From the NCBI RefSeq assembly GCF_006345805.1, contig NC_042999.1:76880001-76944000 (forward strand): a stretch of DNA of 64,000 nt, given 5' to 3'. The first letter of the stretch is position 1, and each line of letters begins with the position of its first letter. The notes beneath the pieces are model-generated. The model made no database searches. It was not told where the DNA came from and was given only the letters and a program-made list of their open reading frames with translations. A program made the translations under genes and the position numbers. Origin of the DNA: Octopus sinensis. Its lineage: Eukaryota. Of this stretch, positions 1 through 64,000 are shown in pieces.

Positions 1-1344
1 AAATTTTGTAGCAAGTGATTAATATCTAAATAATTTATAATAGAAAAAATGTTTATTTGAAAATACAAGGCGAACAAAATCAGAAAACATGATGTAAAAT
101 TCAAGAAATCAAAATTTTGCCAGAAATGTTTATATTCCACATCAATATATTACATTTCTTTATTTTTGATGACTTTAGTACATCTCCATCCACAGGATTT
201 GACCAATTTCTGACCACAATTTTATTCAATTCGTCCAGAACTTTTTCCCACAAAGTCGTAACATTCACAGGTCGGTGTTCCCTGATCATATTGCCAAGTA
301 TCTTCCATAAGTTTTCAATGGGATTTAGGTCATGGATCTGAGCTGACCAACGCATCACAATAATGTTTTCAGCTTCAAACACCTTAACTATTTTAGCACT
401 GTGATATGGAGCACTATCCTGCAGAAAGATTGGCTGACGAGTTGGCGATGACCTCATAGCTGGCACAACATGCTGCTGCAGAAAATGTTTTTGTACATGG
501 CTGAAATCATCCCCACACCATTAAACCCCTACCTCCAAATTTCACCGATTTCTTTACGCATTCAGGAAGCAATCTACCATGAGAGCCAACCAAATTGAAC
601 TTGCTTGCGTCACTGAAAAAGTTATGATCCGTCATAGTACTTGCTTGTTGGTAAAGACTAACCTCGCTTTTCGGTTCTTCATACTAATGAGAGGTTTCAT
701 GGTCGTAGATCGCGCATGTAGTCCGACTTCCTTCAAACAACGAGCCACAGTCTTCCGAGACATATTCATTCTGCAGTCACGATTTACTTGGCGAAAAATT
801 CCTGCAGCAGTATCGAAACAGTCGTTTAACGATAGCCACTGAATCAGTTTTGCCGAACACTTTTTCGTGGTCTCCCTGGTTTTCCTAATGACACAAACGA
901 GCTTGTTTCTTCATAATGCTTCAGTATTCTTGAAGCAACACTCTTTGATCTGTCAATGTCTCTGCCGACAACAGAAATTGCCATTCTTTCTTTTTCAATG
1001 TGACAGCTCGCCTCCTTGAGGCATTCAACTTTACATTGGCTTTACATTGGTTGTTAAAATCTTCGCACTGTTAGGTTATTTTGGTTTACATTGGCCGGAG
1101 TGTTGCCAGATTTTTCCTTTTTCAAATTTACACTTTACGTTCCTTAATTTTGTCCATCTTGTATATTTCAAATAAACATTTTCTCTACTATAAATTATTT
1201 AGTTACTAAGCACTTCCTACAAAATTTATTGAGAGTAATGAACATACTTTAAAGTAGATACAGTAAAAATCCCATTCAGAAAAATGAAGTAGAAATGTAA
1301 ATATCTTTAATTAGATTTTCGTTCTCTAATTTTGACCACCTCTG
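1..1344 (-). mobile_element. Tc1-family DNA transposon relic; other end lies beyond the window
   Basis: ORF 101-466(-) has Tc1 DDE motifs QDSAPYH (QDNAPxH) and WSAQIHDLNPIENLW (WPxxSPDLNPIENLW). Frameshifted N-terminal remnants lie at 600-1000. Minus-strand terminus CAGAGGTGGTCAAAATTAG ends at 1344, followed by TA and (TA)n. Confidence 0.9.
101..1000 (-). pseudogene. Tc1 transposase pseudogene
   Basis: DLNPIENLW motif; upstream frames read GLHARSTTMKPLISMKNRKARL, typical of the Tc1 HTH/linker; disrupted by frameshifts and stops. Confidence 0.85.
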
Positions 1345-1345
1345 T

Positions 1346-1382
<37 letters not shown>

Positions 1383-1557
1383 AAACAACTTAAAAATAAT
1401 GGTCATTATATATAATTCCTTTACTTGAGCAATCTTGGCTTTGTTTCCAGTAATCATTATAGGTAATTCAATTGGTCTATTGAGACAAATTGAACGACCT
1501 TAGAAAATCCTACTTTCGTCAGAGCCATTTTTGGACGTATAAGTATATATATAATAT

Positions 1558-1718
1558 ACGACGGGCTTTTTTCAATTTCCGTCAACTAAATCTACTTACA
1601 CGGCTCTGGTCGGCCATAAGGCTATAGTAGAAGACCCTTGTCCAGGTTCCACGCAGTGGGACTGAACCCGGACCCATGTGGTTGGGAAGCAAGCTTCTTA
1701 CCACACAGCCGCGCCTGC
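1558..1718 (-). mobile_element. SINE family A (tRNA-derived), head only
   Basis: Reverse complement matches the head GGCTGTGTGGTAAGAAGCTTGC...GGTTCAGTCCCACTGCGTGG of the copy at 31738. Confidence 0.85.
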
Positions 1719-2214
1719 ACCTCTCTTTACTTCGTTTCAATCTATCTACTAAACCAATCTCTAAACTTTTTTTTTATCCACCTCATTTCTGTTCATGCTT
1801 CTCTCTTTGTCTTCATTAACATCCCACCTCTTCTTTCTCTCACTCTGCCTTTCTCTTCCCCAGTCATTTCATTACGCTATCCCTCTTCCTTTACTCTCAC
1901 AGATTCTCTTTATATTTTTCTTGCTCATTCTTTTTTTTTTTTTTTTTTTCTCTGGCATGCTTTCTCTCAAGTTCTATTTTTCATACTTTTGAATTTAACC
2001 TCTTCTTTAAAACACCTTTTTATTCACTTTCCATTTTCGACAGTTGCTTGCCTCATTCTCTACTTCTTGTCTATCCATCTAGAGATATCTATCTCTTTAT
2101 CATCTATCTATATCACGCGTATGTGTGTACATATATATATGTGTATATAATATGGGTATATATATATATATGTGTGATATATATAGTATATAGATATATA
2201 TATATATATATATC

Positions 2215-2246
<32 letters not shown>

Positions 2247-2247
2247 C

Positions 2248-2578
2248 GCGAGAAAGAAGCAGCAACAAGAATGATAGGTTTTTAGTACGATCGTTTCATA
2301 CAAGGACAGGTTTTATTAAAAGTTGCAAAGATTACAGATATAAAACGAGTCCCGTACTCATCAGCTAAATACATGTAAGTTCTCTAGACACCTAGTGTTT
2401 GAGGATATACTCATGAAGTAATATAGATAATTAACAGATTTTTAAAGTTCATTAAAGTTCTTTAAAGATGATGTACAGTCTAATGCTGTAATATGCTGTA
2501 TCTTGCAACTTTTAATAAACTGTCTTGTATGAAACGATCGTACTAAAAACCTATCCATTCTTGTTGCTTCTTTCTCGC
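2248..2578. repeat. Inverted-repeat element (~85-bp arms), Penelope-like relic
   Basis: 2248-2338 is the reverse complement of 2496-2578; preceded by (TA)n; overlaps a hammerhead motif. Confidence 0.85.
2281..2369 (-). ncRNA. Type I hammerhead ribozyme motif with enlarged stem II
   Basis: Minus strand: TTTAG-CTGATGA-GTACGGGAC...GTCCTTGTAT-GAAAC-GATC-GTA-CTAAA. Stem I TTTAG/CTAAA; GUA cleavage triplet. Confidence 0.75.
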
Positions 2579-2720
2579 TATAATCACCCCACATTACTGT
2601 ATTGTTAAATCAGTATAGTTTTTTTGGGTGCATCTAAGTTAGGTACCATATTCAGTAACTTTTTTAAAATTAACTTGAATCTTTATTGCTCTTTGATATA
2701 TATATATTATATATAATATA

Positions 2721-3001
2721 GTGAGTTGTGAGCTCGAATACCGGACGGAGCTGGTGTTGTGTCATGAGCAAGGCACTTTCAGTTGCTCCATTCACTCAGC
2801 TGTAGAAATGAGTTGCGACGTCACAGGTGCCAAGCTGTATCGGCCCTTGCCTTTCCCTTGGACAACATCGGTGACGTGGAGAGGGGAGGCGGGTATGCAT
2901 GGGCGACTGCTGGTCTTCCATAAAAAAACCTTGCCAGACTTGTGCTCAGAGGGTATCTCTCTAGGTGCAAACCATGGTCAGTGCCTGACCGAAGGGGGTC
3001 T
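2721..3001 (+). mobile_element. SINE-like family D
   Basis: Block GCTGTAGAAATGAGTTGCGACGTCACAGGTGCCAAG...GACCGAAGGGGGTC is repeated at 33325-33532; embedded in (TA)n. Confidence 0.75.
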
Positions 3002-3019
3002 TTACTTTCTTATATATAC

Positions 3020-3054
<35 letters not shown>

Positions 3055-3144
3055 ATATATAATATATATTAATATATATATATATATATACATACATATA
3101 TATATCTACAAACACATACACACATGGCGTAGATATAATATATA

Positions 3145-3504
3145 TTCTCTCTCTCTCCTTCTCTCTCTCACTCCCCCTCCCTCCCTCTCTATTTATCTTC
3201 TTTTGTCCGCCCCCGCCAACTCTCTCGCTCTCTTTTATAATAAGTTCACTGTATCAAATATTATGCTCACTTTCACCCTTCTATTACGAAACTAATATCA
3301 CATTCATTTTCTCTCTCTCTCTCTCACTCTCTCTCTCTCCCTCTTTCTCTCTACCCTCTCTGTTTCTCCGTACACCATATTTTCACTTCTCTTTCACTCT
3401 GTTTTATGCACCTATCTTCATCTTCGTTTGTCTCTCTCTCTCTCTCCACTCTCCCTCTCTCTCTCCCACTCTCCCTTTCTCTCTCTCCTACTACCTCTCT
3501 CTCC

Positions 3505-3536
<32 letters not shown>

Positions 3537-4030
3537 TACACACACGCACTCCCTCTGTCTCTCTCACACATACATACACACACACGCACTCGCACACATA
3601 CACATACACTGATTCTTTTGACTGTTACTGTGTTTGCAGGAGGCAGGAGTATGTCTGTAAGTTCAAGTAATAGCTTATATATTAATATATATTATATATA
3701 TATAATATATATATATATATAATATATATATATTATAAACGTAACTCTAAACTCTTACTGCTTGCTTTTTTCTTTCAAAAACCAATCTTTCTCTCTCTCC
3801 CTCTCTCTCTTTCTTCACTCTCTTTTTTTTCCCACTTTCTCTTTATCTCTTTTTCTCGCACACCATTTTTGTCTCTCTACCAATCACTCCTCTTTTTCTA
3901 TCTTTATTCTCCCACTCGCTTTCTTTCTCTATTTTTCATATTTCCTCACACCTATTTGTCTTTCTCTTAAGTTTTTCCTTTTCTGTCGCTCTATTTCTAC
4001 CTCTCTATCGTCCTCCTTCACACTCTTCAT
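3145..4030 (+). repeat. (CT)n/pyrimidine-rich low-complexity tract
   Basis: Degenerate (CT)n with (CA)n and (TA)n patches. Confidence 0.9.
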
Positions 4031-4039
4031 CACAGGCTT

Positions 4040-5022
4040 TCTGTTATTCATTTTATTGCGATTGTTGTTGCTACCGCTCATCTATTGTTGCAACAATTGC
4101 AATTACAGGTGTTGTTGCAAGTGTTTCTGTTGTTGTTGCCGCTGCAGTGTTATTGCTATTGTTGTTGTTTAAGCTGCTGTTGGTGTTGTTGTATTGCTAC
4201 TGTTGATGCTACTATTATTTTTGTTCTTGTTGTGACTACATTGTTGTTAATTTTGCTGCTGTTATTGCTATTACTCCTGTTGTTACGGTTATTGTCGTTG
4301 CTACTGTAGTAGAGTTGCTAATATTGTTGTTGTCGTCGTTGTTGTTGTTGCTGCTGCTGCTCCTGTATTGTTCCTGTTTCGTTGTTATTGTTATTGTTGC
4401 TATTGTTGAAGTTATTGTCGTTGCTGCTGCAATGCTGTTGCTTTTACTACAATTGTTGTTGCTAATGTTGATATTATTGTTGTAGCTACTACAGTTGTAT
4501 AATATTGTTGATACTGCAATATTGTTGCTATTCCTGCTACTATGTTGTTGCTATTTAGTTGCTTCCTTTGCTGTTGCTTTTGCTGTTATTGTTTTTGCTA
4601 CTGCAGTGGTGTTGCTAACATGTTTGTTACTACAGTGTTGTTGCTAATTTGTTGTTACTGTTCTCGCTGCTATTGTTGTTATTGCCATTGCTGCTGCAGT
4701 GGTATAATAGTGTTGCTACAGTAGCATTGTTGCTATTTTGTGATTACAATTGTCGTTGATATTGTTGTTATTGCCGCTATAGTAGCGTTGTTGCTATTTT
4801 GTGATTACTGTTGTCGTTGCTATTGTTGTTATTGCAGTTACCGCCGCAGTGGTATAATATTATTGCTATAGCTGTGTAAATGTCACTGCAGTTTTGATGC
4901 TGCTACTTTTGATGATGTTGTTGTTGTTGTTGTTGCTGTTGATACTGCTGTTATTACGACACCTACCGGTGTTGTTGTTGTTACTATTGCAGTTCTTGTT
5001 ATGGCTGCTGCTGCTACTGTTG
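4040..5022 (+). repeat. ~1-kb degenerate (GTT/GCT/ATT)n trinucleotide tract
   Basis: Continuous TGT TGT TGC TAT-type repeats; source of the poly-Leu/Cys ORFs. Confidence 0.9.
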
Positions 5023-5289
5023 ATGCGTGTGTATACGTGTATATGTATGTGTCTATACATGTCTGTATATGATCGGTTATTTAGAAAACACACACACACA
5101 CACACACACAAGTACACCTTCACCACCATCTTAACATACATACTATTATATATTTAATACATCCCCTTATCTACAATTACAGCTTTTACGCCAATCCACG
5201 ATCACCGCCAAAAATAACTACCCTGGTTCTCCCCTGTAACAAGCGTTGTTACTGCTACTTTTGTCATTACACGTGGAACCACTTCATAC

Positions 5290-6154
5290 CTATCTCTTTC
5301 TCGTGTCTCTCCCTGTCTATCTATATTTCTCTCTATTTCTCTCTCTTCTATGTATACATGTATTTTCTTCTATTACCTATCTATCTCTAAGTTTATCATT
5401 CTTCCTCTCTAATCTTTCGGTCTATCAATCCAACTTTGGGTCTGCTTTACCTATCTCATTCCATGTCTGTATGTCTGTCTATCTATCGATAAATCCATCA
5501 AGCTATGTGCCAGTCAATATATCTATCAATACTCTTTTCTCTCTCACTCCGCTTAGCCTCTCTCTCTCTCTTTCTCTCCCTCTTTCTTTCTCTCCCTCTC
5601 TCTGTTTCTTTCGCTTTTTCTCCCTCTGTCTAACTTTCTACCTAATCGATTTATCTGGGTTTCTTTTCCCGTGTCCCTCTCTCGCTCTGATTTACTGCAC
5701 CTCTGTATTTCTCTCTCCCACTCTCTCCTTCTCTCTCTAAAACTCATTCACTCTCTATCTGCCTCTCTTTCTCTTTCTCTCCCTTATGCTCTCTCTCTCT
5801 CACTCACTCTCCATCTTCCTCTCACTTTCTCTCTCTTACGAGCTCTCTCTATCACTCTCACACACACACTCTCTCTCTCTCTCTCTTTCTCTCCTACCTG
5901 ACCGCATACATACATTCGCATACAGAGAGGAATACACACTTAGCGTACACACAACAAACATTCAAACACTCAAATCATAGATAGATAGATAGATAGATAG
6001 TAGATAGATAGATAGATAGATAGATAGATACATACATACATACATACATACATACATACATACATACATACATACATACATACATACACACAAACACTCA
6101 CCCCTCCTTATGTCATTTTCCTTTTGCTCTCTCTCTTACCAGTTCTCTTCTTGT

Positions 6155-6220
<66 letters not shown>

Positions 6221-6225
6221 GCTCT
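5290..6225 (+). repeat. (CT)n, (GATA)n and (CATA)n compound microsatellites
   Basis: Direct inspection. Confidence 0.9.
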
Positions 6226-6482
6226 TGATCTTTCTTCCTGTCTGTAGTGCACACTCTGACACATTACACTCATACATCTTAGAGAACAAGTACATTCATA
6301 CACAACCAAATACATCGTTTTTTTTTCTTCCTTCTTTTAAAAAAAAATATTTATTTCGCAGTTACCCTGTACCAACATCCCATTCACAAACACGTCTTCT
6401 CAAACAGGCACTCACAAAACTAAATAACAGAAGGCTCCCGAGCACACTGATTCAGTCACAGCCAAACGTGCACCTTCATATT

Positions 6483-6515
<33 letters not shown>

Positions 6516-6520
6516 ATACA

Positions 6521-6556
<36 letters not shown>

Positions 6557-6912
6557 GTACACATTGGTAGAACGCTTCAATTAAGTACATACATACATAC
6601 ACACTCACACAAACACACACAGTGCATACACCCATGTCATTTCATATGTGCATACAGATGAATGCACACACATACAGAACAAATAATAGATCAAGACATA
6701 CATGCACATCACATCAAATACACATTTCTCCCTAACTTTCAGTGCCCTCTTCTAGATGTCTCTCTCTTTTCCCTTAATAGTACACACGTACAGTAAACGG
6801 ATATGAGAGAGAGGGAGGAGGGCTGACAACGAAAATGAGCGACAGGGCTTGCTGTAGATTTATACTAGTATATATTAACAGAGTGACTCAAAGTCCAAGA
6901 GTTTCGAATACT

Positions 6913-6971
<59 letters not shown>

Positions 6972-7096
6972 TATATATATCAATAATAACAAAGGGTAAA
7001 ATTAATTAATTAACTAGTAATCAATAATTTCACCAAGTAGAATTCGGCATGAAAAGGGACCATTTCTCGGTAAACTTAAGTAATATTTTATAATTA

Positions 7097-7178
7097 GGGT
7101 TCAGCAAAGATTTGCTTTACCACATACCGAAGTTTAGAAATACCACAGAAATGTGGTAAAGCAAATCTTTGCTGAACC
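7097..7178. repeat. Hairpin/inverted repeat (~27-bp arms) within a (TA)n-flanked repeat
   Basis: GGTTCAGCAAAGATTTGCTTTACCACA pairs with TGTGGTAAAGCAAATCTTTGCTGAACC; related sequence at ~47550-47610. Confidence 0.85.
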
Positions 7179-7215
7179 TTATATATATATTAATATATAT
7201 ATATATATATATATA

Positions 7216-7271
<56 letters not shown>

Positions 7272-7651
7272 CAAAAGAGAGAAATAAAAATGAGAAGTAG
7301 GAAGAGGAAAATACAGAGACAAAGGCGGAGGGAGAATACATTTACATCTGTATAGATACTTACAGATACATTTAAGATACATATTAAGATAGAAAGACGG
7401 CACATGAAACATTCTCTGACGCCCACATTTAAAAATACACTCACACACGCACACACGCAAACACTCTTCGTACATCACAAATACAATGTTCTCTAATGGA
7501 TGACACGTTATGTTGACGCATTGACATCTCATCCATGTTACTTCGTCACACCATTAGGTATTCCGTCATAGACTCACAAACACTATATACCGCGTACACA
7601 CACGCATACGCGTATATAACATACGCGCGTGCACATATAGATAACTATGTA

Positions 7652-8067
7652 TTGGGTTATGGAATAATTCACATTTAAAAATGCCCGCAGAAATGAAACG
7701 TATTGGCAAAATGTTTTATGTTATTTGAGAGAGTAGTGTGTTTTGAGTTTTTAACTTTATTGATTTTTGTGTATTTTCAGATCATTAAAATAGAATGTCA
7801 AATGGACAAAAACTGAGCATTTTCGACACCATTTGCTTTTTGCATTTAATCGAGGTATTAAGCGCGCCGATGTTGCTCGTGAGATTTGTGCTGTGTATGG
7901 AGAAGAAACAATGCTTCGAAGTACCTCCCGCTGTTGGTTTTCGCGCTTCAAAAATGGGAATTTTGACCTCAAAGACGGTTCACTTAACGGTCGACAAATG
8001 TGTCTTATTTCTGCGCGCATTTTTAAATTTGAAAAAAAAAACGCTCATGAATTATTCCTCAACCTAA
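7652..8067 (+). mobile_element. Internally deleted mariner element (MITE-like)
   Basis: TIRs TTGGGTTATGGAATAATTCA / TGAATTATTCCTCAACCTAA with TA on both sides. Encodes the mariner N-terminal HTH FAFNRGIKRADVAREICAVYGEETM..WFSRFKNGNFDLKD..GR. Confidence 0.9.
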
Positions 8068-8096
8068 TATATACATATATTATTCTATACATCTTT

Positions 8097-8256
8097 TATC
8101 TTTTACTTGTTTCAGTCATTAGAATACGGCCATACTGGGGCACCGGCTTGAAGAATTGTAACCGAATCGACCCCAGTCCTTATTTTTATTCTAAACCTGG
8201 TACTTCTATTGCCGAACGTTACGGGAACGGAAACACATCAACGTAGATTGTCAAAG
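8097..8256 (-). mobile_element. SINE family A, 3' tail fragment
   Basis: CTTTTACTTGTTTCAGTCATT...CGACCCCAG matches the reverse complement of the family A tail. Confidence 0.75.
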
Positions 8257-8519
8257 ACACACACACACACACACACACACATGCATATATATATATATAT
8301 ATACATATCTTTTAATTTGTTTACAGGAAACCTTTTAAATATGCAAATCAAGCTCTTATTCCATTATACCGACCAGTCAAATGATGGTGACTGGTGAACC
8401 AGTTTTGGGGATTGAATCGAGCGATATCGATATAATGTAGGATAAATATAGTAATAATAACAATAATCTTTGGATGGAATTTATAAACAATTAATGCATC
8501 TAAAGATTATTGTTGTTAT

Positions 8520-8556
<37 letters not shown>

Positions 8557-8619
8557 TGTATGTATGTATGTATTGTATGTAGTATGTATGTATGTACGTA
8601 TGTATGTACAACACATTTT

Positions 8620-8805
8620 TGCCAGCTGAGTGAACTGTATTTCAAAGGGACGGCATTGTCACTCTCTGTGTCACGCCTCTGAGAACTACATTAGGGGTAT
8701 GCGTGTCTGTGGATTGCTCAGTCACTTGCACGTTAATTTCACGAGCAGGCTGTTCCGATGATCTTATCAGCTGGGACCCTCGTCGCCGTAACCGACGGCG
8801 TGCTC
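8620..8805. repeat. GC-richer interspersed repeat fragment, probably SINE-like
   Basis: GC-elevated block between (TATG)n tracts; CAGCTGAGTGAA resembles the reverse complement of family D TTCACTCAGCTG. Confidence 0.4.
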
Positions 8806-8840
8806 CTATTGTATGTATGTATTGTGTGTGCGTGTGTGTA

Positions 8841-9242
8841 TACGACGGGCTTTTTTCAGTTTCCGTCTACCAAATCCACTCACATGGCCTTCGTCTGCTC
8901 GAGCAGAAGATACTTGTCCAAGCTGTAACGCAATGGGTTCTGAATCCTGAACAATATGGTTGGGAAGCAAACTTTTTACCACACTGCCAATCCCGTGCTT
9001 GTATGCATATTCCTTTATTTTTTATTCTCTTACTTGTTTCAGTCATTTGACAGCGGTCATACTGGAGCATCGTTGTGGTCGAGCAAATCGACCCCAGGAC
9101 CTATTCTTTGTAAGCCTAGTACTTATTCTATTGGTCTCTTTTGCCGAACCACTAAGTTGCGGGGACGAAAACACACAACCATCGGTTGTCAAGCGATGTT
9201 CGGGGGACAAACACAGGCACACAAACATATACACACATATAC

Positions 9243-9302
<60 letters not shown>

Positions 9303-9337
9303 CACACACGCACATATATATACATGTGCATGTATGT

Positions 9338-9372
<35 letters not shown>

Positions 9373-9497
9373 CATACATAGGGCAGCTTTCTTTTAGTTT
9401 CCGTCTACCAAATCCACTCACAAGGCTTTGGTCGGCCCGCAGTGGGGCTGAACCCGGAACCATGTGGTTAGTAAGCAAACTACTTACCACACAGCCA
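8841..9497 (-). mobile_element. Two adjacent SINE family A copies (8841-9000 head; 9025-9497 with internal microsatellite)
   Basis: TTTCAGTTTCCGTCTACCAAATCCACTCAC motif twice, plus the family A tail. Confidence 0.85.
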
Positions 9498-9770
9498 TAT
9501 ATATATCAATGTTTTTAAGTTATATGTGAAAACACATTCAGCATTTAATTGAAGTATTAATACGTTTTTATAAGTGCATATTAATTTTTGTCAGTGATTA
9601 CTATGTCAATTATTTCATTGTAAAAAATTTCATATATACATTGGAACTGAAGCTCTATTCCCTAGAGAGAAAGCGTGAAAATGTGCAGTGATATCCTCCG
9701 TCTAGAATAAGGACCTAGTACTGTAACAGCTTGGATTTTAAGGATCCACATCTGTTCAACATTCTGCCGC

Positions 9771-9802
<32 letters not shown>

Positions 9803-9824
9803 ATATATATATATATATATATAT

Positions 9825-9859
<35 letters not shown>

Positions 9860-9939
9860 AATTATAAATAAATAAAACATATGCATATATACATACATAT
9901 ATGTATGTACCTACTTCTACATGTATATATACATGCATA

Positions 9940-10103
9940 TATGGGTACAGGACACCAAAAAATCGTCGAACAGGATGAGAAACGAAAACATAAACACAAA
10001 ACCAAGGAATTGGACATTTTTCTTAAACAACGAAAAAATAGAGTACAGGACATACAATACAAGGAAAATTCTTCAGTCGCCTTTGTTTCATCCACTCCGC
10101 GTT

Positions 10104-10144
<41 letters not shown>

Positions 10145-10300
10145 CAAAATGGGACAAGAACGCAAAATATCCGGACAGCTAGATGATACAGAAAGGAACA
10201 ACAAAACAGACAGATAGACGATACAAAGAAAACAAGGACAGGTCATTCGAAGTTTTCTATCTTTAGTCAAGCACCAGATTATCCTCGCAATTTCGGCTAT
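9940..10300. repeat. Two purine-rich repeat fragments split by (TA)n, possibly Penelope-like relics
   Basis: Complex blocks in (TA)n with similar starts (GGGTACAGGAC / GGGACAAGAAC). Confidence 0.35.
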
Positions 10301-10301
10301 C

Positions 10302-10333
<32 letters not shown>

Positions 10334-10334
<1 letters not shown>

Positions 10335-10732
10335 CTTTATATATAAAAGTGAGGTTGTGTGCTGTCTGTCTCCTACGATTTAGATTCCTAACTACTCCCA
10401 CATTTTGCGGTGCAGTTTAACCAAAACCGGGTATCTTATAGTCGTGATTCATATCGAGCCCTTCTGGGTATTAGCGCGCGTCTACGATGAGTCTACGATT
10501 TAAAAAAAAAATTACCATCAATTTTCCCCATTTTTAATGCATTTTTGGCTTATATAAGGGAAGTAACTCTCTAAAAATTTATTATTAAATCTCAGAACGT
10601 AAAAAGCTACATTAACACCCCCCCCCCTTTGTGGTTAGTCATATTGAGATGGCTATTATACTTTACATCTCTAAAAATGCTTATATAGTTATTTCCCTTA
10701 CAAACCCGAGCAACGCCGGGCGATACTGCTAG
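10334..10732 (+). mobile_element. Non-autonomous Helitron
   Basis: 5' TC start (TCTTTATATATAAAAG); 3' hairpin CCCGAGCAACGCCGGG then CTAG terminus; inserted between A and T without a TSD. Confidence 0.85.
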
Positions 10733-10749
10733 TATATATATATAACTGC

Positions 10750-11122
10750 GATTCAGTTGAATTAGGTACTTAAGTTGTGGCACCAAGTGAGTCCGGTATT
10801 ATCCGCATGTCTCGAAGTAAGGTGAATAAAAAGTAAATAACTAACAAGGATGTCCAGGTATCAGCGCATTATGGCCGTTTCAGGCGGCTCCATTTAATCG
10901 ATCAGTGCCTGCATTACATCAGTTTGAAATACACCGCCTTCCTCGGTTGCATAAAACCATATAGGTTTTCAACATACAGGATATAATTTTTTTAGCAAAT
11001 TATTCATCGGAACTTAAGAATAAAAGAATTACATGCTTGTTGCTAAATGGAGCCACCTGAAACGGCCGTAATGCACTAATACCTGAACGTACTTGTTACT
11101 TACATGCTTTTTAATCACCTTA
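10750..11122. repeat. Inverted-repeat element, Penelope-like relic with degenerate hammerhead
   Basis: Arms 10818-10897 and 11044-11122. Minus strand 10866-10951: CCGAGGA-AGGCGG...CCGCCT-GAAAC-GGCC-ATA. Second family copy at ~46795-47030. Confidence 0.75.
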
Positions 11123-11151
11123 TATGTATACATACATACATACATACACAC

Positions 11152-11560
11152 AACGATCATTTTGGCTTATTTCTGCACTGCTTCCTAGTGGGTGGGGATC
11201 GATATAATAGAATCGAATGCACCCAATAGTACAGAATAAGCCTCTTCAGGTTACATAATAGGCTTCAGTGTTATAAGATGTACATTTCGCTAATATGTGT
11301 TGATAGCATACGTGGGTTTTTAGTAGTTCACAAATATATTATTGAGGTAGAATAACCGGCGTATATTCGAGGAATCGTTGATAAAGAATACAAAAATCCG
11401 ATGCAAGGATGAATAGGATGATCAGAATGGCTTTTGTATGTAAAGCACTCTAAACGTTGTAGAGTGCTTTGATGGTTGATCATGCGTGTCATTCGTCACA
11501 ACGTGGTCGAGAATTTGGTGGGGGTGTAATTCACCTCTTTAGGCTTGGTGGCTGGCCAAT
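11152..11560 (-). mobile_element. Probable Penelope-like relic ending in a degenerate hammerhead
   Basis: Minus strand: CTGAAGA-GGCTTATT...AATAAGCC-AAAAT-GATC-GT, with GAAAC decayed by two transitions. Confidence 0.45.
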
Positions 11561-11570
11561 GTTATATTTT

Positions 11571-11629
<59 letters not shown>

Positions 11630-12298
11630 GTGTGTGTATGTATATACACATACACCCATATAAATATACTTATACATATACACACATAGATATGTATGCA
11701 TATATATATATATATGCATATATATGTGTATATATATAAATATGCATACGTATATATACATACAGATATATATATATATACACATATATATATATATATA
11801 TATATACATATATATTATATATATGTAAATATATATATCTACACATATATTATATATGCGTGTGTGTGTTTGTGTGTGTGTGTGCATGAGGAGAAAAGCT
11901 TCTCATACTCGCCATATTAAAAACAAGACTTAACTCATAAAACCCATGAAAAATCAAAACAGTTTTACTTCGTCATTCACCAGTAAAAAGCTAGAAAAAA
12001 TATCACACAAAAACCATCCTTTATTGTAGTCAATAAAGGATGTACAAAGAATTTAGTGGCACAAATTCAGAATTTAATACAAATTTATCACATCATAGCA
12101 AATACGATATACAAACAAAATAAAGATAAAACACACGCATACGGACATTTAATGTTATCAAATCTCCTCTTGGTTAGATGTCCACAAAATACAACATGCA
12201 TTATATCCAATCATAAACTACCATGAAAAAGATTTTTTTGTTAAAATTTTCAACAACGTACCTCAAACCTGCAAGCCGTTGTATAAATTCAGTTGATT

Positions 12299-12370
<72 letters not shown>

Positions 12371-12387
12371 CATATATATATATAGAT

Positions 12388-12451
<64 letters not shown>

Positions 12452-13066
12452 TTATTCATATACAAAGATCAAAGTTTTAAACTTCATAATTTCATAAATA
12501 ACATTGAACAAACAAATTTCAGTTTTTTCTCTGATTTACAATGCATTTGAAATTTTTTTTAAATAAACATTGCATTCTATTATTTTATATACAACTCAAA
12601 AGAAAACAAGACTTTTTGAAAATATTAGATGGTACCACAACTATCTTATACAGATATTTTCAAAAGAGAAAGGTATTTGGTCATAGGAAATATGCTAATA
12701 GCAAAATTTGAGGTTCAACTCAGCATAGCACACATTTGAACGAACTAAAATCAGGCAATTTCAATAAAATATTTCCTAAACAAAAATTGAAAGCTGACGT
12801 CGGTAGTCAAAAAGTTTTTAAGCCCGTTCTGTGATTCTCCTATGAATTATACCGATGTTTCTCACCCCAACATTAAATTGGCAATTAGAGCCAAAAGTAG
12901 AATTATTCCCAATAAAAGATAAGGTAAGGAGGATCTTGAAATAACGATTAACCAAGGAAATATATTGGTAAAAAAATGTGTACAGAGAAAATGCATAAGA
13001 TTATAAGATCTTTAAAATTTATATAAAAAATATGTAATATTTTTACTCTGTGTGTGTGTGTGTGTG

Positions 13067-13100
<34 letters not shown>

Positions 13101-14124
13101 TTCATGTATGTATGTGTATACACATAATTATACATGCAAGAATTCGTTTGTGATAAGTCGTCAATGTTATTCTTGTGCTATATCTCATTCTGTAAAAGAG
13201 TCATTATTCTCTAAATGGGCAGTTTGTGGGAATTTTACAGTTACAACCGAGTAATTGAATTTGATTTTGGCTAAATGGATATCTTAGATTATTGAGAGAG
13301 ATCTTCGAAGTGCGATAGACACAACATGAGTAGCTAGCTCACACTCGTGCTAATGGAGTTGAAATGTGGTATTTATGAGTGATTGTGAAGTAAATATTCA
13401 AATTTCCTGTAACAGTAGTTGTTTTGTTGCTTAGTCTAAATTGGTTCAAATCGAGCAGAACTATGATCAGAAGCATTCGATCTATGACCATCTAGTTCTA
13501 TATTCAGCCATAATGTAAACCGAAGTATATTATCAAATGTGTTTCTATGATGATATAATACAGATTGGGAGAAAAATGACCAGCTAGAATATCCCACATA
13601 GCAAGCAAATGTGGACAATTTGCATATGAACCATTGGGCTAAAGGTTATGAAAATGTAAGATAAAAAGGCTAAGCTGAGAAAACGGATGTAAAATAATTG
13701 AAAATGGAGCAATCAAAGTTATGTTGGAAATATCAGTTTCACTGACTTCCTTTTAAAGAAAAAAGGGATTGTCCAAGTGGATGTTCGACCTGTTCGAAAT
13801 AGCAGCTAAACCTCCTTCAAATCACGCTCACTGTCTTAAAATCGTCTAACATGTTGACTAATATTGACTTACATATATATATTCATATATTATGTATGTA
13901 TTAAAAGTTTGGGTAAGTTTTCCTGATACAGCAAATAGCTGATCGTTGAGATGTTTCAATTCTGAGTTATGAAGCATTTGAACAATCAGATAATTTTGCA
14001 TGAAAAACTTTTATTGATGCAAATATCAGTCAAATAGTTAATAAAATATTTAACCTCAACACGTGCCACGTGCCTTTTTTGTTTCGTTTGTTCAAATGCA
14101 TATTCACATGTGTGTGTATCTATG

Positions 14125-14520
<396 letters not shown>

Positions 14521-14819
14521 GAATGCATGCATGTGCGTATTTGTATATAGTCTGAATAAAAACATTGATAAGATCTTTTTCCGTTTGACGTACAGAGTTC
14601 AATTTTATGAAGAAATCCTTCATTGATGTAGTTTGGCTACAAATAACAAAAATCACGACATTTTTTTTTTTAAATAAATTTGAAACAAATAATAAAAACG
14701 TTGCGAAACTTTAAAGATGAAAACTTTTTACTATCTAGTCAATCAGATTTGTCTATTCACGATATTCTGTCCAGCAAAAGTTATTTGTATATGTTCCTAT
14801 AGCAACCAGTCTGGAGGAT

Positions 14820-14900
14820 CGGGTTATGGTTGTACTTAAGGTTGCTGTTCAGGGTTAGGGTTCAGGATTAGGCTGAAGGATTAAGATTTAGGGTTAGGTT
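14820..14900 (+). repeat. Degenerate TTAGGG-like patch
   Basis: GGGTTAGGGTTCAGGATTAGG...TTTAGGGTTAGGTT. Confidence 0.5.
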
Positions 14901-16499
14901 GAGAGTGAGTTTGTAGTGCATCGCATAATTTAATTTCAAATGTGAATTTGTTATTTCAACCATCAAATATTTCGTCTTTAAATGTTTTGTAATGTTTTTG
15001 TTATTACTTTTTAAAACAAATAACAATTTGTTCATGTCTCATTAAGACACTAAAACAGGGCAAAACACAAAAAAAACAGTTCTTCCTATACCGTCGCTAC
15101 GGTATGAATATATAGATCTGAAAGGCTAAAATTACAAAAAATTTCATGTGTTAAATGTTCGAAACTTTTTCATTATTAATTTCTGAAAAGGAAAATGGTT
15201 GTGATATTTGAGATCGGTATGTAAGAATTACAACAGTATAGAAATTCAAAATATAAGCAGGCATCACAAATAAAAAATATCTCATTGATGTCATTACAGT
15301 TGAAAGGACTTTTATTATATACCAGCTTGATTGGACCTGACCTATTTACTTGAAATTTCTCTCTCATAATGATTTCTCTCTTTTCTGTTTGAACATTAAA
15401 ACTATATTTCCGTTAAATATGGAGAAAATAACAAATGCATGTTACATCATATGTGCTACAACCAATTCTAAAAACTTAGTTTTCAGAGATGAAACTATTA
15501 GTAAAAGTGAATTCCCCATCTTTATTCGTTACCGTTAAGAACAGAAGTAGCATATTAATTTTTATGATATTCAAAATTACTCAAACCCTTCTCTATTCCT
15601 GTCTGTTTTATACGTGTCTCTCCCCAACACCTCCTCTATCTATCTATCTATCTAATTATCTGTCTGTCTGCCTGCCTCAATCTCTTTCTCATTCCTTTTC
15701 TTTCCTTCTATTCCCTGATAGTAGCACCTTTCTAGTGCTGGTTTTGTGCACTGAATGATTTGATTTCGGCACCGCAAATGCTGAAACCTAAACCTTAACT
15801 AATGGAATGGGAATTATACAGTTCGCACAGCTAGTTCAAATTCTGCTTAAGTCTATTTTTAAATTACATCCCTACAAGTTCAACAAAGTAAACATCAGTA
15901 ATATACCTGAACACCATATTTAAAACGCACCTGCCTTTCCAAATATTATCCAAGGAAATCAGAAATTCTAAAAGCAAAGCCAGGATTTGGGCTGCAGCGC
16001 TCCATATAATGAACTACAATCACCTTTCTTACAAAACTGCTTCTGGAGTAATTTCCTATGGCAAAAATACACATCAATAGTACTTCCTTCATATAAAATA
16101 TCAACATTTAGAAAGAAAATTAATTGACAATACGGTTTATATATCAAACGGATGTCCTGCTCCAGTCTCAAAAATTAAATATTGAATTTTTTATAAAGTT
16201 GTATTAAATAATGCGGGCTAATATTTCATTTTATATGATGAAACGTATTAAAATTTAAATAATTTTCTTTCAGATTTTATCGATTCTACTTGGAATGAGA
16301 ATAGTTTTAAGACAAAAATTCCGCGACAAATTTACGAAAAGACCTTTTGTTTAGCTGTGTGCAGAACACCATTGTAATCATGACGAAATACATAAGAAAA
16401 AACTTATAGTTGTTTATATTGTACTGAGTCAAGATTTTTGCAATATTTTGGGAGCTTATTTTCTTTATTCAAGTTACAAAAGAAGCAGCCAAGCATTCA

Positions 16500-17230
16500 A
16501 AGTAGAGGCCATCGTATGACGCCACCTGCCTGAAGCTACCTCACTGTCACTTCTTTGAGCCCATGCTGACACAAGTCCTTGTCCTTGGGAGAGAGCTCCT
16601 TCACTAAAGCTTCCACCTCCACCTGGTTGATGAAGCGTCGTGAGCGCAGGAATTGAGCCATTGATCGGAACAAGTAATAAATCCAGATGAGTTATGTCCG
16701 GCTATACGCTGGTTCTGGCATCAGTTTGATTCCCTCAAGTTCCTGTGATTTATTCTGAATCGTTCGAGCGGTATGAAATCCTGCGTTGTCTTGCTGCAGA
16801 AGAGCTCGTTTTCTGTGAACCAATTCTGTTTTTGCCGCACAATGGTATACAACCGCTCCAGCTGTTAGGAGTACAAGTTAGCATCGATGGTTCAACCGTC
16901 TGGAACAAAATCGTAGTGAATTATCACTTCATAATTCCACCAGATGCGGAACGTCACCTTGTGTTCGAAACATTTGTATTTGGCGACAGGTTCCGGAAAC
17001 TGGCCCTTGCTTAATCTCTACTTATGCACGTTAGAATTGCAGATAAATATCTCCCTCGGGAGGCTATTTGTTCCGATCCATGGCTCGCTTCCTGCGTTCA
17101 CGACTCTTCATCAACCAAGAGGACGTGGAATCTTCAGTAAACGAAGTTTCCTCCTCGAAAGACAACAACTGGTATCAGCATGGAATCAAAGAACTGTAGG
17201 AAAGGTGGCCTCAGACGGTGCAGCACATTG
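16500..17230 (-). pseudogene. Mariner (DD34D-type) transposase relic
   Basis: Minus frames give KVTFRIWWNYEVIIHYDF, QQDNAGFHTA, PAYS, YYLFRSMAQFL (mariner HDNARPH and YSPDLAPSDYHLF motifs); stops and frameshifts. Confidence 0.85.
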
Positions 17231-17920
17231 GCCTCTACTTTGAATGATTGGCTGCTTTTGACGAATAAAGCAAATAAGTTACTAAATATTGTAAAACTTT
17301 TGACTCAATACAATAAAACTAGTTTAAATGACTGGTTTATAAACAACAACCATTTTCAAATTTAATTAAAAACATGTTGAGGTGTAATTTAGTTAGAAAT
17401 ACATTAATGGAAGAGTGAAAGAGGTTTTTTTTTTATAGGAAATAGTGGAATGTAATAAAGATCAGGATCAGCTTTAAAATGTTTTGGTAGGTGAGAAGGC
17501 TACGAATGTCAGATGTAAACAGCTAATTTTTTTTAAGAAAAGGTTTGCCAGTATAAAGATGAATCTCATGAGCTCGTGCCTTATAAGCTTTTGTATATGG
17601 TAGCTGATCATATACATACGATCCACCAAATACATAATTAACATAGCTCCTAATTATAAAGTCGATTAAGAATCATTCTTTCTGCAAACATCGATCATAT
17701 ATACCTTTCCATGCTGTCAGGCATCTAAGTCATGACCATCTCGTTTTTCTATTATTTGTAGCAGTAAGGCTAATCATGTATAGGCTCTCATGTTGTAACG
17801 TGTTAAGCGAGTGAAAATTAACTAATAACATAATACCATAAAGGGACCTCCCAGAACCAACACATGAGTGGTTTGTCTCCCTTTTGGGGAGGGGCAGAAT
17901 TATAATATGCTCTCCGTTTT

Positions 17921-17991
<71 letters not shown>

Positions 17992-18399
17992 CTTCATACT
18001 CATGATAAAATATACATAACTTAAGGAAACAGTAGAATCCATATAAACTAGTAATAGTCTGATACAACAAATAGTAATACAAAATGCTGGGATGAATTTT
18101 TATGTTGAGTGGAAGAGGAAAATTTTTAAATTTCGGGCAAGGTACTTCATCGGAGATAAAGATGGGGTAAGATTTCTGTTCAGAAGACCAGACCTCTCTT
18201 CTTCCTGGCTGAATACAAAATTTTTCCACTGTTTGAACTGTTTCTTCATGGCTTACTACTGTGTATCATGAGCAATTTAAGTTGTGTGAGAAAGATTTCA
18301 CAAATTTAAATTGTAAAATACTTGTTTTATATTCAAATGTAGTCTTTGATTTATTTAATTCGAAGATATCATCGAATATTGATGATTGATCTGTTGATA

Positions 18400-18612
18400 T
18401 TGTTAAGACGTAGGTGACAACTCTAATCGAGAAGACCTATTAACCAAAGATATTCAAGTGGATGCTATCCAACCTCTTTTCAGACATAGTGTATCTATTT
18501 CTTTGTCGAGTGTGTTGTCAATATTCTAAAACGGTATGGTGCAATTCCATGACCAGCATTTGCCTGTTATTTCTAACAGGCAAGCCACCACGTATAGACT
18601 CCCTCGTTGACC
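18400..18612 (+). repeat. Old interspersed repeat family E
   Basis: GACCTAT..CAAAG...TATTTCTA.CAGG...TAGA..CTCCCTCGTT. Related decayed copies near 13430-13850, 19530-19720, 24430-24520, 54520-55030(-) and 59250-59670. Confidence 0.6.
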
Positions 18613-19829
18613 TATGGAAAAGAGATCAGCACACTGAGTAAAACATAATCCTCAGATGGACAGTTTGGATTGTTTGGTTTTTGTGGAGTAGGGATTACGA
18701 TGCTCTGATAAATCTGAGATCTTATTGTTATGATAAGGACTACATTGCTGATCCTAAAAATTAAGTATGAGTAGAAAATAATGAAGTTGTCAGATAGCGT
18801 GATACTTTAAGGAACATTGTAGCAAGAGTCGATAGGTTATCATTAACCCTGTTTAATTTAAGGCTTAGATGACTAAAGTGATGATTCTATAGTAAATAAT
18901 TACTAAGGTATAAAACTATATAATTAACGAATCTAACAAAAGAGAGTTCTACGTCATTCGATAAAGATATTTTACTTTTATTACCTGACTTCTTTTGTCA
19001 GTGGAATATCACTAGTTTAGATTTATTGGCATTCAATGAATTAGTTGGAATTGGCTGTCTGAAGCCATTTACTGGCTGACTTAAGCTCAGAATTTAAGAT
19101 AATTTCAATTAGTACAATATACATCATATTTAAATAGCTGTGTAACGAAATCATTTGCATAAAATTAGAATAAGAAATTAACCTAAGCCAAATTATGACT
19201 CACTCTCCTTTTTTCGTTTTTATTCCTTATATATTTCAGTATCGTGTGTGGATACGTATGTCGTTGTAGTGGCGTTGTCGTTCCTACTGTTGTTGTGTAG
19301 TCCCAGAGGTCAGCAACGATCGAGATAGTCGACTACAAAGATAGTCGATTACACGATGATGAAGTATTACCCATAGATACATAGTGCGCAAATATGCCAT
19401 ACTCGTTCGGTTGCGCGCCATACTACACGTTCTAACATATAGTTAAATGTATGCGGTGATGTATGATTGCCTGAACATATTGTACTCTTTCCATGTACAG
19501 TCTGTTGTTGTCCAACATTTGTTGTCCCTAAATCAGTTTATATCGGCCAGACCTATCAGCAAAAGAATCCTAGTCAAGACCATCCACACTTATTTTCAAA
19601 CTTAGAATTTTTACAAATATGTTGTCTAATATTTTTTGGTCTTGTTCTGTTTTATTTTGGTCGGCAGGGTGAGATTTAAGGGAGGTTTTTAGTTTTGCAA
19701 CTATTTCTAGCTCCCTCGTAGACGTTGTCGATAGTCAGAGCAGTGGTAGGTAAGGAGAATTTGGTCCGAATACTACGACTGCTTCTACTCCTCCAGAATT
19801 ATTATTAGCATTCAGTAATGATAGCTAAA

Positions 19830-21700
19830 AGTGAACTTGTTACATTGAGTTGTGAGTCTTGGCTGTATTTGGAATATCAAATGTTTACCTTTGAGGATAG
19901 TTTCGGTAACCCGTCTCAAAAGGTGACGCTGCCAGGGATACTTAGCATAGGGATGTAGGGTATCTTTGCATAGCATATAGGTGTGCGGTGTGTAGTCACA
20001 ATAACGCATTTGTCAGACAGCCCGATAGGCACAAATGCAGCGATGGTTTAGTAGATATTGAGTGAGAATGGGATCTAGAATTTTGAAGAGTTTGTGTATT
20101 TGTGTATCAGTCAAGGATGAGTATGGAATATCAAATTAATTGATGTAGAAAGTTGAGGAATTGAGAATGATTCGGTTTCTGCATCGACATCAACAGCAAG
20201 ATGTTTATAGCTAATAAGTGCTCAGGGTGTTGAAGTGATTGAGAACGAGGATTTGGGAAGTGAAGTGAAGTATATGTAATCACTGCAGAAAGGGAAATAG
20301 TCGAAACTTGTGTGTGTGTGTGAATGTTTATGCTTGTCTGAAGGGAGTCAAAACAGTTTTTAGGATGCTGTTGTAGCGGTGTTATAGATGTGCTTCTTAG
20401 AGGTTATGTTGCATATAGAGACAAAAAGACTGTTGACACTGAAGTTTGCTGCAGTAACCAACTGTGTCTCTCGCATATCTATATTTTGTGTGTAAAAGTC
20501 TATATATGTGGTCCTGCTGGAGTCTATAATGATTTAGAAGTGTATTGCTGCGTGTTTTTGTAGTTTGTTATGATTTCTCTTTGAGAGACTGAAAGCCTAA
20601 GCAGGACTGCTATACGCCATATTAAATCGAATGCATAACTTCTACACTGACGTTGTTATACATTTCTGTTGGACAAAGTGGCACTTTGTAAGTCCTGTAA
20701 GTATGTTTTTGCGTCGTTTCATAGTTCGTTTATTTGCTTTTACTGTCTTCAACGTGTAAAGAGAATGTCGTGAAGGAGGCGTGTGTAGTTCCTAGTATTT
20801 TTGTTGTTACTGTTGTTGTTGTTTTTCTTCTTCTTCTTCTTCTTCTTCTTCTTCTTCTTCTTCTTCTTCTTCTTCTTCTTCTGCTTGTCTTTAAGTACCA
20901 CTCATCTCTTCTCTTTAGGAGTGACGAGTTTACATTATCCGATTTGTAGTTTGATTTGAGATACATTTGACTGCTGTTTCTAGCATATATAGCAACCATG
21001 TAGGGTCTCCCATGTGTGATATTCATGTTTATGAATATGATGGTTGATCATAATTGATATTTTTTGAAGATGAAAGATAATAGCTAAAGCAGATGCCACT
21101 TCAAGTCTATTAATTTGGAGCCAAGTTTCTGGATTGTTGAAGTTGTACAGTAATGTATGAGGGGTGGTGGGAAAAGGGAAGAGGTGACTGCGTGCCCTCT
21201 GTGTATGAGAGAGTAAGTTTTGAAAGTGTGTGTGGAGGTTGTATGGGTACAGATTTTAGACATGTTAGATGAGAGAATGCTTGTGACAGTTTATTCGAAA
21301 AATGTTGATCTTAGATATGCTGCTTATATTGCATAGGTTTAGCGACCCCTAGATAGCTTGCTATCCATGTTTTCTGCTGTTTCATGAGAAGATTTAGATT
21401 ATTTACATCTATGTGCTAGTCGGAAGCTAAAATGGAAAGCTTTGCGAATGACAAAGTAGTGTGTATATGGCTGCTTTTGTTGTTCAAGTCGTCACATGTT
21501 TTTTTGTAAATAGTGTGGTCGTTCATTGAAGTTACCTGTGCCAGATTCTGTTTTAGTGTGGAAAATATGCTGGTTAAGGACCCATAAAAGAATTGAAACT
21601 GTGCATTTGAGATTACTGAGCCTTTGAACTCATACTTCAGTTGAAATTCTGCTAAGCTTTAGAATTTTGATTACTTTTGTCCAGTTTTCATAGTATAAGT
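19830..21700 (-). mobile_element. Decayed non-LTR retrotransposon (Ingi/I-like), RT to 3' end
   Basis: Minus frame near 20480-20620 reads YSSPA*AFSLSKRNHNKLQ (cf. YASPAW..LSKTNxxKLQ). The 3' part matches 22080-22610. Interrupted by (CTT)n at 20825-20880. Confidence 0.6.
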
Positions 21701-22079
21701 ATTTGGTTGTGTTGATGCGAGTAGTTGTTTTTCCAAGACATTTTTAACCCCAAGCCTCACAGAACAGACATGTAATCAAAGGCATGCACAATTCTCCCTT
21801 TTATTGTCTAACAATTTTGAACTCTGGCTCAATCCAGATCCTACACAACACTTCTTACTAGCATGAAAACCACATATGCTCTTTCTCTTCGGTATACCTA
21901 TGTTCCAACCGTCATCTATACTCCCTTTCTACTCACACTTCGCTCCAAAAATGCGATGTCCCTGCATATGTAAATTCCATTCCTCTCGCCACTGATTTCT
22001 CTTTCATTTGAATATCAGCAACAAAATTTCCAGTTATTCTGGAATATCTCAATATATCTGCTTTCTCTGCCACTCTGCA

Positions 22080-22612
22080 AACTTCACCAACTACTAACAA
22101 GTTCGACTATATCTCTTTCTACGTTAAGGAAATATACCTCATTTTACTTCTCAAGTCCTCGTTCTCAATCACTTCAACACTCTGAGCACTTGTTAGCGAT
22201 AAGCATCATGCTGCCGCTGTCGATGTAGATACAGAATCTTTCCCATTTCCTCAACTTTCTACATCAATTAATTTAATACTCCATACTCATCCTTAAGTGA
22301 TACACAAATACACAAACTCTTCAAAGTTCTTAATCACTCTCTCACCCAATATTTACTAAACCATCACTGTCTTTGTGCCTATCAGGCTGACAAATGCATT
22401 ATTGTGACTACCCACCACACACCTACATACTATGCAAAGATGCCCTACATCCCTATGCAAAGTATCCCTAGCAGAGTCACCTTTTCAGACGGGTTACTGA
22501 AACTATTTTGCTGTGTCTAGGGAGAGTCATTATGCCAACATATCCTCTGAGGTAAACAATCGATATTCCAAACACAACCAAGGCTCACAACCCTATGTCT
22601 AAGTTCACTTAT
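22080..22612 (+). mobile_element. Second copy of the same LINE 3' end, inverted relative to 19830-20310
   Basis: TGATACACAAATACACAAACTCTTCAAA and CCCTACATCCCTATGC..AGTATCCCT match the reverse complement of 19830-20310. Confidence 0.8.
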
Positions 22613-22649
22613 AGCTGCGCAGTCTATGGCGTTTAGAGGACATTGCTAA

Positions 22650-24340
22650 TCCCTATAAACTAGTTGACTCTTACTCAGAATCCCAACTCCTCAAGATCCA
22701 TCATCCGAACACGAATAGTACCTCCGTTTATCAAACCATATGCTAACCTTCCCGTTTTCCAACCGGTATCCCATTGTTTTAGTTTATTGACAAAAGGCTC
22801 AATACCAACTATGTGGAATTATCCTCCTCGTCTCCAATTCTCAAAACCAACGATGGTTCTGTAAGAAGTACATCTTCAGAGGTTTCCACATTTGCTGTTC
22901 GTTTTACATCTAACTACACACTACAAACCATAAATATATTTCCTGCAAAACTATGTCTTTTTACCTCACCAGTATTACAATCAACGTACACACATATGCC
23001 AAATACGAATCAACAAGGTCATCGGACCTAACAATTTCCCTTTTTATTTCCTAACTATTGGCTCTAGAACTACCTAATATCATCACCAAATTCGATCTCT
23101 TTCTTTCTCTCTCGGGATCAATTCAAATCTTTACAAACATTGCATTGCGTCCTATTCATAAGAAGTGCAATCCCTTTGACCCTGCTAGCTTCTCTCAATC
23201 GCAATTACTTCCAGCATATCAAAGCTTTTGGAGACAATCATTAACAGCAACCTCCATCATTTGAATCTCTTCACTCCCTTAATGATCATCAATATGGCTC
23301 TTTTAAACCCAGCTTTACTGCTCTCCTATGTCATTCTCCTGTGAGATTTCGCCCACTAGAAATTTTGTGAAAGTAATTTTGTAAAAGTAATTGACCTCAA
23401 TATCAGCAAAATTTCTGATCGTGGTCGGCAGGCGAATCTCCTTGCAAAACTGTTTGCCTTTTAAAAACTGGTTCTATGCGTCTCTAGTCTCAATGATCAG
23501 TGGTTTCCTGTCAGTTCGCACCATGCGCTGATGGATCTCTCTCTGACCCCATTCTGTCAACCTTAGAATGCGCCCACACACTTTCTTCTACACATGAACG
23601 GTTCACTTACCAACCCACTCCTATGCAAACAATGCGTTAATTCTTTCTTAACTTTCTGCACACATGCAATCTGGTGACTTCGCGCCAGACCGGTACTGGC
23701 TAAAGGAGAAATATTAAAACGTCCTCTAATGGAGCCATGCCAAAATTGTCTCCTTTACTGGACATCTCAATCATTGCACATATCAAGAAGATATATTCGA
23801 ATGGCACCATCACCAGCCTAAACATAAGCTGCACACAACTAGTACTTTCATTATCGCTTCAAATTCTAGACCTCATCATCACTGAAACTCTCGCCTGACT
23901 AACCCACAACCCTATCATAGCAAAAACTGTATCTCAAAATTTCGCCTTCCTCTTTACAGCCAGAAAATACTTTATCTCCAACAACTACTAATTCTCTACA
24001 ATACACAGGGCAGGGGACGGCCGTATGGATGTCTTAGACTACATCCGAAGAAAGGCCCTTTTACTGATTAGCTCATTAGTACACTCCAATCTCTATCCCA
24101 CAGATGTAATATCCTTTCCTTCAACCCCTTCTATTTTATCACGGTTGTTCCTGCTTTTCAGAACTGACTGGTTTCGTACCACATTCACTCGTCACTTCTC
24201 CTCTGGTCAACTCCATTTTTCCCCCTCCCTCGAACTCATTCTATCAACTACATGCATTCCTTTCTTGTCGCAACGCGAGCCATCTGCAATTCTTCTTTGC
24301 ACATCTTTTTCCTGCAACTGCCCAGAGGTAGAACATTAAC
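22650..24340 (+). mobile_element. Jockey/CR1-group LINE reverse transcriptase relic
   Basis: Fragments AITSSISKLLETIINSN, NDHQYG and LNISKISDRGRQANLLAKL (cf. LDISKAFDRVWH); many lesions. Confidence 0.8.
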
Positions 24341-25805
24341 GAAGTCATTCATATAGATTTTGGATGGAGTATGAAGGCCATAAAAAACAGCCGCTTCCTC
24401 CAGATTAAAATATTAAAAAAAAAATATGCACTTCTTTTCTAAGATAGTATGGGGTTTGATAGAGATTTGACTACTATTTCTAGAGGGTCAAACAACCGCA
24501 TAGAGTCTCTCTCATTGATTTGTTGCTCCAATAGTTTTAGATGTTTAGTGACTAATGGGCAGTATATTTTATGTATATGATGTAATTTTGTCTGACCTTA
24601 GAGGTTTTCCATTTAAGATTTCCTTATAGCTTTTCTTGTGTGTTGTAGAAGAAAGTGTTCGCAGTCATTATCAATGTGGAAGGTGTGTATTTTACATTTT
24701 TGTGTTCCTTTCTTCTGCATGTATTTTCCGAAAGTATTTGCTAAGGATATTTGCTTGTTGCTGGATCATTGCGTGTTATCTGAAGTTGTTATTATGAGAT
24801 ATGATATGATGCGGTCATTAATGATTTTGCATGGTATCTAACTGTTTAGGGTTTTGTGTTAGATACAAATGTTTAACAGTTCTATATTTATCACAGGCTT
24901 ATTTTATGATATTTCCTTGTTCAGTTACCTGGGGGCTGAGTTTCATTTCGGTTATGTGTGGTGTTAATGTATTGCTTTTAGTTTGTTTGTTTTTTTATCA
25001 AGGTAGCTATTTCAATTGTGTAATTGAGGTTGTATGTTTTATGTTGCCTTTTGGGATTTTTTTATAGCTTCAAGCGTCTTTAATTCATGTACATGAATGT
25101 AGCACATACATTCAACAAGCCAATAGGTGTCCATACTTGATTGTAGCAAATACATTCAAATACATGGACACGTATTGTTTATGAGTAGTTTGCGTATGCA
25201 ATAAATACCATGATACTAAAGTTTTCACGAATAATCTGATAGTGTACATTGTCAAAAACTTTCACTAAATCTTCCGGCACAAAGAGACGTGACATTATAG
25301 TCAATGTCTAAGGGAGATAATTTATTCAACAAAGTTTTCTTTCAATAAAATATATAAAAGCATTCTAAAAGTATAAAAATTACTCATACGAAAATTATTA
25401 CATCTTTTCTCTATAATTTAGGAAATTCTGCATCGATAGAAAGAAAGTGCCTACTCCAAACTCAGAGGAAATCATTGAAAAAGTAAAACTGAATTAACTG
25501 TAAGAGAAATTTATTTACAGAATGTGAAGTTCAAATCTAATCTAAAAGGAAATAGACATACTTTTTTTATATAATGGATGCACCAATGATCGTAAAATAC
25601 TCTACTTGTCGATCTGTATTGAAAGGCCAACAGTTGTGTGTGCGTGTGTTGGTTTGATTTAGTTGTTTATTCCTTTATTCAAATTGTTCTGAATTCGTAT
25701 TACATTGCAAAAGAAAGAAATAAACAAATTACTTTGCAACGGAAACACTACCAAACGGATGACATCTGGTGTTCCTTAAAATTAGCTCCACTTATCTATA
25801 TATAT

Positions 25806-25855
<50 letters not shown>

Positions 25856-28036
25856 ACACTAGTGCTTCTTTATTGTTCTGTTGAGAAATCTACATCATTA
25901 AATAAATAAATAAATAAATGCAATTTCAACGAACTGACTGGTCGTGGTCGGAACTATCATGGTGAGTGTTAACATGAAACCGTATGCTTCAAATTTAACC
26001 TCAGCACAGATGTAATATAATGATATTTTATGGCCTTCATCATCTAATTTTCTCGCTGATAAAAGTCTCAGGAAAAAAAGTACAACTTTTGCTGTTAACA
26101 AGTGTTGAGATAAGTGTTTTAGTGTGAATAGTTATGCTGAGAATATTACTGTAATCCTTTCTAAAATAATATATATTCACATACACATGGATATATATCC
26201 ATATATATATATATATATATATATATCCATATGCGTGCTTGTATGTATGTTCTCTTCATGATTAAATTTATGGTGTTCATTTTGACCCGCTGCCTTTTTA
26301 GTGACAAGGTTCTAAAGTGAATACGGAAAAAAAGGCCTTTCTTGTTCTTTTCGTTATCTTACGTAAATATTCACTCATTACATTTTAAGGCTTCCCATAT
26401 TAGCTGCTTGTTTCCACAACAGAGAATATTTTCATTTTGTGGTCCCGAACAGTTTCTTTTAATTTGGTTGCTGTTTGTATTTTTAGATTTTAGCAACATT
26501 CTTTTGATCCGTCGGCTTCAATATGTTCCTCTATATTGGTTGTTTTTATTCCTTTTTGTATTTTCGTTACAAATTGCTCTGACTGCTACATCATATCTAA
26601 TAAAATATTAGTATCCCAAAGACAATCTCTCACAGTCGCAATGATATGGCTCTGTTTTTAACTTTGTTTTTAATACACTGCGTTTGTTATCGTTTGTCTT
26701 TTGAGTAAAGGTACTTAGTGGGAATTTTTTTTTTCCTGGGTAGTATAGAGATAAACATAAAGTGGAATGTTATGCGTATAAGGATACAATATCAGAGACA
26801 CTTCGTAGTTTTATTTTGGTTTTCTTTTTTCGTTAGTTTTAAGTGCTCATATAGAACTTCTAAGTAAACTGGTTTATACATTATGTAGGTCTTTCTTATC
26901 CAATAGTTTGTTTTTCTAAAAGCAAAGTTGCTGTTCTCAAACCAAGAATCAAAGGTTCACTCGTACTAATTTTGGCGATCATAACTACATGTATTGAATT
27001 ACATACTGAACAATAGAAAGTCTCTCATATTTTTCAATATTCTATATACAGATTGAATTTGCAAAACAGATATCAAGGCCCGCAGTTTGTTTATTTGAGA
27101 ACCCCGACTTAATCTGTAAGGATTTATGTTCTTGTTCTTTTAATCCTTTGAACTCTATGTTACTGTAGCAGATTGTTTCTAATTAAGAAAAAAGCTCTAT
27201 CATCGGCATTTTGAAAACATGAAAGGAAAACTACTAATGCATATTTTTAAAGTTACGCTTACAAACTGAAATTGTAGATTATATGTAAGATGATATCTTT
27301 CTTTGCTTGAAGACTCAAACGTTTCAACATTCAATAACTAACCAAATGCACCAATTATTACAGATATAATTATATTTATATGATACAGACAGAGAAACTG
27401 CAGATTACGAAGCATTTGAGCATAAATGTTTTCGTTCACTCTGCTGTTGACTGAATCGTTCACACCCGTTTGACAGCTAACTTCCCCAACGGCGCACAGT
27501 TTTTATTTTCTGTTCCGAACAATTATGTCAAGCCTGCCAGGTAGTTTTGTAGAACCGAAATACAAACTCAAGATCGTGGAAGTAACACCCTAACCAGTGG
27601 CTCACGCGCCTATTGATGTGTTTGTTCGTGTGCGAGCGTGTGTTTGTATGTGCGCACGCGAGGGTGTGGATGTTTGTATTTATGTATGTATATATATTTT
27701 TAAGAGGCTGAAAAGTTATGCAAATAACTGTTGACTGAAGGGTTGAGAGTGTCGTGTCTGTTTGCCTGTGTGTCTGTTTGTATTTGGAGAATGTCAAAAC
27801 AAATTACCGATGAAACCAATAAAGGACATATATGTTTGTACTTATATTTACGATGCATAAAGCCCCACAGGACATTGGCAGTAATAGAAGTAACAAGTTA
27901 TCATTCACCGAATTACAGCCACAAACGAAATTGATCTCATCATTATTAACCAGAGAAACACGTCGACTTTACAGAACTATTTATAGCAAAGTTCTCTGCA
28001 TAATTAAAATTATATCTAACTATATTCCACTCGCAT

Positions 28037-28652
28037 AAGGCGGCGAGCTGCCAGAAACGTTAGCACGCCGGGCGAAATGCTTAGCAGTATTTCGTCTGCC
28101 GCTACGTTCTGAGTTCAAATTCCGCCAAGGTCGACTTTGCCTTTCGGGGTCGATTAGATAAGTACCAGTTACGCACTGGGGTCGAAATAATCGACTTAAT
28201 CCGTTTGTCTGTCCTCTCTGTGTTTAACCCCTTGTGGGTAGTAAAGAAATAGGTATTTCGTCTGCCGCTACGTTCTGAGTTCAAATTCCGCCGAGATCGA
28301 CTTTGCCTTTCATCCTTTCGGGGTCGATAAATTAAGTACCAGTTACGCAATGGGCCGATATAATCGCCTTAATCCGTTTGTCTGTCTTTGTTTGTCCTCT
28401 CTGTGTTTATCCCCTTGTAGGTAGTAAAGAAATGGGTATTTCGTCTGTTTTTACGTTCTGAGTTCAATTTCCGCCGATGTCGACTTTGCCTTTCATCCTT
28501 TCGGGGTCGATAAATTAAGTACCAGTTACGCACTGGGGTCGATGTAATTGACTTAATCCCTTTGTCTGTCCTTGTTTGTCCCCTCTATGTTTAGTCCCTT
28601 GTGGGCAATAAAGAAATAAAAAAAAACATTAGCACGCCGGGCGAAATGCTTA
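28037..28652 (+). mobile_element. SINE family B with three tandem internal units
   Basis: Head AAGGCGGCGAGCTG..AGAAACGTTAGC; B-box-like GAGTTCAAATTCC. Units start at 28087, 28253 and 28436; a head fragment recurs at ~28625-28652. Confidence 0.9.
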
Positions 28653-28896
28653 CCACCAAAAGTTTGCAAAACATAAAAGCCCAAACCATTCACTTCACGC
28701 CACTAATTACAACTCAAAGAACCCTTCAGCCTGCCCTATGAACAGAAGTAGTCTCATAAGCAACAGTATCTGTTGCAAGGACTTGAACACCAAACACAGC
28801 CACATAAAGGAGAAACCAGAACAAACCAGTAGAAAATATGATGCAACCAACATATGAATACTCGAAACACAAGCACAAAAATGACACTTCACTACG

Positions 28897-28982
<86 letters not shown>

Positions 28983-29321
28983 ACACTAAAGTTTTAAAAT
29001 GTCACACTCAGCATAAACTGAAAAATATTGTACTAAGCAAACAACAAACGCTTCTAACTCTGTACCTCTGACTCCCACCAGTTTCTTTTCTATAAGATTG
29101 AAATACTGAACTGCGACTCTGAGTTAGTCTCTTCTTAGAAGCACCAAATCTTCAAATCTCTAAGACATTTCAAACTCTTCACTGTACCATTCTATCCATC
29201 CACACCCTACAAACACATACTTTCCTTCTAACCTCTTATATTCTCCACTTCTTATACAGCTACTTCTATTTACCTACGCCTCACCTAATTATCATCACAC
29301 TGTTTCACCTGACAAAAAGAG

Positions 29322-29389
29322 AATAATGATGATGATGATGATGATGATGATGACGATGAGGATGAGGATGATGTTGATGATAATAATAA

Positions 29390-29466
<77 letters not shown>

Positions 29467-29467
29467 A
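29322..29467 (+). repeat. (GAT)n(TAA)n(TAG)n compound trinucleotide repeat
   Basis: Direct inspection. Confidence 0.95.
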
Positions 29468-29830
29468 TCTGCCAACGACTATATGAAGCCAAAACGAATC
29501 CAAAGGTCTCATGGAGGTGAGCATGAGGAAACGAAGTCACTGTTAGCTTTTTCCTCGTAAATTTTCATTAATATGAACTTTTTATAGGCTATATAGGAAG
29601 CATCTACACATTTTACAAAATGCTTGAAATAGTGTCCAAATCCCCTACAAATTTTCCCCAAACATCATCCTGCAGTAAAAAAAAAAAACATGCTTTTGAT
29701 ATGTTTCGACTAAAAGACAAATTGATCCTGATTACTTTGATCAAGGTTCAACATTGCCTAAACAACGTCTCACATTTTCGTATCTTTAATTTTCAAGAGG
29801 TTTGCATATATGTTGTGTATGTGTGTATGT

Positions 29831-29871
<41 letters not shown>

Positions 29872-30339
29872 CGTGTGCTATGTTTATGAGTGTGGGTTTA
29901 TGGGTGTGTATTCCTTAGTATCTATTTGAGCGAGCATTTACAAATGTATCAATGCCTTTGGCGTGTGTGCTTCTCACATATTCTTTCTGCGTGTAAAACA
30001 TGTTTAAGTCTCCGACATTGACTGTTCTGACCCAGTTATATATTTTTACTATTCTGTTTTTCACTGTACAGCACTCATTAACCACAATTTTTACGTATGT
30101 TGACCGTCAAGAACACAATGGTTTTGTGAAAAAACAATGTGGTTACATCTATAACAACATTGGATAAGTGTATTATGGCCATGGTGCGACTTCCGGTAAG
30201 GGAAGAAATTGATGTTCGTAAGTATGTTATGCGATGTTTTCTTTTCGTAAGAACAGGGTGGTCTGTTCTTATCTCTATATAAAAGAGCTTTATTATAGCG
30301 ATTCCAGCGATGTGTGAGAAGAGTACATATGTCAGTTTT

Positions 30340-30695
30340 CTGTGTATGTGCGTCTGTGTGTTACGATATGTGTGTGTGTGTATGTTATATGTGTGTTGGC
30401 GTGTGTGTGTGTGTGTATAACACACAGTCATATGCACACATATATGATATATATAGATATATATGTATATGTGTGTGCTTATGTTTTTTGTGCTTTGATG
30501 CTTCATTTGTGTGAAACCGTGTAGTGTGTGTGTGTTTGTGTGTGTGTGCGCGTGTGTGTGTGTGTGTATGTGCGTGTGTGTGTGTGTTTGTGTGTGTTTG
30601 TGTGTGTGTGTGTGCGTGTGTGTGTGTGTGTGCGTGTGTGTGTGTTTGTATGTGTGTGTTTGCATGTGTGCGTGTGTGTGTGTGTGCATGTGTGA
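30340..30695 (+). repeat. (TG)n-rich tract
   Basis: Direct inspection. Confidence 0.9.
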
Positions 30696-31737
30696 AAAGA
30701 GAAAGAGAAGGCGACGCATAAGTACATTTGTGCGTATATGTATAACATTTTGTTTCGCAGTATATATGCATTTCAGTCTCGAGTACCGGCTCTTCTAACA
30801 CTGTATGTGAGTATATGTTAATACATGTGAGCGTAGAATAGCATGTGAAATAGTATAATATTGTTTTGGCTTACGGATATATAGGTATTTGGATTTCTGT
30901 TCCTCTGTAATGTGAGAGCGGGTGCATATGTGTGAGTGTGTGTGCCCACATTTCTACTACTGTAAGTTTTGTACGTGTCAGTATGTGTGCTTGGGAGTAG
31001 ATGTAACCTCATTATTATTGCTGTGTTATCTTTCTATTTAAGACTTTCGCTGTTCAAGGCGCCACCACAATATTTTCCAGCAGTATATAGCACGGCTTTG
31101 TAAATAACAGTTCGTTAAAAATATAGCTATCTCTATCCTGCGGTGAGAAAAATTTGTTTATCGTATTTAACTGAATGCTGATGGGGCTATAACATCAACC
31201 TTACCCCCATATAGTATTTTGCATATATGTATACACATTTATGAATGCATACATATATGCGTACATATATTCATGAATACATATATAACTATATATCTAG
31301 TGCATCATTTTCTATGAAAGAGCTTTGTTTCTGCGTTATAAATTGGCTCTGTCACAACTGGTAAAAAAAAAATTTAGAAATATTAAAGGTATAGAAATCT
31401 CAGGTTAACATAAGAAAATAGCTAAATATATTTCAATTAACTTACAAACTATCTGTCGGCTCACCACCACAGAAGCAGCAAAATTGGTCACGCCGAAAAA
31501 AAACCACGCTCACAGCAACACCAAACAACTAAAAATCATTTCAGGATGACAGCAGTCCTCCGACACACGGACGGACACAAAAAGACACGACCGGCTGGTC
31601 AGAAGATAAAGCAACATCCTTCCCAGATACAAACCGGAAGTGATCCACCACCGACATGCCTCAAAACCAAAACTAAACAATGACATAACAACAAACTTAT
31701 CGGTGAAGATAACAAATAAAATCAGAAGTACATACAT

Positions 31738-32135
31738 AGGCGCAGGAGTGGCTGTGTGGTAAGTAGCTTGCTAACCTACCACATGGTTCCGGGTTCAGTC
31801 CCACTGCGTGGCATCTTGGGCAAGTGTCTTCTGCTATAGCCCCGGGCCGACCAATGCCTTGTGAGTGGATTTGGTAGACGGAAACTGAAAGAAGCCTGTC
31901 GTATATATGTATATATATATACATATGTGTGTGTGTTTGTGTGTCTGTGTTTGTCTCACTAGCATTGCTTGACAACCGATGCTGGTGTGTTTACGTCCCC
32001 GTCACTTAGCGGTTCGGCAAAAGAGACCGATAGAATAAGTACTGGGCTTACAAAGAATAAGTCGATTTACTCGACTAAAGGCGGTGCTCCAGCATGGCCG
32101 CAGTCAAATGACTGAAACAAGTAAAAGAGTAAATA
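31738..32135 (+). mobile_element. SINE family A, full-length
   Basis: tRNA-like head (A-box GTGGCTGTGTGGTAAG, B-box GGTTCAGTCCC), central microsatellite, tail GGTGCTCCAGCATGGCCGCAGTCAAATGACTGAAACAAGTAAAAGA. Confidence 0.9.
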
Positions 32136-32159
32136 CATACATACAAACAAACAAACAAA

Positions 32160-33150
32160 CAAACAAAATCCTGACAATAACTGGGAACTTCCACAGAAAC
32201 AGTGATATTGACAGGCTCTACCTAAGAAGAAATGAAGGTGGTACAGGCCTCTGTGATACCTGCCGTATGGTATCACTCAGGCAGTACCTGCTAAACAACA
32301 ACAGCAAAAATAAATATATTAATGCAGTCCTGAAAAGTGAAGTGAGCAACACTGTACGAGATGGCAAGTGCACTCCTCAAGAAACACTCTCTTCCTAATG
32401 ATCTCCTATGCAGCCCCAAAACAGATGGACTCTCTTACCTCAGAGAAGACCTAGATACAAAGCACTCAGCATACAGGATATGTTGCCCTGAAGCTTGAAG
32501 AAGACAGTAGAATTGACACAAAGCGCAGCCTCTCTTAGACACAAGACCACTACATCACATTGTACTTTGAAGGCTATGCATTTGCAATCCAGGAACAGGA
32601 GATTCCCACAAAATACCTGGTGAACAAGAGAGACAGTGACGCTCTTGTAATCCCAAGGTGCAACCGCTAGTGTAGGCTATGTTATGTTTCTGTGGAAGAC
32701 ATTACGCATATGATTAGCAGCTGTCCTAAAATGTCGTCACGGTACTACCTCCCTATGCGGCACGATGTTGTTGCTAAAATAATTTACAATGCCATCCGCA
32801 AAAAGGACTGTCCTGACATCCATAAACACCAACTCAGGGAATACTGGTGGAATATTCCCATCAAAACTTGTCAAATGTAAGCGTAACAGGCCGAATATTG
32901 CTGTTTGGGACAGAGGGTCAAAGGTGTGTACCATCATAGAGGTTAGCTGCGCTGCAGATATAAATATCTCTTAGAAAATAAAAGAGGATATCTACGGACA
33001 ACTGCTTCGAAACCCCCAGCTTCTATATCCAGAGTATGAATTCATATTCATACCAATAATAACTGGAGCACTAGGTTTCGTTAGTAAATGCTTAAAGGAG
33101 AATCTGGATAAACTGGGATTTTCAAAAAGAAAAACTGACCGGCTGATTGC
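32160..33150 (+). mobile_element. R4/Dong-type (RLE endonuclease) non-LTR retrotransposon relic, 3' half
   Basis: FHRNSDIDRLYLRRNEGGTGL; AIQEQEIPTKY; CCHC knuckle CRLC..EDITHMISSC; RHDVVA; NRPNIAVWD..CTIIEVS (PD-D/E nuclease); IPIITGALG. Confidence 0.9.
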
Positions 33151-33152
33151 TT

Positions 33153-33277
33153 ACATGGTTCTGGTTTCAATCCCACTGCGTGGCACCTTGGGTAAGTGTC
33201 TTCTACTATAGCCTCGGGCCGACCAAAACCTTGTGAGTGGATTTGGTAGACGGAAACAAAACAGAAGGAATCCCGTC

Positions 33278-33325
<48 letters not shown>

Positions 33326-33535
33326 CTGTAGAAATGAGTTGCGACGTCACAGGTGCCAAGCTGTATCGGCCCTTGCCTTTCCCTTGGACAACATCGGTAA
33401 CGTGGAGAGGGGAGGCCGGTATGCATGGGCGACTGCTGGTCTTCCATAAAAAACAACCTTGCCCAGACTTCTGCCTCAGAGGGTAACTGTCTAAGTGCAA
33501 ACCCATGGTCAGTGTCTGACCGAAGGGGGTCACCA

Positions 33536-33617
<82 letters not shown>

Positions 33618-33872
33618 ATGTATGTATGTATGTATGTATGTATGTATGTGTGTGTATATCTTCGTGTGTCTGTGTTTGTTCCTCCAACATCGCTTGACAA
33701 CCGATGCTAGTGTGTTTACGTCCCCATAACTTAGCGGTTCGGCAAAAGAGACCGATAGAATAAGTACTAGCCTTACAAAGAATTAGTCCTGGGGTCGATT
33801 TGCTCGACTAAAGGTGGTGCTCCAGCATAGCCACAGTCAAATGACTGAAACAAGTAAAAGATTAAAAGATTA
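33153..33872 (+). mobile_element. SINE family A with a family D fragment (33325-33532) nested in its central microsatellite
   Basis: Head 33153-33285 and tail 33660-33872 are collinear with the 31738 copy. Confidence 0.85.
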
Positions 33873-33879
33873 AGCAATA

Positions 33880-35100
33880 TATACTGAACGCAGAAATGCT
33901 GGTGATGGCAATTTTATTCGTAAAATAAGTAATACTTATCATGTGCAGACAAACAAATATGATATATTTCTCCCGACAAAAATTACAAAATGAAATAGAA
34001 ACAAATTTCGAAGAGACTAAGCTGAATACAAATTGATTATCCTCAAAGAGGAATTAAAAGCTGTGAGTGGGAAATTCTTTCATTGGAAAAAACTAACTCA
34101 AAGGCAAATAATAAACAAGGAATTCAGTCGAAATTAATAAGGTGCCTGAGGGAGATAAGGTGATGGTTAAAAGTCAGGAAAATACGGATTCATTATGGAT
34201 GTAAATATGGATTACGGCAAAGGAGTTTAACTACGATACAATGTGATTGAGCCTACATTTCACAGAAGAATACAATGTGTAATTTCACAGACAGAATACA
34301 TTGTATAAACGGTGATATTTTCGAGACTAAGAAAGAAAGCAATTCAACATAGGAAAGCACAAGGGAGACTCTAACTTATTGTCAGCTGCCAGTACAAAAA
34401 CCTTTCAAGGAAGTGTAAATATCGTTTCACTGGCAAAAACGAATCTAATGTCGTTACAAATTTTGGCACACGGCCAGAAAATTTGGGGGAGTAAGTAAGT
34501 CGATAACATCGACCCTAGTGTTCAACTAGTACTTATTTCATCGACCTCGAAGGGGATGAAAGGTAAAGTCGACCTCGACGGAATTTGAACTCAGAACGTA
34601 AAGACGGACGAAATGCCGCTAAGCATTTTGCCTGGCGTTGCTAACTACTTTGCCAGCTCGAAACAACAAATTTAATATTAAAAGCAAAACCACTCAAAAG
34701 AAATTGAAGATGTGCTGAACAACTTGTAATCAACAAATGTGTGATGACAGAGGCGCGGTAGCATAGAATCTTTATAGTTTGACTGGATTACAAGAAAGCA
34801 TTGTGGATGCCAGAAGTCTTTCCACTTGCTTAACTTTCAGAAACTACAATCTGTCAAACTTCCATAATTCAACATATAACCAAAACTTCCTAAAGGTGAG
34901 AATATACCAGTAATTTCTAATACGTTATCAAAATTGCTTCATGAATCATTCAGGGCTATAAGTTATCACTACGGTTATTTTTCTTCTCATTAAACCCGTT
35001 ATTGCGCCTATATACAAAAGTTGGTGTTTACACAAATACATATTCTGAATCCACAAATATCTGCTACCTTTTCTTTGTTGACGACCTGGAATTACATGAG
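33880..35100 (+). mobile_element. Highly decayed RT relic, probably RLE-type LINE; SINE B inserted at 34460-34660(-)
   Basis: YLFFVDDLELH at ~35066-35098 (HLLF/YMDDLKLY-like); LDYKKA-like at ~34784. Confidence 0.45.
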
Positions 35101-37565
35101 CCAACTATTTACTGATTAAATTGATCTTTAAATTTATTTACGGTTAACCCAAAATAAACTTTGGATAGTGCTTTATCAGCTGTAAATATTTTTACACAAT
35201 AAACTATCGATTTCGAAAGACATGGATTATTTAATGGACTATTTACGTGATTAAGACAGTTACATGAGTGTTGAGTATGAGCTGTAGAAAGTTATTTAAG
35301 ATGTTTACTATTGTTGCATACAATTTCTGTTTCAAAGTCATGTGTGCAGCTGAAGTTAAATTTAACATTAATTCTATTAAAAATGCTATTATGTTTACTC
35401 TTCTACGGAAAGTATTTATCTTGTAAGTAAAAGTGATACTTAGCGATACGTAAACCTATATTGCGACTGAGTGAAGCATTGAACCAATTGATTTTACATT
35501 TCTCTTTATTTTTACATCTTAGAAACTTCATACAATCAGTACAACGTGTCTAAAATATGCTATTATCTATTTTGCTTCATTGTATAATGCGGTTATTCTA
35601 CTGAACAAAGAGTTATCGTATAAGTGTATACTTAAATTTTTTTACTAAACTATTATGAAAAGCTGGCGATTTAAGGATGTGGGTATTGTAAGTTTTCACA
35701 TGAATTCTTAGATGATAAGATTTAACGTTGTATTTAAAACAAAATAACTGTATATAAATTTTGTTTCAACCATGTTGAAGTCTAAGAGATCTTGTTTCAA
35801 TATCTAATCGTTGAACATTTAAATTTTGTGAGGTGATTAGTCTATCTCGATCTAGGCCGCATTTTAAACTTAACCTATTGTTTAAAAGACATAAATGTGT
35901 AAACCAAATCTCTGCAGAATCTAGGCCACCCAGTGCTACATACCAAAAATATGAGTCATCGAAACAAGTAATGATTTTCTTACGTACATAATTATTTTCA
36001 TATATGAAGGTTACAACTTTGTATTTTTATACACGGTAAACCACAAAACCCATTGTACAAGTACATTTAACTATACTATTTGATGTTGTCAGAATGATAT
36101 TTCATGATGCTATTGTCGTTCACTCGCTTTTATTTTTGATACATGAAGACAACAATAACGCATATCAGAAGAAATATTTTAATTTTTTAGATGATGGATG
36201 ATTACTGAACGCAAACCGTATAGTTTTCAGGCGTTAGTTTAACAGAAAATAATTTTATTTGTTCAGATGTGTTGGAATGGAATGAAAGTTGTAACATGTA
36301 CGGAATGGTATTGTTACAACTACTATCCCTTTAATAATTAATATCACTAATTGTTCTTTTCTTGGAACCATTAATATCAGCTTTAGAAAAGAATTCAATA
36401 CACATAGAGAGAATTTTGATTTTGGATTGTGCAGATAATTTACAGTATCTAGAAAAAAATAAAAAAACATTTCTAAAATATATGTGGTAGGTGTGCATGT
36501 ATTTCAGTTGTTAAGAGGGTTAGAATATGAAGATACTAGAACATATAAAAAGAGAGGTGAAATTAACGGGGAAATGTAAAATGAGAAGGAGATAACTTGT
36601 ATAAGTGAGGATGAGAAGAATTGAAAACGGTTTACAAATCGTTTAGAATTTTTTAAAATCAACTAGTTTATTTCTGCATATGAACTTATGTACGAGTGAT
36701 TTCATCATATAGTATGTTCAAAGGGAGGTAATTGGAAGGAAAATATATAACATAAGAACTGGGGAAATGTCTGATATCGACAGGGAATGTAAGTGGATAA
36801 TGTTAAATGTTAAAAGTTGTTGAAATACGGTTAATGGAAGTATACATATTTACTAGTGTCCATTAACATTTAAGCTATGGAAGGGTTAGGAAAATTAAAA
36901 TCATTGTAAGTAGGTAAATCGGTGAGGTTAGAAATCATGTAAGATTTTCAGTAGTAGTGTAATGAAGGTTACATAAGTTGTGATATGGAGAAGTTATTAT
37001 TACTATCTCACAATGACAAATTCAGAACGATAAACGGAGATGTTGTTAAATACAAAATGCGATGTTTTTTTTTAATGTTGTTGTTGTTTTTTTGGGGGTG
37101 GGGCGTCTTTTTGTATAGAAACCAATAAGTGTTACACACACGAAATAATTACGGAATATAAGCTACGCATGCATAAATATGGTTCAAGAAGCCAATAGGT
37201 TAATAAACTTAAATTCCTAGTCAACTTGAACTTTACAATGTGCACAAATATAAACGTTTGTATATGTGTGTTATAGGTATGTATGTATATGTGCGTATAT
37301 ATCAGAGACAACATATGAGATCGAGAAAATCTCAATACAGAGAACATCTGCAGCGCTCAAATGATTTCGAACTTACACTCCAAAATTTTCACTGGGGACC
37401 AAGTGAGCAGGATAAAGAGTAGCTATAAAGGGAATCCAAGTTAGCAGATATGGAGACAATTCAAGTAAACAGATTAAATCATGGTTTTAATGTACAAAAT
37501 ATATATACATGTATACGTGCAAAAAAGAGAAGGTAGACTCAAAATTTTTTATGGTAAGCAATCAA

Positions 37566-37599
<34 letters not shown>

Positions 37600-37945
37600 C
37601 ATGGAAAAATGCGAGCATGAAAAGTGATATTCTTAAGATTATAAACCTGGAAAAGTACAGGACAAGTTATTACTTCTAGTAAAGGAAAGAATAAGAAAGT
37701 TTTTACTTAAAATATTGCAATAAAGAATGCCAGTTCTTATTTATCACACTTTACAGTTCTCATCTTTTAAATTTATTGTACAAAACTGTTCAGCTAATTT
37801 GGAAGCTTGTCTAATTAGTCACTTTTTTCTGTATTTAAGGTAGTAAATTAGCCAAATTCTACTTAAATAAGTATAGTGTTATTTGTAAACTATAATAAAA
37901 TAAGTTTTAATATTGAAATTTTAATTTTAGCTACAATATTTTAAG

Positions 37946-38013
<68 letters not shown>

Positions 38014-38039
38014 GAGAGAGAGATGAGTGTATTTTTACC

Positions 38040-38442
38040 TTACTCTTTTACTCTTTTACTAGTTTCAGTCATTTGACTGCGGCTATGCTGGAGTACCACC
38101 TTTAGTCGAGCAAATCGACCCCGGGACTTATTCTTTGTAAGCCCAGTACTTATTCTATCGGTCTCTTTTGCCGAACCGCTAAGTGACGGGGACGTAAACA
38201 CACCAGCATCGGTTGTCAAGCAATGCTAGGGGGACAAACACAGACACACAAACATATATACACACACTTATATATATATACATATATACGACAGGCTTCT
38301 TTCAGTTTCCGTCTACCAAATCCACTCACAAGGCATTGGTCGGCCCGGGGCTATAGCAGAAGACACTTGCCCAAGATGCCACGCAGTGGGACTGAACCCG
38401 GAACCATGTGGCTGGTTAGCAAGCTACTTACCACACAGCCAC
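38040..38442 (-). mobile_element. SINE family A, near full-length
   Basis: Near-identical reverse complement of 31738-32135. Confidence 0.9.
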
Positions 38443-38594
38443 TGGAAAAAAAAATAGTTACCAGGGCAGCAGTTTAATTAATTTATTCTTTCGAATAGTA
38501 TCAGTGGAATTTTCGAAACATGTTTCGAAAGTAAAAATATTTGATTACACCTGCGTTAAACTCTATTTATTTATTCATATATATATATATGTGT

Positions 38595-39815
<1,221 letters not shown>

Positions 39816-39835
39816 AAGAATATATATATATATAT

Positions 39836-40135
39836 ATAAGGTTAATCCAAACGGGAAAACAGAAAAAACAACAACACGTGGAACAATTAAAGTATTATTA
39901 TTAGGCGCTCAGGAAAATGGGAAGAAGGAGGGTATGACGTTTCGAGCGGAGCTCTTCGTCGGAAACATAAGAGAAAGAAGAAAGAAAGATCCCGAGGTGG
40001 GCGAACGGAGGGAAAAAAACGCGACTGGTTTTTACGAAGTAAACATGCTGAAAAGCCGGAAGTTTTGGATAACAGGGGCTGGTTTTTAAAGACAAAAGAG
40101 CGGAAAAAAGGAAGGTTGGTAACAACTCGATGAAT
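39836..40135 (-). mobile_element. Hammerhead-bearing repeat, copy 2 (core mutated to CCGACGA)
   Basis: 39932-39966 minus: GTTT-CCGACGA-A-GAGC-TCC-GCTC-GAAAC-GTC-ATAC. Confidence 0.65.
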
Positions 40136-40253
40136 GGGATATATATACATATACATATATACATATACATATATATACATATACATATATATACATATAC
40201 ATATACATATATATATATATACATATACATATACACATACATACACACACACA

Positions 40254-40306
<53 letters not shown>

Positions 40307-40339
40307 TATAGAGCAAACTTACTTAGACACTTATCTATC

Positions 40340-40470
40340 CACTCTGATGAAGGAGGCTGTGGAGTTTACCAATGTTCGTTTGCTTCTTTTACTGGATGTA
40401 AATTTTGGGACAGCTACATCTGCCAACATTATGAAGTAACAATGAGCCCTCAGAAACAGCTGTCGGAATT
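40340..40470 (+). ncRNA. Degenerate hammerhead motif with long stem II insert
   Basis: CTGATGA(40344)-AGGAGGCT...AGCCCTCA-GAAAC-AGCT-GTC(40464); stem I poor. Confidence 0.5.
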
Positions 40471-40530
40471 GTAAGGCCCTTCTTCCCTCTAATTCTTTGA
40501 GTCAAGGTAATTTGAGTAAGTTTGCTCTTT

Positions 40531-40579
<49 letters not shown>

Positions 40580-40635
40580 TTGATTGTTTATCACCCGAAA
40601 ATTTTGAGTCTGCTTTCTCTTTTTGCACGTATATA

Positions 40636-41141
40636 CCGTAAATCCTCGAGTATAGACCGCTCTTGAGTATAATACGCAGGGGATTTTTAGGGGGCTGTAC
40701 TTCTGAAAGACCTTAACCTTGTGTATAATACGTACCCATTCTCCACCTTGAGTCGCGCGTAATTAAGCCAGCAGCACCTAGTCGAACAAGCACTTCAGCG
40801 CATGCGTAATACAATAACGGTGATGTTCTTAATTGTTATATGGGAATATAAATATGTTTTCAAATTGTTTTTGTTACATATTATTCTGTGTTCTGAATAC
40901 TTTTATTTTAATAAATGTTGCTTAATGCAAGTTATGGATGATTCTTTTATGACTTCATTGTATTTATTTTCGCACCCGACATCACAAAATGCGTCTGAAT
41001 AAACATTGCCGGACAGCAAATAAAGACTCGGACATTTCTTAGAAAATATTTTCCATTTTCAACCTCGTATATAGTACGCACTAGGGATTTTGACCTTTAA
41101 ATTTTGGGAAAAAAATGCAGATTATACTAGAGGATTTGCAG
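40636..41141. mobile_element. Tc2/pogo-like MITE
   Basis: TIRs CCGTAAATCCTCGAGTATA / TATACTAGAGGATTTGCAG; TA flanks; subterminal repeats of GTATAATACG. Confidence 0.8.
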
Positions 41142-41298
41142 TATGTATACATTTTGTAAATTAAAACCAAGATTTTATCTGTTTATTTGAATCATTGTAT
41201 ATATAAAGTATGTATGTATGTATATATGAATGTATGTATGTATGTATGCATGTATGGATGTATGCATGTATGCATGTATGTATGTATGCATACATGTA

Positions 41299-41500
41299 CA
41301 AGGGATGTTGTAAAGTTCCTGGCTTTAAGGTATCGCGAAAGGCTTGGTTGGAGGCCCAACCTCCCGAGTTCTTTTACAGGGCTTAGAAAAACTAAAGGAC
41401 CGTTGCAATAAGTGTGTGAATCTCAAAAGGAGAATATGTTGAATAAAATAATAATTAACTGATCCCACTGTTCTTTCTTTTACCAAAAGCCAGGAACTTT
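41299..41500 (+). mobile_element. Mariner-derived MITE
   Basis: TIR core AAAGTTCCTGGCTTT / AAAGCCAGGAACTTT; transposase C-terminus GLEKLKDRCNKCVNL..EYVE*; second copy at 62839-62998. Confidence 0.8.
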
Positions 41501-42402
41501 TTCTTTGAGTTTTATTTAAGTTCTTGAGAGAGTTCAAGCCGGTCGCTAACAAAGTGACAAGATTTTTTGAGTTAAGAAAGTTCCCGGTATTTGTAAATAT
41601 GTAGTTGAGTTAGTGTGTTGTTTGAACTGTCAATGTCGACAATCATATAACAAATGTCTTCATCTTTTGGTTGTATAAACACATGTCAGTACACAATCCC
41701 CATAATCATGATCCTGCACTACCTTTAACCGAGAGGAGACATTTATTAATTTGTTGTGGTAAAAACTGCAAATTATTATCTAATTTAAAAAGTCATCTTT
41801 GCAGCTCATTAACGAGAAACGAATATGCATTACTACGCTGATTTCTATCATTTATATTCACAAACACGTACGCACGCACGCACACACACACACACACACA
41901 CACATACACACACAGACACACACAGACACACATACACACACACACACGTGCATAAGTTGGTAGCGTCGTTAGAGCATCGAACAGAATGCCTTGCATTATT
42001 CATCCCAGTTCTCTGCACGCTGAATTTAAATTCTGTCGTGATCAGCTTTACCACTCATAGCCTCTGTCTAGAGAATTTACTCACAAGGCATTGGCACAGC
42101 GGGACTGAACCTAAAACTACGCAGTTGCAAAGCGAGATTTTTAACCAGGCAACTATGCCTGTGCCTATCGCCATTTAACCACACAACCATGCAAATACAG
42201 GTGTTGGACAAAATAATAGAAACACCACTTTTTATTCAATTATTTCTTCTATTATCAATATGACAAATTCAGAACTGTTCTAATTTGTATATATGTGTTT
42301 GTATGGATTATGTATGACTTGTACTTCGTGAAATAGCCCTCTGTTTGGGGGAGGGGGGTTTACTTTTTTTTACTTCTTGCAGATATTGATATTAAATAAG
42401 TT

Positions 42403-42595
42403 AAGGCGGCAAACTGGCAGAATCGTTAGCACGCTTAGCGGCATTTCACCCGTCTTTACTTTGTCAGTTCAAGTTTCGTCGGGGTCGACTGCCTTTCATC
42501 CTTTTGGGGTCGATAAAGGAAGTGTCATAGGGGTCGATGTAATCGATTTACCCCTCTCTCGAAATTGCTGACCTGGTGCCAAAACTTGAAACCAA
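42403..42595 (+). mobile_element. SINE family B nested in Tc1
   Basis: AAGGCGGCAAACTGGCAGAATCGTTAGC...GCCTTTCATCCTTTTGGGGTCGAT. Confidence 0.8.
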
Positions 42596-42610
42596 TATTT
42601 AAATAAGTTG

Positions 42611-42905
42611 TGGAGGCACAATGACCCAGTGGTTAGGGCAGCGGACTTGCGGTCGTAGGATCGCGGTTTCGATTTCCAAACCGGGCGTTGTGAGTGTTTA
42701 TTGAGCGAAAACACCTAAAGCTCCACGAGGCTCCGGCAGGGGGTGGTGACGAACCCTGCTGTACTCTTTTTCTCACTCTTTCTTCTGTTGGCCTGCTCGC
42801 TTAGCCAGCAGGGTGGCGTCACTTGATGGCTAAAACAATGCGAAACGCATTGTGACCAGCGATGTGTAGCAACATCTGATAGCCTGGTAGGTAACATGAT
42901 CACGT
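42611..42905 (+). mobile_element. SINE family C (tRNA-derived) with 15-bp TSD
   Basis: Head GGAGGCACAATGACCCAGTGGTTAGGGCAGCGGACTTGCGG...GGTTTCGATTTCC; TSD TATTTAAATAAGTTG at 42596-42610 and 42906-42920. Confidence 0.9.
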
Positions 42906-44504
42906 TATTTAAATAAGTTGATCTGATTTCCAAAGAGAAGAAATTGTTGGAGCAGGATTCATGGAGCTTCGGTTACTAAAATTGTGGTATCGGCTAATGT
43001 TTCGAGAGGTAAGTCTATAAAAGTTATGTTAGCATTCCAAAATCGAGTTCAAGCCTGCAAGTATAATTCTGAACGGAAGACAAAACTCACAGAAAGAGAC
43101 CGCAGAAAAGTAAAACGTATTAAAAAAAAGATCCATAGTATCAAAAGTAATAGCAGAGCCAAACCACCAGCATGCCAACTCTGTGTCAACTAAAATAGTT
43201 CAGAGCTAAACCGTCACCTTACCGACCTTGTGTGTCAACCAAAATTGCTCGCCATAAGCTTCACAAAATTGAACACTAGAGGACAGCTACAATTACTAAA
43301 CCATTCTTGTCTCCAATTATATTGATAAGCGGGGAAAATCGGTGTCAAAACTATAAGAAGTGGTTAATCGCTCAATGGAACAATGTCAATGATTCTGATG
43401 AAGAAAAGCCTTCAACTCTGACTGTTTGATTCCTACAGGAAAGCATAGAGGCGGCTCTGTGATTATTTGGGCGGCAAATCAGGTAATTTGTCAGCCCTTT
43501 AGTTCTTCTACAAAGCAGATTTAACGCTGAACATTATCTGAGTGTTTCGGCTGGTCATATCCATCCTATGGTATCAACATTGTTCCATGATGGTAACGCA
43601 ATTTCCTTGACGATAATGTGCCGATTGATACGGCTAGTGTTATTCTAAATTGGTACGAAAACCATAAAAGCGAAATGGACTACTTGGCTTGGCACCCACA
43701 ACCCCCGGGTCTCCTATATAACTGAACATCCATGATACATTTTGGAACAGCAGGTAAGGAGCCGCTTTCCTCCATCATCGTGGCTAAAACAACTAAACAG
43801 ATTTACTTGAAGAATGGTTTAAATTTCCCTAACAACCATTCAGAACTTTACGAGTCAATTCCACGACTTATTAAAGCTGTGTTTGATGCCGAAGGGGGAC
43901 CAACTTCGTATTAAATTACAAAACTTCTATTTAACAAAGTGGTTCCATTTGTGTGTCCAAACCCCGTATGCATAATATGATTTATACTTACTGCCTTTAA
44001 ATCGGCGGAAAGTAAGATTTTAAGAAAAATAGTGGAATAGTGTCTAATTTATTGATGTATGAAGTTAGAAAACTTGAGGCTAAAGCCAAATCAATGATAT
44101 GTAAAGACAGAAATGTTGTGTTAGGTATACGTTTAGAGAAATAATGAGCTAGAAGTGAAAGCGTAACAGAGACACAATAAATTAGATGCTGCTGGAATTA
44201 AAACTGCTTCTATTTATTACATTCATATATTCAACTGTTCCACATTTCGATTCCATAATTCCTTCCAACAGATCTCACCATATTAGATAACCTACATAAT
44301 ATTTTTATATTTATAACATTATTTTACTTCGCTATAAAATTATTGATTATTTCCATAAATTTTAATTAAAAATTCCATCATAATAATTCTGAAAATATTA
44401 CTTCTAACTTACACATTATTTGTTATGCGTATGATAGTAATTGTCAACACCTTTTATCATTTTACTTCATACACGGGAGGGGATGAATTCCGTGGATTGA
44501 AGTA

Positions 44505-44550
<46 letters not shown>

Positions 44551-44769
44551 TGGTGTGTGTGGTGTGTGTGTGTGTGTGGTGTGTGTGTGTGTGTGTGGTG
44601 TGTGTGTGTGTGTGTGTGTATGTGCATGTGATGGATAGTAAATATTTCTCAATGACTGTCTTATGGTAAAGTATGTTACAGGTTTAAAATTCATGTTTTT
44701 TTTAATATTTAGAAACCTTTTGGATACAAAAAATATGAAATTATTGTAGAGAAAAAAATTTTCACTCAA

Positions 44770-45240
44770 ATTGATAGGAATAATATATGATTCTGTGACG
44801 GAGTCAAATAAATTAATAGATGTTAGGCTATTTTGTAGTATAATATGATTAGATCAGATTAGTGAACTCGCTGAGATCGTAGGTATAACATTTGAATGAT
44901 TCAGGATTTGTAAGTAATTAAGAAAACGTTTAGCAAAAATAGTTTGTTTAATAATCCATTTAGCAGAACCAAGCACACAAAAGAAATTAACAAATTACTA
45001 AATTTTATAACATATATCACTTAAACAAATGGGTGCTATTCAGTCAATTTATTTTATACAGAGAAAAGTCGGTAAATGACTTATAATTTAGATGTAAGAT
45101 ATATGATAGTAAGGATATCAATACGAATATTTTATTATGAATATTACCAATAATGTTGTATATTAGAATTATTGTCTTTAGAGTTATTAAGGTAGGGTTT
45201 GTTTGAAATAAAATGGTTGAATATATGAATGTATGCAATA
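44770..45240 (-). mobile_element. Possible very old L2/CR1-like endonuclease relic
   Basis: PTLIT and HLPTFLCI-like remnants (PTRIT / SDHLP motifs); weak. Confidence 0.3.
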
Positions 45241-45269
45241 AATTTGAGAGCAGAAGAATGTAAGAGTCC

Positions 45270-45790
45270 TTGAACGCTCCCAGCAGAGATGTTTGAGTTG
45301 TATTCAGAATGTTGACTGACGCATTAAGGCTCAGTACCGATTACGCTGAGTTGGACATTTTGTTCAGACAAATGATCAGAGGATCCATAAACAGATGTTA
45401 TATGGTGAACTTGTTTGTGAAAAGCTGCAGTTCTAAGATTGTATAAAGTCCTCGCTGAAGGCATGTGATATAATTGAAGGCCAACTGGGAAAGCAATACT
45501 TATCATCGCCATCAATGGAGAAAACTAGTAAAGGGAGGAGTGGGAATTTTTGAAGAAACACACTTTTTGCGTGTCGAACTTAAATGAAAACCCACTGCTA
45601 GTGTAATGAATAGGGAAAGTTCCGTCTGCAGTATGTGCGAACGTGTATTTCTAGCTAGAGCCGAGCTCATTAGTCACAAGCGGAGCACCAAGTACAAAGT
45701 TTAGTTTTGTCTGAGCGCACAGTTTTCTTAGTCAGTAATGGTCTTCGGTCACGAGTAGGCAGCCAACATAATCATCATCATCGTCATCAT
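45270..45790 (+). mobile_element. RTE-clade LINE 3' end
   Basis: VGHFVQTNDQRIHKQMLYGEL; C2H2-like CSMCERVFLARAELISHKR; (CAT)n tail. Confidence 0.8.
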
Positions 45791-45899
45791 GCAAGAGTTA
45801 CGATTACTATTACAATAGAACTTGATTAGCTAATAATTTATATAAGCATTTAATTAAAAGCGAGTAATCGAGTAGTTGTTCTTTAGGCTGACATATAGT

Positions 45900-46272
45900 C
45901 TTTTCTTTTCTACTCTAGATACAAATCCCGAAATTTGGGGATTAGATCGACCCCAGTACGCAGCTGGTACTTAATTTATCGACGCCGAAAGGCTCCTCGG
46001 CGGAATTTGATCTCAGAACGTAGCGGCAGACAAAATACCTATTTCTTTACTACCTACAAGGGGCTAAACACAGAGAGGACAAACAAGGACAGAAAACGGA
46101 TTAAGTCGATTATATCGACCCCAGTGCGTAACTGGTACTTATTTAATCGACCAGGAAAGGATGAAAGGCAAAGTCGACCTCGGCAGAATTTGAATTCAGA
46201 ACGTAGCGGCAGACGAAATACGGCTACGCATTTCGTCCAGCGTGCTAACGTTTCTGCCAGCTCGCCGCCTTA
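45900..46272 (-). mobile_element. SINE family B with ~2 tandem units
   Basis: Reverse complement of the 28037 copy, including the unit junction. Confidence 0.85.
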
Positions 46273-46490
46273 CGGATACAAATGGTTCTGATATAGTTAA
46301 TACATATAAATTTACTTTACAAGAATTTTAATATGAAACCGAGTGTTAAGACAATATTGTTATATTTGGTAAGAGAAATAATTGATAAAGCCTATAAACA
46401 TACTGAACTAATGTTGTTTGTCTATATTTCACTTTCTTTTTCCTAATTAGTTGATGGTTTGTTACACTGTCGTGTAACCTTGTAAATAAG

Positions 46491-46548
<58 letters not shown>

Positions 46549-47354
46549 GATATATATATACAGAGAGAGGGTGGAGAAAGAGAGAGACAGGGAGAGAGAG
46601 AAAGCTTTATAATTATATGTAAAAATATATAATCATAGTGAAAAGTACTTGGAAAAAATACCAACATGCTAGAAATAGAAATCAAAAAGACTCTAAACCA
46701 CCTATCACTCACTGATATTATTGTTATTATTTTATAACAATTATTTCATCTTTATATATATATATATATATATGGTTGAAGAGTTAAGCAAAAATTTAGA
46801 TTCAGATGAATTAGGTACTTAAGTTGAGGCACCAGAATTTTGTACGGTATTATCCATGCAGTTTCAAAATAAGGTGATTAAAATCAAAATAAGCAACAAG
46901 GATATCTAGAAGTAATGCAGTACGATCGTTTCAAGCGACTCCATTTAATTGAACAGTGCAGCCATTACATCAATTTAAATGCAGAGCAATCCACAGCTGC
47001 ATAAATACATAGAATTTTAATTAAATTAAAACAGATGGACACATTAGTATAATTTTACTTAAAACCTCCAAAAAGGTAAGAAGATAGACAAAGAACATGC
47101 TGTCTTCACTTCAGCTTAATTTTACCCTTTATTATTAATTGACAATATAATTCTCTCCTTGACAGTAAACTACAGTTTTTTTCTGTAGAATTTTTATTCA
47201 TTAGCACACGTGGGTAAGTGAGAAGGAATACGAGATCTCATTCGTCTGTTTTGAATTTGGAAGTACTGGTTTTGGGACTATGTTGTCTGATGTTGCTCGG
47301 TCAGATAATTAATGTTTAATTTTTACAGTGCTCTCAAATTTAAAATCTTGAATT

Positions 47355-47438
47355 ACTGTACTGAAGAGTGAGAATGATACAGTGGAAATGTGATTTTACA
47401 TTTTTCACATCTCTCTAACTCCGAAACGCGTCTACAGT
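47355..47438 (+). ncRNA. Type I hammerhead ribozyme motif
   Basis: ACTGTA-CTGAAGA-GTGAG...CTCC-GAAAC-GC-GTC-TACAGT; 6-bp stem I; palindromic ACGCGT stem III; GUC site. Confidence 0.75.
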
Positions 47439-47824
47439 TAATCAAAGCCGGGTGGATTCATTATATTTTTCTCTTTGCCTGCGTGGGTTGTTGAGTATTG
47501 TTGTCTGGGTGATTTTTTTATGGTAGAGAACTAGATAGTTTTAACTACTATTTCTAAATTTCGGTACCTGGTAATGCAAATTTTTGCTGAACCCTAATTA
47601 TAATTATACTCATAATTATTTAAAAAATAATTTTTTTTTGATACATACATACATACATATATATATACATACATGTATATATATATTTCAAATGCTTGGT
47701 TTCAAATGTACGAAACAAATTCTCTAACAGACTTAAAGAAAAAGAAAAATGTTAGGCAACAAAAATTCTAGTATGACAAATACAAATTCCAAGGCATCCT
47801 GTTCAACGATATCGATAAATATGT

Positions 47825-47950
47825 ACAGGGTTATCCAAAACGAATGAACCGATTTCATTACGCAATATTTTATTAAGGAAAAACAAGCCACAAGTATTTA
47901 CTCACAAGCAACTTTTATTTTCTGTCTTACAATTGTTCCCTGTGGCCACC
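47825..47950 (+). mobile_element. Tc1/mariner terminal fragment
   Basis: TA|CAGGGTTATCCAAAACGAATGAACCGATTT is a TIR-like start; no partner end found. Confidence 0.45.
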
Positions 47951-48019
47951 ACCTGCAGCACGGACAACATGAATGCGATAAGAGTATTCCTCCTAGACGC
48001 GTATCAGCATATCAAAAGC

Positions 48020-48490
48020 AAGCTCATTATGGAACTAAAGAATAAATTTGCTTTGCTTGAGGCGATTCCAGAAGATATTGACATAGAAGGGAAATGGAAA
48101 AACTTCGATAAAGCATTCAACCAGACAGCCAAAGTACTCAGTGGATTGTGATATGTTGATACGCGTCTGAGAGGAATCATGCGTAGAGCCGACCAGGTCC
48201 ACTAGTGTCCTCCATCGCTGGCAGTTCCATGCTGGCCCCTCTGCATCTTCCAAGGTGACGTTGAGCTCTGGAGGTCTTCCCCAATCACGTCCAGCCATTT
48301 GGACGTCATGAGGCCCCTTCCACCCCGCAGCTACTGCATCGAATAAGAGTAAAGCTCTGGTAGGATGATCCAGTGGGAAACGGAGGACATGTCCATACCA
48401 GCGCATGCGACGGATAGATGTGAGGTGAGAGGCTGCGGACTGATGCGTGCGCGCACGCAGTTCTTGTTGGAAACGTGATGGTACCATCTG
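48020..48490. mobile_element. RTE-group LINE fragments in opposite orientations
   Basis: Plus 48020-48150: ELKNKFALL..IEGKWKNF..TAKVL. Minus 48160-48490: RRMRWYGHVLR..HPTRALL..WRTLV. Confidence 0.75.
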
Positions 48491-48554
48491 TTGTTCTCGA
48501 TGTATATACATAACGCTTTCTATAGAGACAGACAGACAAATGGACAGACGAATA

Positions 48555-48720
<166 letters not shown>

Positions 48721-50959
48721 TTTGTAAATAATTCCGTAGATAATTTGTTAAGAGATTTAAATTACGTGTAAATTTTAGTAGTATTACCGTAGATGGAAGA
48801 ATGAAAGTGTATTTACGACACAGCCAAAGTATTAAAATATAAATGGATTTTAAATATGAATGTGTGACTATTAATTAGATAGCACAGAAGACAAGATAAT
48901 GCTTCTGTTTTGCTATAGGGGGATTTATTTTACCTATCTGGATACTTTAGCTGTGTGCCAAACTTAACGTATATACACCATTGAAAGACATGATGCTGCG
49001 TTTTTTTTGTCTGAGAGAAAATCTCTTCATAGGCATGTTGTGTGAGAGACACAATATACATCGGAGCGAGAACATCATCCACGAGAAAGTCAGATGTTTC
49101 GGCCCTTTTGGGTCTTGACAATGACATGTACACACTTACCACACGCCTCAGCAAAATTCGTCCCTTCGATATATTTTTGAAGCCAGGAATAATAAATCCA
49201 CTGATGTTGCGGAAAGCTTTCCAGGTTGAATTAAACTCGCTCCGATATAAACCCCATGGTACTTATAATAAGAAATATCTCCTTACACACACACAAACCT
49301 GAAGTCCTTGTAACAAGCTTCAAAATATCTGGCAATCAAACATTTCAAAGCCAACGGAAATCTACATTCCTTTATATTTCCTGCTTTAACAACTTATTCT
49401 TTCACGCTTCGCTGTATATTTTCTCCCCAATAGAACAAATTTTCACATATTCCAGCTATCATCATGTCAAGCATATGCACTCAAACACAACATACATACA
49501 TGCATATATACATACGTACGTATGTACGTACGCAAATAGGCAATGTTTTAAATTTGCATTAATCTTGTTATTTCCTCCGGGGCCTTTTATAATTTTCTTT
49601 AAATTCTCTGATAATTTTTTAGGTTTCTTTTTCTTTTTCTTTCAGAAATTGAAAAGCCATTGTAAACAGAAGTTGTAAATCATCGTAACCTACTATAGTT
49701 GCACTAAATTAGTGTACAAAATATATGGCACATATTACCTACCAAATATAACCGATATTGAAATAAAACTCTGACATTAACTAATACGTCTTCCTTCAGA
49801 TTGTTTTACAATAGTTAATAAGAAGTCTTATAATTTATCATATCGTTTACAAAACCATATTCAGGATTTACAGAAAATTTGCAAAGTATATAAATGGTTA
49901 CGTGTCTGGTGATCGCCGTCTAGATAAAGTGTAGCCTTAGCAGTCATAACAACGGTAGTTATTACTCTATCTTTTCCGCTGTGCCTTTCGTCAAGACAAT
50001 ACGACTGTCTTTATATAAAAAAGGAATTAAATTGTGTCGGCCCACTCAGTACACCGGATCAAAATTATGTACTATCGGATGGAATAACTTTGCTTTGTAT
50101 ATTGAATTTCCGTTTATTACTCGGAGTTCGATAAAATAACTACCAGTAATATATAAGAATCGATTCACTCGACTTTAGCTCTTCCTCAAACACAATTGGC
50201 CTAATGTCTAACGAGGAAATCGATATTTGTTGGTTAGTAAGACTAAAAGAAAATATGAAGTTATCTTGTTTGGAAGGATGATTAATTCAACAAAAAGGGT
50301 AAAAAGAAAAGAGAATGCTTTGGATGTGAAGCAAAATGATAAAATATGAGAAACTGAAAACTACAGGCAATATTGACTCTACGTTTCCAATATTGTCAGA
50401 AAGATTAAAAAGACAATTTATTAATAAGAATATAAAAACAAAACAGAACGCTCAAATCGATACCTGTTAGTTCTTTCGTTGTCTCTGAAGAATTCCGGGA
50501 ACAGGTTCGGAAAATATGTAATGGATTAAGCGGAAAGGAAAACGCTGCCGGTGTACATATGTAACTATCCTTTATAAATGTTTGCCTGAGAAAAAATGTG
50601 ATATGGTGGGGGAATGTGTAGCGAGGAAAGACAACATAAGCACAGTACATACAAACTGATGCGTAATAAAATATTTCTAACTCATGTACACAAACGGCAA
50701 TATCTATAGAAACATAGCTGAATATTTGCAGTCGTACGAAGAAACCGAACGCTATTTCTAATACAGAAACACAACCGAAAGTTTTTGTTTGTAGTTGGAT
50801 GAATCGAGCTCAAATCTGATGTATATTTTTGATCGACCCGGAAAAGATGAAAACCAAATAAAAATCGGGATTTGAGGATAGAAAATATACTTGTCTGACA
50901 CTCTACTGTTTCTAACAAATCCGTATTCTAATAATTGTTTCAAACTTAAGCGCAATGCC

Positions 50960-51352
50960 TCAGATTTTCTGAGAAGGGTAATTCAGTTAATTGACTCCAA
51001 GTACTTGACAGACACTTTATTTTACAAAATGTAGAAGGATGAAAAATGAAATTGACTACGGCAGGATTACTGCAAGGAACATAAAGAGCCGGATGAAATG
51101 CAGGAAAGCAGTTTTACCGCTGCTCTACTGACTCTGCTGGTCCGCCGCTGTTCAGACTAATAATTCTGTCTATTATATAGGCAAAAAGCCTGGAATTTGG
51201 GGGCGATGGGGCAAGTCGATTATATTGCGTACAGTGCGCAGCTGGTACTTATTTTATGGATACCGAAAGGATGAACGGTAAACTTGATCTCAGCAAAATC
51301 TAAACTCAGAACGTAAAATCAGATGAAATGCCAATAAGCATTTTGCCCGGCG
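50960..51352 (-). mobile_element. Two decayed SINE family B copies
   Basis: CTGGTACTTATTTTAT..AAGGATGAA..AACTCAGAACGTAA..AAGCATTTTGCCCGGCG. Confidence 0.7.
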
Positions 51353-51774
51353 AAGCACCCTGATAATAATGCTTCCATTATCATTGGCACAGTCGCAGTT
51401 TTCATTGGCACAGTCTACTAGTGATTTTTAAGTGATTACTGATGTAAACATCCAGAAACATTTTTAGGATAAGTATAGTTTGATGAATTGAGACTGGTAG
51501 TCCATGCTTTTCATGTATTTGCGTTATCAAACCCAAAGGGAAGAAAGACAAAGTCGGTCCACGCGGGATTTTAATACAGAACGTTGAAGAACATAACGAA
51601 ATACATTTAAAATAATAAAGATACGTAATTGCTTCAAGGTGATGTTAAGACTGTCACCCATTAAAATTAAGATTTCTGCCATATAAACAAGGTCATGACT
51701 TTTTCGTTGAAATCGGAACAGTCCCATTATTTGATAGACCCCATTACTTGACTGACAGTTATTTTATCGACTAG

Positions 51775-51990
51775 AAGGCGGCAAGCTGGCAGAAACGTTA
51801 GCACGCTGGGCGAAATGCTTAGCAGTATTTCGTCTGGCTTTATGTTCTGAGTTCAAATTCCGCCGAGGTCGACTTTGCCTTTCATCCTTACTGGGTCGAT
51901 AAATTAAGTACCAGTTGCGTACTGGGGTCGATCTAATCGACTAGAATCCTCCTCTAAAATTTCGGGCCTTGTGCCTAGAGTAGAAAAGGT
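51775..51990 (+). mobile_element. SINE family B, single unit
   Basis: AAGGCGGCAAGCTGGCAGAAACGTTAGCACG...GAGTTCAAATTCCGCCGAGGTCGACTTTGCC. Confidence 0.9.
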
Positions 51991-52082
51991 TATTTTATCG
52001 ACTGATTGATAAAAGGTAAAGTTGATTACTGCGAGATTTAAACTTAGAACGTATAACTGTATAGTTAAATATCTCTCTCTCT

Positions 52083-52172
<90 letters not shown>

Positions 52173-53829
52173 GCTCGCTCGCTCTCCTCTGTGTTAATAC
52201 CAAATGTGGTCTCAAAAGAAAACACACAGATAATCATGAAATAGAATTACCGCAAAGAAGAAAACAAATTCCTGTGTGTGAGTGTGCATGTATGTGTGTG
52301 TATGTGCATATAAATGTGTGTCTGTTCATACGTACACACACACCTCCATAATACATACACTCATACAAAGAATATGTGTGTGTAAATGTCATGCCATCAC
52401 GAAGGATATAGGCTTTTATTGCCAGAAAATCTAGGAGACATTATTAATGTGTGTCTTGAAATTTGTAGTGAATAAAAGGAAGTTAGGTCTCTATTTTATA
52501 AAGAAGGCAGCATTGTTAACCGGTTATGTAACAACTACAGACAATTTAGATTGGTTGGGAAATACATATGGCATACATCAGACTACAGACTACGATAATA
52601 CAAACAGCCTCTGAGAATTAGAAGAAAATATGACAGATAGCATGTATGTTTATATGTGATTTCCTTGCGTAATCAGCCCGTTGAATTATGCGAAAAGTTT
52701 CAGAGGTAAAATAAAATAAAATTCTCAATGCAACCACTGTTAGAAGATAGATCTGCCGTCTTAATATAGATTGTTGCACAGTTCTACTCTGTGAGTAGAG
52801 GATATGAAATATGATACAGCCAGTCATTGACTGTAAAATTCTAGCTCAAATGGATTATAATTTCCATTTTGATTTATGACGAAAGTATATATTTCAAGAG
52901 AATGAAAAGTGGTACCGAAACATAGTTGAAATATTTCTGGAATACGAGAAAACGGAAATATTTTGGAAATTTAACAGAGAAAAGATTCGAGTTTTAGAAC
53001 ACAGAACATTCGATATTGAAGTTGCTGACAAAGGCACGTATGAACATTTTATAATTAACGCTGTTATATCAAGGGACCACGCTATGTCTCATAACGAGTG
53101 CCACAAACAATTCCGAATTCCTGAAATCAAATTAGACTTTTACAAGAATGTGAAAGGAAATAAGCGTGATACCAGTAATTATCCTAGCATTAGGATAATT
53201 TATGCTGAAGAAATGTTTTCCTTTTCTCTTTCACAATTACATGTAAAAACAAATATCAACACTACGAAAAAGAATCTGCCATGCATGAAAATGTCAATGT
53301 CATTTTGGAAAGTATAACTTCCTGAGATTTTTTTTTCCGTACTCCACGCCCTTGTGTATATAAATATAATTATTTCTAATTTCAGCACAAAACCAGACAT
53401 CTGAAGGTGGAGTAAAGTCAATCATGATGACCCCAATATTTCAGTGGTACTTATATTATCCTCCTTCCACTACCCCCACCACCACCACCACCACCACCAC
53501 CAAAATGAAAGACGTAGTCGATTCTGGATTCCAGAACATAAGGAGGTGCAAAAAAAAAATACTGCAACACGTCACGTCTGACAGTCTCCCAATTCTGCCT
53601 TCCATCGTCCTACTTATTGAGATATAAACACATGATATTTAAATGAAATTCTTTCTGGTTTAGCATTGTAAATATTCTTACTCGTGGGGTTAGGAACTAT
53701 TCCATTCTCAAAAGCACTCGCGCGGCATAAGTCAGATGTGGTAATTGGAACTGTATCTTGGTTGTGTTTTTCTATGAGAAACCATTATGTAAATGTGGCA
53801 ACTACAACAAACAAAAGATGAAAGTAAGA

Positions 53830-54155
53830 ATAACGACGAACACGAATGCAACAACCAGGTGACGACGACGGCGACCACGAAGACGACGACGACAACCATC
53901 ATCACCACCACCACCACCACCACAATGACCACGATGAGGACTACGACCACGACAAAAATGACTATAGCAACAGCTATGAATACCAAAACGACGACTACTA
54001 AGGCGACGACGACGCACAGCTGCCAAGACGAGGACGAAGACACCGCCGACACCGCCACCGACCCCGACTACGACGACGGCGAAGAGGAGGAGAAGGATCA
54101 TGATTTTGATAGTGATGGTAGTGGTGGTGGTGGTGGTGGTGGTGGTGGTGTCGGA
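53830..54155 (+). repeat. Degenerate (ACG/ACC)n then (GGT)n trinucleotide tract
   Basis: Direct inspection. Confidence 0.85.
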
Positions 54156-55119
54156 GGATAAGAAGCAGTCAGTTACAAATTTGTCACAAGAACATCAATG
54201 AAATATACAACGGAACTGCAACAGAATATTCGAAAATAAGATGAGATTTCAGTTCCAGCGATAAAAATAAGACGACGCGGTTGTAAAGTACACGATTAGA
54301 TTTTTATCCATAACTCCGTTATAATGCAGTGTATTCATCTATTTTTAGGGGGAACCAGTGCAAAAGGAATCGTAACTTGTGATCTTACCAGATCTATTTT
54401 GGCCGTGTACTATCGCTCAGTTGTGTGCGCCATCGTTATAATTTACACACATATAGACGATACAGAATAGAGGAATATGTAGTGGGGAATATGGTCCTAT
54501 GTATATTATTTTTTAACAGAAGACGAAGTAGTCACGGCTGGAATGCATTTGGTCATTGGCCTACTCAATCAAGTTGATCTGGTGCAAAGCAATAAAAGGA
54601 GTACAACTGAACGGATGAAGAAGTCATTATATGGTTAATTGACGGATCTATTCCATATCAATCACATATACTAGATCCTGATTGACTTGCTAAAAATAGC
54701 AATCACGCCCTACTGTCTCAAACAGAAAGGACACATTAGATAACGAGGTCTTTAATACCCTTATAAAGACGGGGTGCTGTCGGTTTGTCATAGGTCTCTC
54801 AGTTGTGGCCGGCCTAGGGCTAAACAAGTGCATTATATAGACACGCCAAAAAGGGATTTTTACGTCGTCGCTCTGCCTGCTAAATTCTCCTCAGCTCCAG
54901 TTTATTTTCTTCAAAAACGAAAGACATTTAGGATAATCTAGTCCAAAATATATTGTCAGAAAATAAGGGACATTGCTTACAGATTCCATCATAGGTCTAT
55001 TTGCTCAGTTGTTGATCTAGAACTAAACAACAACAACTACAGTAATACCAGGTGTCAATCTATTGACAAGTCATCTCTTCAGCTGGTGTTGAATAAAGAT
55101 ACTTGTTTAGCTACACAAC

Positions 55120-55169
<50 letters not shown>

Positions 55170-55175
55170 TAAGTA

Positions 55176-55592
55176 AGCGTAGGAGTGGCTGTGTGGGTAA
55201 ATAGGCGTAGGAGTGGCTGTGTGGTAAGTAGCTTGCTTACGAACCACATGGTTCCGGGTTCAGTCCCACTGCGTGGCACCTTTGGCAAGTGTCTTCAACT
55301 ATAGCCTCGGGCCGACCAAAGCCTTGTGAGTGGAGTTGGTAGACGGAAACTGAAAGAAGCCCGTCGTATATATGTATATATATATATGTATGTGTGTGTA
55401 TATGTTTGTGTGTCTGTATTTGTCCCCCGCCCCGCTTGACAACATCGCTTGACAACCGATGCTAGTGTGTTTATGCCCCTGTAACTTAGCGGTTCGGCAA
55501 AAGAGACCGATAGAATAAATACTAGGCTTACAAAAGAATAAGTCCTGGGGTCGATTTGCTCGACTAAATGTGGTGCTCCAGCACAAGTAAAA
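55176..55592 (+). mobile_element. SINE family A with duplicated 5' head
   Basis: GCGTAGGAGTGGCTGTGTGG occurs twice in tandem, then the standard body and tail. Confidence 0.9.
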
Positions 55593-55597
55593 GTGTG

Positions 55598-55633
<36 letters not shown>

Positions 55634-55849
55634 ATATAATTGGGAAGGCCGGTTTATGGGATTGCCTTAGGTTTCCTGTCCATAAAGGGTTAAGCTTTAT
55701 GGCGTATCGTCAGATCCCAAAACCTGTTGGATTTGGGATCTGCGAGTAGTTTGTATATAAATCGAGTAAGAACGAGTAAAGGAACAAACCAGTGGCTTTA
55801 TACAACTACTACAAATAATAACATTGTTCGATGTGGACATAACTCCAAT

Positions 55850-56480
55850 AATTTAGAGGGAATAGTTTAATCGATATCATAGACTCCAGTTCATGACTGA
55901 CACTTTATTTTTATCACCCCAGAATTGAAGAAAGACAAAGTGGACCGCAGTGGGATTTGAACTCAGAGCGTAAAGAGATGGAAGAAATACTACAAAGCAT
56001 TATTTTCGACGCTCTAACGATTCCGCCAATTCACCACCTCATATCTACCAAAAGTAATAACTGCCTTCGAAAGGTGAGAAAATATTTTTTTACAATGCTT
56101 TATATAATATGAAAATGAAACTTTTAGTCCCACAGCCACTAAAGAGATGAACAGTCACCGAAGCAGGTAGATTCCCTGCAAGGTAAACAAAATGCAGTAT
56201 ATGTTCCATATATTCTTCATGCGGTATATTCGAGGTCCATTCTTCTCATTGTATTTAATTCACACAGACATAAAGCCATATCCCTTTCTACTTTAGGTAC
56301 AAGGCCTGAATTTTTTTTTTTTTTTTTGGTGGGTGGGAGTAAGTCGATTACATCGACACCACTATTTCACCGGTACTTAATTTATCGACCCCGAAAAGAT
56401 AAAAGGCAAAGTCGACCCCGGCGGCATTTGAACTCAGAACGCGAAGACAGACGAAACACCGCTAAGCATTTCGCACGACC
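55850..56480 (-). mobile_element. Two SINE family B copies (55850-56040; 56290-56480)
   Basis: GGCAAAGTCGAC..ATTTGAACTCAGA..GCTAAGCATT. Confidence 0.75.
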
Positions 56481-56609
56481 GACCACCGGCTTAGTTATTG
56501 TGCACTTACAAAATTTAAATATTTCGTTTTGATGAACTAACACTGTACTACATAGCTTCATGTGCATTTATAATATCTCTCTCGCACACACACACACACA
56601 CACACACAC

Positions 56610-57179
56610 GTTCAGGACCGAGTGTGTCATACAAGACTCATCTCTTTTCGCTCACCACTACTCTTCGACCTGTTACTTCGTCCTCTACCTGCCACCAAAA
56701 CCCATTCGCTACAAACACTTTTTCTCGCCTCGGCACTCCTACAATGACTTGTCACCTTTATTGAATCTAACCTCAGGCACTGTTACTTCACTTTTCACAA
56801 TCTTTCTTCCCATAACTGCCTCTATGGCACGCCTTTCCTGTCTATATTTTCAACCAAACAACTGACTTACAAAACTTCAAAAGTTTAAATTGAACATCAA
56901 TCGCATTGATCCTAGCAAACTATCCCTCCTACTGCTCTTTCTATAATGACCTGAAAGAGTTACAGACGAACTCATAAAATAAAATACATTTGTGTAACTC
57001 TCCATTTCTGTGTTCGCAAGATACTTGATTAGTAATGTCTTGTAAATTGTGACAGATAATGAAAAGATAATTATTGGTACCATAACCAATGAAAGTTATC
57101 CGAGGCATAGTTATTGCTAGTTGAAATTGTTAAAATTGTGGTATATTAAAATTGTTGTTGTTGTTGTTGTTGTTGTTGT

Positions 57180-57237
<58 letters not shown>

Positions 57238-57964
57238 TGCTATTTTAACGGTGTCGTTTTACTCTTCATTATCGCTAGCCTTCATCATCATTACAGTAAC
57301 TAACAAATAGAAGAAAGTCTTGGTGAGATAAAATGATTGATTGCGGAATATAAAAAAAAATTCGAAAACAATACTGTTTGAAAACAACTACACACACACA
57401 CACACACACCACACACACACACACGTTCAGGACCGAGTGTGTCATACAAGACTCATCTCTTTTCGCTCACCACTACTCTTCGACCTGTTACTTCGTCCTC
57501 TACCTGCCACCAAAACCCATTCGCTACAAACACTTTTTCTCGCCTCGGCACTCCTACAATGACTTGTCACCTTTATTGAATCTAACCTCAGGCACTGTTA
57601 CTTCACTTTTCACAATCTTTCTTCCCATAACTGCCTCTATGGCACGCCTTTCCTGTCTATATTTTCAACCAAACAACTGACTTACAAAACTTCAAAAGTT
57701 TAAATTGAACATCAATCGCATTGATCCTAGCAACTATCCCTCCTACTGCTCTTTCTATAATGACCTGAAAGAGTTACAGACGAACTCATAAAATAAAATA
57801 CATTTGTGTAACTCTCCATTTCTGTGTTCGCAAGATACTTGATTAGTAATGTCTTGTAAATTGTGACAGATAATGAAAAGATAATTATTGGTACCATAAC
57901 CAATGAAAGTTATCCGAGGCATAGTTATTGCTAGTTGAAATTGTTAAAATTGTGGTATATTAAA

Positions 57965-58039
<75 letters not shown>

Positions 58040-58189
58040 TGCTATTTTAACGGTGTCGTTTTACTCTTCATTATCGCTAGCCTTCATCATCATTACAGTA
58101 ACTAACAAATAGAAGAAAGTCTTGGTGAGATAAAATGATTGATTGCGGAATATAAAAAAAAATTCGAAAACAATACTGTTTGAAAACAA

Positions 58190-58192
<3 letters not shown>
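56610..58192 (+). repeat. Tandem duplication, 2 units, period ~815 bp
   Basis: 56610-57390 is nearly identical to 57425-58192; units are bounded by (CA)n. Confidence 0.95.
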
Positions 58193-58232
<40 letters not shown>

Positions 58233-59902
58233 CACACATTCACACACAGGGTGAAAACAGTACACAAAGCCAAACAGATAATGGAAACGCAACGATCTTG
58301 TTTCTACAGCCATTTTGTGACAGAGTTCTTTGAAACAGAGGGGAAAAAACAACGGAGGAATGACTAAAAAAATACTAATTATCTCAAAACATTCATTTCT
58401 GGTGTTTTATAATGGATGAAAGAAATGAGTCGTTATGCAATGACTAGAAATGTGCTTTGGGGCGCCTCGATTTCAGCTGATCAAATTGTCGACAACACTG
58501 ATTGTGATTGTTCCAAGAAAAATAAATGCAAACATGCCAACATACATATTTCAGTGATTCTGTGTGTGTGTGTGTGGTGTGTGTGTGTGTGTGTGTCTGT
58601 GTGTGTCTGTGTGTGTGTGTGTGTGCGTGAGCATGTTTCTGTGTATGTATATAAGCGTGTGTGTATATATGTGCGCATGTGCGTGTGCGTATTGATATAT
58701 TTGCATTTATGTATACACATACACACATATATTTGTATATATTTATGCATGCTCTGCATGTGTGTATATAAGTGTGTGTACGCGTTGATATATACAAGTA
58801 TATAAGTGTGTGTGAGGCTGATATAATTATATATACATATATATACATACACATATATATATATATCATCTGCAGTATGTGTGTGCATACGTGTGTATGT
58901 ATGTATGTGTATGTGTGTATGTGTATGTGTTCGTATCTGTATACAGAGGAAGATAGAAGTAGATGGGCAGATAGATTATTTATTTATTTATTCATTTATT
59001 TATTTATTTATTTATTTATGCAACAGCAGGATCAAACAATGGAATGTTTATTTAATAGTTCCTCTGATTTGGGTTTTGTTTTGTAATTTACTTACCAAGA
59101 TATCATCTTTCGCCCCTCTCCACATTCAATCTTCGTTATTTGGACAGTCCTTTTACTGAGAAGTGTTGTTGTTGTTGCTGTTGTTGTTGTTGTTGTTGTT
59201 GTGTTGCTGCTGTTGATGATGATGTTGTTGTTGTTATTGTTGTTGTTGTTGTTGTTCAGCTATATGTCAGCTCCAGTTGAACAGATCTATAGTCAAACAT
59301 TTTCCGACCTTGACCATTCTGTCGAAATTTTAGGAATACCCTATCTAGAACTAATCATCGAATATGCCCTTGATTTTGGCTTATCAAGATGGTTCTGTAT
59401 AATTTGAGTGACATTTGGTTGCTATTTCAAGCAATTCAAATGGTTGGCTAGAGGCTCCCTCACTGGATTCTTCATTTTCCAGTTGTTGAAGTAACTGCTG
59501 TTGTTATTCATCCCCAAGTTGAACCTGATTTAGCGAAATCAAAGCCTTTCTAGCCGTGACCAGCCTGTTTTGTTTTTGGAACTTAATAAATATGTACATC
59601 ATTTTTAACATGGTACGATATCGGTTGAATAAGATTTAGCAGCAGCCATGTGGAGATCCCTTCTTCTTGCTCAGACTCTCGTTGGTTCCTTCATTTTGCA
59701 GTTGCCAACTCGGCTGTCAGATTTTGTTAAAATTTATGGATTCCATAAGGTCACACACAAGAGATGTAATCAAAAATAGAACTGAAATCACATATAATGC
59801 ATGTATACGTAAGTTTGTATGCATGCAGATCTCTGTGTATATATGTGTGTATGTGTAAGTTTGTACGAACATATGTGTATGTGTGCATGTATGTATGTAC
59901 GA

Positions 59903-59946
<44 letters not shown>

Positions 59947-61326
59947 GCTTTCCTGGTTTTATCTTCCGAGTTTATCACCAATGGAAATAGAACCGGTTTC
60001 TAGACTAAAAATAAAACTCTTTCATTGGAATTATAGTCATCAATAAGGCAACCTTGTATGTATGTATGTATGTATGTATGTATGTATGTATGTATGTATG
60101 TATGTATGTATGTATGTATGTGTGTACGTATGTATGTATCTGTTCTCTTTTGTTTTCAATTATTTCAAGTTTTTCTGTAAGGAAGGAACTGGTTTCTAAC
60201 AAAGATACAAAGCTCCATCGTTGGAATGGCAAAAACGATATCACATTTTGAACTTCAGAAATGCCATGCATAATTTTAATGTTCTGCTTACAGATCGTAT
60301 CAGCAATGCGCGTGGTAGCTGGTTGATTTCTTTTTTTGAAAATCCTTGATTTTCCAGATTGTCACTCAGGTATTTACTCACTACATCAGGTAGCATTTAT
60401 ACTAATGTGAATTTATAATCTGGATATGGAAGCTGAAGGTTTCGAAGCAGTTGTCCATAATTTTTCTCTATCTTTTTGATTTTCGAAGAGATAACCATAT
60501 CGGCTGACCTCAAAGACATTACATCTATTCCAAACATATGCATGCATGCATGTATGTATGTAGGTAGGTAGGTAGATATGTAGGTAGGTAGGTAGGTAGG
60601 TAGGTAGGTAGGTAGGTAGGTAGTAGGTAGGTAGGCAGGCAGGCAGACAGGCAGGCATTATATCGGACACGGACATCGCTGATTGGTTAAGAAGTTCAGT
60701 TCGCGATTATGATGTGACAAGCTTGATTCCATTTTGGGTATCTTTTACCGTAATCTCTGGCCATTTCTTGTTTTATGAATAAAATTGGATCAGCGGAAAT
60801 AGTATACAATAGTGTCGGATCAATTGTACGAGTTATTCAAAAGGTCGGCTTTGTCATACATTCTGTCGGGTGTATTCTGCTTGTGGATTATTATAAGACA
60901 TTTTCAACCGCAGTGCCACATATGTGCCACATATATCTGCAGGTATACCGCGCGTTATTGAGTCGAGCCAGGAAATGCTAGAATATTTAGAAAGCTTGAG
61001 TGTAAAATTAATTTATAATTTAATGCTTTCCTGTTCGGATCGGTTGAACATGTTTCCGTCAGTGAGTTAATTGCTTATGAATTATTTATTACTAAAACAA
61101 ATTCGTGTATGTCTGTCATGCTGTGAACTTGGCCATCAAAAAATAACTTGAACTCAATTCACACCTTACGTCATTTTGCAATGAAGCGTGTATGTATATG
61201 TGTTTGGATGTATGTGTATGCGTGTGTATGTGTGTGTGTGTGTGCGTGTCTGTGTGTGTTAAATAAAATGAGACAACAAAGCCAAGGCAGTGTGAAATTT
61301 CTAGGATATTTATAAAGAGAAAGGTA

Positions 61327-61374
61327 GTCTTACAGCTGTTTCAGGGATATGAGGGCTATCCCTTCATCAGAGAC
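61327..61374 (-). ncRNA. Canonical minimal type I hammerhead ribozyme
   Basis: GTCT-CTGATGA-AGGGATA-gccctca-TATCCCT-GAAAC-AGCT-GTA-AGAC; all stems perfect; GUA site. Confidence 0.85.
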
Positions 61375-61694
61375 GATATGAGAGAGTTAAATAGAGGGAA
61401 ACAGTAGAGTTCAATATGAGGAGTTATTCTGGAAAGGGAGCGATATAGGAAGTATATCACTCATACTATTTTCGAATAGTAGCACTTACATAGCCTTACC
61501 TGCCTTGTTGGGTTTTCTGGATACCAAAACCTCTCATATATATATATTTGTTTTATTTTATATTATTTTATTTTATCTAGTTTCAGCTCACGAACTGTGG
61601 CCATGCTGGGGCACCGCCATTTGGTGTTGTTACATGATTTTACTTCACGAATGCTTTTTAGCAATTGCCATTTGGTGCATGAAAGAGTTCGATG

Positions 61695-61747
<53 letters not shown>

Positions 61748-61804
61748 CGGAGATGTACTCGCAAAAAAGTGATTTGATCTCAGATCGTGTGCTGAAACGA
61801 AAAC

Positions 61805-62347
61805 AATTGCAGCGTGGAAGGTGTTTATAAGCCATTTAAGAAACACACAAAAGCCGTTCGATTCACTTCAACATTCAAGTTTAATTTGTCAAAATATTTT
61901 CGTCGCTAAAATCCACGACCTGTTCACTGACAAAAATCCGTGCTGCATCTGAGAAAGTAACAGTTAGTTCGTCATATATATGTACGTATGTATGTGTGTA
62001 TGTATGCATGTATGTATGTATGTATGTATGTATGTATGTATGTGTATGTATGTATGTATGTATGTATGTATGTACGTACATACGCCTGTGTATGCATGTA
62101 TGTATGTATGTATGTATGTGTGTATGTATGTATATATGTATGTGTGTGTATATGCACGCACATACACACTATAAACATAAAGCTATAAACTTGTAGTGAT
62201 GGATAGATGTAGACTGACCACTCATCACAATAATATCAAATTTCAACCTCCCCCGCCGAAACTAGGAAGTGATTTACGACCCTCACCCCCAAAAACGGCT
62301 TTTGTGTGTTTCTTAAATGGCTTACAAACACCTTCCACGCTGCAATT
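61805..62347. repeat. Inverted-repeat element (arms 61805-61858 and 62294-62347) split by (TATG)n
   Basis: AATTGCAGCGTGGAAGGTGTTT...CAAAAGCCGTT and its reverse complement. Confidence 0.9.
61885..61934 (-). ncRNA. Hammerhead-topology motif with G3-C8 variant core
   Basis: TTTGTCA-GTGAACA-G-GTCG..CGAC-GAAA-ATAT-T-T-TGACAAA. Confidence 0.6.
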
Positions 62348-62350
62348 ATA

Positions 62351-62392
<42 letters not shown>

Positions 62393-62430
62393 ATATTATA
62401 TATATATATATATATATGTATGTAAGTATG

Positions 62431-62471
<41 letters not shown>

Positions 62472-62515
62472 TATATATATATACACATACATACATATAC
62501 ATACATATATATATA

Positions 62516-62728
62516 CAGCGTGAGCCAAAAGTAGGTTTACAGTTATCACGTAGGCACTTAAATTTCTTTTAAAATATTTTATTACATTTGAATTTCTATC
62601 TTACAATTAACTAAATTAGCGTCGAACAATGGTTTCAGATATTTTTATAATTAAGATCTAAACTGTTGATATATGAATGCGAAAGAGATAGTTGAATAAC
62701 TGTAAACCTACTTTTGGGCCACCCTCTG
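62516..62728. mobile_element. Tc1/mariner-type MITE
   Basis: TIRs CAGCGTGAGCCAAAAGTAGGTTTACAGTTAT / ATAACTGTAAACCTACTTTTGGGCCACCCT. Confidence 0.85.
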
Positions 62729-62745
62729 TGTGTGTGTGTGTGTGT

Positions 62746-62837
<92 letters not shown>

Positions 62838-62838
62838 A

Positions 62839-62998
62839 CGAGGGGCTGCTGAAAGTTCCTGCCTTTAAGGGTCTCTATAAAGCTTAGAAAAAAATTGAAG
62901 GACTGTTGCAATAAGTGTGTGAATCTGAGAGGGAAATACGATTAATAAAATCAATTGTATTTTCTTTTACCCAAAACCAGGAACCCTTCGACACCTCA
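62839..62998 (+). mobile_element. Mariner-derived MITE, same family as 41299
   Basis: TA|CGAGGGGCTGCTGAAAGTTCCTG; shares GTTGCAATAAGTGTGTGAATCT; ends CCTCA|TA. Confidence 0.8.
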
Positions 62999-63599
62999 TA
63001 TATGTTTATATGTGCATGCATGTTTATGTATGAGTATGAGTATGACTGGGTTTCTAAAATCAATTGATTTACTAAGATACTCCCCCTTCTAGAATGATAC
63101 TTTCATTTTACTATTACTTTACACTGGGTTACATTTTCACGTCATATAAATTGCTACAAATATTTTCATTTATTAAAAATTTGTGTTAGGTCCATATACG
63201 TTATAATATATTCTATCATTTATGCACGTCACATTTTTTCTCTGAAGATAATAGACTTTTGGTGAAACAAACTTTCTTTTTATTATTGTATCCATATCCA
63301 TGATACGATAGATAGGTAAGCAATATAAATTTTAACCAACTTTACATGTTAACTGATATAACTAACCATTATTTAATACTGCATTGTTTATTCAGACGAC
63401 TTTTGTTTTTCGCATCATAAGATCAACAATCACAAATGTTCCCAATAACATTATCAAAGTAAAATTTTTTCTTCTCTTCTTACTTTTTCAAAAATATTAT
63501 TCCGCTTTTTACTTAATCTAAATAAAATAAACATGAATATTCGGATACTACATTGTTTTCTATTTACAGTATTTAATATATTGTAAATGATGAATTTTT

Positions 63600-64000
63600 T
63601 ATAGATCAGGACACGTTAATAAATTAATTATTAGAATTTTAGTTATTGCATTTCTAATCCAGAGATGGAAAAGCACTCTGTGCTCTACACAGACACGAGT
63701 AGTGCCATAAAATCTCTGCACTTTTACTGTCTCATCTATGCAGTTTATGTGCACAATTTGTGTGTGCAATAAAGATTTACACCAGTGCAAGCTGCTCGTT
63801 ATTTTTTAATGTACCACACAGGTTCGTGTGTACTTTTTGCAGCAAGTGCAATGTCTGTGTCCATTTCTGTTTTAATACAATTTTAATGCTTGTTTATTAG
63901 GTATTAAAATTTTATAAAAGCTGATGGTGCCTTTTAATACTTTTCGTACATTATTCGGTGTACTGGGGATCGAAAAAGGCTCAATATGTATCATGGGTAC
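63600..64000 (-). pseudogene. piggyBac-like transposase relic, internally deleted
   Basis: Minus frames KGTISFYKILIPNKQA (cf. KGRxSFRQYIPxKP) and LLQKVHTNLCGTLKNN (cf. TxxCGTLRxNR). Confidence 0.5.

What the first reader, a model, noticed from the sequence alone, without database searches (positions are those of the whole stretch)
61885..61934. Hammerhead-fold RNA with a compensatory G3-C8 core swap (GUGAACA)
Seen: the minus strand folds as a type I hammerhead, with a 7-bp stem I (UUUGUCA/UGACAAA), stem II GUCG/CGAC after one extra purine, GAAA, a palindromic AAUAUU stem III and a UUU triplet. The core reads G3-U4-G5-A6-A7-C8-A9 rather than CUGAnGA. Known: C3 and G8 form a Watson-Crick pair in the active hammerhead, and the engineered C3G/G8C double swap restores some activity. 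Inference: both departures from consensus fall on that pair, which suggests a natural covariant ribozyme family in a repeat. CUGAnGA pattern searches would miss it.
Basis: partly seen in the sequence, partly recalled or inferred. Interest (0 to 1): 0.8.

Follow-up and report, generated by a model that had tools for sequence, protein, structure and literature searches.

The report
Swapped-core hammerhead in Penelope retrotransposon
About 6,000 copies of a Penelope-type jumping gene in this animal genome carry a hammerhead-shaped RNA motif whose two paired core letters are swapped (G-C) relative to sister families (C-G); the swap was likely kept by selection and the RNA is predicted to cut itself only slowly, but cutting is untested.

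Summary
The motif at 61885-61934 (-) is the minimal type I hammerhead in the terminal repeat (pLTR) of a Penelope-like retrotransposon with an RT plus GIY-YIG ORF. G3-C8 is the family state: 6,044 of 6,641 matches have it and none has C3-G8. Two sister families (47-57% protein identity) carry the same motif at the same place with C3-G8, and five pairs, 3-8 among them, change on both sides between families. So the swap is natural covariation. Cleavage is not shown, and three results speak against efficient cutting. Copies start about 58 nt upstream of the cut site, often with an extra cap-like G, so mostly uncut RNA was copied. A sister family spread with C at core position 9. The fold lacks helix III. 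Natural U3-A8 is published; I found G3-C8 in print only as an engineered mutant, but four key papers were not held. This scan noted G3-C8 before in phages and in two other Penelope-like elements. Verdict: new variant of a known kind.

The parts
61885..61934 (-). Minimal type I hammerhead motif with G3-C8 core
   Evidence: Sequence; fold; family and sister-family comparison
61928..61934 (-). Stem I, 5' strand (2.7-2.1)
   Evidence: Pairs with 61885-61891; pair probabilities 0.87-1.0 for 6 of 7 pairs in the 50-nt fold
61921..61927 (-). Core positions 3-9; G3 = 61927, C8 = 61922
   Evidence: 6,044 of 6,641 genome matches have G3-C8; sister families C3-G8
61920..61920 (-). Extra nucleotide between A9 and G10.1 (G)
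   Evidence: An extra nucleotide is typical of PLE hammerheads (PMC4209133), but the published consensus has A, C or U here
61902..61919 (-). Stem II (5 bp) with 8-nt loop; the loop differs among subfamilies
61898..61901 (-). G12-A13-A14-A15.1
   Evidence: Sequence; the same in the aligned sister copies
61893..61898 (-). Self-complementary hexamer in place of helix III (predicted to pair between two molecules)
   Evidence: No helix III in the monomer fold; centre is UA here and AU in family C
61891..61892 (-). U17 and predicted cut site (between 61892 and 61891)
   Evidence: By hammerhead numbering; inferred, not observed
61885..61891 (-). Stem I, 3' strand (1.1-1.7)
61946..61950 (-). Inferred transcription start (+1 at 61950), 58 nt before the cut site
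   Evidence: 46 of 93 sampled copies begin 45-69 nt before the cut site; 516 matches have G just before this word against 113 with A; 30 G loci share nothing further upstream
61746..61835 (-). First codons of the element's ORF (ATG 61835-61833), running into the 3' tail; out of frame near the end in this copy
   Evidence: In tandem copy L073 this ATG opens a frame continuous with the long ORF of L067
61745..62294 (-). 5'-truncated copy of a Penelope-like element (3' UTR, pLTR and tail) next to (TA)n
   Evidence: 88% identity over 497 nt to the 3' end of long copy L067; close copies
62294..62347 (+). Inverted 54-nt piece of the same pLTR, ending about 60 nt short of the tail end
   Evidence: 98% complementary to 61805-61858; typical PLE arrangement (PMC8557442)

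Best explanation
The motif is the minimal hammerhead in the terminal repeat of a Penelope-like retrotransposon, with the 3-8 core pair swapped to G-C, likely under selection to keep that pair, and it is predicted to cut slowly and only as a dimer or with help from the element's protein. Shown: the sequence, the host element, fixation of G3-C8, and both-side changes against sister families. Inferred: a capped transcript starts about 58 nt upstream of the cut site and the ORF starts 56 nt downstream of it, so cutting would remove the cap of the element's mRNA or split tandem transcripts; most RNA that was retro-copied had not been cut. Untested: any cleavage.
For: [quoted passage not shown] Fixation: 6,044 of 6,641 matches, 0 with C3-G8, 67 of 71 copies sampled by a word outside the motif; no other letter reaching 5% at 61927 or 61922 in 4 of 4 runs labelled organisms A-D, of which X15 may be the assembly's own source. 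Homology: families B and C have the motif at the same place behind a related ORF and before a similar tail word. Covariation: 5 of 11 pairs change on both sides (2.1/1.1, 3/8, 10.4/11.4, 15.2/16.2, centre of the palindrome). Two random core changes would give a complementary 3-8 pair in 3 of 702 cases (a post hoc figure). The engineered C3G/G8C double mutant partly restores cleavage in another PLE hammerhead, which needs its protein to cut (PMC11167929, passages).
Against: No cleavage data. Only 4 of 93 sampled copies and 1 of 24 mapped pLTR-ORF junction copies begin within 5 nt of the cut site. Sister family B reached 3,492 matches with C at position 9 in 79 of the first 100 listed, A in 19, so this clade can spread with an altered core. 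The extra nucleotide is G where the published consensus has A, C or U. A high-depth contig of organism B changes 15.2 to U and breaks that pair. The dimer with helix III (-22.6 kcal/mol) is no more stable than two monomers (2 x -11.0), and stem I falls to probability 0.11-0.17 when 330 nt of upstream UTR are included. The covariation rests on three lineages only, and the structure was drawn from these same sequences; by number of changed pairs, 101 of 500 shuffles did as well. Minimal PLE hammerheads cut poorly in vitro even with a normal core (PMC4209133).
Confidence: 0.58

Rival explanations
1. The hammerhead fold, 3-8 pair included, is kept as a structural element at the 5' end of the element's RNA (protein binding, translation or reverse transcription) and cuts at no useful rate.
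For: Retro-copies hold the uncut motif and start at an upstream, cap-marked site. Family B spread with C9. In the anole element, cleavage was not needed for insertion in vitro and no RNA ends mapped to the cut site (PMC11167929).
Against: The 3-8 pair is a feature of the active conformation (PMC3884650, passages), so keeping it through a double change is easiest to explain by catalysis. Cut RNAs may simply not serve as templates.
Confidence: 0.25
2. The swap was selected in an ancestral lineage whose ribozyme cut; the present family has inherited it and is no longer under selection for it.
For: No intermediate or second G3-C8 family with other stems was seen in the first 100 rows of two relaxed searches. 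Subfamilies are close to each other, so an unchanged core among them is weak evidence. Five of 30 junction loci carry G3-G8.
Against: Loop II differs among subfamilies (26.1% departure from the commonest letter) while core and stem I depart by 3.1%. The five G3-G8 loci carry internal deletions and look like duplicates of dead copies.
Confidence: 0.14
3. The hammerhead shape is a chance look-alike in the UTR of a repeat.
For: No Rfam match; modest folding z-score of -2.04.
Against: Sister families have a canonical or near-canonical hammerhead at the homologous place with the same stem II frame; 1 hit in 200 shuffled windows.
Confidence: 0.03

Closest known systems
Minimal (dimeric) type I hammerheads in pLTRs of metazoan Penelope-like elements (Cervera and de la Pena 2014, PMC4209133)
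   Same: Place in the pLTR, extra nucleotide after A9, G10.1-C11.1, long stem II, palindromic remnant of helix III, thousands of dispersed truncated copies.
   Different: 3-8 pair is G-C; the paper reports C-G and a U3-A8 variant (about 1,300 hits in Schistosoma). Extra nucleotide is G, not A/C/U.
Natural U3-A8 core variants (Perreault et al. 2011, PMC3088659)
   Same: Compensatory change of the same tertiary pair.
   Different: G-C inversion needs two transversions; U3-A8 keeps pyrimidine 3 and purine 8.
PAc hammerhead of the anole Poseidon element and its engineered C3G/G8C mutant (PMC11167929)
   Same: PLE hammerhead at the start of the ORF; the double mutant has the core seen here and partly cleaves; uncut RNA is the main template.
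   Different: There the swap is artificial and the ORF starts inside stem II; here the swap is the natural state and the ATG lies 56 nt after the cut site.
Neptune/Nematis-type EN+ Penelope-like elements (PMC8557442)
   Same: RT followed by a Cys-rich linker and C-terminal GIY-YIG; pLTRs, inverted truncated copies, optional tail, microsatellite targets.
   Different: Clade not tested against named references; the tail here is about 60 nt against 30-40 nt in the paper.

Membership tests
Hammerhead ribozyme | Three-way junction with stems I and II flanking the core | tested here: met
Hammerhead ribozyme | Literal core C3-U4-G5-A6-N7-G8-A9 | tested here: not met
   G3 and C8; the other core letters match
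Hammerhead ribozyme | Watson-Crick complementarity of positions 3 and 8 | tested here: met
   G-C here, C-G in families B and C
Hammerhead ribozyme | G12-A13-A14, A15.1-U16.1 and H17 | tested here: met
   triplet UUU
Hammerhead ribozyme | Stable helix III in the monomer | tested here: not met
   Probability 0; expected for the minimal PLE type
Hammerhead ribozyme | Match to an Rfam hammerhead model | tested here: not met
   C3-G8 sister copies also fail
Hammerhead ribozyme | Site-specific self-cleavage after N17 | not testable with these tools
   Only assembled contigs were available; genomic 5' ends show no pile-up at the site
Minimal PLE hammerhead | Lies in the pLTR of a Penelope-like element | tested here: met
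Minimal PLE hammerhead | Extra nucleotide between 9 and 10.1; G10.1-C11.1 | tested here: met
   the extra letter is G, outside the published H consensus
Minimal PLE hammerhead | Palindromic 15.2-16.2 and loop 3 allowing a dimer | tested here: met
   AAUAUU; centre swapped in family C, not palindromic in family B; dimer energy not favourable by itself
EN+ Penelope-like element | Single ORF with RT and C-terminal GIY-YIG | tested here: met
   PF01541 at E 3.3e-05 on the C-terminal part; RT and GIY-YIG clusters at 0.96-0.97; the whole ORF gave no Pfam or PDB match; RT motif names are recalled
EN+ Penelope-like element | Tandem pLTR-ORF, inverted truncated copies, tail at one end | tested here: met
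Neptune clade | Zn-finger-like Cys motif in the RT-EN linker and grouping with named Neptune RTs | tested here: inconclusive
   Cys-rich linker present; no named reference was in the tree

The most novel reading that the evidence does not exclude
This is the first natural G3-C8 hammerhead family in an animal: an active ribozyme whose core pair was inverted in a high-copy, recently mobile retrotransposon, with U17 replacing C17 to avoid a G3-C17 trap, and which tunes the element's own mRNA by slowly cutting off its cap. With the C9 sister family, the clade would be a natural series of hammerhead core variants that CUGAnGA searches miss.
Probability: 0.3. Interest if true: 0.68.

Novelty: new variant of a known kind. 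Interest (0 to 1): 0.52.

Why it matters
The 3-8 pair was found by crystallography and engineered rescue; published natural covariation that I could read is C-G to U-A only. A fixed G-C inversion in thousands of copies, with canonical sisters in the same genome as controls, would be evolutionary proof that the pair rather than the letters is required, and it shows that core-literal searches undercount hammerheads. The mapped start, cut site and ATG, together with three natural cores (G3-C8, C3-G8, C9), make the open question of what hammerheads do for Penelope-like elements directly testable. The idea is expected from mutagenesis, so the surprise is moderate.

Tried and rejected
Rfam scans: no hammerhead match. 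Search for a second G3-C8 family with other stems: the first 100 rows of two relaxed patterns (256 matches against 175 control; 264 against 47) showed decayed copies of this family, an unrelated repeat and chance hits. Sequencing runs: no RNA holder listed; all runs laid were contigs, which cannot show ends, strand or level. Cut-site footprint in genomic 5' ends: looked for, not found. A spliced first exon before the motif was considered because the upstream bases resemble a branch point and acceptor (recalled consensus); 30 loci with the extra G share no upstream sequence, so no such exon was seen. Pfam and PDB searches with the whole ORF: nothing. Dimer energy: uninformative. Papers not held: Lunse et al. 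2017, Przybilski and Hammann 2007, Martick and Scott 2006, Nelson and Uhlenbeck 2008. One of two supplementary files of PMC4209133 could not be searched. Supplements of the bioRxiv preprint were not seen.

Full report
1. Observation. Stem II has five pairs; the outermost is U-G here and C-G in most copies. The monomer folds stems I and II (-13.1 kcal/mol, z -2.04) and no helix III. A relaxed descriptor with any Watson-Crick 3-8 pair hit once in 200 shuffled windows and twice in the real window. Rfam has no matching model, but it also misses two C3-G8 sister copies.

2. The repeat. The genome is a 2.72-Gb animal assembly; I take it for an octopus from recalled repeat sequences, which no call tested. 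The 231-base query found 2,100 candidates, and the best 40 were 96-100% identical. [quoted passage not shown] Inverted truncated partners, a tail at one end only, (TA)n flanks and tandem pLTR-ORF junctions are present. These are the marks of EN+ Penelope-like elements (PMC8557442, passages). The window holds a 5'-truncated copy at 61745-62294 (-) and an inverted 54-nt piece at 62294-62347. I call this family A.

3. G3-C8 is the family state. The exact 19-mer with G3 and C8 occurs 6,044 times; freeing both positions gives 6,641; 229 lack G3; by subtraction 368 have G3 without C8; none has C3-G8 (reversed controls 0). To avoid selecting on the core I sampled by a word downstream of it (7,127 matches): 93 distinct copies from 88 loci on contig C1, of which 71 cover the motif; 67 are G3-C8, 2 G-U, 1 A-G, 1 G-G. 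Departure from the commonest letter was 3.1% in the core, 3.1% in stem I, 7.3% in stem II, 0.4% in the helix III remnant, 26.1% in loop II and 7.2-10.4% in the flanks; loop and flank values include subfamily differences, and decay after insertion is expected to be neutral, so this is weak evidence of selection. Twenty runs from 9 studies and four organism labels hold the stretch. In 4 of 4 runs laid, no other letter reached 5% at positions 3 or 8; X15 may be the assembly's own source.

4. Sister families give the control. Protein searches with two unnamed relatives returned family A and a second family, B. A canonical-core pattern revealed family C (1,018 exact matches), tied to a related ORF in the same orientation in L276. 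On a 217-residue segment A is 55-57% identical to B and 47% to one C copy; B and C group together (98/100) apart from A (100/99); all 19 rows were kept, the root is for drawing only, and no named PLE was included. B and C carry the motif behind the ORF and about 100-130 nt before a tail word shared with A. Commonest states (A / C / B): 3-8 G-C / C-G / C-G; 2.1-1.1 A-U / G-C / A-U; 10.4-11.4 G-C / A-U / A-U; 15.2-16.2 A-U / G-U / G-C; palindrome centre UA / AU / AA; N17 U / C / C (one B copy, L082, was binned with C by the script, and the A2 rows there were partly chosen for lacking G3). On 14 hand-picked copies, 95.5% of cells pair and 5 of 11 pairs change on both sides, while slid registers pair at 23-57%. 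These are three lineages, not 14 events, and the structure came from the same sequences; by count of changed pairs 101 of 500 shuffles did as well. Since C3-G8 is the general hammerhead state, A is the derived one (inference). Two random core changes would give a complementary 3-8 pair in 3 of 702 cases (post hoc).

5. Where it sits in the RNA. In L073 the pLTR runs straight into the ORF, and the ATG at window 61835-61833 opens a frame continuous with the long ORF of L067. Of the 93 sampled copies, 46 begin 45-69 nt before the cut site, 31 begin 6-44 nt before it, 12 further upstream and 4 within 5 nt; the sampling word cannot catch copies that begin well after the site. Of 30 junction loci, 24 could be mapped: 8 begin 52-60 nt before the site and 1 within 5 nt (some are duplicates). 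The base before the start word is G in 516 matches, A in 113, C or T (the templated state) in 639, and 30 G loci share nothing further upstream. I read this as a capped transcript starting at 61950, copied to its end (inference; the cap-G reading is recalled knowledge). The hammerhead then fills the 5' leader: start, 58 nt, cut site, 56 nt, ATG. The templates were mostly uncut.

6. Mechanism. Most likely a slow hammerhead that needs a partner strand for helix III or the element's protein; cutting would decap the mRNA or split tandem transcripts, and is not needed for each round of copying (0.58). This fits the anole element, where the hammerhead cut only with protein, the C3G/G8C mutant partly cut, and uncut RNA was the main template (PMC11167929, passages). 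Against it: no footprint of cutting; family B spread with C9 (79 of the first 100 of 3,492, counted by eye); the extra base is G, outside the published consensus; a high-depth organism B contig breaks 15.2-16.2; the dimer is not favoured in energy, and a long upstream context disrupts stem I. Rivals: a non-cutting structural role (0.25), an inherited relic (0.14), chance (0.03). U17 may avoid a G3-C17 mispair, since a G3-C8 variant was reported less active with C17 than with G17 (PMC3884650, data not shown there); but U17 is common in PLE hammerheads, so this is weak.

7. What is in print. Natural U3-A8: PMC3088659 (section 8 and passages) and PMC4209133 (first two of four parts, one of two supplements). 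Engineered G3-C8: PMC11167929, PMC8495972, PMC3884650 (passages). Passages of PMC6765202, PMC10085705, PMC13725137, PMC2837043, PMC12192606, PMC7151607, PMC6155905 and bioRxiv 2026.07.22.740005, the first of two parts of PMC2920678, and a term search in the supplement of PMC8557442 showed no natural G3-C8. Nine full-text searches listed no paper on it. Lunse et al. 2017 on PLE hammerhead variants, Przybilski and Hammann 2007, Martick and Scott 2006 and Nelson and Uhlenbeck 2008 were not held, so absence from print is not established. This scan's own unchecked notes record G3-C8 in phage hammerheads and in two other Penelope-like elements; no note covers this sequence or genome.

8. Verdict. 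A real, fixed, compensatory core swap in a known kind of RNA in a known kind of element: new variant of a known kind. It fails the literal core consensus and meets the pairing rule behind it; catalysis is untested. Interest 0.52.

Noticed in passing
L072:4459-4507 and other family B loci: Sister family B, with long open ORFs, has C at core position 9 in 79 of the first 100 listed of 3,492 matches, A in 19, T in 2: a second natural core variant that spread.
   Followed up: partly
window 38724-38760 (-): A second, canonical minimal hammerhead (C3-G8, extra A, 4-bp stems I and II) in another repeat next to (TA)n.
   Followed up: no
G000, genome-wide: A relaxed canonical pattern has 18,272 matches against 1,412 for the reversed control; the first 100 rows fall into several families, one dominant.
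   Followed up: partly
window 61951/61950; L399-L428: Many short copies begin with an untemplated G just before the inferred start (516 G, 113 A, 639 C/T), as expected if a 5' cap was reverse transcribed (interpretation recalled).
   Followed up: partly
L291, L294, L295, L298, L309: Five junction loci with G3-G8, A as extra nucleotide and internal deletions; probably duplicates of dead copies.
   Followed up: partly
L090:475 (+): A U3-A8-like motif with a 5-bp stem II on the strand opposite a family B ORF; belongs to another repeat.
   Followed up: no
run X19 (organism B), laid on window 61841-61965: One contig of depth about 1,500 differs at 17 letters and 3 gaps, keeps G3 and C8, has G at 2.1 (G-U pair) and U at 15.2.
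   Followed up: partly
L321, L326, L333, L361, L384: Five loci share the same inversion junction inside the motif, 33 nt before the cut site; perhaps a small fold-back subfamily.
   Followed up: no
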